64,000 nucleotides of DNA from positions 78,058,001 through 78,122,000 of the forward strand of contig NC_083243.1 in NCBI RefSeq assembly GCF_032191835.1. The letters are read 5' to 3'. The position numbers and the translations under genes were made by a program. The notes beneath the pieces are model-generated. The model was not told where the DNA came from and did no database searches. It worked only from the letters and a program-made list of their open reading frames with translations. Positions 1 to 64,000 of the stretch are shown here, one piece after another (the stretch's first letter is position 1; every line of letters begins with the position of its first letter). The DNA comes from Heteronotia binoei (Eukaryota).

Positions 1-915
1 CATTGAGTCGGAAAGTATTTGTTTTCTGTTGTGAACTTATTTCCCAGCGATTTGTTTGTGAAATCATTTCCCAGTATTGGAGAAAGAGAAAAAGCTCCCT
101 CTATCCACTTTCTCCATCCCATGCACAATATTATAAACCTCTGTGGTGTCTCCCGGTAGCTGTTCTTTTTTTAAAACTTAAAAGATACAGTCTCTCTGTC
201 TTTTTCTCATATGGGAGATGCTCCAACCCCTAATCATCTTGGTTGCTCTCTTTTGTACTTTTTCCAGCTCTACAAGGCTATAGAGACCAGAACATTGAGT
301 TTTTCATTGCTACTGCACAGTGGGTCAGCAGTTTCATTCAGGTTTCCACAATAAAACCCAAGCTCTTTCAATTTCAGTGTCATCCAGCTCAGACCCCATC
401 AGCATATATTTAAAAATAGGAAATTTTTTTGTTCCAGTATGCCTCACTTTGCACTTATTCACATTGAACTTCATTTACTACATTGTTGCCCAATCACCCC
501 ATTTAGATGCCTTGACATTTTGACTTGATTTTCAGCATCCGGAATAATTTGGTATCATCAGCAAAGCTGGCTACTGTGCTACTCAGCCACAATTACAAAT
601 TATGTATTAACAGATTAAATAGTACAAGTCCCAATTTCAGTCCTTAGAGACCTAACTGCTTCCTTCCTTCCATTGCACAAACTGTCTATTCCTCTTCTCT
701 GATTACTGCCATTTAACCAACTTTTAATATATGAGAGAACCAACCTCATGATTGCTAAAGGTTACTCTGAGGTCTTTGATGTACCTTGTCCAAATCCTTT
801 TATATCCAAGTATATGATGTCTACTGGATTGCCTTTATCTACATGCTGGTTAACTTGCTCACACAACTCCAAGAGATTGCTTAAGCAGGATTTCCCTCTG
901 CAGAAGCCAAGTTAA
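1..915 (-). mobile_element. Decayed CR1 LINE fragment (RT to C-terminal ORF2), probably in RAD51 intron 1
   Basis: Reverse strand gives a degenerate CR1 ORF2 C-terminus (LEKVQKRATKM..., H.MEKV..E..F-like) at 1-275 and RT-like sequence at 380-915. Many stops and indels. Confidence 0.75.
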
Positions 916-1059
916 TTTTTCCCTCAGCAGATGACATTTGCCTACCTTACAGGATTTATTGATTACAGTAAACTAATGTATGTGCAGTGCTTTGAACACT
1001 AAATAACTGTTATTAACACTTCTTACTTTTGTAGGAACATTGACAGAATACTTTGTGCC

Positions 1060-1146
1060 ATGGCCATGCAAATGCAGTGTGATGAAAGTGCAGATTTGTC
1101 AACAGATGAGGGAAGCTTTGGTCCTCAACCCATTTCACGGCTGGAG
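1060..1146 (+). CDS. RAD51: RAD51 coding exon 1 (gene exon 2), [29 protein letters not shown]
   Basis: ATG at 1060; upstream acceptor ttttgtAG at 1033-1034 gives ~25 nt of 5'UTR; GT donor at 1147; 87 nt as in vertebrate RAD51. Confidence 0.97.
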
Positions 1147-1908
1147 GTATATCATCAGTGACTCCTTGGAGAGCTAGAGGTGTTTGGGGCTGCTTCATGC
1201 ATTAATATTTCTGTGCATAACATGTTCCTAATCTATGTGCATGCAAAGAAAGATGAACCATCATGACCTTGTTATAAAATATATACTAGGGCATATTTAT
1301 TGAAATAGTTTTATTCTGCCTTTCTTTGGGTTCAAGGTAAAACCACAGCTTAGGGCTGTTTGAGAAATGAAATTTTATGCCATACTCATTTTCAACCATT
1401 ATAGCAGTGACTGAATTTTTATGTGAAATAAGTTTCCTTATTCTGAAAGTTTTAATGTTTCCATGATGGTGGATATGGTTCTGAGATGAAGGGCATTTTT
1501 CATTTTGGTTTCTGTTCTACCAGTCTATGAAGGAATAAAGGTGCAGACATGATAATTAATCTTAAATGCAATTCTTGCTGCATAATATTTAAATTAGTAA
1601 CAATTGAAATAGTGCTGAAAAGTTGCTGGTTTATCATTAAGTATTTATTTCAAATAACTATTCATCTGTATTGTATATCATAATGTATTATGCTGCTGAG
1701 CAGGCAAGGCAGGAAAGAAACTTCACCTCATTGTTTGTACTATTCTTAATATTGGAATAAATAACTGAAATACATAAATAGAGTATATCTTTCAGCTGCT
1801 TTTTTGGTTGAATGGGATAGCAATACTTCATATTTTGTCAGATAATTTAAGTGTCTCACTTCTGTTGCAAATGCTTCATGCCCAGTAACTATGTTTTCTT
1901 TTGCATAG

Positions 1909-2058
<150 letters not shown>

Positions 2059-2374
2059 TAAAGCTATTAAAATATTAAGATAACTGCTTCTTGAAAATAG
2101 TGCTCCATGAACTTTTTCAAGTAAGATTGTACTTGAAAATATTTAGAAACGGAAGGACTTTTTAACATTTTCCTCAAAAGTATTATAGCAATTCAAGAGG
2201 TAGGAAAACAAAGCAAGGAAGTGGCAGAGCATGCTTTTGTTGGGTCTACTGCAGAGTATAATGGTGTACTTCTAATGGCTCAATGATCAGCTCTCAAGTC
2301 AAAAGATTCCCGTGACTGCACCTAGATGCTGTGTCACACCTTGTTTAAATAAACAGTTGCCTTTGTTGGCCTAG

Positions 2375-2638
<264 letters not shown>

Positions 2639-3446
2639 TAGATGTGTATATGCAAAACTTATATCACAGATTGATTCAAAGTGCATGTATTAGGCAGAAT
2701 CTGTTTTGAGACCACAAATTCTTTCAAGGGTAAGTTCAGTAGAAGAGAGGAGGATCCTGGGTCTTTTGAAAAGGTGGTTGCCTAGCTGGTTCTGTTTGTG
2801 TTATATTTCATAGCAGGAACCTATTCAAAAATATCTACTGAGTAAAGGAGCACACAAATAGTTTTGCATAGAGATCCATATTTAGATATTGAATAATGTA
2901 TAGCTTTGGATTGATATCTTTGATTAATACAGGGTCCTTGGGCTTTTGCAGCCCAACACTTGCAAAGTAAATCTTTGCTTATCCTCGTTTGAATTTACAA
3001 TGCTGCTTGCCACAATAGTAAATTTTCTTCTGGTCCCTAATAGGACATTTCCTTCTGGTGGTGTGTGAAAGAAGCCATTTTAAGACCTTTGCTAAAGAAA
3101 TTAGTTTGGCAAAATAAAATCTTGCCAGTTACACACCCTGAGCTTTATGGAAGGTGTAGGATACAAATATTTTAGTAAGTAAATATGATCAAAAAGACCT
3201 GTTGCATGGTGTTATTAATCTGCCTTCTAAGAGCCTTTCTCCATCTAAACTCTGTTCATTATATATTTTTGCTTGGAACTTGTTGAGTTTGCTTTTCCTG
3301 AAGTAATCATGCAGCAAAAGCCATTGTGGAGAAATAAACCCATAGGACCTTGAGATTCCCATGAACTGAAATTCAGGCACTTTTAATATATATCTGTTGT
3401 AGATATTATTTGTGAAGTGAGTTTGAAAATCATTATTTCTTATTAA

Positions 3447-3560
<114 letters not shown>

Positions 3561-4284
3561 TGAAATAAAACATTAAACAGAAAATACTCCTGCTCAGTGG
3601 GGCATAATTCCCATGATACAAGAGAACTATAGTTGGGTGGATCCTTTGACACTGAGGACTTGGCTATAGGTTCACAATAGACTTGAGTCTGTGAATCCCT
3701 TTTACTGCTGAACAGAGCTGCAAAGACAAGAAAGTGCAATTTGCAGCAAAGAATTAGTAGGTGGGGAAAGGATGCTTATCCTTTTCTGTATCTGCCACTT
3801 TTGTCTCTAATCCATTTCCTCCAGCCACTGTCACCATAATGAGGCAAATGTCTTAAGAATCTTGGCTGGTGGAGTAGCAGATGGTGGGGAGGGTGCTCTG
3901 GAATGTTTATTTAGCATACATCTCCTCCCCGCCCCCGCTGCTTCTCCAGTGCAAAAATATAGTTTCCCCTGCTTCTTTATAGCTCTAGGCTGTAGAGGAG
4001 GGCTCTCTAGCTGATCTTAAGTCATGGTGAAATCAAAGTTTCTGAGTTCTGGTAACCCTATGAGTTAATGACTTCCAAAATGTCTTACTGTAAACAGCCT
4101 TGCTCAGGTCTTGCTGTGGCTTTCTTGACTGAATCAGTCCATCTCCTGTTGGGTCCTCCTCTTTTCCTGCTGCCTTCAACTCTTCCTAGCATTCTTGTCT
4201 TTTCCAGTGAGTGTGGTCTTCTCATAAATGTGACCAAAGTACAATATCCACAGTTCGATTATTTTAGCTTCTAGAGAGAGTACA

Positions 4285-5980
4285 GGCTTGATTTGATCTA
4301 GAACCCACTTATTTGTCTTTTGGGCCAGTCTACATTATCTGTAAAACTCCTCAAAGACCACATGTCGAATGAATCAACTTTCTTCCTGTCAGCTTTATTC
4401 ATTATCCAGCTTTCACACCCATATGTAGCTTGCAAAACAGAGCTATTCTGCCAGGCTTTGCAGCTGAAGCACTGGACATCACCTTCTATTAGGTGTGTCC
4501 CCCGTGTCCCCCCCCCCAATTCTAGTGATCTTGGGATCTGATGGACTTGAACATATGAAGCTGCCTTTTACTGAATCAGACACTTGGTCCATCAAAGTCA
4601 GTATTGTCTTCTCAGACTGGCAATGGCTCTCCAGGGTCTCAAGCTGAGGTTTTTCACACCTGTTTGCCTGGACCCTTTTTTGGAGATGCCGGGGATTGAA
4701 CCTGGGACCTTCTGCTTCCCAAGCAGATGCTCTACCACTGAGCCACCGTCCCTCCCCTAATTTTCTGATGGAACCCATCCTGTGTCTGCTTTGCAGGAAG
4801 GGCAGGATATAAGTCAAACAAAATAAATAAATAATGGGGAATACTATGGCATGAATTAACTTTATCTTGATCACCTACACACATCTCTACACTTAAGGAT
4901 CTTTTCTAGCTCCTTCCCAGTCTCAGTCTTTCTGTTTTCTTGGTTGCAGCCTTCCTTTGGGCTGATGATGGAGCCAAGGAATAGAAAATCTTGTACAATT
5001 TCAGTTTCTTCACTGTCATCCTTAAAGTTGTCTAACTTCCTTGTCATGACTTTTGCATTTTTGATGTTCAGTTGTAATCCTGCTTTGGCACTTTCTGCAT
5101 TAACATTCTTCAGGAGATGTTTCAGGTCTTCACTGTTTCCTCCCAGTAATGTGCTGGCACATGAATATCTCGAATTATTAATGTTCCTTCCACCAGTTTT
5201 CACAATACCTTCACCTAAATCTGTCAGCTCTCCCCAAGACTTGTGCTGCAAATAGATTTAAGATATAGGGAGATAAAATGCATCCTTGGCTAACTCCTTT
5301 GCCAATTGGAATGTTTTGGTGTTTTTCTTCAGTATTCTAATTTTCAGCCTTAACACATCATGATCTGTACCACAATCAGTTCATGGTCCTCTTTTAGCAG
5401 AGACAATAGAGCTTCTCCAACTTCTGCTTCTGATTATGTAATCTGTTGAGTTTCTGTACTGGCTATCCAGTAATGTCCACATATACAATCGTCTGATCAG
5501 TCACCTGAAATGTGTTTGCGATGAACAACTAGTTGTCTTCACAGAATCCTATGAGTTGTTCTCCTGCTTTGTTGTGTGCTCCTAACTCAAATTTTCCAAC
5601 TGTATTTAATTCTACTTTATTCCCTGCCTTTGTGTTCCAGTCACCTATGACTAACAGCACATTTTGTTTAGGTGTGTGATCAGTTTCTTCCTGGAGACAT
5701 GCATAAAAGCGTTCAACTTCTTCAGCATCTGTAGTTGGGGCATAGACTTGACTGATGGATATATTTATAGGCTTTCCATGAAGTCTAATATTATTCAGTC
5801 AGACTTTGCATTATAGCTACTGACTGCCTGCGCTACATCTCACCTTGCTATTAGAGCAATTCCATTTCTTCTTTGTTCTTCATTTCTAGAGTAAAACACT
5901 TCATAATTTTCTGACTGAAAATATCCTAATGTAGTCTACTTTAGTTCACTCCCAAGATTACAATGTTTAAACATTCCATT
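4285..5980 (-). mobile_element. RTE-BovB-like LINE, internally deleted and interrupted, in RAD51 intron
   Basis: Minus strand: endonuclease motif IQVYAPTTDAEE (~5720-5750), RT-like IKT GGRNINN.RY (ORF 4871-5251), LIHAIVFPI (~4835-4860) resuming as YGCESW..KADRKK.DSF (4340-4430) after a nested SINE. Confidence 0.8.
4549..4759 (-). mobile_element. tRNA-derived SINE with CR1-like 8-nt tail
   Basis: Reverse strand: A box TGGCTCAGTGG, B box GGTTCAATCC, tail gcagcttcatatgttc. Near-identical copy at 10178-10392. Confidence 0.9.
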
Positions 5981-6071
5981 TATTATTTTACAATTTCTAG
6001 ATTATCAGTGTATCTTTTCAGAGAATCAAAGCACTTTTGTGACAATCTGTTGTTTTCGCCCCATTTCTTAG

Positions 6072-6242
<171 letters not shown>

Positions 6243-6864
6243 TGATAAGACTTGCTTAAGTAGCTTGCATGTTATTTAAAGTGTTTTACTGTACCTTTTA
6301 GTCAACGTAAAAGTAAGAGTAGAACAGAAGTGTACAAGATGTGTATTCATCTAATGTTCAGTATATACATAACTTGTGTTCTGCAAGCATAGAAAATGTG
6401 TTCCTGGCATCAGATCCCCTCTTTTGCAAAGACCGATTTAGGAGGCAGTGGAATTCCCACTGGAATAGACTTTCTCTATGCAATAATGCAGGCCTGTATT
6501 ATAAGCTAACCAGTGTCAATATTTCTGGGGGTAGATAGACAAAACTTTTGATTTCAGGCTATAATCAGGGCAAATCAGACACAAATGCACCAAGTACAGC
6601 TTTCTTAATAGAGTGTATTATTTTGACAGACCGTTTTCCCTCTTTTTATAGGAGAGGGATATAAATATCCGCTTACTTTTAAAAAAGATATTAAGCAGGT
6701 TTGACTATGTGCACCAAACTTTGCTTTCTAGGGCACATATAACCATTCTAACAATTTTTATATGCCCTTGTTCATTTCAAATTCATTTCATGTATTTACT
6801 GATTGATTAAAAATACTAGCCACTTTTCTACATTACAGGAACTCAAAGTGGTGTGTGAGGTAAA

Positions 6865-7410
6865 TAATATTATGTAAATAATAGCAAAACACAATAAATA
6901 CCCCAAACCAGTAATTTAAAATCAATAATTTAAAACTGCTGGTAGGCAGAACAAACTAATTGAGTGCTTTCGTGAATAAACCCATCTTCTGCTGCCTCCT
7001 AAAGGTCGAGTGAAAGGGCCAGGCACACCTCCCTGGGGAGCTTGTTCCATAATCATAGGGCTGCCACTGAAAAGTCCCTCTCTTGGTGTACCTACTGGAT
7101 AAGCTTATTTGATTAATAGTCAAGAGGGCCTCTCTCTGTTACCTTAATTCCCAGGCAGGAACATATGGGAGACCATTCTGCAGATACCCCGCTTGCAAAT
7201 CTTGTAGGGCTTTATAGGTCAAAACCAACACTTTGAATTGGGTTTGGGAATGGATAGGCCCAGTGTAGTTGCTGTAGTATTGGGGTCCCATGCTCCTGAT
7301 AGCTGGCCCTGACGAGCAGTCTAGTTGCAACTTCTGAACTCCCTTTGAGGTAGCCCCAATTGGAGTGCATTGCAATATTCCATTCTAGATGTAACTGAGG
7401 CATGGATCAC
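6865..7410 (-). mobile_element. L2 LINE 3' fragment in RAD51 intron
   Basis: Minus ORFs ILQQLHW.. and QFKVLVLTYKAL match the L2 ORF2 C-terminus seen intact at 21950-22020. Confidence 0.8.
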
Positions 7411-8020
7411 TATGTGATGATAATAAACAGAAGTAAATGCTCTGTTTGCTGATAATTTATAACTAAAGAAATGTCAGATTTTTTTCCAGTACCATACTCT
7501 GATATTTTTTAAAAAGTAATGAATTCCTAATGAGTTGAGATTCTGATGGCTGTTAATTTATTTAAAGTTTTTTTCTGAGATCCTATTAAGCCCTTTAAAA
7601 ATGAATACAGTTCAGAAAACTAGGACACCCATGATATAGATTCTTTGTGTATATCTTTCACAAAGATTATGTGAAAGGATTAAAGAGGATTATATATCAC
7701 TTTTACTACCCAAAATGCAATCTCAGCTCTTCCTTTTTTTGAAAAACAGATTAACAAAAAAGGAGAGTGAGTTTGTGTGGATTTTTGGAAACACAAAGAC
7801 CAACCTATAACACTGTTGAATGCAGCTTCCATTCCAATTTATCAAATCAACAGTAACAAGGTCTCTTTGATGCAGAGGGAGCAGCACACCAAAAATTGCT
7901 AGAGGGAGGGAGGGATGAGGCATACAATATGAAATAGTCTGGAACAGTCAGGCAGGGCATCAGACTTAACTAGATGCTCCCCAAAGACCGACTTGCCTTT
8001 TGTTTGATTTGCTCGCCTAG

Positions 8021-8134
8021 GTATGGCTTATCCGGCAGCGATGTGCTCGATAATGTGGCATATGCTCGAGGTTTTAATACAGACCATCAGACGCAGCTCT
8101 TATACCAAGCATCTGCTATGATGACAGAATCAAG
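8021..8134 (+). CDS. RAD51: RAD51 coding exon 6, (R)[37 protein letters not shown]
   Basis: ctAG acceptor, GTAACA donor at 8135; 114 nt. Confidence 0.99.
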
Positions 8135-10177
8135 GTAACAAGTGTAGCATGCTCAGAGAAGGTTGCCACTATCTTATAGGTTAATTGGTTCATCAATTGC
8201 AACATTTTATATAATTTCTCTGAAGATGGCAGGACAATGGCCTAATAAAGAGTCCCTGGCTTTTTTTTTTACCAGAATAATATAATTGTCCTGTGAAATA
8301 TGCCTAATCCTCGCTGCTGCCAGTTTTCCCAGATTGCAGTAGTGTTCTGTTACCATAAAATAAATTCTTCCTAACATTTCAGTTAAGTGCACCTTGGTAA
8401 GAAAAAGATGGTAGTTTTAGACTTGATGCCTCTCTTCAAAGAGATGTGTCCGAAATATGTGGTGGACAAATAAAAGACAATGGGTTGGATCCAGCCAGAT
8501 TTGTCAGTCAGTCTCACCAAATCCCCCTCACTACAGCCCTCATCCCACAAACCTTTTGATCATGCAGGTCCCAAGATTCTTAGCAGAGCTTTTTTGGATG
8601 TCAAAGGGGACCCCTTCCTTCCTTTTTTATCATTTAAAATGCCATTTGGATCTCACAAAACTGTTTTGTAACTGTTAAATGTAAATGAGATTGGAAGCCA
8701 TGCATGTTTATCTAAGATCTTGTCGTAAAAGACACATTTAGAACCCTATTCTACATGGAGGATATTTTATGTGCCACAAACTCTGATCCAGCCCTAGGAT
8801 GATCTTCAGTGGGGAGGGCGAGATATAAATCGAATAAATAAATTAACATTTGAAAGAGTGCTCAGGCATAGGTGGACCACCACACTAGAAGAACCCCTCT
8901 TACCACTGAGGTAATGTCCCATGTGAGCGAAGTGTTTCAGGGTAACCTGATTTATGCTCACTTAAAGGAAGGAGGTAATGCAAATGAATACTGAGCAATT
9001 ATATGGTTATGTGGAGCATCTATCTCGCAAACTGTGTGTGTGGAGGCGCATACATTCTACTGCGCAAAGTCCATTTCCAACCTACAAATGTATGAACCAG
9101 GCCTAGACTAACCAGTTTCATATTCATGCTTTATTCAGAATAATAGCCACCATTCTGCCCTACATTATACCCAGGTAGACAGAAATATGTAGGTTGCACA
9201 CTGGAATTGATTGATGATGTGCATGCCCTTTTCTGGTACAATGCAAGAGTCTTTCCAGTCTCACAAGAATACTGTATCCAAGCAGTCTAGTGTTAAGTAA
9301 AAAAGGCCTACAGACAGGCAACAATTTGAAGAATAACAGGCAAAATGAATGATCTCAGAAAATATCTTGGTGGGAATAGAACATTTCAGGGAACATTTTC
9401 AGATAAGAAAATAAACACCAAAATAGCATGCTAAGTTAGCCAGAATTCTGACAATAACAATACTATCTGGGTTAGAGTAAGATACTAATTGTGTGGAAGG
9501 TCACCTGGCACTTTGCCAGTAGACAGCATTCTTTTCCAGAGCAAAATATATGCTTCACTCACAGTATTTAACAAGCTGAGTTTGAAACATACATTCTCAC
9601 AACCTTTCCACAGCTGTATTTTTTTAAAAAAAATATTGATTGATATGAAGAAAAATACAGTTTTCAGGTCTGATACTATGTACTAACTGGAGTTTTGAAC
9701 CAATCACAATCTTACTACTTTAAATTTTTGATGAGGAGGGATGATAGGCAGTCTGGGTTACTTTACTGAGGAGCATCTGATAGTAGAATTGAGACAGTAC
9801 AAAAAGGAAATTATAATTATGTAAGTTTTTTTGATGTAAACCACCCTAAGCCCTGTTCCATGGGGAAGGGCAGCCTAAAGCTTGAATTTAATAAGTAAAT
9901 AAATAAATAGAAACCTACCAAGCTTTCAGTCAGTGAAACCCTCTACAGGACTTAAGGTGGTTTACATAAAAAAAGCTTTACATAATTATAATTTAAAATT
10001 AAAATTATCATAATACAGCATAAATACCAATAAGATGATGATGGAACTGCCAAGGTGTGCCATAGCCTCGAAGGGGGGGCAGGGGAAGCAGGAGTGCCAG
10101 CCAAATGGAAGAACATTGCTATCCTCAACAAACACCTTGTGGAACATCTCTTCCTTGCATGCCCTGCAGAACTTCAT

Positions 10178-10392
10178 TAACATATGAACATATGAAGCTG
10201 CCTTATACTGAATCAGACCCTCAGTCCATCAAAGTCAGGATTGTCTTCTCAGACTGGCAGCGGCTCTCCAGGGTCTCAGGCGGAGGTTTTTCACACCTTT
10301 TTGCCTGGACCCTTTTTTGGAGATGCCGGGGATTGAACCTGGGACCTTCTGCTTACCGAGCAGATGCTCTACCACTGAGCCACCGTCCCTCT
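10178..10392 (-). mobile_element. tRNA-derived SINE, same family as 4549-4759
   Basis: Same A/B boxes and body; tail repeat aacatatg x2. Confidence 0.9.
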
Positions 10393-10867
10393 AGTCCCAC
10401 AGGGCTTGAGTATCACTCAGCAGAGAGTTCCAGAAAGTTGGGGACAGGGCAGAGAATGTCCTGGCCCTGATCAAAGACAGCCACATACCTTATCAGCCGA
10501 CCATAATAAAAGAGTGCAACAGTGAATAAAGAAACAGTAAAGGTTGGTACAAATAAATAAACAGCCCTAAGGCATCTAACTAGTCGTTCCCTGTTACTAA
10601 ATATCAAAATTCACCACCCCCTTTGAGTGAGGGATCCCTTCCTCCAGCTACAGCCTTCTCCACACTGCAGCCCTTCCAAAGAGAACAACTTTCCTTTCTA
10701 GCTAGGCCTTTTATTGCCTTCCTCCAAGGTCCCACCCCTTTGGGTGAGTTTTCCCTTCAAAAACTCTGTCACCCAATCAGAGGGACAAAAGGGATCCTGG
10801 AAGATGTAGGCCCACTAGCCACTCCTACACAGGCTTCTCCGGAGCTTGTAGGCCTCACTAGGCCTAG

Positions 10868-11074
<207 letters not shown>

Positions 11075-11266
11075 TAAGTGGCCTACACCTTATTATTTTA
11101 TTTTGTTCCATCTGCAGTATTCTCCGGGTAGTCAAGGGATGAACAGGGGTACTTTATTCAGAATAAATGGGATGAATGTAATGTCTGAGTAGACGATGAC
11201 AGACCACCTGGGGCGCTTTCCATTTCTAGCAAAGAAGCTGCAGTTAATTTTATGCCTCTCTTGTGA

Positions 11267-11392
<126 letters not shown>

Positions 11393-11524
11393 TAAGACAG
11401 AAGAATGCTAGTTTTAATTGATGTGGCTTTTCTTAGGTTCTGGTAGGTTATCTGATGGAGTGGGGAAAAGGATAATTAATGTCCAAATTGCTGTAGAGCC
11501 AGATTATTATTTTTTAATCTGTAG

Positions 11525-11689
<165 letters not shown>

Positions 11690-12462
11690 GTGACCCAGCA
11701 TGTCTGCCTAATAAGAATGGACTAATCAAAAGCAGCTGTGCTTCTGCTGATGATTCTCCTGCTCAAGTTTTGCTCTGACTGGACATCTGATCCTCCATTT
11801 TGGAATTGCTATATTTAACTTCAAAATAATTTTTAAAAACCTTGGACCTCTTGTCCTGTTGACACACACCTCCTTCTGATGCATTTTGCTGAATTGAATT
11901 CTTTCATTCTTAATGCTGTAGTATGGCAAGAACTCTAAGAAATGCCCTATTTGCCAAGTCTATGCAGGACTGATGGCTACATAAAGAGTGAAATCCTGAA
12001 CTTTTGCCTGACTTAAGTTAGATGCTTAAAACTATGAAACAAGTGCAGAAGACTGGCATGTTAAGGATTGGGGAAAGATTCTTGTAGAGGTTGAGAGTGC
12101 ATTGCATCTAAATTATTATTTTGTTTGTTTTGAATCTGTTTAGCATTGGCAGAATCTGAGGCAAAGAAGCTTTGACAATAATTCTGAAGTTCAAGCAGCT
12201 TCTAGTTCACATTAGAGACTTTTCTGTTGAAATTGTGAACAGAAAAGTTTTTGAACTGTAACTTCAGAACTGAAATTATCAATTGAAACTTTATTTTTCT
12301 AAATATATCTTCTAAATTAATACAGTCATTGTCTTATCCCCAAAAAGTTAGGCATTGGGTTACTGTTGTGATAAAAATTGTAGATGTGTTTCTGACAGCA
12401 TTGGTGAGGTGCTGCCTGTAAATATTTCCAAGGCACCTTGATTGTGCTAACATTTAAAACTG

Positions 12463-12739
12463 ATTAAAGTATCTTATACCCACACGGGGCTGTGGAAATC
12501 TCTACTGTTTTGTATTATCCACAGACCAATTTGTCTCTGTTATGGTCAAGGAAAACAGGTTAACATTAGGTTCAGGTGGATGACAGCTAATATAAATGGT
12601 CTCAGACATGGGCTGGAGCTTAAGAATTCAAATTCTGTGCCTCCTATTATGCAAATGTCTGTAAATGTTTCCTTTGCAATGTTTTACAAATTTGGAGGAC
12701 TTCCCCCAACAGGGCAAGGAAGAGTGAGACAGGAATAAA
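12463..12739 (+). terminator. Candidate RAD51 polyadenylation signals (ATTAAA 12463-12468; AATAAA 12734-12739)
   Basis: First ATTAAA and first AATAAA found downstream of the stop; the first is followed by a GU/U-rich stretch. No transcript evidence. Confidence 0.4.
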
Positions 12740-12876
12740 TGTACAGGTCTATAGAGGATTGACAGGAAGGAACAAGCTGTTCAGAGGACAAAATCGCCAT
12801 TAATTTTCACTTATTCAGCTCAGAGCAGGTATAGTGGACTTTGATCTCCCTGCAAGAAATGAAACCTTTTAAAACT

Positions 12877-13136
12877 GAGAGCCAGTTTGCTGTGTTGGTT
12901 AAGAGTGTGACTCTAATCTGGGAAAACTGGGTTTGATCCCCCACATTTCACATGCAGCTGTTGCTGTGACCTTGGGTCAGTCACAATCCTTGAAAGAACT
13001 GTTCTCTCCAGAGCAGTTCTTGAAAGAGCTGTCTCAGCCCCACCCTACCTCACAGGGTGTCTGTTGTTGGGAGGGGAAGGCAAAGGAAATTGTAAGCTCC
13101 AGGTGAAGGGCAGGGTATAAATCCAACTTCTCTTCT
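12877..13136 (+). mobile_element. Squam3-like tRNA/CORE SINE
   Basis: Head agagccagtttg.tgtg.tggttaagag, core cctacctcacagggtgtctgttgt, tail gggtataaatccaacttctctt. Confidence 0.85.
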
Positions 13137-14407
13137 GATGGATTTTGCCTCCACAAAGTATATAAAAATACACAAAACATGAATACTTGTGTGCATTCAA
13201 GAGTACTATGAGACTGCTGCTAATCTCCCACATGCACACAAGATCTTAACATATGCATTGGGAGACGATGCACAAATGACCATAGATGTACACTTTGGGC
13301 AGCCAACTGGTCAGATAAAGCCCACATGACGCATATAGCTGGTAAAGCATGTTTATCACTTTCACAATATCAGCCTCGCAGCCAGCCACTAACACATACC
13401 AGTTTCAGGGATTCTTCTTGGGATCTAATGTGATGTTGTGGAACTCCTGCCTTGTTGGATACAAATATTACAAGCAATACCCTGGGCTCTCAGTGTGCTC
13501 TTGTGCAAAGGAAACAAAGCCCAGGGAGCGCTAGTCCTAGAACTTCCATTACTCAGAACTACAGTATGACCTGTGAAAGGATTTCCCTCGCCGAACATCC
13601 CAAGCTTACACGTTGTCTATTTGTTCATAAATTCTGAGGTACCTATTTTTGATTTTCCATGCTCTAGGCCTGAGATATCACAGAAAATCTCTTGAAAGGA
13701 GCAGTGTTATGGAAATAAACACAGCATAACAGGGTACCATGATGATGTTAATTACTATTTAGGTGCAGAACATTCAGCTAGCTCAAAGTCTTGTCTGCTG
13801 ACCAATGTACATGAAGGCAATTGTGGGGCCAATAAAATTATGTAGGTTCAGCAGTTATATTGTCCCTACCTTCTGAGAAGCTTCTTTCTGGTGCATCTAA
13901 TTTGTAGCAGCAACCCATCCCAGAGGGCTTTGCAGTTGAGCTGTCTTTTCTTTTCCAGTGGCGGAATTTGGTGCAATTTGGAATTTGGGACTAGCTGTCT
14001 GGCTGTGATAGAGGTTACAAACAATGCAGGTGGTGATGGGTGGACTGGTCTTTTAACTTAGCAGTGAAGTATATGGTGGGCCACTGGCAGCTTGGTGGCA
14101 GCAGCAGCTCAAAACATCCACTTGGTTCAAATGTGGCTCACAATAGTGATGACTATATTTCTTCTCATTGCTGGTGCAGCCCAGGTCTGAGTTGAGCAGA
14201 CCAGCTGGCACTGCGAGGCCCTCTTAATTCAACTTGCTCCAGGACAATTGTTAACCCAGTCTGCCCATGCACATAGTGCTTGTTTGTTTTCAAGTGGCAG
14301 CCCAGATAATCAACATGGTTTGAACCCTAACTGTGATTAATTTGAAAGACTCCTTATTTGCAAGACTTTAGACAGTACCTGCATGACACTAATTGTATTG
14401 CTGTAGG

Positions 14408-14773
14408 AGTTCTTTCAAGCTGTGGTGCTGGAGAAGAATCTTGAGAGTCCCTTGGACTGCGAGAAGATCAAATCAGTCAGTCCTAAGTGAAGTCAACCTT
14501 GACTGTTCCCTGGAAGGTCAGATGCTGAAGCTCAAATACTTTGGCCACCAAATGAGAAGGGAGCACTCACTGGGGAAGACCCTGATGCTGGGAAAGACGG
14601 AGGCAAAAGAAGAAGGGGACAGCAAAAGATGAGATGGCTGGACAGCTTACTGATGTGACTAACATGAATTTGAGCAGACTTCGAAGGATGGTGGAAGACA
14701 GGAGGGCCTGGTGTGATGTGGTCCATGGGGTCGCAAAGAGTTGGACTCAACTGTGCGACTGAACAACAACAAA
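14408..14773 (+). mobile_element. RTE-BovB-like LINE 3' end
   Basis: FKLWCWRRILRVPWTARRSNQS..LKYFGH.MRR..SL.KTLMLGK; ends gcgactgaacaacaacaaaa. Confidence 0.92.
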
Positions 14774-17700
14774 AGGAGTTCTTGAGGACTAGAAGGTGGG
14801 AAGTGGAAAAGTCTGAAGTGGTTGGACTAATCAAAACTTTATTCTTTGCAAATGGTTTTGCATCCCCCCCCCCCAAATTATTCGACAGCTGGAACGGAGA
14901 GGAAGCATCCTGCTGCCTGGACTGACCCAAACTGTTTTTGGTACATTGGATGAGTTACCAGTCACGAATACCCTGCTTGCCACTCTTTGGGGGTCTCACA
15001 TCTGTTGTACACAGCCTGAAAAACTGGCAGCACCAATGACTGTGCAATTAGCATGTTGTACACAAATTAAAATGCTGCCTAAAATACGTGAGATGTGGAT
15101 GAACCACAGGGCCAGAGGAACTGAGCCAGACTCCCAGTTGGAGGAACAAACGAGTTGTCTTGGATTGTTGAGAAATCTGTTCTCTTATTTCTAGAAAAGA
15201 AAACCCACATTTGGTAACAAGCTTGTGGGCAAGGAGTTGGCTGGAGTTGACACTGTGTGTGGTCAGTAAAGTCTAGTTCTTTGCCCAGCTTTCAGAAGCA
15301 TATGCTAATTTTTTCCATATGTGGGCTTAATGGGTGTAAATATAGAGGATATGCTAAGGCATGCCATCTATCTTTTAATCTTGCCAATAATGGGCTACAA
15401 TCAGCAGATGAACGCTTGCATTACAACTGTATTATGTTTACAGCCACACATATTGATTTACTGGAGCCAGGGGGGCAGGGTAGGCAAGCTTGTGGCACAC
15501 CGGACCATTTAGACCGACACACAGGGACCAGTTCTCTGCCCAAGCAATCCAGGCGAGCCCCTGATTTGCTGGCAAACCCACTCAGTCTAGTGTCAGTTTG
15601 TGGTCCTCTGTTATATCTGATCAGAGGCTTTTTACCAGTTCTGCACACTTTCTTTGGGCAGTTGTCATGACTATGTATAACTGCATCTATATACTAAATG
15701 GTGTCATGAGCACATTTTGCTAAATTTTATTTTTCTTCCATGGTTGTGAAGGAATAATAATGAGGGCATTTAGCAGCTGGGTCTGACAGATACTACTGAA
15801 GACCTGTAGGTCAGAGGAGTAGAAAGAGAAAGCTGCATTATGAGATGGCATCAGAGAGAGCTTTAAAACTGTGGTGTTGAATTTGAGCTGCCAGAGGTAG
15901 GGCAGAGTTGGACCTTTCCCCATTTTTCTCCTTTATGGTCAGAGTATTAGAAGCATTAGGTAGGCTGGGCACAATCCGCTAAGGTATCTTGCATAAGCCC
16001 CATTTAAATGAATGGAAGCTGCGCAAAAGTACTAGTATGCTCTCAGTTCACCTCTGCAAAAGAGCAATTATGGGTCTGTAAATATATGCTTGCATTTGTG
16101 GGCTCACCCATCTCAAGGACACTAGTTTAACCCTAGTTAAGAACCCTAGAACCTGTGTTTTTAATAAATATTGTTACGATGGTGGCCTGACTTCACTGAT
16201 CAGTGATTTGCCTTTCCTGGTGCACATAGCTGAGTGGTAATTTGAATGTGGGTTTCACATATCCAGATGCTAGCCTCAGCTCCATGCACATGTGTAGGCT
16301 TAATGGTTTTCAGAGCAGCTCAGGATCTGAGAAAGCCTCCCACTGCTAGGAAGTTAGTCCTGAAAGTTTACAGCTCCCTTGGGCCTCTGCATGTTATGGT
16401 CAGGGCAGGCCTAAAGAACAAAGTCAGTCCTACAGATGGAATCACTGACAAGACATTCAAATTCCCAGTACCTGATGGTTCTTAGAGGCTGGTGACAGTT
16501 TCCCCAGTATCTTTTGCTGCCTCTCTTCTCTTGCAGATGGAAAGCAAAGAGTTAAGCAGAGCCTGTCACATGGTGGAAGCCGGCTGGAAGGGAGAAGGAA
16601 GGCAGTCACGCAACGAAAACAGTGCTGGCTCCAAGGGGGCAGGGTTCTCACGCAGTGCCGTGTAACCATGTCATCTATCTTGTCACGGTCCAGGCCCTCC
16701 TGTCAGCATTAATCCACACCGACAGTGGATTAATCTTCCCCTCACACACACTCGCCTCCCAAGGGTGAGACAGGAATGGGGAGCAGGGGAGTCTGTTCCT
16801 CAGCCAAGAAGCCTCTGCTCCTCTGGCTCGCACCCGTCCTGAAATAACAGCTAGTTATGGAGAGCAGTGATTATGTCTCAATTTTGCACGCCAGGAGGAA
16901 CTTTTTCATTTCAATTCCTCCTTTTCATTGGCAAGACATCCTGACAGCTCTCCCTCCTTCTTCACCAGCACACAAACACATTCGGAGAGGATTTTGTTAC
17001 AGAAATGGAAGTCCAGGCAGTCACCAATTTAAGAAACCCCGCTTTGTGTTCTTTGAACTTTACATGGAAGATGAAAGGTGACCAGAGTAATCCAGGGTAG
17101 TGTTCAAACAAAGCCCTTGTGTAACCATGGCCCAGTGATTTAAACTGGCATCTACATAAGGCACGTCCTCAAATGCACAGAAGATAACAGAATAGAAAGG
17201 TGCTTAGAGCAGAAACTGGACTACATTGACTTGGTAGCACTTTGTATGAAAATCTCCCATTAAATATGAATTTACAAAATTTGAATGAGTTTGGAAAATA
17301 GCTCTGAAAGCACTCTCCTGGAACCCTAGGGCAAGTATTAATTCTACTTAGTGTGAAGCCCCAGAAGCCTGCTCTCATGTGACAATAAAATACATTTTCC
17401 CATCCTGCTCAAAATCCTCATGGCTCTATTCAATACTAGCCATTCTTGGTATTGGGCAAATTAATAACATACAGTCTTCAAAAGATGACATACGATGCTA
17501 TTCTGTTTCACTGTGCAAAAGAAGACATGTAGCTGCAGATAGTATTTGACATCTGGAATGTTGCACGTATATTGTTGGAACTACTACAGAAATTAATAGT
17601 TAACAGTTTATGACTTATCTTTTTTTAAAGGTTGTTTCAAAGTCATATCTACAGTCTTTTTAACTGGCCTTTCTCTGAAACACGGCTCAAGGTAGGTTAA

Positions 17701-18629
17701 AATGATACTAAAACATCATAAACTAAAAACAGGTATAGCCAACAGACAGAGTTTAATAGCAGCTAATCTAATGGTTTTTCAGTCATCTCTTCATGTAATT
17801 CTACCTTAAGACAGTTAACTAAAGTTCTTGGTAGCTATGAAGCTCATAGGTCCTTGGCTGTCAGGCTCAGCAATTATTATTTTGCCTCTGTTTTTTGAAG
17901 TTCATATTCTATTACATAATTGAAATAATCTTTGTTTCTTCCCCTCCCTCCATTAGACAAACTTTTTGCAGATTCAAAAGATAAACTGGGTGGGGTCTCA
18001 TTAAATTTTCAGCCTACCCCTGTCACACAGTCAACAACCATCCTAGCTGCACTTTAGGTCTTAAAGGTTTACATCCACTGTAAATGTTAAACAGCTCATA
18101 ATGGACAAAATTCTATTTTGTTTTTCGTGCTCTCAGATGAACTGTACACAGTGCCAGGTGACAATAAACCCAGACTCATTAGGTTAATGGATTTTTTACA
18201 AGCTACTGAGGGGTGAGAGAAAGTTCAGTGGCAGAGATGGGGAAGGAGGACAGGACAACAGGTAAGGAGTTCAAGTTTAGTTACTGGAGCAGAAGCAGTT
18301 ATGCAGAGAAGGAACAAAAAAAGGCAGTGTGAAAGGGAAATCCAGGGTATTCTAGAATCTGTCTTTCACCTTTCTGTAACTTAACAGAGCAGCATGCCTG
18401 ATCTCAAAAGGTCCTATACATATTCACACATTTGCAACTCAGTCCTATGAGTACTTTGGGCTCAATCCACAAACCCATGAATGCAAGGGAAGGTTATACG
18501 CGTACTGTTATGTTTACATCCTTGCAGAGTATTCAGGGCTGGAGAAAAGGAGGATCTTGGAATCAGTTGTCAGAGTGGGGCTGGGCACACCTTCAGTCCA
18601 GGGCTTACTTAACAGTATGAGCACTTTAG

Positions 18630-18905
18630 GATCAAACCAACACCACCTAGTCCAGCGTTCTGTTCCTCATAGCAGTCAAGCACGTGGTTTGCAAGCAGAA
18701 ACACAGAGGCCAAAGCCTCTTTTTGTTGTTGCCTCCCACAGCAAGCATCAGAGGTAAACTGACTCTGGGCATGGAGGTTCTGTTTACCATAATGGTTAAA
18801 ACCCATTAATGTACTATCCTCTATGAACTGGTGTAATTGCCTGATATTATTACAGCAGCTGGCAGTGAGTTCAACAAAGTAATTATGAATTGTTTTTGTC
18901 TGATA
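18630..18905 (-). mobile_element. Old CR1 3' end fragment
   Basis: Resembles the reverse complement of squamate CR1 3' sequence (ctctgggcatggaggttc...tatcctctatgaa). Confidence 0.55.
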
Positions 18906-18954
18906 TGATACCACTGCCCACCAACTTGTTTATTTGTACTTAATATTGCATAAT

Positions 18955-19130
18955 ATATTGTTGGATTAGGACTGAGGAGATCTGGGTTCAAGTTCTCATG
19001 CAGCCATGAAGTTCAAGACCTTCTTTCTCAGCCTAAACAGCCTCTTAGGGTTTTTGTGAGGATAACATGGATGGAGAGAACTTTTGAGGCTGCTTGTACT
19101 TCAAGGCAGAAGGGGAGGATAAACTGATGA
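18955..19130 (+). mobile_element. Old CORE-type SINE (MIR/Squam3-like)
   Basis: B-box-like gggttcaagttc followed by a decayed core cagcctaaacagcctcttagggtttttgtgaggataa. Confidence 0.55.
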
Positions 19131-19477
19131 AAATAATTTACAACATCCCCTCAAAGTTTCAGCTGACAGCAGCTCCTCTATTCCACAGAATTGCACCTTT
19201 CACAGATAATAGATCAATATATGAATGTTCAATTTACACATCTCAGGTTTTCTGAAAGGCTTTAAACTATGCAAAGCAGTGCTTTCTTAGGCCCAGGTGT
19301 TTCAATCAGAGTTTCTTTAGCTGCTCCACTAAAATCTATATGGGCTTTGAAATGCTTAGCTGGATTTTGGCCAAGAATTCCCAGTTCCTATCTCAGATTC
19401 TCTGCTAATTTATTCATGGTAACCCCCATGTACAAAAGGAAAGAAACATATGGGGTTTTTTCCTATTTATTTTTAAT

Positions 19478-19690
19478 ATGGTGGTGCTGGAAAGTGATGC
19501 CAAGTCATAGCTCATTTATGGCACCCCATAGGGTTTTAAAAGTGCAGTGAAGCTTTGTGCTATTGCCTGCCTTTGCATAGTGACCCTGAACTTCCTTGGT
19601 GGTCTCTCATGCAAGTATTAACCAGCTCTGACTTTGCTTAGCTTCCCATGTCTGATAAAATTGGCTAGCTCGGGCCATCTGGATCAGCGC
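19478..19690 (-). mobile_element. 5S rRNA-derived SINE (SINE3-like)
   Basis: Reverse strand aagctaagcaaagtcagagctggttaatacttgcatgagagaccacc resembles the 5S internal control region (AAGCTAAGCAGGGTCGGGCCTGGTTAGTACTTGGATGGGAGACC). Too diverged for a functional 5S gene. Confidence 0.7.
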
Positions 19691-19962
19691 ATTTTGAATA
19701 TATGGAACCCAAAATAAGGATAAAAAGGTACAGACTATGGCTAAACCTAGCCTCTGTCTCCGCATAAGGCCTTGAGTTACTGAGAAAAGACCTGCTGGCA
19801 GTTTGAAAGCAGCTGGGGAGAAGAATATCTTTTTACTGGATGTTTTCTGTCTCAAGAGTTTGCCAGGAGATTTGCCTACCTTGCTCAGTGCTGCTAACAA
19901 ACTGACAGAAAAAGAGGTCAATAAAACCCTCCAAACATTACCTGAACCGTCAGCATTCTTAC

Positions 19963-20018
19963 CTTGTTAAATGTCAGCAGCTCTTTGGACCACTGATGAC
20001 ATGGAAAATCTGTACATG
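19963..20018 (-). other. Candidate 56-nt exon of the same putative minus-strand unit
   Basis: Strong acceptor ttctgtgattcttttattcccAG and donor AAG|GTAAGA; one open frame (CTDFPCHQWSKELLTFNK). Confidence 0.4.
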
Positions 20019-20109
20019 CTGGGAATAAAAGAATCACAGAATCCTATCCATCTAGTTACACAGTTCATTTATGAGCCTGGCTATAGGACAGAACTGTGGA
20101 CAACTGCCT

Positions 20110-22514
20110 ACCAAATAGACTGTATGGGCGGAGAGCCTATTTTGGCTCGCCCTCGGGGCCTGATGGACCCGGAACGGTTCCAAACGGCCCTGAGGGATCC
20201 CTGGCCCACTGGCAATTCCCTCGATGACCTGGTGGAAATCTGGCAGGGCCAATTGTCCAGGGCTATCGATGAAATTGCACCCCGGCGTCCTCTACGCCCT
20301 CGTACGAAGCTGGCTCCATCGTATACCTTGGAGCTGCGCCAGCTGAAACAAGGGCTCAGACGACTAGAGAGGCAGTGGAGGCATACTCGGGATGAAGCAA
20401 CGAGAACATCCTACAGAACGTTTATGAAGTCTTATGAGATGGCAGTCAAGGCTACAAAGAAAGATTACTTTGCAACCAAGATTGCATCTGCAAACTCGCA
20501 CCCAGCACAATTATTTAGAATAATTGGGGATCTTATAACGCTGCCACAAGGCAAACCAAATGTTAGAGAATTAGAAATAGGCTGTGAGGCATTTGCGAGA
20601 TATTTTGCAGATAAAATCTCGTTGCTCCGCCAAGACCTGCCTACCACTTTGGATACAGTGAGTGAAATTGAGGCTCCGTGCCTGTCTTCGGGTTTAGTGC
20701 TGGACCACTTCGACCCGCTCAGCCTGGAGGAAGTCGACACAATCCTCTCTGCTGCTTGCCCGACAACATGCGATCTGGACCCTTGCCCCTCTTGGCTGAT
20801 TAAATCTTGCCAGGGGGAGCTTAGATGTCCTTTACGGGACATCATAAACAGGTCCCTCCTAGAGGGGCATTTTCCAACACCTCTGAAAGAGGCCTTGGTC
20901 CGCCCTCTCTTGAAAAAAGCTACAGCAGACCCGGCCGAATTGGCGAACTACCGTCCGGTGTCTAATTTACCGTTTTTAGGTAAAATTATTGAGAGGGCCA
21001 TGGCGTTGCAGCTACAGAGGTTTCTGGATGACGCTTCTATCCTAGACCCATGTCAGTCTGGCTTCTGACCGGGCCATGGGACGGAGACGGTGTTGGTCGC
21101 CTTGGTAGATGACCTCCAACGGCAACTGGATCGAGGCGGCGTTGGGGTGCTGATGCTGTTAGACCTGTTGGCTGCATTTGATACAGTCGACCATCGGCTA
21201 CTGACGCGCCGCCTCGCCGACATTGGGGTTGAGTGGTCGGCCTTGCAATGGCTTTCCTCCTTTCTCCTGGGTCGGGGACAGAGGGTGGCTATTGGGGGTG
21301 AGCGGTCCCGGAGGCGCACACTGGATTGTGGGGTGCCTCAGGGAGCAGTGCTCTCCCCGATGTTGTTCAACATCTATATGCGCCCCCTTGCCAAGATTGC
21401 CCGGCGGTTTGGGCTGGGTTGCCATCAATATGCAGATGACACCCAGCTCTATCTACTAATGGATGGCTGGCCCAACCCCACTCCAGGGAATCTCGACTGG
21501 GCCTTACAGGCTGTTGCGACATGGCTCAGGCTGAGTGGTCTGAAGCTGAATCCAGCGAAGACAAAGGTCCTTTGCGTGGGTCGCGGCGCTCTGGGAAGGG
21601 AAATAGCTCTCCCGGCCTTCGATGGTGCGCTATTGAAAGCAGCGCACCAGGCAAAGAGCCTGGGTGTTTTACTGGAGCCTTCATTATCGATGGAGGCCCA
21701 GATAGCAGCCACCGCCAAGTCAGCATTCTTCCATCTGAAGCAGGCAAGGCAGTTGGCCCCTTTCCTTGAGTGCCGGGACCTCGCAACAGTGATCCATGCA
21801 ACGGTCACCTCAAGACTAGACTACTGTAACGCCCTCTACTTGGGGCTACCTCTGTGCCGGACTCGGAGACTGCAGCTAGTGCAGAACGCGGCGGCCAGGC
21901 TGTTGTTGGGACTCCCAAAACGGGAACATATACGGCCGGGGCTACGTGAACTGCACTGGTTGCCGATTATATACCGGGTCCAGTACAAAGTGTTGGTCAT
22001 TACCTTTAAAACCTTATATGGCCGAGGACCTGCCTACCTGAGGGACCGTCTTTCCCCGTATGAACCCCAGAGAACACTGAGGTCAGCCGGGAAAAACCTA
22101 ATGACCATCCCTGGGCCGAAGGAGATTAAATACCAGAATACTAGAGCACAGGCATTTTCAATCGCGGCCCCTACCCTATGGAGCCGACTCCCCGAGGAGG
22201 TGCGGGCCCTGCGGAACCTTGATCAGTTCCGCAGGGCCTGCAAGACCACCCTTTTTAAACTTGCACACTTGGACTGCTAAGAAGATCGGTAATTAAAGAT
22301 CCGCCAATGCGGTTTGAAGACCTATACCGCTGAATAACTGTACTTATTGGATTGGTTTTAATGTTATTAAGTTTAATGTTTTAATGTTTTATATTGTTAA
22401 ATCTAATGGTTTTTATCTAATATTGTATGTTTTTATAAAATGTTGTTAGCCGCCCTGAGCCTGCCGAGGTGGGGAGGGCGGGATATAAATAAAATTTATT
22501 ATTATTATTATTAT
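20110..22514 (+). mobile_element. Young 5'-truncated L2 LINE; ORF2 RT frame open except for one TGA at 21066-21068
   Basis: ORFs 19971-21068 and 21090-22280 are in the same frame; motifs NYRPVSNLPFLGK, GF*PGHGTET, AAFDTVDH, GVPQGAVLSPMLFNIY, QYADDTQLY; 3' tail gccgccctgag...gggcgggatataaat plus (TTA)n. The 5' boundary is approximate. Confidence 0.96.
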
Positions 22515-22672
22515 CATCATCATGCTGGACTAGGAGCCCCACACATATAGAAGCATGATAAGAGCTTGTGTTATTACAGATGAGAGTTTAGGTCTTGCTA
22601 CTTATGTTCAATCTGTTGACATTTTGATATATTAGAATATCAGATTTATACACAAATGACTTCTGAACTTAC

Positions 22673-22801
22673 AAGTTTATGTTTGGTAAAGTCTTCTGCA
22701 AATACTTCTTTCTTCTCCATTTCCAGGAGCATCCTCTGTATGTTCTTATAGTACTTTTCTTTTAGTTTTGAGGGGAATATCAACCAGTTTCCCTCCCTGA
22801 A
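22673..22801 (-). other. Candidate exon of an unidentified minus-strand gene or pseudogene (FREGNWLIFPSKLKEKYYKNIQRMLLEMEKKEVFAEDFTKHKL)
   Basis: ctctAG acceptor, CTT|GTAAGT donor, 129 nt open in frame 0, not part of any repeat I recognise. No homologue recognised. Confidence 0.4.
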
Positions 22802-22830
22802 CTAGAGCTGGGGAGACTTTGCCATCTAGG

Positions 22831-23017
22831 CTGAGCTTTTTGGTATAGTGGTTCCTCTCAAGAGCAGCCTCCATCAGAGCTCTCTCAGTCCCACCTAACT
22901 CACAGGATGTCTGTTGTGGGGAGGGGTCAGTAAAGGAGATTGTAAGCCACTCTGAGACCCTTTTTCAGTAGTGAAGGGCAAGGTATAAATTAAATCTTCT
23001 TCTCCTCCTCCTTCTCC
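22831..23017 (+). mobile_element. Squam3-like SINE, internally deleted
   Basis: Head, core and (CTT/CCT)n tail present. Confidence 0.8.
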
Positions 23018-23041
23018 ATCTGCTCAGCTCCACCACTTGCC

Positions 23042-23293
23042 TGCTGATGCCTTTAAAAGAAGCTACTACTTAGAGATCTTGCCTTTTCCCTGGGCAGGCT
23101 TTTAAAGTTAATAGTTAATTATTTGATGTATCAAAGTAGGATTTTATATGTTGTGGCCAAGCACAACAAGTAGGATTTTATATATGCTGATGCCTTTAAA
23201 AGAAGCTACTACTTAGAGATCTTGCCTTTTCCCTGGGCAGGCTTTTAAAGTTAATAGTTAATTATTTGATGTATCAAAGTAGGATTTTATATG
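23042..23293. repeat. 109-bp direct duplication (23042-23150 = 23185-23293) with a 34-nt composite spacer
   Basis: The two copies read identical by eye; offset 143 nt. Confidence 0.95.
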
Positions 23294-23744
23294 TATTGTA
23301 ATAGGACTCCAAGTGAGATGCTCTGAGTGAATAGTGAATAAAAACTCTAATAAAGAAATCATTATTTTGCAGAATATAATGTAGTTCTAAAAGAGACAGT
23401 ATACAATAATTTCAGATTTTATTAAATCATTTAATTTAAAATGTCTATCAACATGAACACTTCCATTATCACATAAAAACTCCAGCACAGGATAGATAAC
23501 ATTAAATCCTGTCTTTATGAAAAGTTCTTGACTGACATCTCCCAGAGGGGTATTTACCCATTTGTAGTGCTCATGAGCTTGAAACACAAAGGTGGTTCAT
23601 GGTAGCAAGAAGGAAGAAGAGAATTTCTTTGAGATGCAAAGACATAATGTCAAAGAGCACTCCGGGACATTTTTGCTGAACATCTGTATCCTGGGGATCA
23701 CTCTATGGAAATATAAAACAGGAATTTTTAAAATAGTGAGCTGT

Positions 23745-23950
23745 GGGGAAGGGTCATGGTCCAACGGCAGACCATTTGCTTGGTATGCAGAAGGCCCCAG
23801 ATTCAACCCCTGGTATCTCCAACTTAAAAGGATCAGGTGGGAAGTGATGTGAAATACTTGCATTTGTGACCCTAGAAACCAGCTGTCAGTTGAAATTGAT
23901 AATAATAACCTTGATGGACCAATGCTCTCACTCAGCATAAAGTAGATTCA
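23745..23950 (+). mobile_element. Older copy of the tRNA SINE family at 4549/10178
   Basis: Decayed A/B boxes (agattcaacccc), body tggtatctccaacttaaaaggatcagg, tail ataaagtagattcatgtg. Confidence 0.75.
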
Positions 23951-24659
23951 TGTGATCAACACTGAGCATATTCTGTTAAGGAGATAAAATGAAGACAGGG
24001 GATCCTACCTGAGGAATATCTGGAGTTGGTAAACAGAAGAAGACATCTCACGCCCTTCCCCATTTCCCTCCTCCCCTTCCCCCCACTGGAAAAATTGTAG
24101 AAAAGAAGTTTTAACACAGTTGCAAGGATCTGTGAGTGCTAGGAAAGGCCATAAGGCACCATTAGCCTAGGGGTGTGCAAAAAAACAACAACAGAATTAC
24201 ATGGATTCGGAAATACACGGGGCCAAAAAGATACGGAATACCATATATTTCCTATTTCCGTACTCGAAATAGCCGCATATATGGTAGATACGCGGCTATT
24301 TCCGAATATACGGCCCCATTATACCCTATGGCCATTGAAATCAATGGCAAAATAGGGTATATTGGAAGCCGCCTGGAGGGGAGGGGGTTTGAGGGGGAGC
24401 CCCCAAATTTGCAAGGGACCTTCAAGGGACTCTCCCCTACAAATCATCCAAGTCCCAAAAAGATTGGGCCAGGGGGTCCCATTCCACTGTAATTGCCGTG
24501 GGAAAAGTGGCTCTGGGGAGCAGGAGGTTTTGAGGAGAGCCCCCCAAACTGCTGTGCAGCTTCAGGGCACTGTCCCACACAAAACCCACAAGGCCAAAAA
24601 AAATATTGGACTAGGGGGTCCAATTCCTGGGGCACCCAAAGCCAAACCTTTATAACAAA

Positions 24660-24810
24660 TGTTGGATTTTAATTATTTCTTATGAAATGTTAATTTTAAA
24701 GTGTAATTTATTTTTATGTTAGTTTTATATATGTTGTAAGCCGCCCTGAGCCACTCGGTGGGAAGGGCGGGATATAAATCCCAGATAAATAAAAATAAAA
24801 ATAAATAAAC
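24660..24810 (+). mobile_element. L2 3' tail nested in the hAT element
   Basis: gtaagccgccctgagcc...gggcgggatataaat followed by an A-rich tail. Confidence 0.8.
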
Positions 24811-24978
24811 CTAACTTCACACCAGATAATCTCTATAGGACCCAAATGCACTACATCTTTCTATCTACTCTATGAACCCTGCAGGCCTGGAACCAATATA
24901 AACCCAATTGCCAACATTACTGCCAAACAAAACACAATCTGCTCAAGATCTGTTCTGCAGACCTGGCTGCAGCAAACC

Positions 24979-25203
24979 CAGATGCCAGTTCTCCAGCCCT
25001 GCCCCAAACAACACGGGGAGAGCTGGCCAAGCACAACAAGCCTGCTGATTCTGGGTCTCTCACCCAGGTGCCAGCTTCCCTGCCACAGAACACACAATCT
25101 ACAGATGCCAGCTCTCCAGCCCTGCCCCAAACAACATGGGGAGAGTTGGCCAAGCACAACAAGCCTGCTGGTTCTGGGTCTCTCACCCAGGTGCCAGCTT
25201 CCC
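24979..25203. repeat. 123-bp tandem repeat (about 1.8 copies) inside the hAT element
   Basis: cagatgccag..ctctcacccaggtgccagcttccc starts at 24979 and at 25102. Confidence 0.9.
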
Positions 25204-26549
25204 CCGCCCCTCCCCTCACAAACCAGAATCAGGAAAAGGGACAACAGGAGAAGGCCAAGAAACTCAACTGTTAAAAAAGTGGCCTTTTAAACAATGAAAA
25301 TTAGACCAAACAGCACCCCCCCCCAAGAACCAGAACCAGAAGAGAAAAGGAACAACAGCAGCACAACACAGCAGCAACAAATCAAACACAGAATCCTTTT
25401 AAAACAGTAAAAAACTTTTTAACAATACAGGAACTTTACCAACCCTCCCCCCTCCCAAAAATCTTCACTCTAACCCCAAGAAATCCAAGCCACCCAAATC
25501 AAGAAAAGTAAAAGGACACTGCACTTTTAAAAGTAAGATATGGGCAAATTGGCAAACCCCCCACCCCAGGCCCCCACCCCCAGCAGAACCCCCTAACCCC
25601 AAATAAGCTACCCAGTACTCACCGACCCAAATCTGGATAAGTAAAGGGACTCTGAGTCTTAAAAAGTCCTTTTACTAACTAAAATAAAAACAAGAACCCC
25701 AAGACTGTCTTACCTTAGACATCTTCTCTTCTCAAGGCAGGTCAGGAAAGGCTTGAGAGCAGCAGCAGCTGAGGCCAAGGGCCAGCGCAGCACAGTCTCT
25801 CTCTCACACCAACACAAAACACAACAGCAATGGAATGGAGTCCAGCCAGGCAGACTCTGACCCTACACAGAGCAGTTTCAAAAAATAGCACTGCTCTGTG
25901 ATCGGCCAGAGAACACTGTTTCCTTGGATACTCAAGTGAACAAAAGAACAACAATGTAGCTGATGGCTGAGGGATTAGCCCAGCCATCAGCTACACAAAA
26001 GCCCTTCAAAGCATGCATTTGCAATGCATTTTGCAAATGCATGCTTTGGATTGGCTGCTGGGGCTCCTGTCCCCCTCCCCCTCCCTCCCTGATCCCAGGG
26101 AGGCTATGGGAGAGGCGGGAAAAGGCTTCCAAAGGCGGGAAAGGAAGCAAGCAGCTCCCCTGAGGCTGCAGAAGCTCCTTTCCTGCCTTTTCCATTGACT
26201 TCCGTATACTTCCGAATATCTATATGGAAGTATACGGGGAGCCATATACGGCTCCCATTTAATGGCCTGAAAATGGAATCGGAAGTATATGGTGCCGTAT
26301 ACTTCCGAATCAGGGGTGATTTTGTGGTCTATGCGGTTCAGCCAAACCGAATGCACACCCTTACTTTAGCCTAGACTCATGTCTGATTTTTTTTTTAATA
26401 TATGGGTTCCCCCATATCTTTTATGTGTTCTGTATGATGTTAAATACCATCGCTTTGCCTTGCTTTATTTTGCTTTATAAAAATATAAAATTGAAATAAA
26501 AATATTGTGTGTGTTTGTCTGTGTGTCTGTGTTTGTGTGTGGCACCTTC

Positions 26550-27377
26550 CAGGGCTGTGTAGTGATTCTGGTGCCCTGGGCAAAAGTCTAGGATGGGCTC
26601 TCCAAATCACTGCTGTTACCCCACCATCACCGGCCCGATGGTGCATGGCACCCTAGGCAGACTGGTGGTCTGCCGCCCCCCTCCATAGTGCCCCCGTGCC
26701 TCCCCCCTGCAGCAACACCCCCCATGCCTCCTCCACCCGTGGCAGCGCCCCCTTCCAGTGGCATGGCACCACCCTGCAGCTTCTCCTCCCCCCTTCCCCA
26801 CCCCAGGTCTATTTTCATGCCAGGAAGGGCGATTGAGCGCCACCCCCAGGCTGTCTAAAGGCCGCCCCCCTCCGTGGATCAGCTGATTGCCGGGTAAAAC
26901 CATGCTGCGTCCTCACTCAACGCCCAGGCAGGCCAGCAGCCACACTAATGAACCACATCCTGAAAGGGCACCACTGCTGCTCCCTCCTCCTCACTTTTTT
27001 CCCATCCAAGGAAGTGGGTGACCCTCCTACCCCCCCTGAGGCCAAGTAGGATGCAGTCCTCAACCTTTGTGAGATGAGGGGAAGCCATCACTTGAAGCCA
27101 TCTGCATGAGGAGCCTTGGATGCAGCAGGCACAAGTGGCTGCCACTGAACCAGCTGCCTGAATCCCAGACAGGGAAGTGGGCAGCCCCAGCCCTGGATGG
27201 AACAGGTGAGTGGGCAGCCCAAGCCCTGGATGGAACAGGTATGAGTGGCAGCAGTGGGAGCCTGCTCTATTTCTCCCCCCTCTCCATTGGGGGTCAGGGT
27301 GTGGATAGTCAGTCCTTCCCCACAGCATGGGGGCCCAGACCATTGCCTCTGTTGCCCGTTGACTAAAATATCTACTG
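26550..27377. mobile_element. GC-rich non-autonomous hAT-like element with decayed TIRs
   Basis: Starts cagggctg; 8-bp TSD gcaccttc / gcatcttc (7/8); internal short direct repeat gtgggcagccc.agccctggatggaacagg x2. Confidence 0.65.
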
Positions 27378-28100
27378 GCATCTTCATATATTTATCTCTT
27401 TCATTTGCATACCAAGTCTTATACACACTCCCAGGTATCTCAAAGGAGCTCAGATAACAAATGTTGAGACAGACCTTACACTACCTGAGACCTGCAGAGT
27501 CACACCAAGCCACAATAGTCAATTCTAGATGAACCAGTAGTCTGATGGGACATGAGGCAGCTGCATGTGACTACTACTTTGCCTGAATTTTGCCATATAA
27601 AACCAACATTTTAAAGAGTTCCAATTCACCGCTAACTTGAATCTGGATCACACATTTCTTGCTTCTGTTTCTGCTGCAGAGCTCATATGACACTAATTTC
27701 CCAAAACTTTTCATGAATTTCTGGCTACAATTTGGACAAGGCCTAAAGAAAAATATGAAAACATAACATACAACTTCCATCGGCCTGTATGCTGGAAGCC
27801 TCAAGTATTGCTGCTAAGTACGTTCACCAGATACATTGCTGATTTGCTTTGCCTTTTAATCTTGTTGATATAGTTCTTCCTCTTCTTCTGACTTGATACA
27901 GTTACAGCTTCCCAAGGAATGTCAAATGCTCATGACATACTGATGAAGGACTCCAAGGTACCTTGTGCAATGAATCATCCTCTTCAGAACAGATGGAAGG
28001 GAGGGGGGTGCCACGAGACTCTGTGTTACCTCCCATGTTGTTTAATATCTATGTAAGGCCCTTTAATGAGATTGTCTGCAATTTTGGAATAGGTTTTAAT

Positions 28101-28789
28101 CAGGGCTGGCCTGCCCACTAGGCAAACTAGGCATTTGCCTAGGGTGCTGGCAGGGCAGGCGTGCTGAATTTGGCCTTCCCCACATCCCGCCTCCTAGGAA
28201 AACCCCTATTTGCCTCCTCCCCCTCCTTCATCAAAATTTTAATGTCCAGGAACGGGTGGTGAAACTCCATGCTCCTAGGCTCTTTAAAGACTGACCCCCC
28301 CCCCACGATCAGCTGATCAGCAAGTAAAACTGCGTTGGGGGCTCCTGTGCAGCCCCTCCAGCATGCTTATGATCAATGCCGGGGCAACAGCGGCAGGCAA
28401 GCTGTTGAAAGAGTGGCTGCACTGCTGCCTCCTCCCCACTTCCTCCCCATGCAATCCAGGAAGGAAGTGGGGAGAACAAAGTGACACAGCTGCTCTTTCA
28501 GCAGCTTGCTTGCTGCTGCTGTCCTGGCGCTGATCGTGAGCACGCCGGAGGGGCTGCATAAGAGCCACCAACCCCTGGTGCGGTTTTACTGCCAATCAGC
28601 TGATTGGCAGGGGGCAGCCTTTAAAGAGCCCAGGAGCAGGTGCTTCAGCACCCGTTCCCAGGCATTAAAGTTGTGACGAAAGGACAAGGGAGGGAGGAGG
28701 TGCTGCAGGGGGGGGGACAGTGGGGTGCGGCATAGCAGAGAGTGGCGGTGGGGCTGCCTCGGATGCTATGTTCCCTAGGGCCAGCTTTG
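28101..28789. mobile_element. hAT non-autonomous element inserted in the L2 fragment
   Basis: Ends cagggctggcc / gggccagctttg; 8-bp TSD gttttaat / gttgtaat (7/8); L2 coding sequence resumes after it. Confidence 0.82.
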
Positions 28790-29086
28790 GTTGTAATCAC
28801 TATGCTGATGACACCCAGCTGTACTAGGTATAAACCAGAGGTGGATTATTTCTGTACTGACCCAGTATCTGAATGCAGTGGTCAAGATAAGGCAGAATTG
28901 ATGGTCTTTGGAAGGGCCACTGCTTTAGATGGAATTGATAGTGTGCAGCTTTCACTAAAAGACTTTTGTCAAGAGCTTGATTCTTGCTGAGCCCTGGCCT
29001 CCTACTGGAGAAAATAAAAAGTGCTGTTTTGCAGGCGGCTGATCTGGTCCTACTGACCCATGTTTCTGTCACGGGAGTGCCCTACA

Positions 29087-29352
29087 AGAGCACAGTTTGG
29101 TGTAGTAGCTAAGTGCACAGACTCTTATCTGAGAGAAGTGGGTTTGATTCCTCACTCCTCCACGTGCACCTACTAGAATGACCTTGGGTCAGTCATAACT
29201 CTATCAGAGCTGTTCTCTCAAGATCAGTTTCTGTCAGCTCTCTCTGTTCCACCAACCTCATCTCACAGGGTGTCTGATGTGGGGAGGGGAAAGGAAAGGA
29301 GACTGTAAGCTGCTCTGAAACTTCAAGTGAAGGTAGGGTATAAATCCTCTTC
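29087..29352 (+). mobile_element. Squam3-like SINE
   Basis: Full head-core-tail arrangement as at 12877 and 62219. Confidence 0.88.
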
Positions 29353-29520
29353 AACAATCCACAAACTGCAACTGGTGCAAAAATTAGGCAGCCAGTTTGT
29401 TATTGAGGGACTACTGGATGGGGACCCTGTAATCTACTCTAATGTTCCTCTATTGGCTGCTGGGTCCAACTCAAGGTGCTGCTACTCACCTCTAAAGGCC
29501 TTCATGACTTGTGGCCCATG

Positions 29521-31189
29521 AACAAAGGATCTAAAAACTAATAAGTCACCAGGCCTGGATGGCACATATCCAAGAGTTCTGAAAGAACTCAAGGTGAAAC
29601 TGTGGAACTCCTGACAATATGTAATCTTTCATTGAAATCTGCCTCCATTCCGGAGGACTGGAAGGTAGCAAATGTCACCCCCATCTTTAAAAAGGGTTCC
29701 AGAGGAGATCTGGAAAATTACAGGCTAGTCAGTCTGACTTCAATACCGGGAAAGTTAGTGGAAACCATTATCAAAGAGAGAATGAGTAGGCACATTGATG
29801 AACACAAGTTATTGAGAAAGCATGGGTTCTGTAAGAGAAGATCTTGTCTCACTAACCTGTTAGAGTTCTTTGAGGGGGTGAACAAACATGTGGACAAAGG
29901 GGACCCAATAGATGTTGTTTACCTTGACTTCCAGAAAGCTTTTGATAAAGTTCCTCATCAAAGGCTCCTTAGTAAGCTTGAGAATCATGGAGTAAAAGGA
30001 CAAGTCCTCTTGTGGATCAAAAACTGGCGAATTAATAGGAAGCAGAGAGTGAGTATAAATGGGCAGTCTTCGCAGTGGAGGACGGTAAGCAGTGGGGTGC
30101 CGCAGGCCTAAGTACTGGGTCCCATGCTTTTTAAATTGTTCATTAATGATTTCGAGTTGGGAGTGAGCAATGAATTGGCCAAGTTTGCAGACGACACTAA
30201 ATTGTTCAGGGTGGTGAGAACCAGAGAGGATTGTGAGGAACTCCAAAGGGATCTGTTGAGGCTGGTGCGCAGATGAGGTTCAATGTGGCCAAATGCAAAG
30301 TAATGCATATTGGGGCCAAAAATCCTAGCTATAAATACAAGTTGATGGGGTGTGAACTGGCAGAGACTGACTAAGAGAGAGATCTTGGGGTCGTGGCAGA
30401 CAACTCACTGAAAATGTCAAGACAGTGTGTGATTGCAATAAAAAAGGCCAACACTATGTTGGGAATTATTAGGAAGGGAATTGAAATCACCCAGTATCAT
30501 AATGCCCCTGAATAAATGAATGATGCGGCCTCATTTGGAGTACTGTGTACAATTCTGGTCACTGCACCTCAAAAAATATATTATAGCATTGGAAAAAGTG
30601 CCAAAAAGGGCAACTAGAATGATTAAAGGATTTGAACACTTTTCCCTATAAAGAAAGGTTAAAACACTTGGGGCTCTTTAGCTTGGAGAAATGTCGACTG
30701 TGGGGTGACATGATAGAGGTTTACAAGATTATGCATGGGATAGAGAAGGTAGAGAAAGAACTACTTTCCTCCCTTTCTCACAATACAAGAACTCGTGGAC
30801 ACTCAATGAAATTCCTGAGCAGTTGGGTTAGAACTGATAAAAGGAAGTACTTCTTCACCCAAAGGGTGATTAACACATGGAATTCACTGCCATAGGTGGT
30901 GGCGGCAGCTACAAGCATAGTCAGCTTCAAGAGGGGATTGGATAAATATATGGAGTAGAGGTCCATCAGTGGCTACTAGCCACAGCCTATTGTTGGAACT
31001 CTCAGTCTGGGACAGTGATGCTCTGTATTCTTGGAGTTTTTTTGGGGGGGGCACAGTGGGAGGGCTTCTAGCCCCACTGGTGGACCTCCTGATGGTACTT
31101 GGGGTTTTTTTTTTGCCACGTGTGACACAGGGTGTGGAACTGGATGGGCCATTGGCCTGATCCAACATGGCTTCTCTTATGTTCTTATG
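29521..31189 (+). mobile_element. 5'-truncated CR1 LINE (RT and 3' end)
   Basis: [52 protein letters not shown]; 3' end tccaacatggcttctcttatgttcttatg. Confidence 0.95.
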
Positions 31190-31695
31190 ATCACATCTGC
31201 TTACATGTTCTCATGCAGCAGCTTCATTCTTCCTAGCAAAGTGCCACTCTTGTGGTATGTTTGGCAAAAATTGGGCCTTGAGCTTTTTCAGGGGCTGCCC
31301 ATACCTCTGAAGCAGTCTTCCAGAAGAGGTCAGGGGGCTACTTGCCTCCCAGTACTCCAGTAGTAAGGCAGCCAGGGTTATTATGGAAAGCTTTGGGGGC
31401 AGCCCAATCCTGGGCAAAGGGGGAGTACTCTGCTAGCAAGATTGGTTTTTAAAAGTTTTTATACCTACCTGTTGTTAGTCGCCTTGGGATCTGAGATGCT
31501 CTGGGAGACAAGCCATAAACATGTAGACTGTAGCAGTTACAGTGAAAGCCAGTGGATTGTTTATTTATTTATGCTTGGCTCTTTTCTCCATAGGGGACCC
31601 CAAGTGGCTTACATTAATTTCCCCTCCCCTTTGCTATGTGAGATAGGTGAGTCTGAGGACCTGGTTCTTGGTGACTATAAGGATAAATAGTTTAC

Positions 31696-31871
31696 CATTT
31701 GCTCTATGAAGTCCTTTAACTTTTGTAAATTGTTTACACACTTCCGTGCTAGTATGACAAAAACTGCCCCACTCCAATAAATCTGTTGTGTTAACACCAG
31801 TTGTGGTGTGGCAGCAAATGTGACATCCTGTTCCTTCTGAGCAGGGGAAGGGTTAAGCACTAATGTATCCC
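31696..31871 (-). other. Candidate 176-nt exon (GDTLVLNPSPAQKEQDVTFAATPQLVLTQQIYWSGAVFVILARKCVNNLQKLKDFIEQM)
   Basis: tttgcAG acceptor, ATG|GTAAAC donor, open frame inside ORF 31675-32103. Confidence 0.3.
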
Positions 31872-32724
31872 CTGCAAACCACTTTCCATGGAGAAAATGT
31901 TGTTGGGAAAACATGACCCTTGACTGCCATGTGACTTGTCCTTGGCCCTGAGCAGGAATTTGAGTCCAGGTTTCATTTTCTAACCCAAACCAGGACTTTA
32001 GTAATTGCACTACACAGTTCACATTTAATAGAACTACCGTTATATGTACCTCAGTTAACCAAAATCTCCTTGCTATCCAAAATTCCTGAAGCGTCTGATG
32101 CAAAGTTTAATTTTACCTGGGTAGTTGGGAATGCCAACCCTGGACCCCTTTGACTCCAAGGTATTGTACTGGATGACATTTTATTTCTGTAATGCACAAG
32201 TTGTGTACTTTACATTTTACACAGCATGAGATACCACAAATGGCTTCTAATAATTAGCTATTATAAAAGCCACACAAGCAGAACTGTGAAAAGACATAAC
32301 TTGGCATAGCTTCAGTTTATTCACCATAAACTTGTTCTTGGCTGATTCGATGTATAGGGTTATAGCCAGTTATAACCACATTGTTTTATGGTTTGTACAC
32401 ACAGGAAGAGGTTTTTGACTACATTTTTTCTTCTTCTGGAGAAGAATGTTTAGGTTTATGAATCTTATACTGCTAGTGGCAATGGAGTGCTTCTTTTTAT
32501 TCATAATGTTACATACCACTTGTATGGGATGAATTACATGTAGTACAGACTGTTCCAATCAATGTATACATAATTTATGTGAATTGGGTTTCTTAAATTA
32601 TCCCCACAAGTGTTGGATTAATAAACGAGAGGTCTGCCCTCCATTGTATTCTAGTATTCCTTGTATATTTGACTCAAAAAAGCCATGCCTCATAATGGTT
32701 CTGTAGGTGTGGTGTGGCGACAGC

Positions 32725-32950
32725 CACAGTGATGTAGTGATTAGAATGTCAGACTATGAGTTAGAAGATCTAGGTTCAAATTCTCCCTCATTCATGATGT
32801 TCACTGGGTGACTCTGGACCAGTCTCTCTCTCTCTCCCCACCCCCCCGACACACACACACCCCATAACCCATCTCACAGGGTTGCTGGGAAAATTAAATG
32901 GAGAAGGGAAGTACTGACCCCTGAGCTTCTTTGAGAAGACAGAATAAAAA
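32725..32950 (+). mobile_element. Old CORE-type SINE (similar remnants at 34250-34370 and 55988-56110)
   Basis: tgtagtgattagaatgtcagact..ggttcaaattc head and catctcacagggttgctg core. Confidence 0.65.
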
Positions 32951-33160
32951 TTTGACAGATAATTTCATGACAGTGTTGGGGTGCTCTTCTTTCTGCTTCT
33001 CCATCCCCTGGCACAAGTTGAAACCTGGTTTGTGTCCTGCATGGCCCCAATTCAAATCACCACTCTGTGGCACCACTGGCCTTTAACAGAACAATTTTCA
33101 TCATTTCTGTCTGGCCCTGATGTAGCAAACTTGTGTCTGTGTTGTGCCACTTGTGTCAGA

Positions 33161-33446
33161 GGGCGTTTTCGCACTCACCTTCAGCCGGCGCGACCCCCCT
33201 CTTCACCGCGCAGGATCTGCGCGGATTTCGCACTAAAAGCCGCGGAGCAGCCTTTTGCGCCGGAAACTCCCGGCGCAAAAGCCACTCAAACGGAAACCGC
33301 CAAAAAGCAGTTTCTGTTTGAGCGGCTTTTGCGCCGGGAGTTTCCGGCGCAAAAGGCTGCTCCGCGGCTTTTAGTGCGAAATCCGCGCAGATCCTGCGCG
33401 GTGAAGAGGGGGGTCGCGCCGGCTGAAGGTGAGTGCGAAAACGCCC
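33161..33446. mobile_element. 286-bp fold-back MITE (PIF/Harbinger-like)
   Basis: TIR gggcgttttcgcact; almost the whole element is an inverted repeat around a ~12-nt loop; related copy with TAA TSD at 56931-57216. Confidence 0.9.
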
Positions 33447-33654
33447 AGTGTGTGCCAACATACAGAAGTTTCCAAATTACCCTTCTCTCTGAAGGGTGGT
33501 TTTCTATGGACAGATATCTGCTTTTATGGAAGAGCCCCTCACCTCTAGTCTGAAATGGTACAGCCCAGACACAGAAGACAACTAGGCCACAGGAAGAACC
33601 AGGACATATATCCTTTAGTAATAAAACCCACGTCATGGTGGCAAAATAGAACCC

Positions 33655-33760
33655 AGGTTTTTGTTTTTAGCAGGAACATACAGAAACATAGTTCTGGCTA
33701 GCTTGGTGTCAGGGGCCTAATATGAATTCCTGCTGGGCTTTTTCTACAAAAAAAAGCCCT
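33655..33760. mobile_element. hAT MITE end fragment (...gggctttttctacaaaaaaaagccctg)
   Basis: Shares terminal sequence with 44411 (cagggcttttt) and 50325-50483. Confidence 0.6.
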
Positions 33761-33989
33761 GGAGCAACCTGATACATTGGGACTGGGTGGGCCTGTGGGG
33801 CATCAAGTATTGGCTCATCACACGTCCGTCATCCCCTTTGGCCTTGCATTGGCTGACTCTGCTCTCCCCCATCCACTGCAGGTCCAGGAAGGTTGAGCCA
33901 AGCGCCAAAAGCAGTCTTACCTTAGAGACAGCCACATCTCCAACTCTTCTCTGTGTCCTCTCTATCAACCAGCCTCAGAAAGGGTTGCA

Positions 33990-34700
33990 GAGTTACTGCA
34001 GCCTCACAAAAGGCCTCCTAGCACATGCCTCAGGTGAATGGAATGTCACCCTCCAAAGCAGTTATTTTCTCCAGGATGTGGAGAGAGATCTGTTGTCTGA
34101 AGTTCAGTTGTGATCCCAGGAGCTCTTCAGGTTCCAACTGGGGGTTGGCTAACCTATGCCTGGCTGCTTGCTACTGTTCAGCAGCAGCCCCCCATTACAG
34201 CCAGTATGGCATAGGGGTTAGGGCTTCAGAGTGGGGTTTGCTAGATCCAGGTTCTTGCTGTGGAAGCTGATGGGGTGATTTTGGACCAGTCACAGACTTC
34301 TAGCCTAACCTACCAAACAGGGTTGTTGTGCAGATCAAAGGAGGGAGAGGAGAATGATGTAAGCTGCATTGTTTTTCCCCACCCGTGGAAAAAGACTGCT
34401 TTTCCTAAGTAGAAACTGGGGCAGGGGGGAAGAGGCAATGGAAAGCTGAAGTCAGGGGGTCAGATAAAGGGAAAGAGAAAGGGTTGCTAACTCCAGGTTA
34501 GGAAATTCCTGGAGATTTAGGGGGTGGGGCGTGGTGAGAGTGGAGTTTGAGGAGGGGTGAGGCCTCAGATAGGTACAATGCCATTTCTTCCTGTGGAACC
34601 AACTTTTGCCCATCTCCAGGTGAGGGCTGGAGATCACTCAAAATTACAACTGCTCTCCAGATGACAAAGATCAGCTCCCCTTGGGATGGGGGGGGGGGGG
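33990..34700. mobile_element. Two remnants of a TAGGGTTGCCA-type hAT MITE (33990-34156 and 34481-34700)
   Basis: gggttgctaac terminus at 34481 and ggggttggctaaccta at ~34141; both share ttacaactg..ctccag..acaaagatc / cctggagaaaat..ctgctttggagggtg. Confidence 0.6.
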
Positions 34701-35072
34701 ATGAATGCCTTCACTTTGGTGGGTGGGAAAGCAGCAAGGGTGGGGGGCATTCACCCAGAGCCTCTTTCTAGAGCCCGTTGTATTTTTCTTCACAATGGGC
34801 CTTATAACTAGTGAGTATATAAAGAAGGAATGCATGAAGCCAGGAAGCAAAAACCTTGTATTAAAATGCAAACGTGTCTGTTACCCAAGTGGCCTATATA
34901 CCCTGACAATCAGAGCATTCCCACTTTAACATGCATGTGCCCACAGAAATTAAAAGTAGCATAGGTGAAAGCAGGGTGGAAGAGCACAGAGAGATCTGCA
35001 GAGATCTAGGGCCAATGCAGAGTCACACACATTCCCCCTTATTTGTGTTTTCATCCATGGTTTGATGCCAAT

Positions 35073-38000
35073 TCATAGAATCATAGAGTTGGAAGGGATC
35101 TCCAGGGTTATCTAGTCCAACCCCCTGCACAATGCAGGAAACTCACAAATACCTCCCCCTAAATTCACAGGATCTTCATTGCTGTCAGATGGCCATCTAG
35201 ACTCTGTTTAAAAACCTCCAAGGAAGGAGAGCCCACCATCTCCTGAGGAAGCCTGTTCCACTAAGGAACCACTCTAACGTTCAGGAAGTTCTTCCTAATG
35301 TTGAGTTGGAAACTCTTTTGATTTAATTTCAACCCACTGGTTTTTGTCCTACCTTCTGGGGCCACAGAAAACAATTCCACACCACCCTCTATATGTCAGC
35401 CCTTCAAGTACTTGAAGATGGTGATCATATCACCTCTCAGCCACCAGGCTAAACATACCTAGCTCCTTCAACCTTTCTTCAGAGGACTTGGTCTCCAGAT
35501 CCCTCACCATCTTTGTCGCCCTCCTCTGGACCTGTTCCAGCTTGTCTATATCCTTCTTAAAATGTGATGCCTAGAACTAAACACAATACTCCAGGTGAGT
35601 TCTTACCAGAGTAGCATAAAGCAATACCATCACTTTGCATGATCTGTACACTATACTTCTGTTGATACAGCCCAAAATTGCATTTGCCTTTTTAGCCACC
35701 ACATCATACTGCCACTAAGACCCCTAGATCTTTTTCGCACATACTACTGCTAAGACAAGTCTCCTCTATTCTATAACCATGAATTGAATGTTCCCTACCT
35801 AAATGCAGAACTTTACATTTATCCCTTTTAAAATTCATTTTATTGGTTTTAGCCCAGTTTTCCAGCCTGTCAAGGTCACCCTGTATCCTGTTTCTGTCTT
35901 CTTCTGTATTTGCAACCCATCTGCAAATTTAATAAGCATTCCCTCTATTCCTTCATCCAAATCATTTATAAAGATGTTGAACAAAACAGGACTCAGGACA
36001 GATCCTTGAGACACTCCACTTGTCACTCCTCTCCAAGAGGATGAGGAACCATTCACAAGCACTCTTTGGGTGCGATTTATCAACCAGTTACAGATCCACC
36101 TAACGTTAACAGGATCCAAACCACATTTTACCAACTTGTCAACAAGGATAGTATGTGGAACCTTATCAAAAGCCTTACTGAAATCAAGATAAACGATTTC
36201 TATAGCATTCCCCTGATCAAGGTAGTCACTTTCTCAAAAAAAGAGATCAGATTAGTCTGACATGACTTGTTCTTGAGAAACCCATGCTGGCTCTTAGTAA
36301 TCACAGCCATCCTTTCTAAATGTTCCAGGACTGACTGTTTGACGATTTGTTCTAAAACTTTTCCAGGGATAGAAGTCAAGTTGATGGGTTGGTAGTTACC
36401 TGGATTGTCTTTTCCCCCCTTCATGAAGATGAGGACAACATTTGCCCACCTCCAATCTTCTGGCACCTCTCCTTTTCTCCAAGAATTCTCAAAAATAATA
36501 GCCAAAGACTCAGAAATTCCATCCTCAAGCTCTTTTAGAACTCTTGGATGCAGTTCATCTGGCCCTGAGGACTTCGTTTCATTTAAAGAAACTAGGTATT
36601 TATGTACAACCCCTATGGTGATCCTAGGTTGGAACTTCATACCCTCATTATCTGTTCTGTTTTTGCCATATTGAGCACTGTTTCCCTCAGAAGAGAAGAC
36701 TGAGGAAAGTAGGAATTGAGCAGTTCTGCCCTCTCTTCATTACCTGTTACAATTTCACTTTCCTGCCTTGCAATGGGCCTACCATATCCTTGCTCTTTTT
36801 CTTACCCTGAACATAAGAAAAGAACCCTTTTTTGTTGTTTTTAGCATCTTTGGTCAGCCTAAGCTCATATACTGAGCTTTAGCTTTCCTACCTTTTTCTC
36901 TACAAGCACTGGTGATTTTGTTTATATTCATCCTTGGTTATAAGGCCCTCCTTCCAATTCCTAAAGGAGTCTTTTTTATTTCTCAAAACTTTAGAGAAGC
37001 TGTTGGCTTCTTCCATTTCTTCTTTTCATAGGGATCGTCTGTGATTGCGCTTTCAGTATTTCGCTTTTAAGAAACTCCCTCCCCTTTTGAGCCCCCTTCT
37101 TCCTAAGTATTTCTGACCATGGGATTTTACCCAGCATAGTTTTAAGTTTGTCAAAGTTTGCCTTTCTGAAGTCCAACCTATAAGTCTGGCTATGTATAGC
37201 TTTTCCCTTCCCTAAGACTAAATTCCAAAATCACAAGGTCACTACTGCCCAGGGTGCCCACTATTTCTACTTCTTCATTCAATTCTTCCTTGTTGGTTAG
37301 AATCAAATCCAAGATAGCAGATCCCCTTGTTTCCTTCTTCTCTTCCTGGAAAAGGAAGTTGTCAGCAAGACAAGTCAGGAATCTATTTGACCTTTCATTT
37401 TTAGCAGAGTTGGACTTCCAACAAATGTCCAGGTAATTGAAATCTCCCATGATCACCGTGTCCCTTCTCTTGGAGAACTTTACAATCTGTTGTAGGAGTA
37501 TCTCATCCAAGTCCTCTGCCTGGCTTGGTGGTCTATAGCAGACCCCCACCATAATATCACTGTTGTGTCTTACTCCTTTTATTTTTACCCAGAGACTCTC
37601 AACTGAGCTGCCATGCTCGGATTCACATATTTCCTCACAAGTATATACCTCCTTCACATATACTGCTATGCCTCTGCCCTTTCTCATTTGTCTGTACCTT
37701 TTAAATAAGATGTATCCCTGAATCCTAATATTTCAGTTATGAGTGTCATCCCACCAAGTTTCAGTAAGGCCTATTATGTCACAGTCTCCTTCCTGTATTA
37801 GGACTTCTAGTTCCTTCTGTTTGTTTCCCATACTCTGCATTAGTGTAGAGACATCAGAATCCACGTTTTATGCATCCTGAGGGCATAGTTTCCATAAATA
37901 CTTGCAAGTTAACATTACCTAGTGTATGCGCCACTCTCTGCAAATCTTTAGTGTTCTTGTCCCCCGTTTCTGACATTATACAAGGCTTTGAATTACTGTC

Positions 38001-39060
38001 TCACTCCCCCATACAATTTAGTTTAAAGCCCTCCTTATTAGGTTAGCAAGGCTGTTACCAAACACCCTTTTCCCTACCATTGTAAGGTGCAAACCATCTC
38101 CTGACAGAAGACCACCATCTTGAAAGCATAAGCCATGGTCCATAAATCCAAATCTTTCCTGATGACACCATCAACGTAGCCAGTTGTTCATTTGAAGTAT
38201 TCTTCTTTCTCGTCCTTAGCCACGACCTTCAACAGGAAGCACTGACGAGAACACAACCTGTGCGCCCAACTCCTTCACCTTCTGACCCAGAGCCACATAG
38301 TCTTTTCTAATATGTTCAGGGCTATGACAGGCAGTATCATTCATTCCCATGTGGATCAGCAAGAAAAGATAATAATCTGTGGGCTTGATAAATCTTCCAA
38401 TCTTTTCTGTCACATCCTGGATGCATGCACCTGGCAGACAGCAGACCTCTCGGGATGACAAGTCCACTCGGCACACTTTGAGGAAGGAGTCTCAAATTAC
38501 CACCACCTTCCTTTTCCTATATTGGGGAGCAGAAGCTCCAGGCTTCTTATCCACAGGATCCTGAGAAACTTTCTTCAAGCTTCGCGAAGGCTGGGGAAGT
38601 AGCCCTTGTTCCAATAGTTCAGAATCAGTTACTGTGGGGAGATCCTGAAACCTACTGCTGAGCAGCAGAAGCTCAAAACATCTCCTGATTTTCTTGCTCC
38701 TTCAGGTTACATTTTTCCATGAACCTTCCTCCTGTGTTAGGTTCTCTTCCTATTGCTGAGATACCACTTCCTCTTCCTCCTCTTGTCCTTTCAAGAGCGC
38801 CTTATGGATTCTGTCAAAAAAATCCTCGCCTTCCTTTATACACTGCAGTGTGGACAATTGTGCCTGAAGTCCCTGTATCTTCTCCTCCAGCGAGGCTACT
38901 AACTTACACATACTGCAAGTGTAATTGCAGCTACTCTCAGGTAGAAATACAAACATCCCACAGTCTTTTCACGTCACTGCCTCAGCTCCCTCACCAGCCA
39001 TGCTGCTGCAATCCATTTCAAAATTCTCTTTATCTTGACTTCCTTGTAAATTCCACTACC
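35073..39060 (-). mobile_element. Near full-length CR1 LINE (ORF1 zinc-knuckle/coiled coil and SGNH esterase; ORF2 endonuclease and RT), disrupted
   Basis: Minus ORFs: CSMCKLVASLEEKIQGL (38750-38956), CCLPGA..HMGMND..VVFSSVLP (38216-38476), GVCYRPP..IMGDFNY (37190-37687), GPDELHP..NYQPINLTS (36200-36640), [14 protein letters not shown] (35835-36134); 8-nt tail repeat at 35073. Confidence 0.95.
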
Positions 39061-39070
39061 AACTGCCATT

Positions 39071-39294
39071 TAATTCCCCACTCCTCCCTTGCACCTGCTG
39101 GAATGGCCTTGGGTCAGCCATAGCTTTGGCAGAGGTTCTCCTTGAAAGGGCAGCTGCTGTAAGAGTCCTCTCAGCCCTACCTACCTCACAGGGTGTCTGT
39201 TGTGGGGGAGGAAGGTAAAGGAGATTGTGAGCCGTTTTGAGATTTGCGGTGGAGGGCGAGAAATAAATCCAATATCTTCTCCTCCTCCTCCTCT
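39071..39294 (+). mobile_element. 5'-truncated Squam3-like SINE
   Basis: Body and (CCT)n tail present; head missing. Confidence 0.85.
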
Positions 39295-40120
39295 TTCAGC
39301 AACAGCTACACAAAAAACACACAAAAGCAAATCAGAATTGCTGGAGTGCAGTATAGAAATGGGATCCAATGCCTGGGAAAATATCCTGGGGTTCTTGAGG
39401 CTGACTTTGTACCCCAGAAGTGTGAAAACAGAAGAAAGATCATATTTCTTGAAATGGATTGGAGCCAGAAGTTTTAAACCTTATTGGTGGATGTATGCAA
39501 CAATGGGTGCGCAGGGAGAAATAACTCTCAAGGAAGAGGACACTGGGGACACAATGTCTTCTTTGATAACACTGTCCAAGTAGAATTACAAACTAAGCAT
39601 ATATTATTTATATTCAGCTAGACTGATGACACTTAACACACTCACACACAAATTGATTGGGGGGGGGCACTGTGAAGGAAATAAATGTATCAAAATTGGA
39701 AATTGATGAGTTGACATTTCATTCCTAAATCACAAGCAGATCCTGTTAGTGTCTGAACAATGTTGAATTTAATTAACTGAGGCACTGTAGTGGGGGGTGG
39801 AGGGTGAGCTTGCTATATTTGTCCTTTCCCAAGGATTTTTAATTACCTTGCTTAATTTCTTTGAACTGGAGGAGGTGCTTTGCTGCACTTCAGATTAGAG
39901 AAATACATTCCTCTCTACTATTCCAAATTTGGGGCAAGATCAAATTAAGGGAATTTTAAAAAGATGCACAGTTCTTCTGGAGGATTGGTGGAGGGATCCC
40001 AACTATGTACTTCATTGCTAAGCTGAGAGAACTACTCATGGAATAATATGTGCTTTTCACCTAGACTTTTAAACCAGCAACTACATATACTGGATATACT
40101 GGATGCAACAGGAGGTAGAG

Positions 40121-40721
40121 CAAGGGTATCAAACATGTGGTCCGGGGGCCAAATCAGGCCCCCGGAGGACTCCTATCAGGCTCACAAGCAACTGACTATC
40201 ATCTGCTTCCTTCTCCCTCTCTCTAGTTTCCTTCTGCATAACAGCTTGCTTTGCAAGGCTTGCTGAATCGCACAGGAGCTATAGAGCAAAATCTCTATTT
40301 TCTCCATTAGCTGAGGCTCCTCCCTTTGGAAGGAAGGGGGAGGGAGAGCTTGCTTTGCCAGGCTCTCTCAATTGCACAGCAGAGCTACTGAGCCAGGCCT
40401 CTCTTTCCTCTATTGGCTGAGGCTCCTCCCCCTCCTCATCCCCTGGAGAAGGAATGAAAGAGCCAGAGCTTCCTTTGTCCAGTTCCCTGGATCCCATGGG
40501 AGAAATACAAAGAAAGCACCTTTATGACAAATAAGTGCTAATGTTTTAAGCATGTTTTATTTAAAGGGTTTTTTTTTTAAATCTTTGTGTTTGTCTGTGT
40601 CCTTTATATAAAGTTTATATTTCTACTACTTAATCTTAAATAGGTACACACATGGCCCCGTCCGACAACGTCTCATTTATGTCAGATTTGGCCCTCATAA
40701 CAAACGAGTTTGACACTCCTG
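40121..40721. mobile_element. hAT-Charlie-like MITE
   Basis: TIRs caagggtatcaaac / gtttgacactcctg, subterminal ggccc motifs; flanks share only tagag, so the 8-bp TSD is not clean. Confidence 0.8.
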
Positions 40722-41191
40722 TAGAGTATTGCTGCAGCTATAGTGCAAGTGAGTTGTCAGATAAACGGGAGCAAAAATCATAAACAGTTGTACAATGTAA
40801 ACTTCATATATTTCAGAAAACAGACATTCTTCAGTGGATCTGAAGGTGCACACAGAAGTGACAATGTAGGAAAAGTCCAGATAAAGTGTTAAGTCTACAG
40901 CAGCAGAATAAAATAGGAATCCATTGACATTTTAGAAACTAAGTTTATCCCCACATAAGTTTTCATGAGTCAGAGCTCACTTTTTCAGATGCATAGCAGT
41001 TCAAATGCATCTGGCTGATTTATATGTACCACATAAAAATAAGAAGGAAACGTTGCAAAAAGAGGCCAATTCAAGACACTGCCCAATCCAAAAAGTAATT
41101 AGTCTATTCAGAAAAGGTATGGGATACTCCCAACCGTTGTTCAGTGAAGTAAAACCCAATTCAGAATAAAATAAATACATATAATAGGTTA

Positions 41192-41753
41192 CAAAAAAAT
41201 AGCCAAAGTAAACAATTATAAGGAGTAGGATCTGCAATATATTAAAAACTGCAATACATTAAAAAGGCAGTAATTCGTGTTTTAATATTTGAAGATTAAA
41301 TAATGGCCAAGAGCAAAACAAAACCGCAGAAAAGCAGAAGTAGGGTCTTCAGCAAGCTGTGGTTAAAGGTGAAGCAGAAAGTAGGGAAATGACCCAAAAA
41401 GGTCAGAAAAATGAGATCATGTAGAAAGGTGATTGGTCAAAGGATTGTGCAAGAGGGGTATATAAGACCAGTGTGCCTCTGTGATTTGGCTCAGACCCTG
41501 GGTCTGAAGCCCATGTACAGGGGCCCGTGTGCACGTTAAATAAAGCTTGGCTGTTTTCCTGATCTCGCCTCAGACCTCGTTTGTAAGTATGATTTAATAT
41601 TAATTGGGCAACACAGGACTTTTCCTGCTACAGAATCAAACATTATTTAATCTTCAAATATTAAAACACGAATTACTGCCTTTTTAATGTATTGCATTTT
41701 TTAATATATTGCAGATCCTGCTCCTTATAATTGTTTACTTTGGCTATTTTTTT
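41192..41753. repeat. 113-bp inverted repeat (41192-41305 vs 41641-41753) around an LTR-like core
   Basis: Arms differ at 2 positions; the spacer contains TATA (gtatataag ~41458), AATAAA (~41539) and ends ...gggcaaca. Confidence 0.9.
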
Positions 41754-41777
41754 GAGAAGGAGAGGAGGAGGAGATAT

Positions 41778-41853
41778 AGGAGATTGTAAGCCGCTCTGAG
41801 TCTCTGATTCAGAGAGAAGGGCAGGGTATAAATCTACGGTCTTCTACTGTCTT
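41778..41853 (+). mobile_element. Squam3-like SINE 3' end
   Basis: ggagattgtaagccgctctgag...gggtataaatct..tcttct. Confidence 0.75.
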
Positions 41854-41939
41854 TTAAAAATTTTTATTTATATATATAAAAACCCATAGTGAGTCAGGAA
41901 TCACGGGTCTCTATTAACTTGCAGTACTGCAGTCCTACG

Positions 41940-42190
41940 CTCTGCTCATCACCCTGAGTTCAATCCCCGGTGGAAGCTGAATTTTCAGGTAGCTGGCTCA
42001 AGGTTGACTAGCTTTCCACCCTTCCGAGGTTGGTAAAATGAGTACCCAGCTTGCTGGGGGGAAGTGTAGATGACTGGGGAAGGCAATGGCAAACCACCCT
42101 GTAAAAAGTCTGCTGTGAAAACGTTGTGAAAGCAACATCACCCCAGAGTCGGAAACGACTGGTGTTTGCACAGGGGACCTTTCCTTCCAA
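41940..42190 (+). mobile_element. Sauria-SINE-like element (RTE-type tail)
   Basis: B box gagttcaatcc, core cttccgaggttggtaaaatgagtaccc, tail gggaaggcaatggcaaaccaccc..acgactggtg.ttgcacagggga. Confidence 0.75.
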
Positions 42191-42734
42191 TTTAGCAATA
42201 TCATATTGGATTCTCCTGTTGAAATTCCTTTGCAAGAAGGCTATAACTTTTAGACCAGCAACAGAATGCCTTGAAATATTAAAATGTTCCCCATACAAAA
42301 GAATAAAAGGACATAAATATGCCATTACAACCACAACATTCAGGCACCAGACCCCTTTTTAAATCTTTAAAATCTGCTTCAGTGCATAGTACTCCCTTGC
42401 TGATTTGGGCTGAATGAATGTAATTCTGTCACTTTTACATTGAAAATAATAACAATTGAAAATAACTTTTACATTGAAAATAATAATAACAACAATCAGC
42501 AGGATAGGACATCCAATAAGCAATATCCTAGGATTTGGATTGCTGAAATCTTAAACAGAGTTGAAGCAAAGCAGAAGCATTTTAACATGACATGTTAAAT
42601 GATGCCGAAATTTCACAGTAGGCTAATACAACAGCAGACAGTACATAGAGTAAAAAAGGCAGCAGCAACAAAGATAATTTAAAATGTTTCTGCCAATTGT
42701 GGTGGTGGAGAAATACACACATCCATATTTCTTG

Positions 42735-42840
42735 ATACAGTCTCATGGAACTGTCTCACGCAGGAATAAATGTTGCTCTTTAAGGTACCACAGGAATTGT
42801 ATTGTCTTTTGCTACAACAGACTAGCACAGCTAACAAACA
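42735..42840 (+). mobile_element. Penelope-like pseudo-LTR fragment (a related fragment may lie at 40940-41010)
   Basis: ggaataaatgttgctctttaaggtaccacagga..tgctacaacagactagcacagcta resembles the reptile PLE terminal repeat. Confidence 0.6.
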
Positions 42841-43895
42841 AGAATTATCTTGAAACACTAACAAAACCAGGGATCATCTTAAGTTAGAGCCTTTAACATC
42901 TTACTTGCCCCCCACAGTTATGTTTAACCTCAATTTGACTCTTTAATTTTACAAGTACTGCATGACCCAAGCATGAAAGAAGAAACACTTCTGCGGTGGG
43001 GGGAGGAGCAAATCCAGGTTAGAATGGTGCTTTGTTATAAAACTTTGGCCACCTGAGACTGGTTCAGGTCTGGGGGTTTTGCGAGGCAAAGCAGGCCTTA
43101 CCAAAAAGAAAAGGGTAAATTAAGGCCATCAGGACTAGAAAAGAGTCTCTCTTCCAGTGTTCCTTTCCTAAGCCCTGGATGTAACTTAATGCTCAGAAAT
43201 TCATTATTATTGGGAGTTAAAGGTCAGTGCTAGAGAAGAGGCCAGATTGACAGCCCTGGAGACTTCTTTATTGAGCCAACCATTTCAAAACAAACAGCCA
43301 TAAACATCTCTGTTCTGTCCTGCTAGCATAGTCTCTGGAGAGGTGAATACTATGCTGCTCCAAGTTTAATACAAAGGAGCCAGCTCGAATAAGACTTGAC
43401 TGTTGTGTTCATCATCTACTTCCTGCTTCCCCATTCTCTACGGTTGGAAGGACATGGTAGAAAGCAAACATGAGATTGCCAAATCCATTTATCCAGGAAG
43501 GAATTTGCAGGGAAGCAGCAGCAAGAAAGAAGGGACAGCTTGATCCTACCCAATGGTTTCACCCAGCTGGAATGCTGCCGAGATATCTCAGGCCAGAGGT
43601 TCCTTTACAGCTGAGAAAATATTGCTCATGTTGCAGAAGAGGAAGTGGGTAGGCAAGGAAAGTGTGGAAATCAGTAAGCAATTAGGTGGGTGGGCAGGCA
43701 AGCAGAACTGAATTCACCAGTCCTCTCAGCCTGTTCTATAATCTTCCTCTTTAGAGGAAGTTGAAATAGCCTAGTAGCATTCTAGCTAACTAGGATATTG
43801 TTTTTGGCTTGTAAAGATCAGGGCTGATGGAAACACCATGGAGTCACAGTGGTTGCCTTCTCCAGCATTAAAGGAAAACTATTTCATTATTTTAA

Positions 43896-44410
43896 GTCAT
43901 AGAATCATAAAGTTGGAAGGGGCCAAATAGGCCAGCTAGTCCAACCTCCTGCTCAATGCAAGTCAGCCTAAAGCATCTGTGGCATGTTCATCCAGCCACT
44001 GCTTGAAGTTTGTCAGTGAGGGGGACCTCACCACCTCCCTAGGCATCTGATTCCACTGCTGAACTACTCTTACTGGCAAAAAAAAAAAATCCTAGTATCT
44101 AACTGATATTTTCCTCTCATAATTTAAACCCATTATTGTGAGTCCTCGCCTCTGCTGCTAGCAGAAACAGCTCCCTGCCCTCCTCTGAATGAGGGCCTTT
44201 CAAATGCTTACAGAGAGCAATCCTATTCCCCCTCAACCTCCTCTTCTCAAGGTGGAACATTTCCAAGTCTCTTGGCCTTTCCTTGTAGGGCTTGGTCTCC
44301 GGGCCCCTGATCATCTTGGTTACAGCTTCTGCACCTGCTCTATTCTGTTCTCATCCTTTTTGAAATGAGGCCTCCAGAACTGCACACAGTACTCCAGGTA
44401 CAGTCTGATA
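43896..44410 (-). mobile_element. CR1 3' fragment
   Basis: 8-nt tail catagaatcata at 43897; ORF YKERPRDLEMFHLEKRRLRG..KHLKG; truncated by the element at 44411. Confidence 0.9.
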
Positions 44411-45393
44411 CAGGGCTTTTTTTGAGCCGGAACGCACCAGAACGCTGTTCTGGCAGGCACGAGGAGTGTTCCGGCTGCCCATGCCAGTGTTCCACCTCAG
44501 CACAGCCAGCTTGCTGGCTGGGCTGAGCTGACTGAGCCAGCTTCCTGACTGACGCTTGTGTGGCATCAGTCAGGAAGCTGTGTGACTGACGCTTGTGTGA
44601 GCTGACTGAGCCAGCTTCCTGGCTGACGCTTGTGTGGCGTCCTCCCAGCTCCCCAATGTCTGGCCAGGGTCAGGGGGCCCAACCGTGCTTGCACGGCGTT
44701 TCCCTGCTCCCCAACGGCCGGCCGGGATCAGGGGGGATGAGCTGTGCATCTGTGGTGTTTTCCCACCTCCCCGACCTCCAGCCAGGGTCAGGGGGTCGAG
44801 CCGCACATTTGTGGCATTTTCCCACCTCCCCAACCTCCGGCCAGGGTCGGGGGCCAAGCCATGCTTGTGCGGCTTCCTCCCAGCTCCCTGACTTCTGGTC
44901 GGGGTAAGGGGGCCCAACTGCATTTACGCAGCATCCTCCTGGCTCCCCGACAGCTGGCCAGGATCGGGGGGCAAGCTGCGCATCCATGGCGTCTTCCCGC
45001 CTCCCCAACCTCTGGCTGGGGTCGGGGGGGGGGGCTGAGATGCGCATCTGCGGTGTTTTCTTGCTCCCTGATGACTGGTCAGGGTCAGGGGGTCCGAGCC
45101 GTGCATTTGCAGCGTTTTCCCACTCCCAGAAGGCTGGCCGGGGTTGGGGGGCCGAGCTGCACATCCGCAGCATTTTCCCGGCTCCCTGCTGGCTGGCTGG
45201 GCTGAGGGGGGTGAGCCATGCTGGGCTCTGCCCTCCCAGGGCCTGGCTGGCTGTGAGGCTTTCAGAGCCCAGCTGCAGCAGCGGGATTGTTTTTGGCCAG
45301 GGTTCCCCTCTGTGGAAGAGTCAGCATTGCATTTCAGGTAAGTTTGTTGACGCTCCTCCACCCCATCTGCATTAAATCCTTACTTGCTCCAAT
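44411..45393. mobile_element. GC-rich hAT-type element carrying a diverged ~59-60-bp minisatellite (about 9 copies, 44640-45190); runs into the gap
   Basis: Starts cagggcttttttttgagccggaacgc; unit consensus ctccccgacctccggccagggtcaggggg.cgagccgc.catttg.ggc.ttttccca. Confidence 0.65.
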
Positions 45394-45551
45394 NNNNNNN
45401 NNNNNNNNNNNNNNNNNNNNNNNNNNNNNNNNNNNNNNNNNNNNNNNNNNNNNNNNNNNNNNNNNNNNNNNNNNNNNNNNNNNNNNNNNNNNNNNNNNNN
45501 NNNNNNNNNNNNNNNNNNNNNNNNNNNNNNNNNNNNNNNNNNNNNNNNNNN
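45394..45551. other. Assembly gap (158 N)
   Basis: Run of N. Confidence 1.
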
Positions 45552-45659
45552 TCAGACATATGACATTCATGTCTTACAGCGCTCAGACATCTGATGTTTA
45601 TTTTATGTGGCTCTTATGTTAAGCAAATTCCTGTGCTAAGGATTCTTTTGGGTCACAGC

Positions 45660-45897
45660 CAGTGTTTCCTCTAAGCTGAGTTAGTGTGAGCTAGCTCACT
45701 GATTTTTAGCCTCCAGTTCACAGATTTTTGTCTTAGCTGAGGAAGGATGACCCCAGAGAACAATAATTTATGCAGTAGCTCACAACTTTAATGCCAATAG
45801 ATCACAACTTTAATGCCAATAGCTCACAACTTCAATGCCAGTAGCTCACAAAGTAGAATTTTTGCTCCCAAGATTCTGCAGCTTAGAGGGAACATTG
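45660..45897. mobile_element. hAT MITE (CAGTGTTCCCTCTAAG TIR) with an internal 22-bp tandem repeat
   Basis: TIRs cagtgtttcctctaag / cttagagggaacattg; TSD-like tcacagcc / ccacagcc; tagctcacaactttaatgccaa x~3.5. An inverted copy with one unit lies at 49634-49820. Confidence 0.82.
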
Positions 45898-46124
45898 CCA
45901 CAGCCAGTGCCTCCCAAGTGATTACTAAGATGTCAGCCCAGAAGCTCTCTCACATGTGCATATATGAATACTGTCAAAAAAAGAAACGTGGCCACAACTG
46001 AATTGCCAAGGTGCCAGCATCCACTGCAAGTAAGGAACAGTGCAATCCTAAACAGATCTATTCAGAATTTTATTGAACTCTACTCTGTTGTGATTATTTC
46101 TAGGAAGGTTAGATTCATGTCCAG

Positions 46125-49000
46125 TAGAAACTAGAGACATCTTGGGAATCAGTGAACTAAAATGGATGGGAATGGGTGAATTTAACTCAGAGAATTACTA
46201 CATCTATTATTGTGGGCAAGAGTCATGTAGAAGAAATGGTGTGGCCTTTATAGTTAACAAGAGAGTGAGGAAGGCAGTAATGGGATACAATCTCAAAAAT
46301 GACAGAATGATCTTGGTCTGTATCCAAGGCAAACCATTCAATATCACAGTAATCCAAGTCTATGCCCCTACCACTGATGCAGAAGAGGCTGAAGTGGACC
46401 AGTTCTATGAAGATCTACAACACCTTCTAGAAATAACACACACAAAAAAAGATGTCCCCCTCATCATAGGGCAGGGGTGGCCAATGGTAGCTCTCCAGAT
46501 GTTTTTTTGCCTACAACTCCCATCAGCCTCAGCCATTGGCCATGCTGGCTGGGGCTGATGGGAGTTGTAGGCAAAAAACATCTGGAGAGCTACCGTTGGC
46601 CACCCCTGTCATAGGGGACTGGAATGCCAAAGTAGGAAGTCAAAAGGTAACCGGAACAACTGACAAGTTTGGCCTTGGAGAACAAAATGAAGTCGGGCAA
46701 AGGCTAATAGAGCTTTGTCAAGAGAACAAGCTGGTCATAGTGAACACCCTCTTCCAACAACCTCTTCCTACACATGGACATCACCTGATGGGCAACACAG
46801 AAATCAGATTAATTATATACTCTGCAGTCAAAGATGGAGAAGCTCCTTATGGTCAGCAAAAACAAGACCTGGAGCTGACTGAGGCTCAGATCATGAGTTA
46901 CTCATTGCAAAATTCAGGCTTAAACTGAAGAAAACTGGGGAAGCCATTAGGCCATTCAGGTTTAACCTTGATCACATCCCTTATGAATATACAGTGGAGG
47001 TGAAGAATAGGTTTAAGGAACTAGAGTTGATAGACAGAGTGCCTGAAGAACTATGGATGGAGGTTCGTGACATTGTATAGAAGGCAGCAATCAGCACCAT
47101 CCCAAAGAAAAAGAAATGCAAGAAAGCAAAGTGTCTGTCTGATGAGGCTTTACAAATAGTCAAGGAAAGAAGAAAAGCGAAAGGCAAAGGTGAAAAGGAA
47201 AAATTCACCCAACTGAATGCAGATTTTCAGAGAACAGCAAGGAGAGATAAGGAGGCCTTCCTGAAGGAACAATGAAAAGCAATAGAGGAAAATAACAGAA
47301 TGGGAAGGACAAGAGATCTCTTCAAGAAAACTGGAGATATCAAGGGAACGTTTCGTGCAAAGATGGACATGATAAAGGACAAAAACAGTAGGGACCTAAC
47401 AGAAGCAGACAAGATCAGGAAGAGGTGGCAAGAATACACAGAAGAATTATACAAGAAGGATCTCAATGTCCTTGACAACCATGACAGTGAAATCGCTGAC
47501 CTTGAGCCAGACATCCTGGAGTGTGAAGTCAAATGGACCTTAGAAAGCATTAGAGAGCGGAGATTATGGTATCCCAGTTGAGCTATTCAGAGTCCTAAAA
47601 GATGATGCTGTTAAAGTGATGCACATATTATGTCAACAGATTTGGAAAACGCAACAATGGCCACAGGATTGGAAAAGATCAGTTTATATTCCAATCCCAA
47701 AGAAGGGTAATGACAAAGAATGTTCAAACTATCGCACCATTGCACTCATTTCACATGCCAGCATGGTCATGTTAAAGATCCTACAAGCTAGGCTTCAGCA
47801 GTATGTAGATTGGGAACTACCAGAAGTTCAAGCTGGGTTTCGGAGAGGTAGAGGAATTAGAGATCAAATTGCCAACATTCAATGGATTATGGAGAAAGCA
47901 CGGGAGTATCAGAAAAACGTCTTTTTCTTTTTCATTGACTACACTAAACCCTTTGATTGTGTGGATCACAACAAACTGTGGCAAGTCCTTAAAGAGACGG
48001 GAGTACCAAACCACCTCACATGTCTCCTGAGAAACCTGTATAAGGGTCAAAAAACAACTGCCAGAACAGGATATGGAACAACTGATTGGTTTAGAATAGG
48101 AAAGGGAGTTTGACAAGGATGTATATTGTCACCCTGCTTATTTAATTTATATGCAGAGTACATCATGCGGAATGCTGGCCTGGATGAAGCAGAAGCCGGA
48201 ATTAAGATTGCTGGGAAAAACATCAACACCTCAGATATGCAGATGACACCACTCTAATGGCAGAAAGTGAGGAGGACCTAAAGAACCTCTTGTTGAGGGT
48301 AAAAGAGGAGAGCACAAAAGGAGGCTTGAAACTCAACATAAAAAAAAACTAAGATCATGGCATCTGGCCCCATCACACCTTTGCAAATAGAAGGGGAAGA
48401 CACGGAAGTAGTGACAGACTTCACATTTCTGGGGTCCAAGATCACTGCAGATGGTGACTGTAGCCATGAAATTAAAAGACGTTTGCTCCTTGGGAGGACA
48501 GCTATGGTGAACCTGGGCAGTATAATAAGAAGTGGAGACATCACCCTGCCCGCAAAAGTCCGTATAGTCAAAGCGATGGTATTCCCAGTAGTAATGTATG
48601 GCTGTGAGAGCTGGACCATAAGGAAGGCTGAGCGCAGAAGAACAGATGCTTTCAAGCTGTGATGCTGGAGAAGAATCTTGAGAGTCCAAATCAGTCAGTC
48701 CGAAGGGAAATCAACCCAGACTGTTCCCTGGAAGGTCAGATGCTGAAGCTGAAGCTCAAATACTTTGGCCATCAAATGAGAAGGGAGCACTCACTGGAGA
48801 AGATCCTGATGCTGGGAAAAACAGAAGGCAAAAGAAGAAGGGGACGGCAAAAGATGAGATGGCTGGACAGCGTTAGTGATGTAACAAACACGAATTTGAG
48901 CAAACTTTGGAGGATGGTGGAAGATAAGAGGGCCTGGCGTGACTTTGTCCATGGGGTCACAAAGTGTCGGACTCAACTGTGCAACTGAACAACAAGAAGA
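46125..49000 (+). mobile_element. RTE-BovB-like LINE covering endonuclease, RT and 3' end, with frameshifts and stops
   Basis: LGISELKW, IQVYAPTTDAEE, IGDWNAKVG, NYRTIALISHAS, FIDY.K.FDCVDH, YADDTTL, YGCESWT; tail caactgaacaacaagaag. Confidence 0.96.
46472..46608. mobile_element. 137-bp palindromic hAT-Charlie-like MITE nested in the RTE endonuclease
   Basis: TIR caggggtggcca / tggccacccctg; perfect 8-bp TSD tcataggg. Confidence 0.95.
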
Positions 49001-49409
49001 ACCTAGAGACCAACAAGATTTTTGGGGTGTAAGCTTTGAGAATCAAAGCTGGGAGGTTTATACCTCAAAAATATTGTTGGTCAATGGACTCGAGTCTAGC
49101 TGCTCTCCTGCAGACCAATACAGTTACCCTCTGAAACTATCCTAAAATGTGAATTATAGACACAATGAGAATATGGAGAAATTATCTCAGTGGATTGCAC
49201 TGAAATCTCCTGGAATAATTTGTTAATTTTTGGGAGGACTGTGTAGATGTGTATGTTTATATGGCATAGTTCTAGAGGAACATGGAAATACTGAAGAATG
49301 CTGCTTCCTAAGAGTCTCCCACTTTCATTCAAAAAGCAGTTTTCTAGCCTTTGTGCCTGTAAAGCCATGACCTTAGTAGCCCAGAGTATCCTGATCTCAT
49401 AAACTACAA

Positions 49410-49585
49410 AGAGTTGTGGCTCAGTGGCAGAGCATCCTCTTGGTATGCAGAAAGTCCTAGGTTCAATAGCCAGTTAAAAGGATGCGGTAGGAGGTGATAT
49501 GAAAGACCTGTACCAGAGACCAGCTGCTGCCAGTCTGAGTAGACAATACTTACCTTCATGGACCATTATAAGGCAGCTTCATGTG
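49410..49585 (+). mobile_element. Older copy of the tRNA SINE family at 4549/10178
   Basis: tgtggctcagtggcagagc..ggttcaat..; tail ataaggcagcttcatgtg. Confidence 0.8.
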
Positions 49586-49840
49586 CTCCTGTATGTTAGC
49601 CCTGGTTAGTATTCAGATGGGAGGACCTCCCAAGCAATACTCCCTCTAAGCTGTGTAGTCCTGTGAGCTAGAATTCAATTTTGTGAGCAATTGGCATTAA
49701 AGTTGTGGGCTACTGCATAAATTAATGTGCCCTGGGGCCATTTTTCCAAGCTAAGACAAAAATGTGTGAGCTGGAAGCTAAAAAACTGTGAGCTAGCTCA
49801 CACTAACTCATCTTAGAGGTGGATGTGATTATATGGTCTA

Positions 49841-50321
49841 GGACCTGCCTATCTTAGGGACCGTCTCTTCGCACATGTTCCCCAGAGAGTACTCAGATCG
49901 GGATAAAAAAATCTATTAGTAATCCCTGGGTTGAAGGAGGCCAGATTAAAATCAACCAAAGACAGGGCCTTCTCGATTGTAGCCCCCTGCTGGTGGAACC
50001 AACTGCCAGATGAAGTGAGGGCCTTGCAGAACCTCACGCAGTTCCGCAGGGACTGCAATACTGTCCTCTTCCGGCTGGTGTTTAATTGCCATGGCACCTG
50101 TATTTAAGGGAAGTGGAAGAAGGCCATCGCCACTGAAATAGCACCAAACTAATATTCTTTTTTAACTACTGAATATCTTGTTTTATTGTAAGAATGTGTA
50201 ATTTTAATACTTATTAGTTTTAATTGTTGTTGGGATTTTATGTTTATGTTGTGAGCCGCCCTGAGCCTGCTTCGGCGGGGAGGGCGGGATATAAATAAAA
50301 TAAAATAAAATAAATAAATAA
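49841..50321 (+). mobile_element. L2 3' fragment, same family as 20110-22514
   Basis: GPAYLRDRL..RAFSIVAP.WWNQLP..VRALQNL; tail gagccgccctgag..gggcgggatataaat(aaaat)n. Confidence 0.9.
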
Positions 50322-50324
50322 CCA

Positions 50325-50483
50325 TATTTCTGGTGATGTCAGAAGCATGGCCTTGCATGCAAATGATGGTGATGTCAGAGGTGTGGCATAGTATGCAAAT
50401 AATGATGATGCCAGAGGTGTGGCCTCGCATACTAATGAGTTCCTGCTGTGCTTTTTTTTTTTTTTTTTATAAAAAAAGCCCTG
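50325..50483. mobile_element. hAT MITE end with three 36-39-bp tandem units, two containing ATGCAAAT
   Basis: ggtgatgtcaga..tggc...atgcaaat units; terminus aaaaaaagccctg. Confidence 0.65.
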
Positions 50484-50499
50484 GTCTGATGAATGCAGT

Positions 50500-50870
50500 G
50501 TACAGTGAGACTATGACATTTTGTGGTTTGGATGTTATACCTCTTTTGATATACCCCAAGACAGCATTAGCCTTCTTTTTTTTGCATCATAGTGACTGCT
50601 CATATTTAGCTTACAGCCCACCTGTACCCCAAGACCTTGCTCAAATACACTGCTACCCAGAAATGTGTCCCCTCCCCATCCATTATGGGTGCTTCTAATT
50701 TTTGTTACCCAGATGTAGAACTCTGCACTTATCCTTATTCACATTTACCCATCTTTCCAGTGCATCCAATGCATCTTGTTGTTCTGGTGTATTTGGCACT
50801 CCTCCCAATTTGGTGTCATCAGTAAATTTAATCAATAGTCTCTCCACCCCCTCATCCAGATAATTTATAA
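50500..50870 (-). mobile_element. Old CR1 RT fragment
   Basis: Reverse strand KF.DDTKLGG.. and the downstream CR1 ORF2 region. Confidence 0.7.
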
Positions 50871-53497
50871 ACAGTAATCTAGCTCATTCCCATCTCTGGT
50901 TCTTCCCATGTCATCTTCCCCTCTGCCCATTCAGTTTCCTCACATCTTGATGTAAGAAAGGACAATCTACTCATCAACACCACAACTCAGCCCACACTCT
51001 CCAGACTATCCTGTGGGTTCAACAATTTTTTTTAAAAAGCTGCTAGAGCAAATGGCTCCAGGTGATTTAAGCAGGCATCCCATTGTCCTGTTCACAGATA
51101 CTTCTTATGTTGTGAGCCTTTTTGAGTGTGTGTGTAAGAATGCCAGAACACCATGAATCCTTCCTTGATGATTATTTCGTGGATGGGAGAGATCCAGGTG
51201 GTTCTGGAATCCACACCAGCACAGCAGTACTGCAGGATCTCCCTATGGGACAGCATCACTCACACCGCTAAAGGTATGTTATAGGGCTGGTAAGTTGCTA
51301 TACTCCAGTTTTCTGCTCTGAACTCTTATAGCCTGTGACCATTTGTTCTTTAATACCTATAGCCCCACTGATTATACAAAAGTATGTCTCTTGTACAGTT
51401 ATAAGCCTGATTCATTTCCTTCTTTTTGTTTCCTAACCAAGCCACTTTGGAACTGCCTGGCAGAAGCCAAGGATAAAGGAAATTAAGATCATAAATACTG
51501 ATCAACTCCAGTTTTTCACATGCAAGCTTCAGTTGGAGCAGTCCTGGGTCAGGTCTCCTTCTCACAGCTATCTCTGTATGTAACACTTGAAGAAGGGGAA
51601 GAGAGTCTCCAGGATGGCCTTCTGAAGAGAAAGGCAGGGAGGCAGCTGGAGGCCACATTCCCGAAAGACCTTTCCTTTTCTTTGCTCCCTTCCCTTGCTC
51701 TCACTAGCAGGCCTGGTAATAATTAAGAAGAGTACTGCTTTGTAGCCTGGAATGGATGGATTGAATTACATGGCGACTGACAGATGGTTAGCAAGAGGAA
51801 CTCTTCTTGCCAAACTAGGATCCTGGCTTGCATATGTGGGCTCTCCGACCAAATCCAACTCCCTTTTTAAAGAATGTCCCCTCTTGTTCTAAGATCACTT
51901 CATAGGACATGGGTGCCACTGCAAGCAAGGAAGGGAAATGTATAGAGATCAAGCATTGTGTCTGAAGATCAGTGTAATATTTGTTCTGCAGAGGGTACAC
52001 AGCTTGGAAATAGATTGTAAATTATGGCTTCCCAAATACAAAATAGGCAGGTATATACTCTTCCTACATGATAGTGTAATAGGGGTGTAAAAGTTTTAAT
52101 GCTTTCTGTTATTTCCCTGTATCACTAAAGTGTGGAGTGGCTTTTACATTGAAATTTTGTTTCATGTGTAGTTCACTTGAAGTGAAGGCCCAAAATGGCA
52201 TTTCCAGGACCACCAGTTTGTTCTTCCCAGGCACCAGCATACCTGGGTTTACCAGTGGCAACTAGTCTGGAACACTGATACAAACCATTTTTGTTTTGTT
52301 TTTAAGTTTCTGTACCGTATTTATGATTTGTAAAGGCTCCAGGATGGCTTACTGTATAAATGCCAGATAAGTATGGTATCAAAGCTGAACAATAAAATAC
52401 TTTCTGTTAATGTTAATTGACAATCTAATGCTTTAAATGTTAAAGAAAAGTATAGATATCTGACATCTTGTAAGCCTGAGAGTGGACACAGAGAGTGTGG
52501 CAAATTCAGCTGCCAGGCAGGGAGGTATTGTTCAACAGCACAGTCCACTTCCCACCTTTTGCCCCCACCCTAACCCACTCCACTTCTCCCTCAGATGCTG
52601 AAAACAATGTTGAGCTGAAGAATGTACACAGGGACTTTCCTCAAGATGCTGCTTTTTAAAGGTCTGGTACCACGACTTTTCCTCCTCATGGCACTTGGCT
52701 GCATCTCTCTTCACTGCACTGGTGCAGGCAGCCAAATGCCAGCCAACTCCCAGCATACTGTGTAACTAGAAACTGCAGCCACAGATGCTCTGCCCATTTC
52801 TTTGATCCTAATGGTCAACTGGTAGAAACAACTGCAGGGTATAGCAGACTTCTGGCTAGGGTTTGTGTGAGAATCACACGACTTCTACCCTCACACACAC
52901 ATACACAAACTTTGCTGGAACTTGGCATGGTTGAAAAAGCCAAGAGGAAAACAGGCATTGCAATTCCCTCCAGTAAAAGCACAGTGGAGCAGGGCCACAG
53001 ACTGGGTTCAAGAAGCAGATTTTATTAGTTAGAAGAAAAAATAATCTGAAAGTTACAAATACTATGGCAAATGACAGCAGAATTTTTGTTTGAAGAGTTC
53101 CGGTATTTTAAAAAAGTTCTCATACTTTCTAGAAGTCCCTGTAAAGCTCTGAAACCTCAGAGCATCATTCAGCTTGTTCAAACACCAGAGGTAGCTTTAT
53201 GCAGCATCCAGTAGGGACACACAAGTACCCAAATAAACAGCACAGACTTGAAGACTGCATCAAATTGGGATCCCTCGGGCCTGGCATTCTGAGTCTGACC
53301 TGGTATGCTCTTGTTACAGGATTTTGCAATCCAGTAATAAGCGAACATGGCAATGAATGAAGTACCATGGCCCACAAGAGAATCTTTGGTCATGCCAGGA
53401 AAGCTGCCTATGCCTCTTTAATACTGACTGCATGCCAGAAAAATATTCATCTTGGGATCTTAAAACATCAAATCTTTTTTAAAGATTCTTTAAAAAA

Positions 53498-53753
53498 AAG
53501 GGGTCCCCAACCCCCGGGCTGGGAACCAGTACCATGCCGCAGCCTGTTTCCAAAGGACCACGCAGCTTTACCACTCTCCCCAGCACAGCCTTGCCACCCT
53601 GCCCCCCCCCAGCGCCTTCTCTGCCCCCCCTCGCCATTCTCACCATTTTAAGGCCAGGGAAAACACACTGAGGGGGCGGGGGGAGGCTGAATTGGGTGTC
53701 TCCACTCTGCTGGCCCTGGAGCCGGTCCCTGGGGCCAAAAAGGTTGGGGGCCA
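53498..53753. mobile_element. hAT-Charlie-like MITE
   Basis: aggggtccccaacc start and ccggtccctggggccaaaaaggttggggg end. Confidence 0.7.
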
Positions 53754-53995
53754 GTTTTAAAAGACTGCAGTAAAACCAGAAAGTTCTCAGGAAGCCTTTG
53801 AAAGTTTTATCAATGACAAGCAATGTCAACAAAGCACAGCCAAAAAAACCTGGTCAGTTAATACCCATTCAAGTTGCTACACTTGCTAGGAACAAGTGCA
53901 ACTAAACAAAGGTTATGCACACTCAGGGAGACTTTCTTCCAGGCCAAGGTGCTCATTATTGGACTACATAAGCCAGAAGGCTCAATGCAGACTGA

Positions 53996-54232
53996 TACCG
54001 TTTTCGCACACAGCTTACCATGGGGTCACGTTCTTGTTCTCTCCGCAGCATCTGTCAGATTCCCCACTATCTGCGCTGGAGTTACAGGAAGTGCCGCGGC
54101 TTTTGCGTAGCAAATGTAACCTGGGTTTTAGCGGTACTTCCTGTAATTTCGGCGCAGATAGTGGGAAATCCAACGGACTCTGCGGAGAGAACAGGAACGT
54201 GACCCCGTGGTAAGCTGTGTGCGAAAACGGTC
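53996..54232. mobile_element. 237-bp fold-back MITE (PIF/Harbinger-like, TIR .ACCGTTTTCGCAC)
   Basis: Long imperfect inverted repeat; TIR related to GGGCGTTTTCGCAC; flanks tga / aga. Confidence 0.8.
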
Positions 54233-56109
54233 AGAGTCAAAAGACATCTTGCCCCCCGCCCTCACAATAAAGAAGTTAAACTACTGATAATTTGCAAGCA
54301 ACAACAGAAGCCATAATCCATCAGGCACCATCTTTGCTTAATAGCTGAGTGGGCTTCAATTATGAAGACTCTAACACCTCTTACTTCTACATCTTTCTTC
54401 CTAGGGTCTGACTATACCTGACATCTGGTACAAGTTGGGTTGGGGGTCCCCTGACCTGACTAAGTCACATGTACATTTGTGTGGGGTCACCTTAAAAACT
54501 GCTCTGTCCATTGCTGTGGCTCAGAGTGCAGGGGGGAGGGGAAGAGGGGCTTCTGCCTTCATTCCTATGCCATTTTCCTAGAGGAAATGATGGGGTGTGT
54601 GTGTGTGTCTGTTTAACCCTTCCTTGAGCTTCACAAGTCCTAATTCACTTGAACTCCCAACCCAATTTGTGTCACATATCCTGTATAGTTGAAGCCTTAC
54701 CTTTAGGGAGAAGCAACCAAATCTCTGCCCCTAGCAGGGGCACTTCAGTGCTTGAGGATGAGTTTGCTGCATCTGTTCTTTGCTTGGATTATATTATGTA
54801 AACTATTTGAATGCTTATTTTTCAGTATTTTGCTACCAAGATTTAGAGCTTGGATCCAAAATACTGGATGTGGCTTTTCCCTCCTATGCAGCAGTCTTCT
54901 AGGCCAAACCACATGAAAATACTAAACAGAAACTGGTTTACACTAGGTGGAGACACATGTCTAATTAATTAAATACCTCAGCATTTATCTGTGGTTGGAT
55001 GTTCATATTTTGTGAGATTACTGATGTTGCTTTCTGAAATAGAAGATCTGATTAGAGTGAAACATTTTGTTCCTTTCTTTCCCTCAAGATATACCCACAC
55101 ACATGATTTTTGAGGTGAACATGTTCAACAAATATACCATGTTCAGTTATCAGATAAGAGTCAATCACTATGTCTGTTTGGTTCTGTACTGAATGGCTCA
55201 AATAGCTGCCAAACAGGTTTGCACTGATTCTTTACAAGTGTGCGTGCACAAAAAGCCTGCTGATCCAAATGGACTGGCAACCATTAATACTACTAAAGCC
55301 TGCTTAGATCAACACTGAATGGTAGGATTTTTTTTAAAAAAACACCAGTAATAAATGGCTGATTTATATGATTGGTGACTGATTTAACAAGGGTGAGGTA
55401 GGAGTGGTGTTGAATTCTATCATGCTGGATGAGAATTTGCACACTCAAAAAGCCAATTGTTCTGTACTGTTCTGCTGTGAGGAAGGAACAGTAGACCAGC
55501 TGAACACCACAAATGGGTTGAGACAGTCTATCTAAAAATCAGCTCCCTATTCATGACTGGTGAACAGGATGTGGACCCAAATGGCAGATGGTGAAGCATC
55601 CCTGTACACAGCTCTATGTCTACCAGTCCAAAATTACCAATTTGCTATCAATTTCCTGTCCTGTTCAATAATATTTTTGATTATCAATTGATTCATTTCT
55701 CAGAGCTAGGCTAACAACCTGTACACAGAAACACCATTTTATTTTTCTTCATCACAATGTGTTTTCTATTTAAAAGGCTAATGTTCCTCAATTTATTTGA
55801 CACATCTGCAATTTCACTACAGAAACATAAATTCTATGAGCTATTCAGGAATTTCTGAACTATGACAAATTTAACTGTAATTGCTGTGCCACTGTCATAG
55901 AGAACAGAGAAAAAAATGACACACTGGAGGAATTTTGAAACTTAATTTCTGATGAGGTATGATTCAAGTAGTCTGCCTGGCTTTGCATCATAGTTTAGTG
56001 ATTAGACTGTTGGACTAGGATATGGGAGGTTTGAATTCCCACTCTGCCAAGGAAGCTCACTGGTTAAACTTCAGCCAGTTTCTCTATCTCTGCCTATCCT
56101 ACTTCATGG

Positions 56110-56553
56110 GTGTAAGGACTCTTGGGACTCTTTAGCTTGGAGAAACGTCGACTGTGGGGTGACATGATAGAGGTTTACAAGATAATGCATGGGATGGAGA
56201 AAGTAGAGAAAGAGGTACTTTTCTCCCTTTCTCACAATACAAGAACTCGTGGGCATTCGATGAAATTGCTGAGCAAACAGGTTAAAACGGATAAAAGGAA
56301 GTACTTCTTCACCCAAAGGGTGATTAACATGTGAAATTCACTGCCACAGGAGGTGGTGGCGGCCACAAGCATGGCCACCTTCAAGAGGGGTTTAGATAAA
56401 AATATGGACCAGAGATCTATCAGTGACTATTAGCCTCAATGTGTGTAGGTTTATATATATATATATATATATAAATTTTTTGGCCACTGTGTGACAGAGT
56501 GTTGGACTGGATGGGCCATTGGCCTGATCCAACATGGCTTCTCTTATGTTCTT
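56110..56553 (+). mobile_element. CR1 3' fragment, same subfamily as 29521-31189, with an internal (AT)n
   Basis: LGLFSLEKRRLWGDMIEVYKIMHG; ends tccaacatggcttctcttatgttctta. Confidence 0.92.
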
Positions 56554-56630
56554 AAAACGGAGGAGGGTAGAACAATGTTGTAAATCACTGTGCTTTTCTA
56601 CTGGGGAGAAAAAGCAGGATATATATATAA

Positions 56631-56692
<62 letters not shown>
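56631..56692. repeat. (AAT)n microsatellite, ~20 units, abutting a minus-strand L2 tail remnant (56693-56870)
   Basis: Perfect run, followed by tatatcccgccctcccc (reverse complement of the L2 tail). Confidence 0.95.
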
Positions 56693-56694
<2 letters not shown>

Positions 56695-56930
56695 TTATTC
56701 TTATATCCCGCCCTCCCCCGGATTAAGGCTAAGTGGACTTCTTTGGGGCCAGGGATTATCAGCAGATGTTGATCCATGGAGTGTAAGGCTCTCTGGGGGG
56801 TATATGGGAAGAGGTTGTCTCGCAGATATATGGTTTGCAAAAAGCCCGAAAAGCAACTGAGCTGTTTTTGCAGCTTTCATGGGAAACCCCCACTTTCTGC
56901 TCCATTCACAAACTGCACAAATATCTCTAA

Positions 56931-57216
56931 GGGCGTTTTCGCACTGACCTTAATCAGCAGCGACGCCCCTCTTCACCGCGCAGGATCGGCGCGGATTTCG
57001 CACTAATTGCTGCGGAGCACCCGGAAGAGCTGGAAAGTCCCGTGGCTTTTGCGGCACAAATGGAAACTGGTTTTTGGCGGTTTCCGTTTGCGCCGCAAAA
57101 ACTGCGGGACTTTCCGGCTCTTCCGGGTGCTCCGCGGCAATTAGTGCGAAATCCGTGCCGATCCTGCGCGGTGAAGAGGGGCGTCGCTGCTGATTAAGGT
57201 CAGTGCGAAAATGCCC
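56931..57216. mobile_element. 286-bp fold-back PIF/Harbinger-like MITE
   Basis: TIR gggcgttttcgcact / agtgcgaaaatgccc; TAA on both flanks (Harbinger-type 3-bp TSD). Confidence 0.92.
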
Positions 57217-58077
57217 TAAACGTTTGTGGAAATTCATGACAGTGAACCCATCACAAACTTCTGTTCATGAACCACAAACAGGGCAAAGTTCATCATGATT
57301 TTTGTTTCATGGTTTGGTTTGTGCCCATATGTGTTCCAGGAAATGATTTTAAAGGCCTTCTCCCAAGGACATCTCTGCTGAATGCCAGTCCTCCACTGGG
57401 CAAGAGAGAAAAAATGGTATTTTCCCACTGGGATAGAAAGGCCTGCGATCATCTTCCTTCTGGTCTTTGTAATTCCAATGGAGAAATTGCTTTTTCTACT
57501 TCTTGCCCAGAGGAGCCCAGGATTCAGTAGAGAGATGCCATGAGAGAAGGCCTTCAAAGTCATGGCTTGGAATATTCTTTTCCTCCACCACCTCCTTTTT
57601 AAAAATTATATTCTGACATGTAACCTGAGGACGAGTTCTGCTAATAAACATAAGCAATTTTGTTTGGTCAACATAGTTTAACTCATACAATTTTTTCCTC
57701 AAAAAGGCAATTTCCATTACATTTGTGTAGCAACTTTTTAAAATACCCTTCTGAGCAACTGATTATTCAGGTTTAAGGATTAGGTCATCATAGCCAAGAA
57801 TGAAAGTAACAAATGCAATGAAAATATTCTAATGAACTATCATTAGCAGTAAAATATTTATTACACAGAGAATGTAGTTTGCCTATTCAAACTCTTTCTC
57901 AATTCAGATGTGTTGGGACAGCTCCTCAACTGGTTTCAGATTCCTTGTACTACCCACAATGCAGGGCACTTTTGTAAAGTCAATTGCCCTAAAAATATGG
58001 TTTTGGGGAATTTAGAGCGGTTGGCAATCAGCCTTTTAGTGAGATCTAAAAACCTGTTTATATAGAAGGCGTCTGCT

Positions 58078-58689
58078 TGAGAGTTACCCTCCCAGTAACG
58101 AGGCAAGATGGTCTAATAATCAATGGGGTGTTTTATTTAAGGAATAAGGGCAAACATACAAGGGTATAAAATCATACAACATACATACAGGCCTAAGAAA
58201 ACAGATATGAAATTGATAGAGGGGTAACACAAGGGTGAAAACATAGACAGAGTATACGACCTGATCCTGGTGGCTTAAGGTCCAGTCACAACTAGAAGAT
58301 ATAGACATGCACTGCGATTTGCCATACCTGATGCTCTTTACTTAGAGTAGGGAGGGAGGAACAATCTGGTTACATATTGCTCAGGCACAGAGAGTGAGCA
58401 TGGCTTTCTCTCTGGTTATATTATTTTTGGAAAGGAAAAGGTCCTCCCAAAAAGGGGCTGGCTTGTTGGTGGGCAGTATCTAGTCTATTCTGGGTACCTG
58501 ATTGGATGCCCACCTCCAGCCAATGAGCAGACCTGACTCTGGTCACCTGAATGGATCTCCAGGTAACAATGGGACAGAGGGAGGCTCCAAATGGCAGCTT
58601 GGGCAAGGCATGGGTGGAGGCATTAAAACAAACTATACAAACTTATCCAAATGTGACAATAGAGGGCCAAATTGGTACCTAAGGTGACA
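58078..58689 (-). mobile_element. Probable solo LTR
   Basis: TG..CA ends; on the minus strand a CCAAT box (~58501), TATA-like element (~58397) and AATAAA (~58135) in LTR order. No clean TSD found. Confidence 0.5.
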
Positions 58690-59489
58690 CCCAATCTATA
58701 CAAAGAACTCTGGGTCTAGGTGAAGCTGGTCTTCCTCTTCTGGCTAGCACTGCCCATTGTCTAATGTTCCATTTATCAAAGACTTGGGCAGTGTGGCAGG
58801 ACCCACGCTTAAACTGAGCTTGATTGCCTTATGTAGATGTAACAGCTCATTTCTCTGTCATGGAGTCTGGCACTGCAGGAAGATGATCGCTGATGATGTT
58901 AGCCTACCAACATGGCTTTCATGGTCAAGGCTGGAAACCACTTGCCCAGACAGTTCCTGGAGACGCGACTTCTTCCACTGCAACGGCCAAGATGGTACAC
59001 GCACGGAGCAGCTGGAAACCCATCTGTACTCCTGGCTAGCACTCTTCCAGAGATATAGAGTGCTGTTGTAACTATGAGGCTGTTAGTATTCACGTAAGTC
59101 TCTTATAAAATGGTAGATAAAACCCACGTTTCACAGCAGATGTGTGTGAGTTGAATCTCCAGGCACCCTGGCAACCAAACAGGTGATTACGATGTCTGTA
59201 TATAACTGAAATTAGAGGTCTCTTGCTCACACTTTCCATTGTCTGCCCTTTTCAAGACCTGGTGTTGATTTGGGCTGCCTGAATTTCAACCAACTTATGA
59301 TCTTGTAGAACCGACAGCCTAAACCCCTTGTAAATTAACATTATACAGAAGAACTACCTTGCTGGATCAAATTATGGCCCATCAAATTCATTTTGTTTCT
59401 GACACTGGTCAACCAGATGTTAACAATCAATGCATGAAAGTGGTGATCATTCCCTGTGGTTTATCACCAGGACCCCAATATTCAGAGAT

Positions 59490-61230
59490 ATACTATATGC
59501 AGAAAATACCATAAAGAAAGCTGGACCAGATTTAGATGAAAGTGGAGTGAAAATTGGTGGAAGGAACATTAACAGATATACAGATGACACCACATTACTG
59601 GAAGAAAACAGGGAAGACTTGAAAGGACTATTGATGAAGGTTAACACAGAAAGTGCCAAAGCAGGATTACAGCTAAACATCAAGACGACAAAAGTAATGA
59701 CTACTGGGAAATTACACAAAAGGCTGATGATAAAGAAACTGAAATTGTTCAAGATTTTCTACTCCATGGCTCCACTGTCAACCAAAAGGGAGATGGCAAC
59801 CAAGAAACAAAAAGGAGATCCAGACCGGAGAGGGCAGTGAGCTATTAAGGAGTTAGAAAAGATCCTGAAGAGTCTGGCAACTGAGATCAAGTCAATTCAT
59901 GGCATAGTATTCCCCCATTACTACATATGGGTGTGAAAGTTGGACAATGAAGAAAGATGACAGGAAGAAAGTAGATTCCTTATAATGAGGTGTTGAAGGA
60001 GAGTTTTACAGATACTGTGGATCGCCAAAAGACAAATTGGTTTCTAGACCAAAATCAAGCCTGAACTTTCCCTAGAAACTAAAATGATTGATGTGTAACA
60101 ATGTGACAGTTTAATTAAGCACCTCCAAAACTATCACACTTATGTTGAATCAGTTCTCCAGTATTCACCTTCAGAAATGGCATTTTAGGCACACCTAAAC
60201 AGTTAAACAGTGTTCAGATTTATTTGAACAAACTGGCAAGGGAGGAAATCAATACGTACACAGTGTTTAGGATTTGGAATTGGTTGACAGGAAGTTAAAT
60301 ATATTTACAGAACTGCATCTTATGGCACTGAATACACAAGAGACTTTTTAGACTTCAGGGTGTTTTGCTTTCACTGAAGGTATTACAGATGTTACAATGC
60401 TTTTGCTTAGACAGTACTTATTCTTGACTGCCTTATGTTTCCTTTTGAATTTAATATTTATTGGTCACACAGACTTGAGAATTTGGGTTTAAGACTAGCA
60501 TTTCCTACTGAACTCTTTCCTCTGGCAAGATCATTAGTGTCTTCTTCCTAAGATCAATAACTCTGTCTTTTGGCATGTTTAGAGCCATTCAATTCCACTT
60601 CAAACCATTTGCCAAATCCTTATCTTTCAGATTTATAGTCTCTTTAAACTGGATATTAAGCTTATAAATGGAGAACCAATTCCCTTCTCAAGTTGTGTTT
60701 CTGTGTTTTACACACAGAGACTGATTAAACTATTTCAACAGTCTCCTCAAGAGTCTACCCTTTTTCCAAAGCCACACTCCATGGCTCTGAAACAGACTCC
60801 ACTTTTCAGACTCCTCTTACACCAGAAAGTCTCCCAGGCCACCACTCTCTTCTCCAACCAACTCTCCAACTGCCTCTCATACTCCCCTCTACAATTAGCT
60901 GCAGTTCTCCAATCAGAGCGAGTTCCATTAAATGTCAATCAGTTCAGCTAGCTCACTCTCTCTCAAGCAGCACTTCTTATAAGCATGCATCTGCATGCTG
61001 TCCATCACATGAGGATATCATACTTTCGACACATCATGAGAAGCCAAGAGTCACTGAAAAAGACAATAATGTTAGGAAAAGTCAAAGGCAGCAGGAAAAG
61101 AGGAAAACCCAACATGAGATGGGTTGGTTTAATCAGGGAAAATGGCTGTTAATAGGACATTTTGAAGGACATTCATTCATAGGGCCACCATAAGGTGGAA
61201 GTGATTTGACCATACTTAAAAAAACACACA
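59490..61230 (+). mobile_element. RTE LINE 3' fragment split by a solo LTR
   Basis: KIGGRNIN.RYTDDTTLL (59430-59840 ORF), YGCESWTMKK; coding sequence resumes at ~61015 with SYF.HIMR..SL.KTIMLGKV.G.RKRG.P.MRW. Confidence 0.88.
60094..61009 (-). mobile_element. 916-bp solo LTR inserted in the RTE
   Basis: TGT...ACA termini; 5-bp TSD tgatg / tgagg (4/5); RTE sequence is continuous across the insertion; minus-strand TATAAA (~60633) and AATAAA (~60220). Confidence 0.78.
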
Positions 61231-62218
61231 CAGTCTCTTTAAATGGAGGGTCCATTTAGCCCTCAGTTCCTCATAGATCTGTCCTGCATGAAGCCATTAA
61301 ACACTGTCTATCCTCAACTTTTCATCATTCATTAGAAGCCCCTCCCCCAAATAGCAAAGAAGTCCCCTTCTTGCCCTGAGCCACTAACTTTAAAAGATGG
61401 AAGGGAATAGGACTTGCATTGTTTTACCAAGTTCTGCTTCTTTAGAAATGGTGATTTCCAGGCCAATAAAGCAGGTTTGTGTTCTTAACCCTGACTGAAT
61501 GTTCTGCTATATTATAAAACGTATACAAAGACTGTACAGTCATCTGTCCTATTCTTGTCATCGTGGAGCAATGCTAACAACTGAGAAATTGTACAAGACA
61601 GTTGGTTTCCATCTTTGTTATCCTCTCTTATTTTTCCCTTTGCATGTAGCCAGTGAAATGAAAGAAAACATACTGAAGCAGTCAGGTTTAAATTATACAG
61701 CTGTCTTGGAAAAGGACTGTCTGGGGGCTCTTCATAATAGCTTGGTCCAAGTTAATAGTTATTCATGTATTCAAAAGAAGCTGCTACTGCATGGAAGGGT
61801 ACTATTACCAAAAACTGAGGCTGACCCTTCAAGCCTGTGAGAGAAAGAGCAGAACTATCCTGTGTGTGAATTAAACCAAACATGTCTTGAAAGACATGAA
61901 AGATTTACTTGGTTGAGATGTCCAGAATAGCACTCTCAACCCTTGACACTGGAAAGAGAGAAAGAGAGCAATAAACTTAATTAAGCAGAAGTAGTACGCT
62001 TCAGAGTTAGACAGTATCATTAAAGGAGAGAATTACTCAAGGCACTATTAATGTTTTTAATCTTCAGACACCTGATTCCACATGATATTGCTTATGTCGT
62101 TAAAAACTGCTGCTGAGTTAAAACAGAAGACAAAGATGTTAACATAGAACTGAAGGATAAAATGGGTTTTAAGGTTGAAAAGACATATATGAATTGTAAA
62201 CATTATCAATTATGCTAA

Positions 62219-62504
62219 AAGAAGAAGAAGATAGAAGATATTGGATTTATATCCAGCCCTCCACTCCGTAGAGTCTCAGAGCGGCTCACAATCTCCTTTA
62301 CCTTCCTCCCCCACAACAGACACCCTGTGAGGTGGGTGGGGCTGGAGAGGGCTCTCACAGCAGCTGCCCTTTCAAGGACAACCTCTGCCAGAGCTATGAC
62401 TGACCCAAGGCCATGCTAGCAGGTGCAAGTGGAGGAGTGGGGAATCAAACCCGGGTCTCCCAGATAAGAGTCTGCACACTTAACCACTACACCAAACTGG
62501 CTCT
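62219..62504 (-). mobile_element. Young full-length Squam3-like SINE with (CTT)n tail
   Basis: Reverse strand agagccagtttggtgtagtggttaag (A box), gggtttgattcc (B box), core, tail aatatcttctatcttcttcttc. Confidence 0.93.
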
Positions 62505-62834
62505 TCACTGAATGAAGTTTAAAAATATATGTTAAGAAGGGACAAAGTGCAATTGTTATTGTTGGGAAGGAATTTGAGAATATGGAATAAAAATAAAAAA
62601 TTAGTTTGTGTCTGAAAACACCTTTGTGACTCTCAACAAAAAAAGCATACGCTAGATGAGAAATAATAAAAGCATAAATTGTTAACATATTGTGACATAT
62701 TAGAATTTTCTCAAGGGGAATGTAAAATGAAATTAAGAGATTTGATAACAGAAGGATATATTTGCCAATGGCTTTCTTATATACAATTAGCAGAAAGATA
62801 TAAAATAAATAAAAGATATTATGAACAATCCAAG

Positions 62835-64000
62835 TAGGGTGGCCAGACCGTCCCGGTCTCCCGGGACATTCCCGGATCTGGCCACCCAATCCCGGATCCC
62901 GGGCTGCCTATACCGGGACCATTAAAGGTCCCGGTTTAGGCAGCCCCGGAGCCGGTGGGCCGCGGGCGCGGGCGGGGAAGGCGGGGAGTGAGCGTCCCTG
63001 CGCCTGCGCAGGGCCCCTGCGCACGCGCAGGGACACTCCCACCCTCACTCCCCGCCTTCCCCGCCCGCGCGCGGGGCCCGGCGGCAGTGGTGGAGGCCTC
63101 TCCGTGGCCTCCGCTGGTCGCTGGAAGCCCTCCAGAGACTCTGGAGGGCCTCCAGCGACCAGTGGAGGCCGCGGAGAGGCCGCGGGGCACCCGGCGCTGG
63201 TCCCGGAAGGCCTTCCAGAGCCTCTGGAAGGCCTTCGGGGACCAGCGCCGGCCAGCGAAGGCTTCCCCGCGGCCTCCGCTGGTCCCTGGAGGCCCTCCAG
63301 AGTCTCTGGAGGGCCTCCAGGGACCAGCGGAGGCCGCGGGGAAGCCGCGGGGCACCCGGCGCTGGTCCCGGAAGGCCTTCCAGAGCCTCTGGAAGGTCTT
63401 CGGGGACCAGCGCCGGCCAGCGAAGGCTTCCCCGCGGCCTCCGCTGGTCCCTGGAGGCCCTCCAGAGTCTCTGGAGGGCCTCCAGGGACCAGCGGAGGCC
63501 GCGGGGAAGCCGCGGGGCACCCGGCGCTGGTCCCGGAAGGCCTTCCAGAGGCTCTGGAAGGCCTTCCGGGACCAGCGCCGGCCAGCGAAGGCTTCCCCGC
63601 GGCCTCCGCTGGTCCCTGGAGGCCCTCCAGAGTCTCTGGAGGGCCTCCAGGGACCAGCGGAGGCCGCGGGGAAGCCGCGGGGCACCCGGCGCTGGTCCCG
63701 GAAGGCCTTCCAGAGGCTCTGGAAGGCCTTCCGGGACCAGCGCCGGCCAGCGAAGGCTTCCCCGCGGCCTCCGCTGGTCCCTGGAGGCCCTCCAGAGTCT
63801 CTGGAGGGCCTCCAGGGACCAGCGGAGGCCGCGGGGAAGCCGCGGGGCACCCGGCGCTGGTCCCGGAAGGCCTTCCAGAGCCTCTGGAAGGCCTTCGGGG
63901 ACCAGCGCCGGCCAGCGAAGGCTTCCCCGCGGCCTCCGCTGGTCCCTGGAGGCCCTCCAGAGTCTCTGGAGGGCCTCCAGGGACCAGCGGAGGCCGCGGG
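62835..64000. mobile_element. Left end of a GC-rich hAT (Blackjack-like) element; right end lies beyond the window
   Basis: Abrupt AT-to-GC switch at tagggtggccagaccgtcccgg, with subterminal gtcccg/cccgg repeats typical of TAGGGTG(A/G)CCA hAT ends. Confidence 0.7.
63095..64000. repeat. 165-bp GC-rich tandem array (about 5.5 copies visible), each unit two palindromes
   Basis: Period 165 confirmed at 63203/63368/63533/63698/63863; palindrome A has 30-bp arms and palindrome B 43-bp arms, each with a 1-nt loop. Confidence 0.98.

What the first reader, a model, noticed from the sequence alone, without database searches (positions are those of the whole stretch)
63095..64000. 165-bp tandem array built from two homologous near-perfect palindromes per unit
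Seen directly: each unit is palindrome A (e.g. 63521-63581, 30-bp arms ccggcgctggtcccggaaggccttccagag, 1-nt loop), an 8-nt linker, palindrome B (63590-63676, 43-bp arms, loop t) and a 9-nt linker, totalling 165 nt. Both palindromes centre on CCAGAG-N-CTCTGG and share gctggtccc..g.aggcc.tccagag, so A and B look like paralogues of one ancestral ~80-bp hairpin. Arm A also contains the self-palindrome ggaaggccttcc. Copies 3 and 4 share variants (loop g, ttccggg) that differ from copies 1, 2 and 5. CpG is not depleted, unlike the flanks. Established: long perfect palindromes can extrude cruciforms and are recombination-prone. Inference: a young or actively homogenised array carried by a hAT element, which would yield a chain of dsRNA hairpins if transcribed.
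Basis: partly seen in the sequence, partly recalled or inferred. Interest (0 to 1): 0.72.

Follow-up and report, generated by a model that had tools for sequence, protein, structure and literature searches.

The report
Hairpin repeat array inside gecko transposon
The 165-base repeat made of two hairpin-forming mirror sequences is real, but it looks like non-coding filler inside a cut-and-paste (hAT-type) transposon that this scan has already met elsewhere in the same gecko genome, and nothing here shows a function.

Summary
There are 5.5 copies of a 165-bp unit at 63094-64000, 97% alike. Each unit is a 61-nt palindrome A, an 8-nt linker, an 87-nt palindrome B and a 9-nt linker. GC is 75%, and CpG is not depleted (o/e 0.64, against 0.12-0.22 in the flank).

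The array starts 260 bp inside a GC-rich block with a sharp left edge at 62835. That edge has a hAT-type terminus (TAGGG...), eight TCCCGG subterminal motifs and three more hairpins. The right end lies beyond the window, so the right inverted repeat and the 8-bp target duplication could not be checked.

All six reading frames are open, but no protein or RNA family matches. I read it as non-coding.

Earlier notes of this scan report the same 165-base two-hairpin unit on other chromosomes of this gecko genome, inside 1-2 kb non-coding hAT elements.

One addition: the two variants shared by copies 3 and 4 are a centre base C>G and a repaired arm mismatch 16 nt away. A single replication template switch predicts exactly this pair, followed by a one-unit duplication. 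The same known process explains why the palindrome arms change together without selection.

Verdict: a tidy new member of a known kind, of low interest.

The parts
62827..62834 (.). 8 bases left of the element (AATCCAAG). This is the candidate target-site copy, and its partner would lie beyond the window.
   Evidence: Read directly. It cannot be tested without the right end.
62835..62849 (+). Left terminus TAGGGTGGCCAGACC, a candidate hAT terminal inverted repeat that fits YARNG.
   Evidence: GC jumps from 0.28-0.41 to 0.68-0.77 here.
62835..62889 (.). Terminal hairpin: the terminus pairs with an inverted copy of itself at 62875-62889 (2 mismatches).
   Evidence: The DNA fold is -22.8 kcal/mol, z -6.7.
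62851..62934 (.). Cluster of eight TCCCGG/CCGGGA hexamers, i.e. subterminal short repeats.
   Evidence: 8 observed in 62835-62960 against 0.17 expected (maximum 3 in 1000 shuffles).
62903..62944 (.). 42-nt hairpin with a 6-nt loop.
   Evidence: -20.2 kcal/mol, z -8.0.
62951..63085 (.). 135-nt compound palindrome: 45-nt arms 89% complementary, with a nested palindrome around 62996-63032.
   Evidence: pair I23; 19-nt period; -82.8 kcal/mol, z -15.
63095..64000 (.). Tandem array of 5.5 units of 165 bp, cut by the window end.
63095..63181 (.). Palindrome B, edge copy 1. It has 3 unpaired sites and centre A, and differs from the other B copies by 3 changes mirrored on both arms.
63191..63251 (.). 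Palindrome A, copy 1: centre C and a G/G mismatch 16 nt from the centre.
63260..63346 (.). Palindrome B, copy 2: perfect 43-nt arms, centre T.
63356..63416 (.). Palindrome A, copy 2: centre C and two mismatches.
63425..63511 (.). Palindrome B, copy 3: perfect.
63521..63581 (.). Palindrome A, copy 3: perfect, centre G (derived form).
63590..63676 (.). Palindrome B, copy 4: perfect.
63686..63746 (.). Palindrome A, copy 4: perfect, centre G. The whole unit is identical to copy 3.
63755..63841 (.). Palindrome B, copy 5: perfect.
63851..63911 (.). Palindrome A, copy 5: centre C and a G/G mismatch.
63920..64000 (.). Palindrome B, copy 6, truncated by the window end (37 of 43 arm pairs visible, all paired).

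Best explanation
The stretch from 62835 to at least 64000 is the left part of a non-coding, non-autonomous cut-and-paste DNA transposon of hAT type. It lies about 51 kb downstream of RAD51.

Its structure is a short terminus, then subterminal TCCCGG repeats that are probably transposase-binding sites, then a chain of GC-rich hairpins. Its interior is a minisatellite whose 165-bp unit is two diverged copies (A and B) of one ancestral palindrome of about 82 bp.

The array has no shown function. I read it as filler that travels with the element and changes by ordinary repeat dynamics:
- Unit-length duplication and loss by slippage or unequal exchange. Copies 3 and 4 are a fresh duplication, and the edge copy is decayed.
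- Replication template switching between palindrome arms. This makes the arms perfect again, copies a change from one arm to the other, and inverts the centre base.

High CpG reflects youth, lack of germline methylation or ongoing homogenisation.

Shown: the anatomy, the symmetry statistics, the absence of any coding or RNA-family signal, and the exact fit of the copy 3/4 variants to one template-switch event. Inferred: hAT membership, mobility, dispersal in the genome and lack of function.
For: The array and its palindromes are confirmed.

The left boundary is sharp. The terminus is TAGGG..., with an internal inverted copy. There are 8 TCCCGG/CCGGGA hexamers within 125 bp of the terminus, against 0.17 expected. 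YARNG termini and 8-bp duplications define lizard hAT families, and lizard non-autonomous hAT/hobo elements of 1.3-3.4 kb with unrelated interiors are described (PMC3014272).

There is no sign of coding. All six frames are open, as expected for stop-poor GC-rich symmetric DNA. A word search of one frame found no protein. Pfam gave only sub-threshold summed matches, with no single stretch passing. Rfam gave only sub-gathering hits to many unrelated hairpin models on both strands.

The arms co-vary. 8 of 37 pairs changed on both sides among A, B and the edge copy, and 88.6% of cells are paired against 31-49% when the partner is slid.

The template-switch fit is exact: left arm + complement of the centre base + reverse complement of the left arm, built from copies 1, 2 or 5, reproduces palindrome A of copies 3 and 4. 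Template switching is reported to homogenise inverted-repeat arms and invert the spacer (PMC8604942) and to create and maintain hairpins with apparent compensatory changes (PMC8794818).

Transposons carrying tandem repeats, including ones with a palindrome in each repeat, are a described kind (PMC3879986; PMC4079207; review PMC12628747).

Unverified leads: the scan's notes report the same 165-base two-hairpin unit inside 1-2 kb non-coding hAT elements on other pieces of this genome.
Against: Only the left end is visible, so the right inverted repeat and the 8-bp target-site duplication are untested. With one end, other superfamilies or a non-mobile origin cannot be formally excluded.

I could not show multicopy dispersal myself. 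The scan's sequence look-up was blank. Exact-pattern scans of metagenome and viral collections found nothing, as expected for gecko DNA.

The block also meets the sequence criteria of a CpG island, so a host promoter cannot be ruled out from composition alone.

The template-switch reading rests on two linked sites in one array.
Confidence: 0.8

Rival explanations
1. This is a local host feature, not a transposon: a CpG-island promoter or first exon region of a gene that starts beyond the window, holding a GC-rich variable-number tandem repeat.
For: GC is 75% and CpG o/e is 0.68 over 1166 bp, which meets the sequence criteria of a CpG island. The right side is unseen. I have no verified second copy.
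Against: The left edge is abrupt at a YARNG-type terminus with an inverted copy and eight clustered TCCCGG hexamers, which is transposon-end anatomy. No coding signal was found. The scan's notes report the same unit on other chromosomes inside hAT elements, though this is unverified.
Confidence: 0.08
2. The array is a functional hairpin-RNA locus, such as a cluster of microRNA-like or endo-siRNA precursors or a self-silencing trigger for the transposon family. On this reading, selection for pairing keeps the palindromes perfect.
For: Each unit folds into 30- and 43-bp perfect stems on either strand. 8 of 37 pairs changed on both arms. Transposon hairpins are a known source of small RNAs (general knowledge).
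Against: The Rfam hits are all far below gathering scores. They are spread over many unrelated microRNA models and are equal on both strands, which is what any perfect hairpin gives. A 1-nt loop and 30-43 perfectly paired GC-rich pairs are DNA-palindrome geometry, not microRNA-precursor geometry. The co-variation is explained by template switching without selection (PMC8604942, PMC8794818). No expression data could be obtained.
Confidence: 0.05
3. The copy number or the near-identity of the units is partly an assembly artefact, i.e. a collapsed or expanded array.
For: Perfect palindromes in tandem are hard for polymerases and assemblers. A preprint reports long-read bias against satellites rich in inverted repeats (10.64898/2026.07.13.738322, listed, abstract only). 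Copies 3 and 4 are identical.
Against: The array has an ordered internal pattern: a decayed edge copy, private variants in copy 2, and a shared pair in copies 3 and 4. That pattern is not what a collapse produces. There is no gap or N in or next to it. This rival concerns the copy count only, not the existence of the unit.
Confidence: 0.06
4. The array encodes a repetitive protein, since 165 bp is 55 codons and the frames are open.
For: All six frames are open for 317-392 codons. One ORF of 304 aa is listed on the minus strand.
Against: Openness in all six frames at once is a composition effect, not a coding signal. No homologous protein was found for the frame searched. Pfam matches are summed noise with no stretch passing alone. 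Only two of the six frames were covered by the protein word search, thanks to the strand symmetry.
Confidence: 0.01

Closest known systems
Non-autonomous hAT/hobo families of lizards (Anolis carolinensis hobo-N and orphan hAT-N families; Novick et al. 2010, PMC3014272)
   Same: A squamate host, and a terminus of the YARNG type starting TAGG. The elements are non-coding, 1-3 kb long, and their interior is unrelated to any transposase gene and differs between families.
   Different: The terminus here (TAGGGTGGCCA) matches the anole hobo terminus (TAGGCTTGMTC) at only 6 of 11 positions. That paper does not mention palindromes or tandem arrays at all. The right end and target duplication are unseen here.
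Tandem-repeat-containing MITEs (DTC84/pearl of bivalves, PMC3879986; Xenopus miDNA4 and Xstir, reviewed in PMC12628747)
   Same: A short non-coding DNA transposon with a central array of a few ~100-170 bp repeats and unique arms. Each repeat holds a palindrome, which has been proposed as a hotspot for copy-number change. Variants are ordered along the array.
   Different: Those elements belong to other superfamilies or are unclassified (AA or TA target sites). Their palindromes are short parts of the repeat. Here almost the whole unit (148 of 165 nt) is two long perfect palindromes.
Foldback transposons that seed satellites (Tetris of Drosophila virilis, PMC4079207)
   Same: The element is built almost entirely of repeats and hairpin-forming DNA. 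Internal tandem repeats can expand.
   Different: Foldback elements have long terminal inverted repeats made of direct tandem repeats in opposite orientation at the two ends. Here each unit is itself a palindrome, so orientation is undefined, and the terminus looks like a short hAT end.
Template-switch mutation at inverted repeats (quasipalindrome correction; PMC8604942, PMC8794818, PMC7954356)
   Same: The process makes the arms identical and inverts the spacer in one event. This gives clustered changes that look compensatory. The pair of variants in copies 3 and 4 fits this exactly.
   Different: It has been described mostly for short inverted repeats in genes, promoters and RNA hairpins. 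Here it acts on 61-87 nt palindromes inside a transposon minisatellite.

Membership tests
hAT superfamily, non-autonomous element | Terminal motif YARNG at the element end | tested here: met
   TAGGG at 62835-62839, exactly at the composition break. Criterion from PMC3014272.
hAT superfamily, non-autonomous element | Matching short terminal inverted repeat at the other end | not testable with these tools
   The right end lies beyond base 64000. The only inverted copy in the window is internal, at 62875-62889.
hAT superfamily, non-autonomous element | 8-bp target-site duplication | not testable with these tools
   The left flank is AATCCAAG, and the right flank is outside the window.
hAT superfamily, non-autonomous element | Short subterminal repeats near the end (transposase-binding type) | tested here: met
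   8 TCCCGG/CCGGGA hexamers in 62835-62960 against 0.17 expected. That they bind a transposase is inferred.
hAT superfamily, non-autonomous element | No transposase gene (non-autonomous) | tested here: inconclusive
   There is no protein family in the visible 1166 bp, but the rest of the element is unseen.
hAT superfamily, non-autonomous element | Several dispersed copies with different flanks | not testable with these tools
The scan's notes say yes, but this is unverified.
Tandem-repeat-containing MITE / satellite-carrying DNA transposon | Central tandem array flanked by non-repeated arms ending in inverted repeats | tested here: inconclusive
   The left arm (260 bp) plus the array are seen. 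The right arm is not seen.
Tandem-repeat-containing MITE / satellite-carrying DNA transposon | Copy number of the internal repeat varies between element copies | not tested
   No other copy was available to me.
Foldback elements | Long terminal inverted repeats composed of tandem subrepeats | tested here: inconclusive
   The array is strand-symmetric because each unit is a palindrome. There is a distinct short terminus and a non-repeated 260-bp arm. The right end is unseen.
Any Rfam RNA family (microRNA precursors in particular) | Score at or above the family's gathering threshold | tested here: not met
   The best hit is mir-1258 at 56.3 bits against a threshold of 74. Dozens of unrelated hairpin models hit equally on both strands.
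CpG island (sequence criteria: over 200 bp, GC over 50%, CpG o/e over 0.6; criteria recalled from general knowledge) | Composition thresholds | tested here: met
   1166 bp, GC 0.75, o/e 0.68. Whether it is unmethylated in vivo cannot be tested here.

The most novel reading that the evidence does not exclude
The palindromic array could be a working module that the transposon family spreads, rather than inert filler. It could be a portable, unmethylated CpG island whose A palindrome carries paired CCGGAAGG/CCTTCCGG (ETS-like) and TCCCGG sites, acting as a dispersed promoter or enhancer. It could be a decoy or booster array of transposase-binding sites. Or it could be a hairpin-RNA source that triggers silencing of the family. 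In any of these cases copy number and palindrome perfection would be under selection.
Probability: 0.06. Interest if true: 0.6.

Novelty: new member of a known kind. Interest (0 to 1): 0.2.

Why it matters
As it stands this is a clean example, not a discovery. It shows a vertebrate DNA transposon carrying a minisatellite made almost wholly of long perfect palindromes.

It also gives a readable case in which one template-switch event, followed by one unit duplication, accounts for the variant pattern. That is useful as a caution: arms that change together, and CpG richness, are not evidence of a selected RNA or DNA structure.

It could matter more under two conditions. One is that the family is active in the gecko, giving insertion polymorphism near genes such as RAD51. 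The other is that the arrays are fragile sites or unmethylated islands. Neither is shown here.

Tried and rejected
1. Sequencing runs and read laying, to get copy number, empty sites, array length variation and RNA. 

2. Extending past base 64000. No tool holds this genome, and the findings look-up accepts only 1-64000.

3. Finding other copies:
- By the scan's sequence index: blank.
- By exact patterns in metagenome and viral collections: 0 hits.
- By treating the open frame as a protein, to reach gene calls on other contigs: 82 word candidates, none scoring. I ran no further search on the remaining frames.

4. Coding reading: rejected.

5. Known RNA family: rejected.

6. A 55-bp self-contained mini-element at 62835-62889: rejected, because its flanks AATCCAAG and TCCCGGAT do not match.

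7. PIF/Harbinger reading of the terminus: unlikely, because the bases before GGGTGG are TAG, not TAA or TTA. A true Harbinger-like MITE with a TAA duplication elsewhere in the window shows the contrast.

8. A simple inversion of the whole A palindrome as the source of the copy 3/4 variants: rejected. It predicts a C/C mismatch at +/-16, whereas the left arm is unchanged and the pair is perfect.

9. The weak terminus-like match at 4046-4060 (3 mismatches) is chance. It lies just past a RAD51 exon, and 19 of 100 shuffles gave as many matches.

Full report
**What is there**

The last 906 bases of the window are a tandem array with a 165-bp period, 5.5 copies, 97% matches and no indels. Read in register, copies 3 and 4 are identical. 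Copies 2 and 5 differ from them at 3 and 2 sites. Edge copy 1 differs at 12 sites, and the partial sixth copy is identical over its 81 bases.

Each unit has four parts:
- palindrome A: 30-nt arms around one centre base;
- the linker CCAGCGAA;
- palindrome B: 43-nt arms around one centre base;
- the linker GCGGGGCAC.

The shared core of A and B occurs 22 times in the window, all in the array, with none expected by chance. A gapless 81-nt family with alternating 83/82-bp spacing shows that A and B are 67-69% alike. So the 165-bp unit is a dimer of one older ~82-bp palindrome.

As single strands the palindromes are extremely stable. A folds at -42.8 and B at -65 kcal/mol as DNA, with z-scores of -13 and -19. 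The whole array can also fold in many alternative long-range registers, because it is nearly its own reverse complement.

**Surroundings**

GC rises abruptly from about 0.3-0.4 to 0.68-0.77 at 62835. CpG o/e rises from 0.12 to 0.83 in 62835-63094 and 0.64 in the array.

The first bases of the GC-rich block are TAGGGTGGCCAGACC. This fits the YARNG terminal motif that, together with an 8-bp target duplication, defines lizard hAT families (PMC3014272).

Forty bases further in there is an inverted copy of the terminus with 2 mismatches. Between 62851 and 62934 lie eight TCCCGG/CCGGGA hexamers, against 0.17 expected. Two more hairpins follow before the array starts, at 62903-62944 and the 135-nt compound palindrome at 62951-63085. 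The same TCCCGG hexamer sits in the arms of palindrome A.

This is the anatomy of a DNA-transposon end: terminus, subterminal short repeats, then filler. Just upstream (about 62240-62510) is what looks like a tRNA-derived squamate SINE; this is my reading and was not tested.

The window also holds RAD51 exons on the + strand from 1912 to 11686. The element therefore lies about 51 kb downstream of RAD51. I did not identify any gene around it.

**What it is not**

All six reading frames are open through the array. That is what a stop-poor, strand-symmetric GC-rich sequence gives, and it is not a coding signal. A word search with one frame, which by symmetry also covers one frame of the other strand, found no protein. 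Pfam gave only summed sub-threshold matches with no single stretch passing.

Rfam gave 141 weak hits. All were far below gathering scores, spread over dozens of unrelated microRNA hairpin models, and equal on both strands. Any perfect hairpin behaves this way.

**How the array changes**

I aligned the eleven palindromes on their centres and counted pairs. Of 37 pairs, 21 never vary and 8 have changes on both arms. 88.6% of cells are paired, against 31-49% when the partner column is slid. So A, B and the old edge copy differ mostly by changes that are mirrored on both arms.

This need not mean selection for a structure. The pair of variants that marks copies 3 and 4 is informative:
- Copies 1, 2 and 5 have centre base C and a G/G mismatch 16 nt from the centre.
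- Copies 3 and 4 have centre base G and a perfect G-C pair there.
- The left arm is unchanged.

Suppose a nascent strand finishes the left arm, jumps to the other parental strand and copies back across the centre. It would then write the complement of the centre base and a perfect reverse complement of the left arm. That construction reproduces the copy 3/4 palindrome exactly from copies 1, 2 or 5.

Template switching between inverted-repeat arms is reported to do precisely this: it homogenises the arms and inverts the spacer (PMC8604942). It is also reported to create and maintain perfect hairpins with apparent compensatory changes (PMC8794818).

The B centre of the old edge copy is A where the others have T, again the complement. 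Two complement flips out of two centre changes is suggestive only.

After that event the unit was duplicated once, giving copies 3 and 4. The decayed edge copy and identical interior copies are the usual signature of unequal exchange or slippage in arrays. Two of the three unpaired sites in edge copy B1 are CpG-to-TpG changes, so ordinary CpG decay is visible where homogenisation does not reach.

**Is it a dispersed transposon?**

I could not show this myself. The window ends inside the array, so the right inverted repeat and the target duplication are out of reach. The other routes also failed:
- The scan's sequence index returned nothing.
- Exact-pattern scans of metagenome and viral collections found nothing.

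The scan's own earlier notes are leads, not evidence. They say that this genome is a gecko; one note names Heteronotia binoei. They also say the same 165-base two-hairpin unit was met on other pieces of the genome, each time inside a 1-2 kb non-coding hAT-type element (s1-340749, s1-318588, s1-330137, s1-345470). One of those notes also reports a centre base that alternates between units, which matches what I see here.

**Comparison with what is known**

Lizard non-autonomous hAT/hobo elements with interiors unrelated to the transposase are described (PMC3014272). That paper does not mention palindromes or tandem arrays. Its hobo terminus matches this one at only 6 of 11 positions.

Non-autonomous DNA transposons with a central array of tandem repeats are a described kind. 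Examples are DTC84/pearl in bivalves, which has a palindrome in each repeat proposed as a hotspot for copy-number change (PMC3879986); Xenopus miDNA4 and Xstir (review PMC12628747); and the foldback element Tetris (PMC4079207).

This one stands out because nearly the whole unit, 148 of 165 nt, is two long perfect palindromes. That is a difference of degree, not of kind.

**Verdict**

The best explanation is non-coding filler of a non-autonomous hAT-type transposon, shaped by slippage and template switching (confidence 0.8). It is a new member of a known kind, already met by this scan on other DNA of the same genome. Interest is low (0.2).

Noticed in passing
window 1912-11686 (+): RAD51 coding exons. 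Long exact matches to RAD51 peptide probes run from the N-terminal helix-hairpin-helix part to the C-terminal end, e.g. an exon at 3460-3539 followed by a GT splice donor.
   Followed up: partly
window 56929-57218: A 290-bp foldback MITE. It has 138-nt arms 93% complementary with 12 nt between them. Its termini are GGGCGTTTTCGCACTGACC and its near-copy, and it is flanked by TAA on both sides. This looks PIF/Harbinger-like (3-bp TWA duplication, from general knowledge).
   Followed up: partly
window 44411-45260, next to the N run 45394-45551: Another GC-rich block starting CAGGGCTTTTTTTGAGC. It holds a 37-bp array (3 copies) and a degenerate 59-bp array (about 10 copies, 68-72% alike). It may be another repeat-filled transposon.
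   Followed up: no
window 45668-45898 and 49634-49819: Inverted repeats of 71-82 nt (79-92% complementary), about 4 kb apart. They enclose LINE-like endonuclease and reverse-transcriptase ORF fragments (46142-48988). This may be an element with inverted ends that was interrupted by a LINE, or a chance pairing of two repeat copies.
   Followed up: no
window 41192-41305 and 41641-41754: AT-rich inverted repeat with 114-nt arms, 98% complementary, 335 bp apart. This looks like a young element with long inverted ends.
   Followed up: no
window 53990-54238: Palindrome with 108-nt arms, 86% complementary and 33 nt between the arms.
   Followed up: no
window 62240-62510 (-): SINE-like repeat with a tRNA-like head about 330 bp upstream of the element. 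My recollection is that it resembles squamate tRNA-derived SINEs. Not tested.
   Followed up: no
window 50331-50438: Three copies of a 36-bp unit (79% alike) containing ATGCAAAT.
   Followed up: no
window 63531-63570 and the same place in each unit: The arms of palindrome A hold CCGGAAGG / CCTTCCGG (ETS-core-like, from memory) overlapping the TCCCGG hexamer of the subterminal region. The right-arm site is intact only in copies 3 and 4. The scan's notes mention ETS-like palindromes in other hAT elements of this genome.
   Followed up: no
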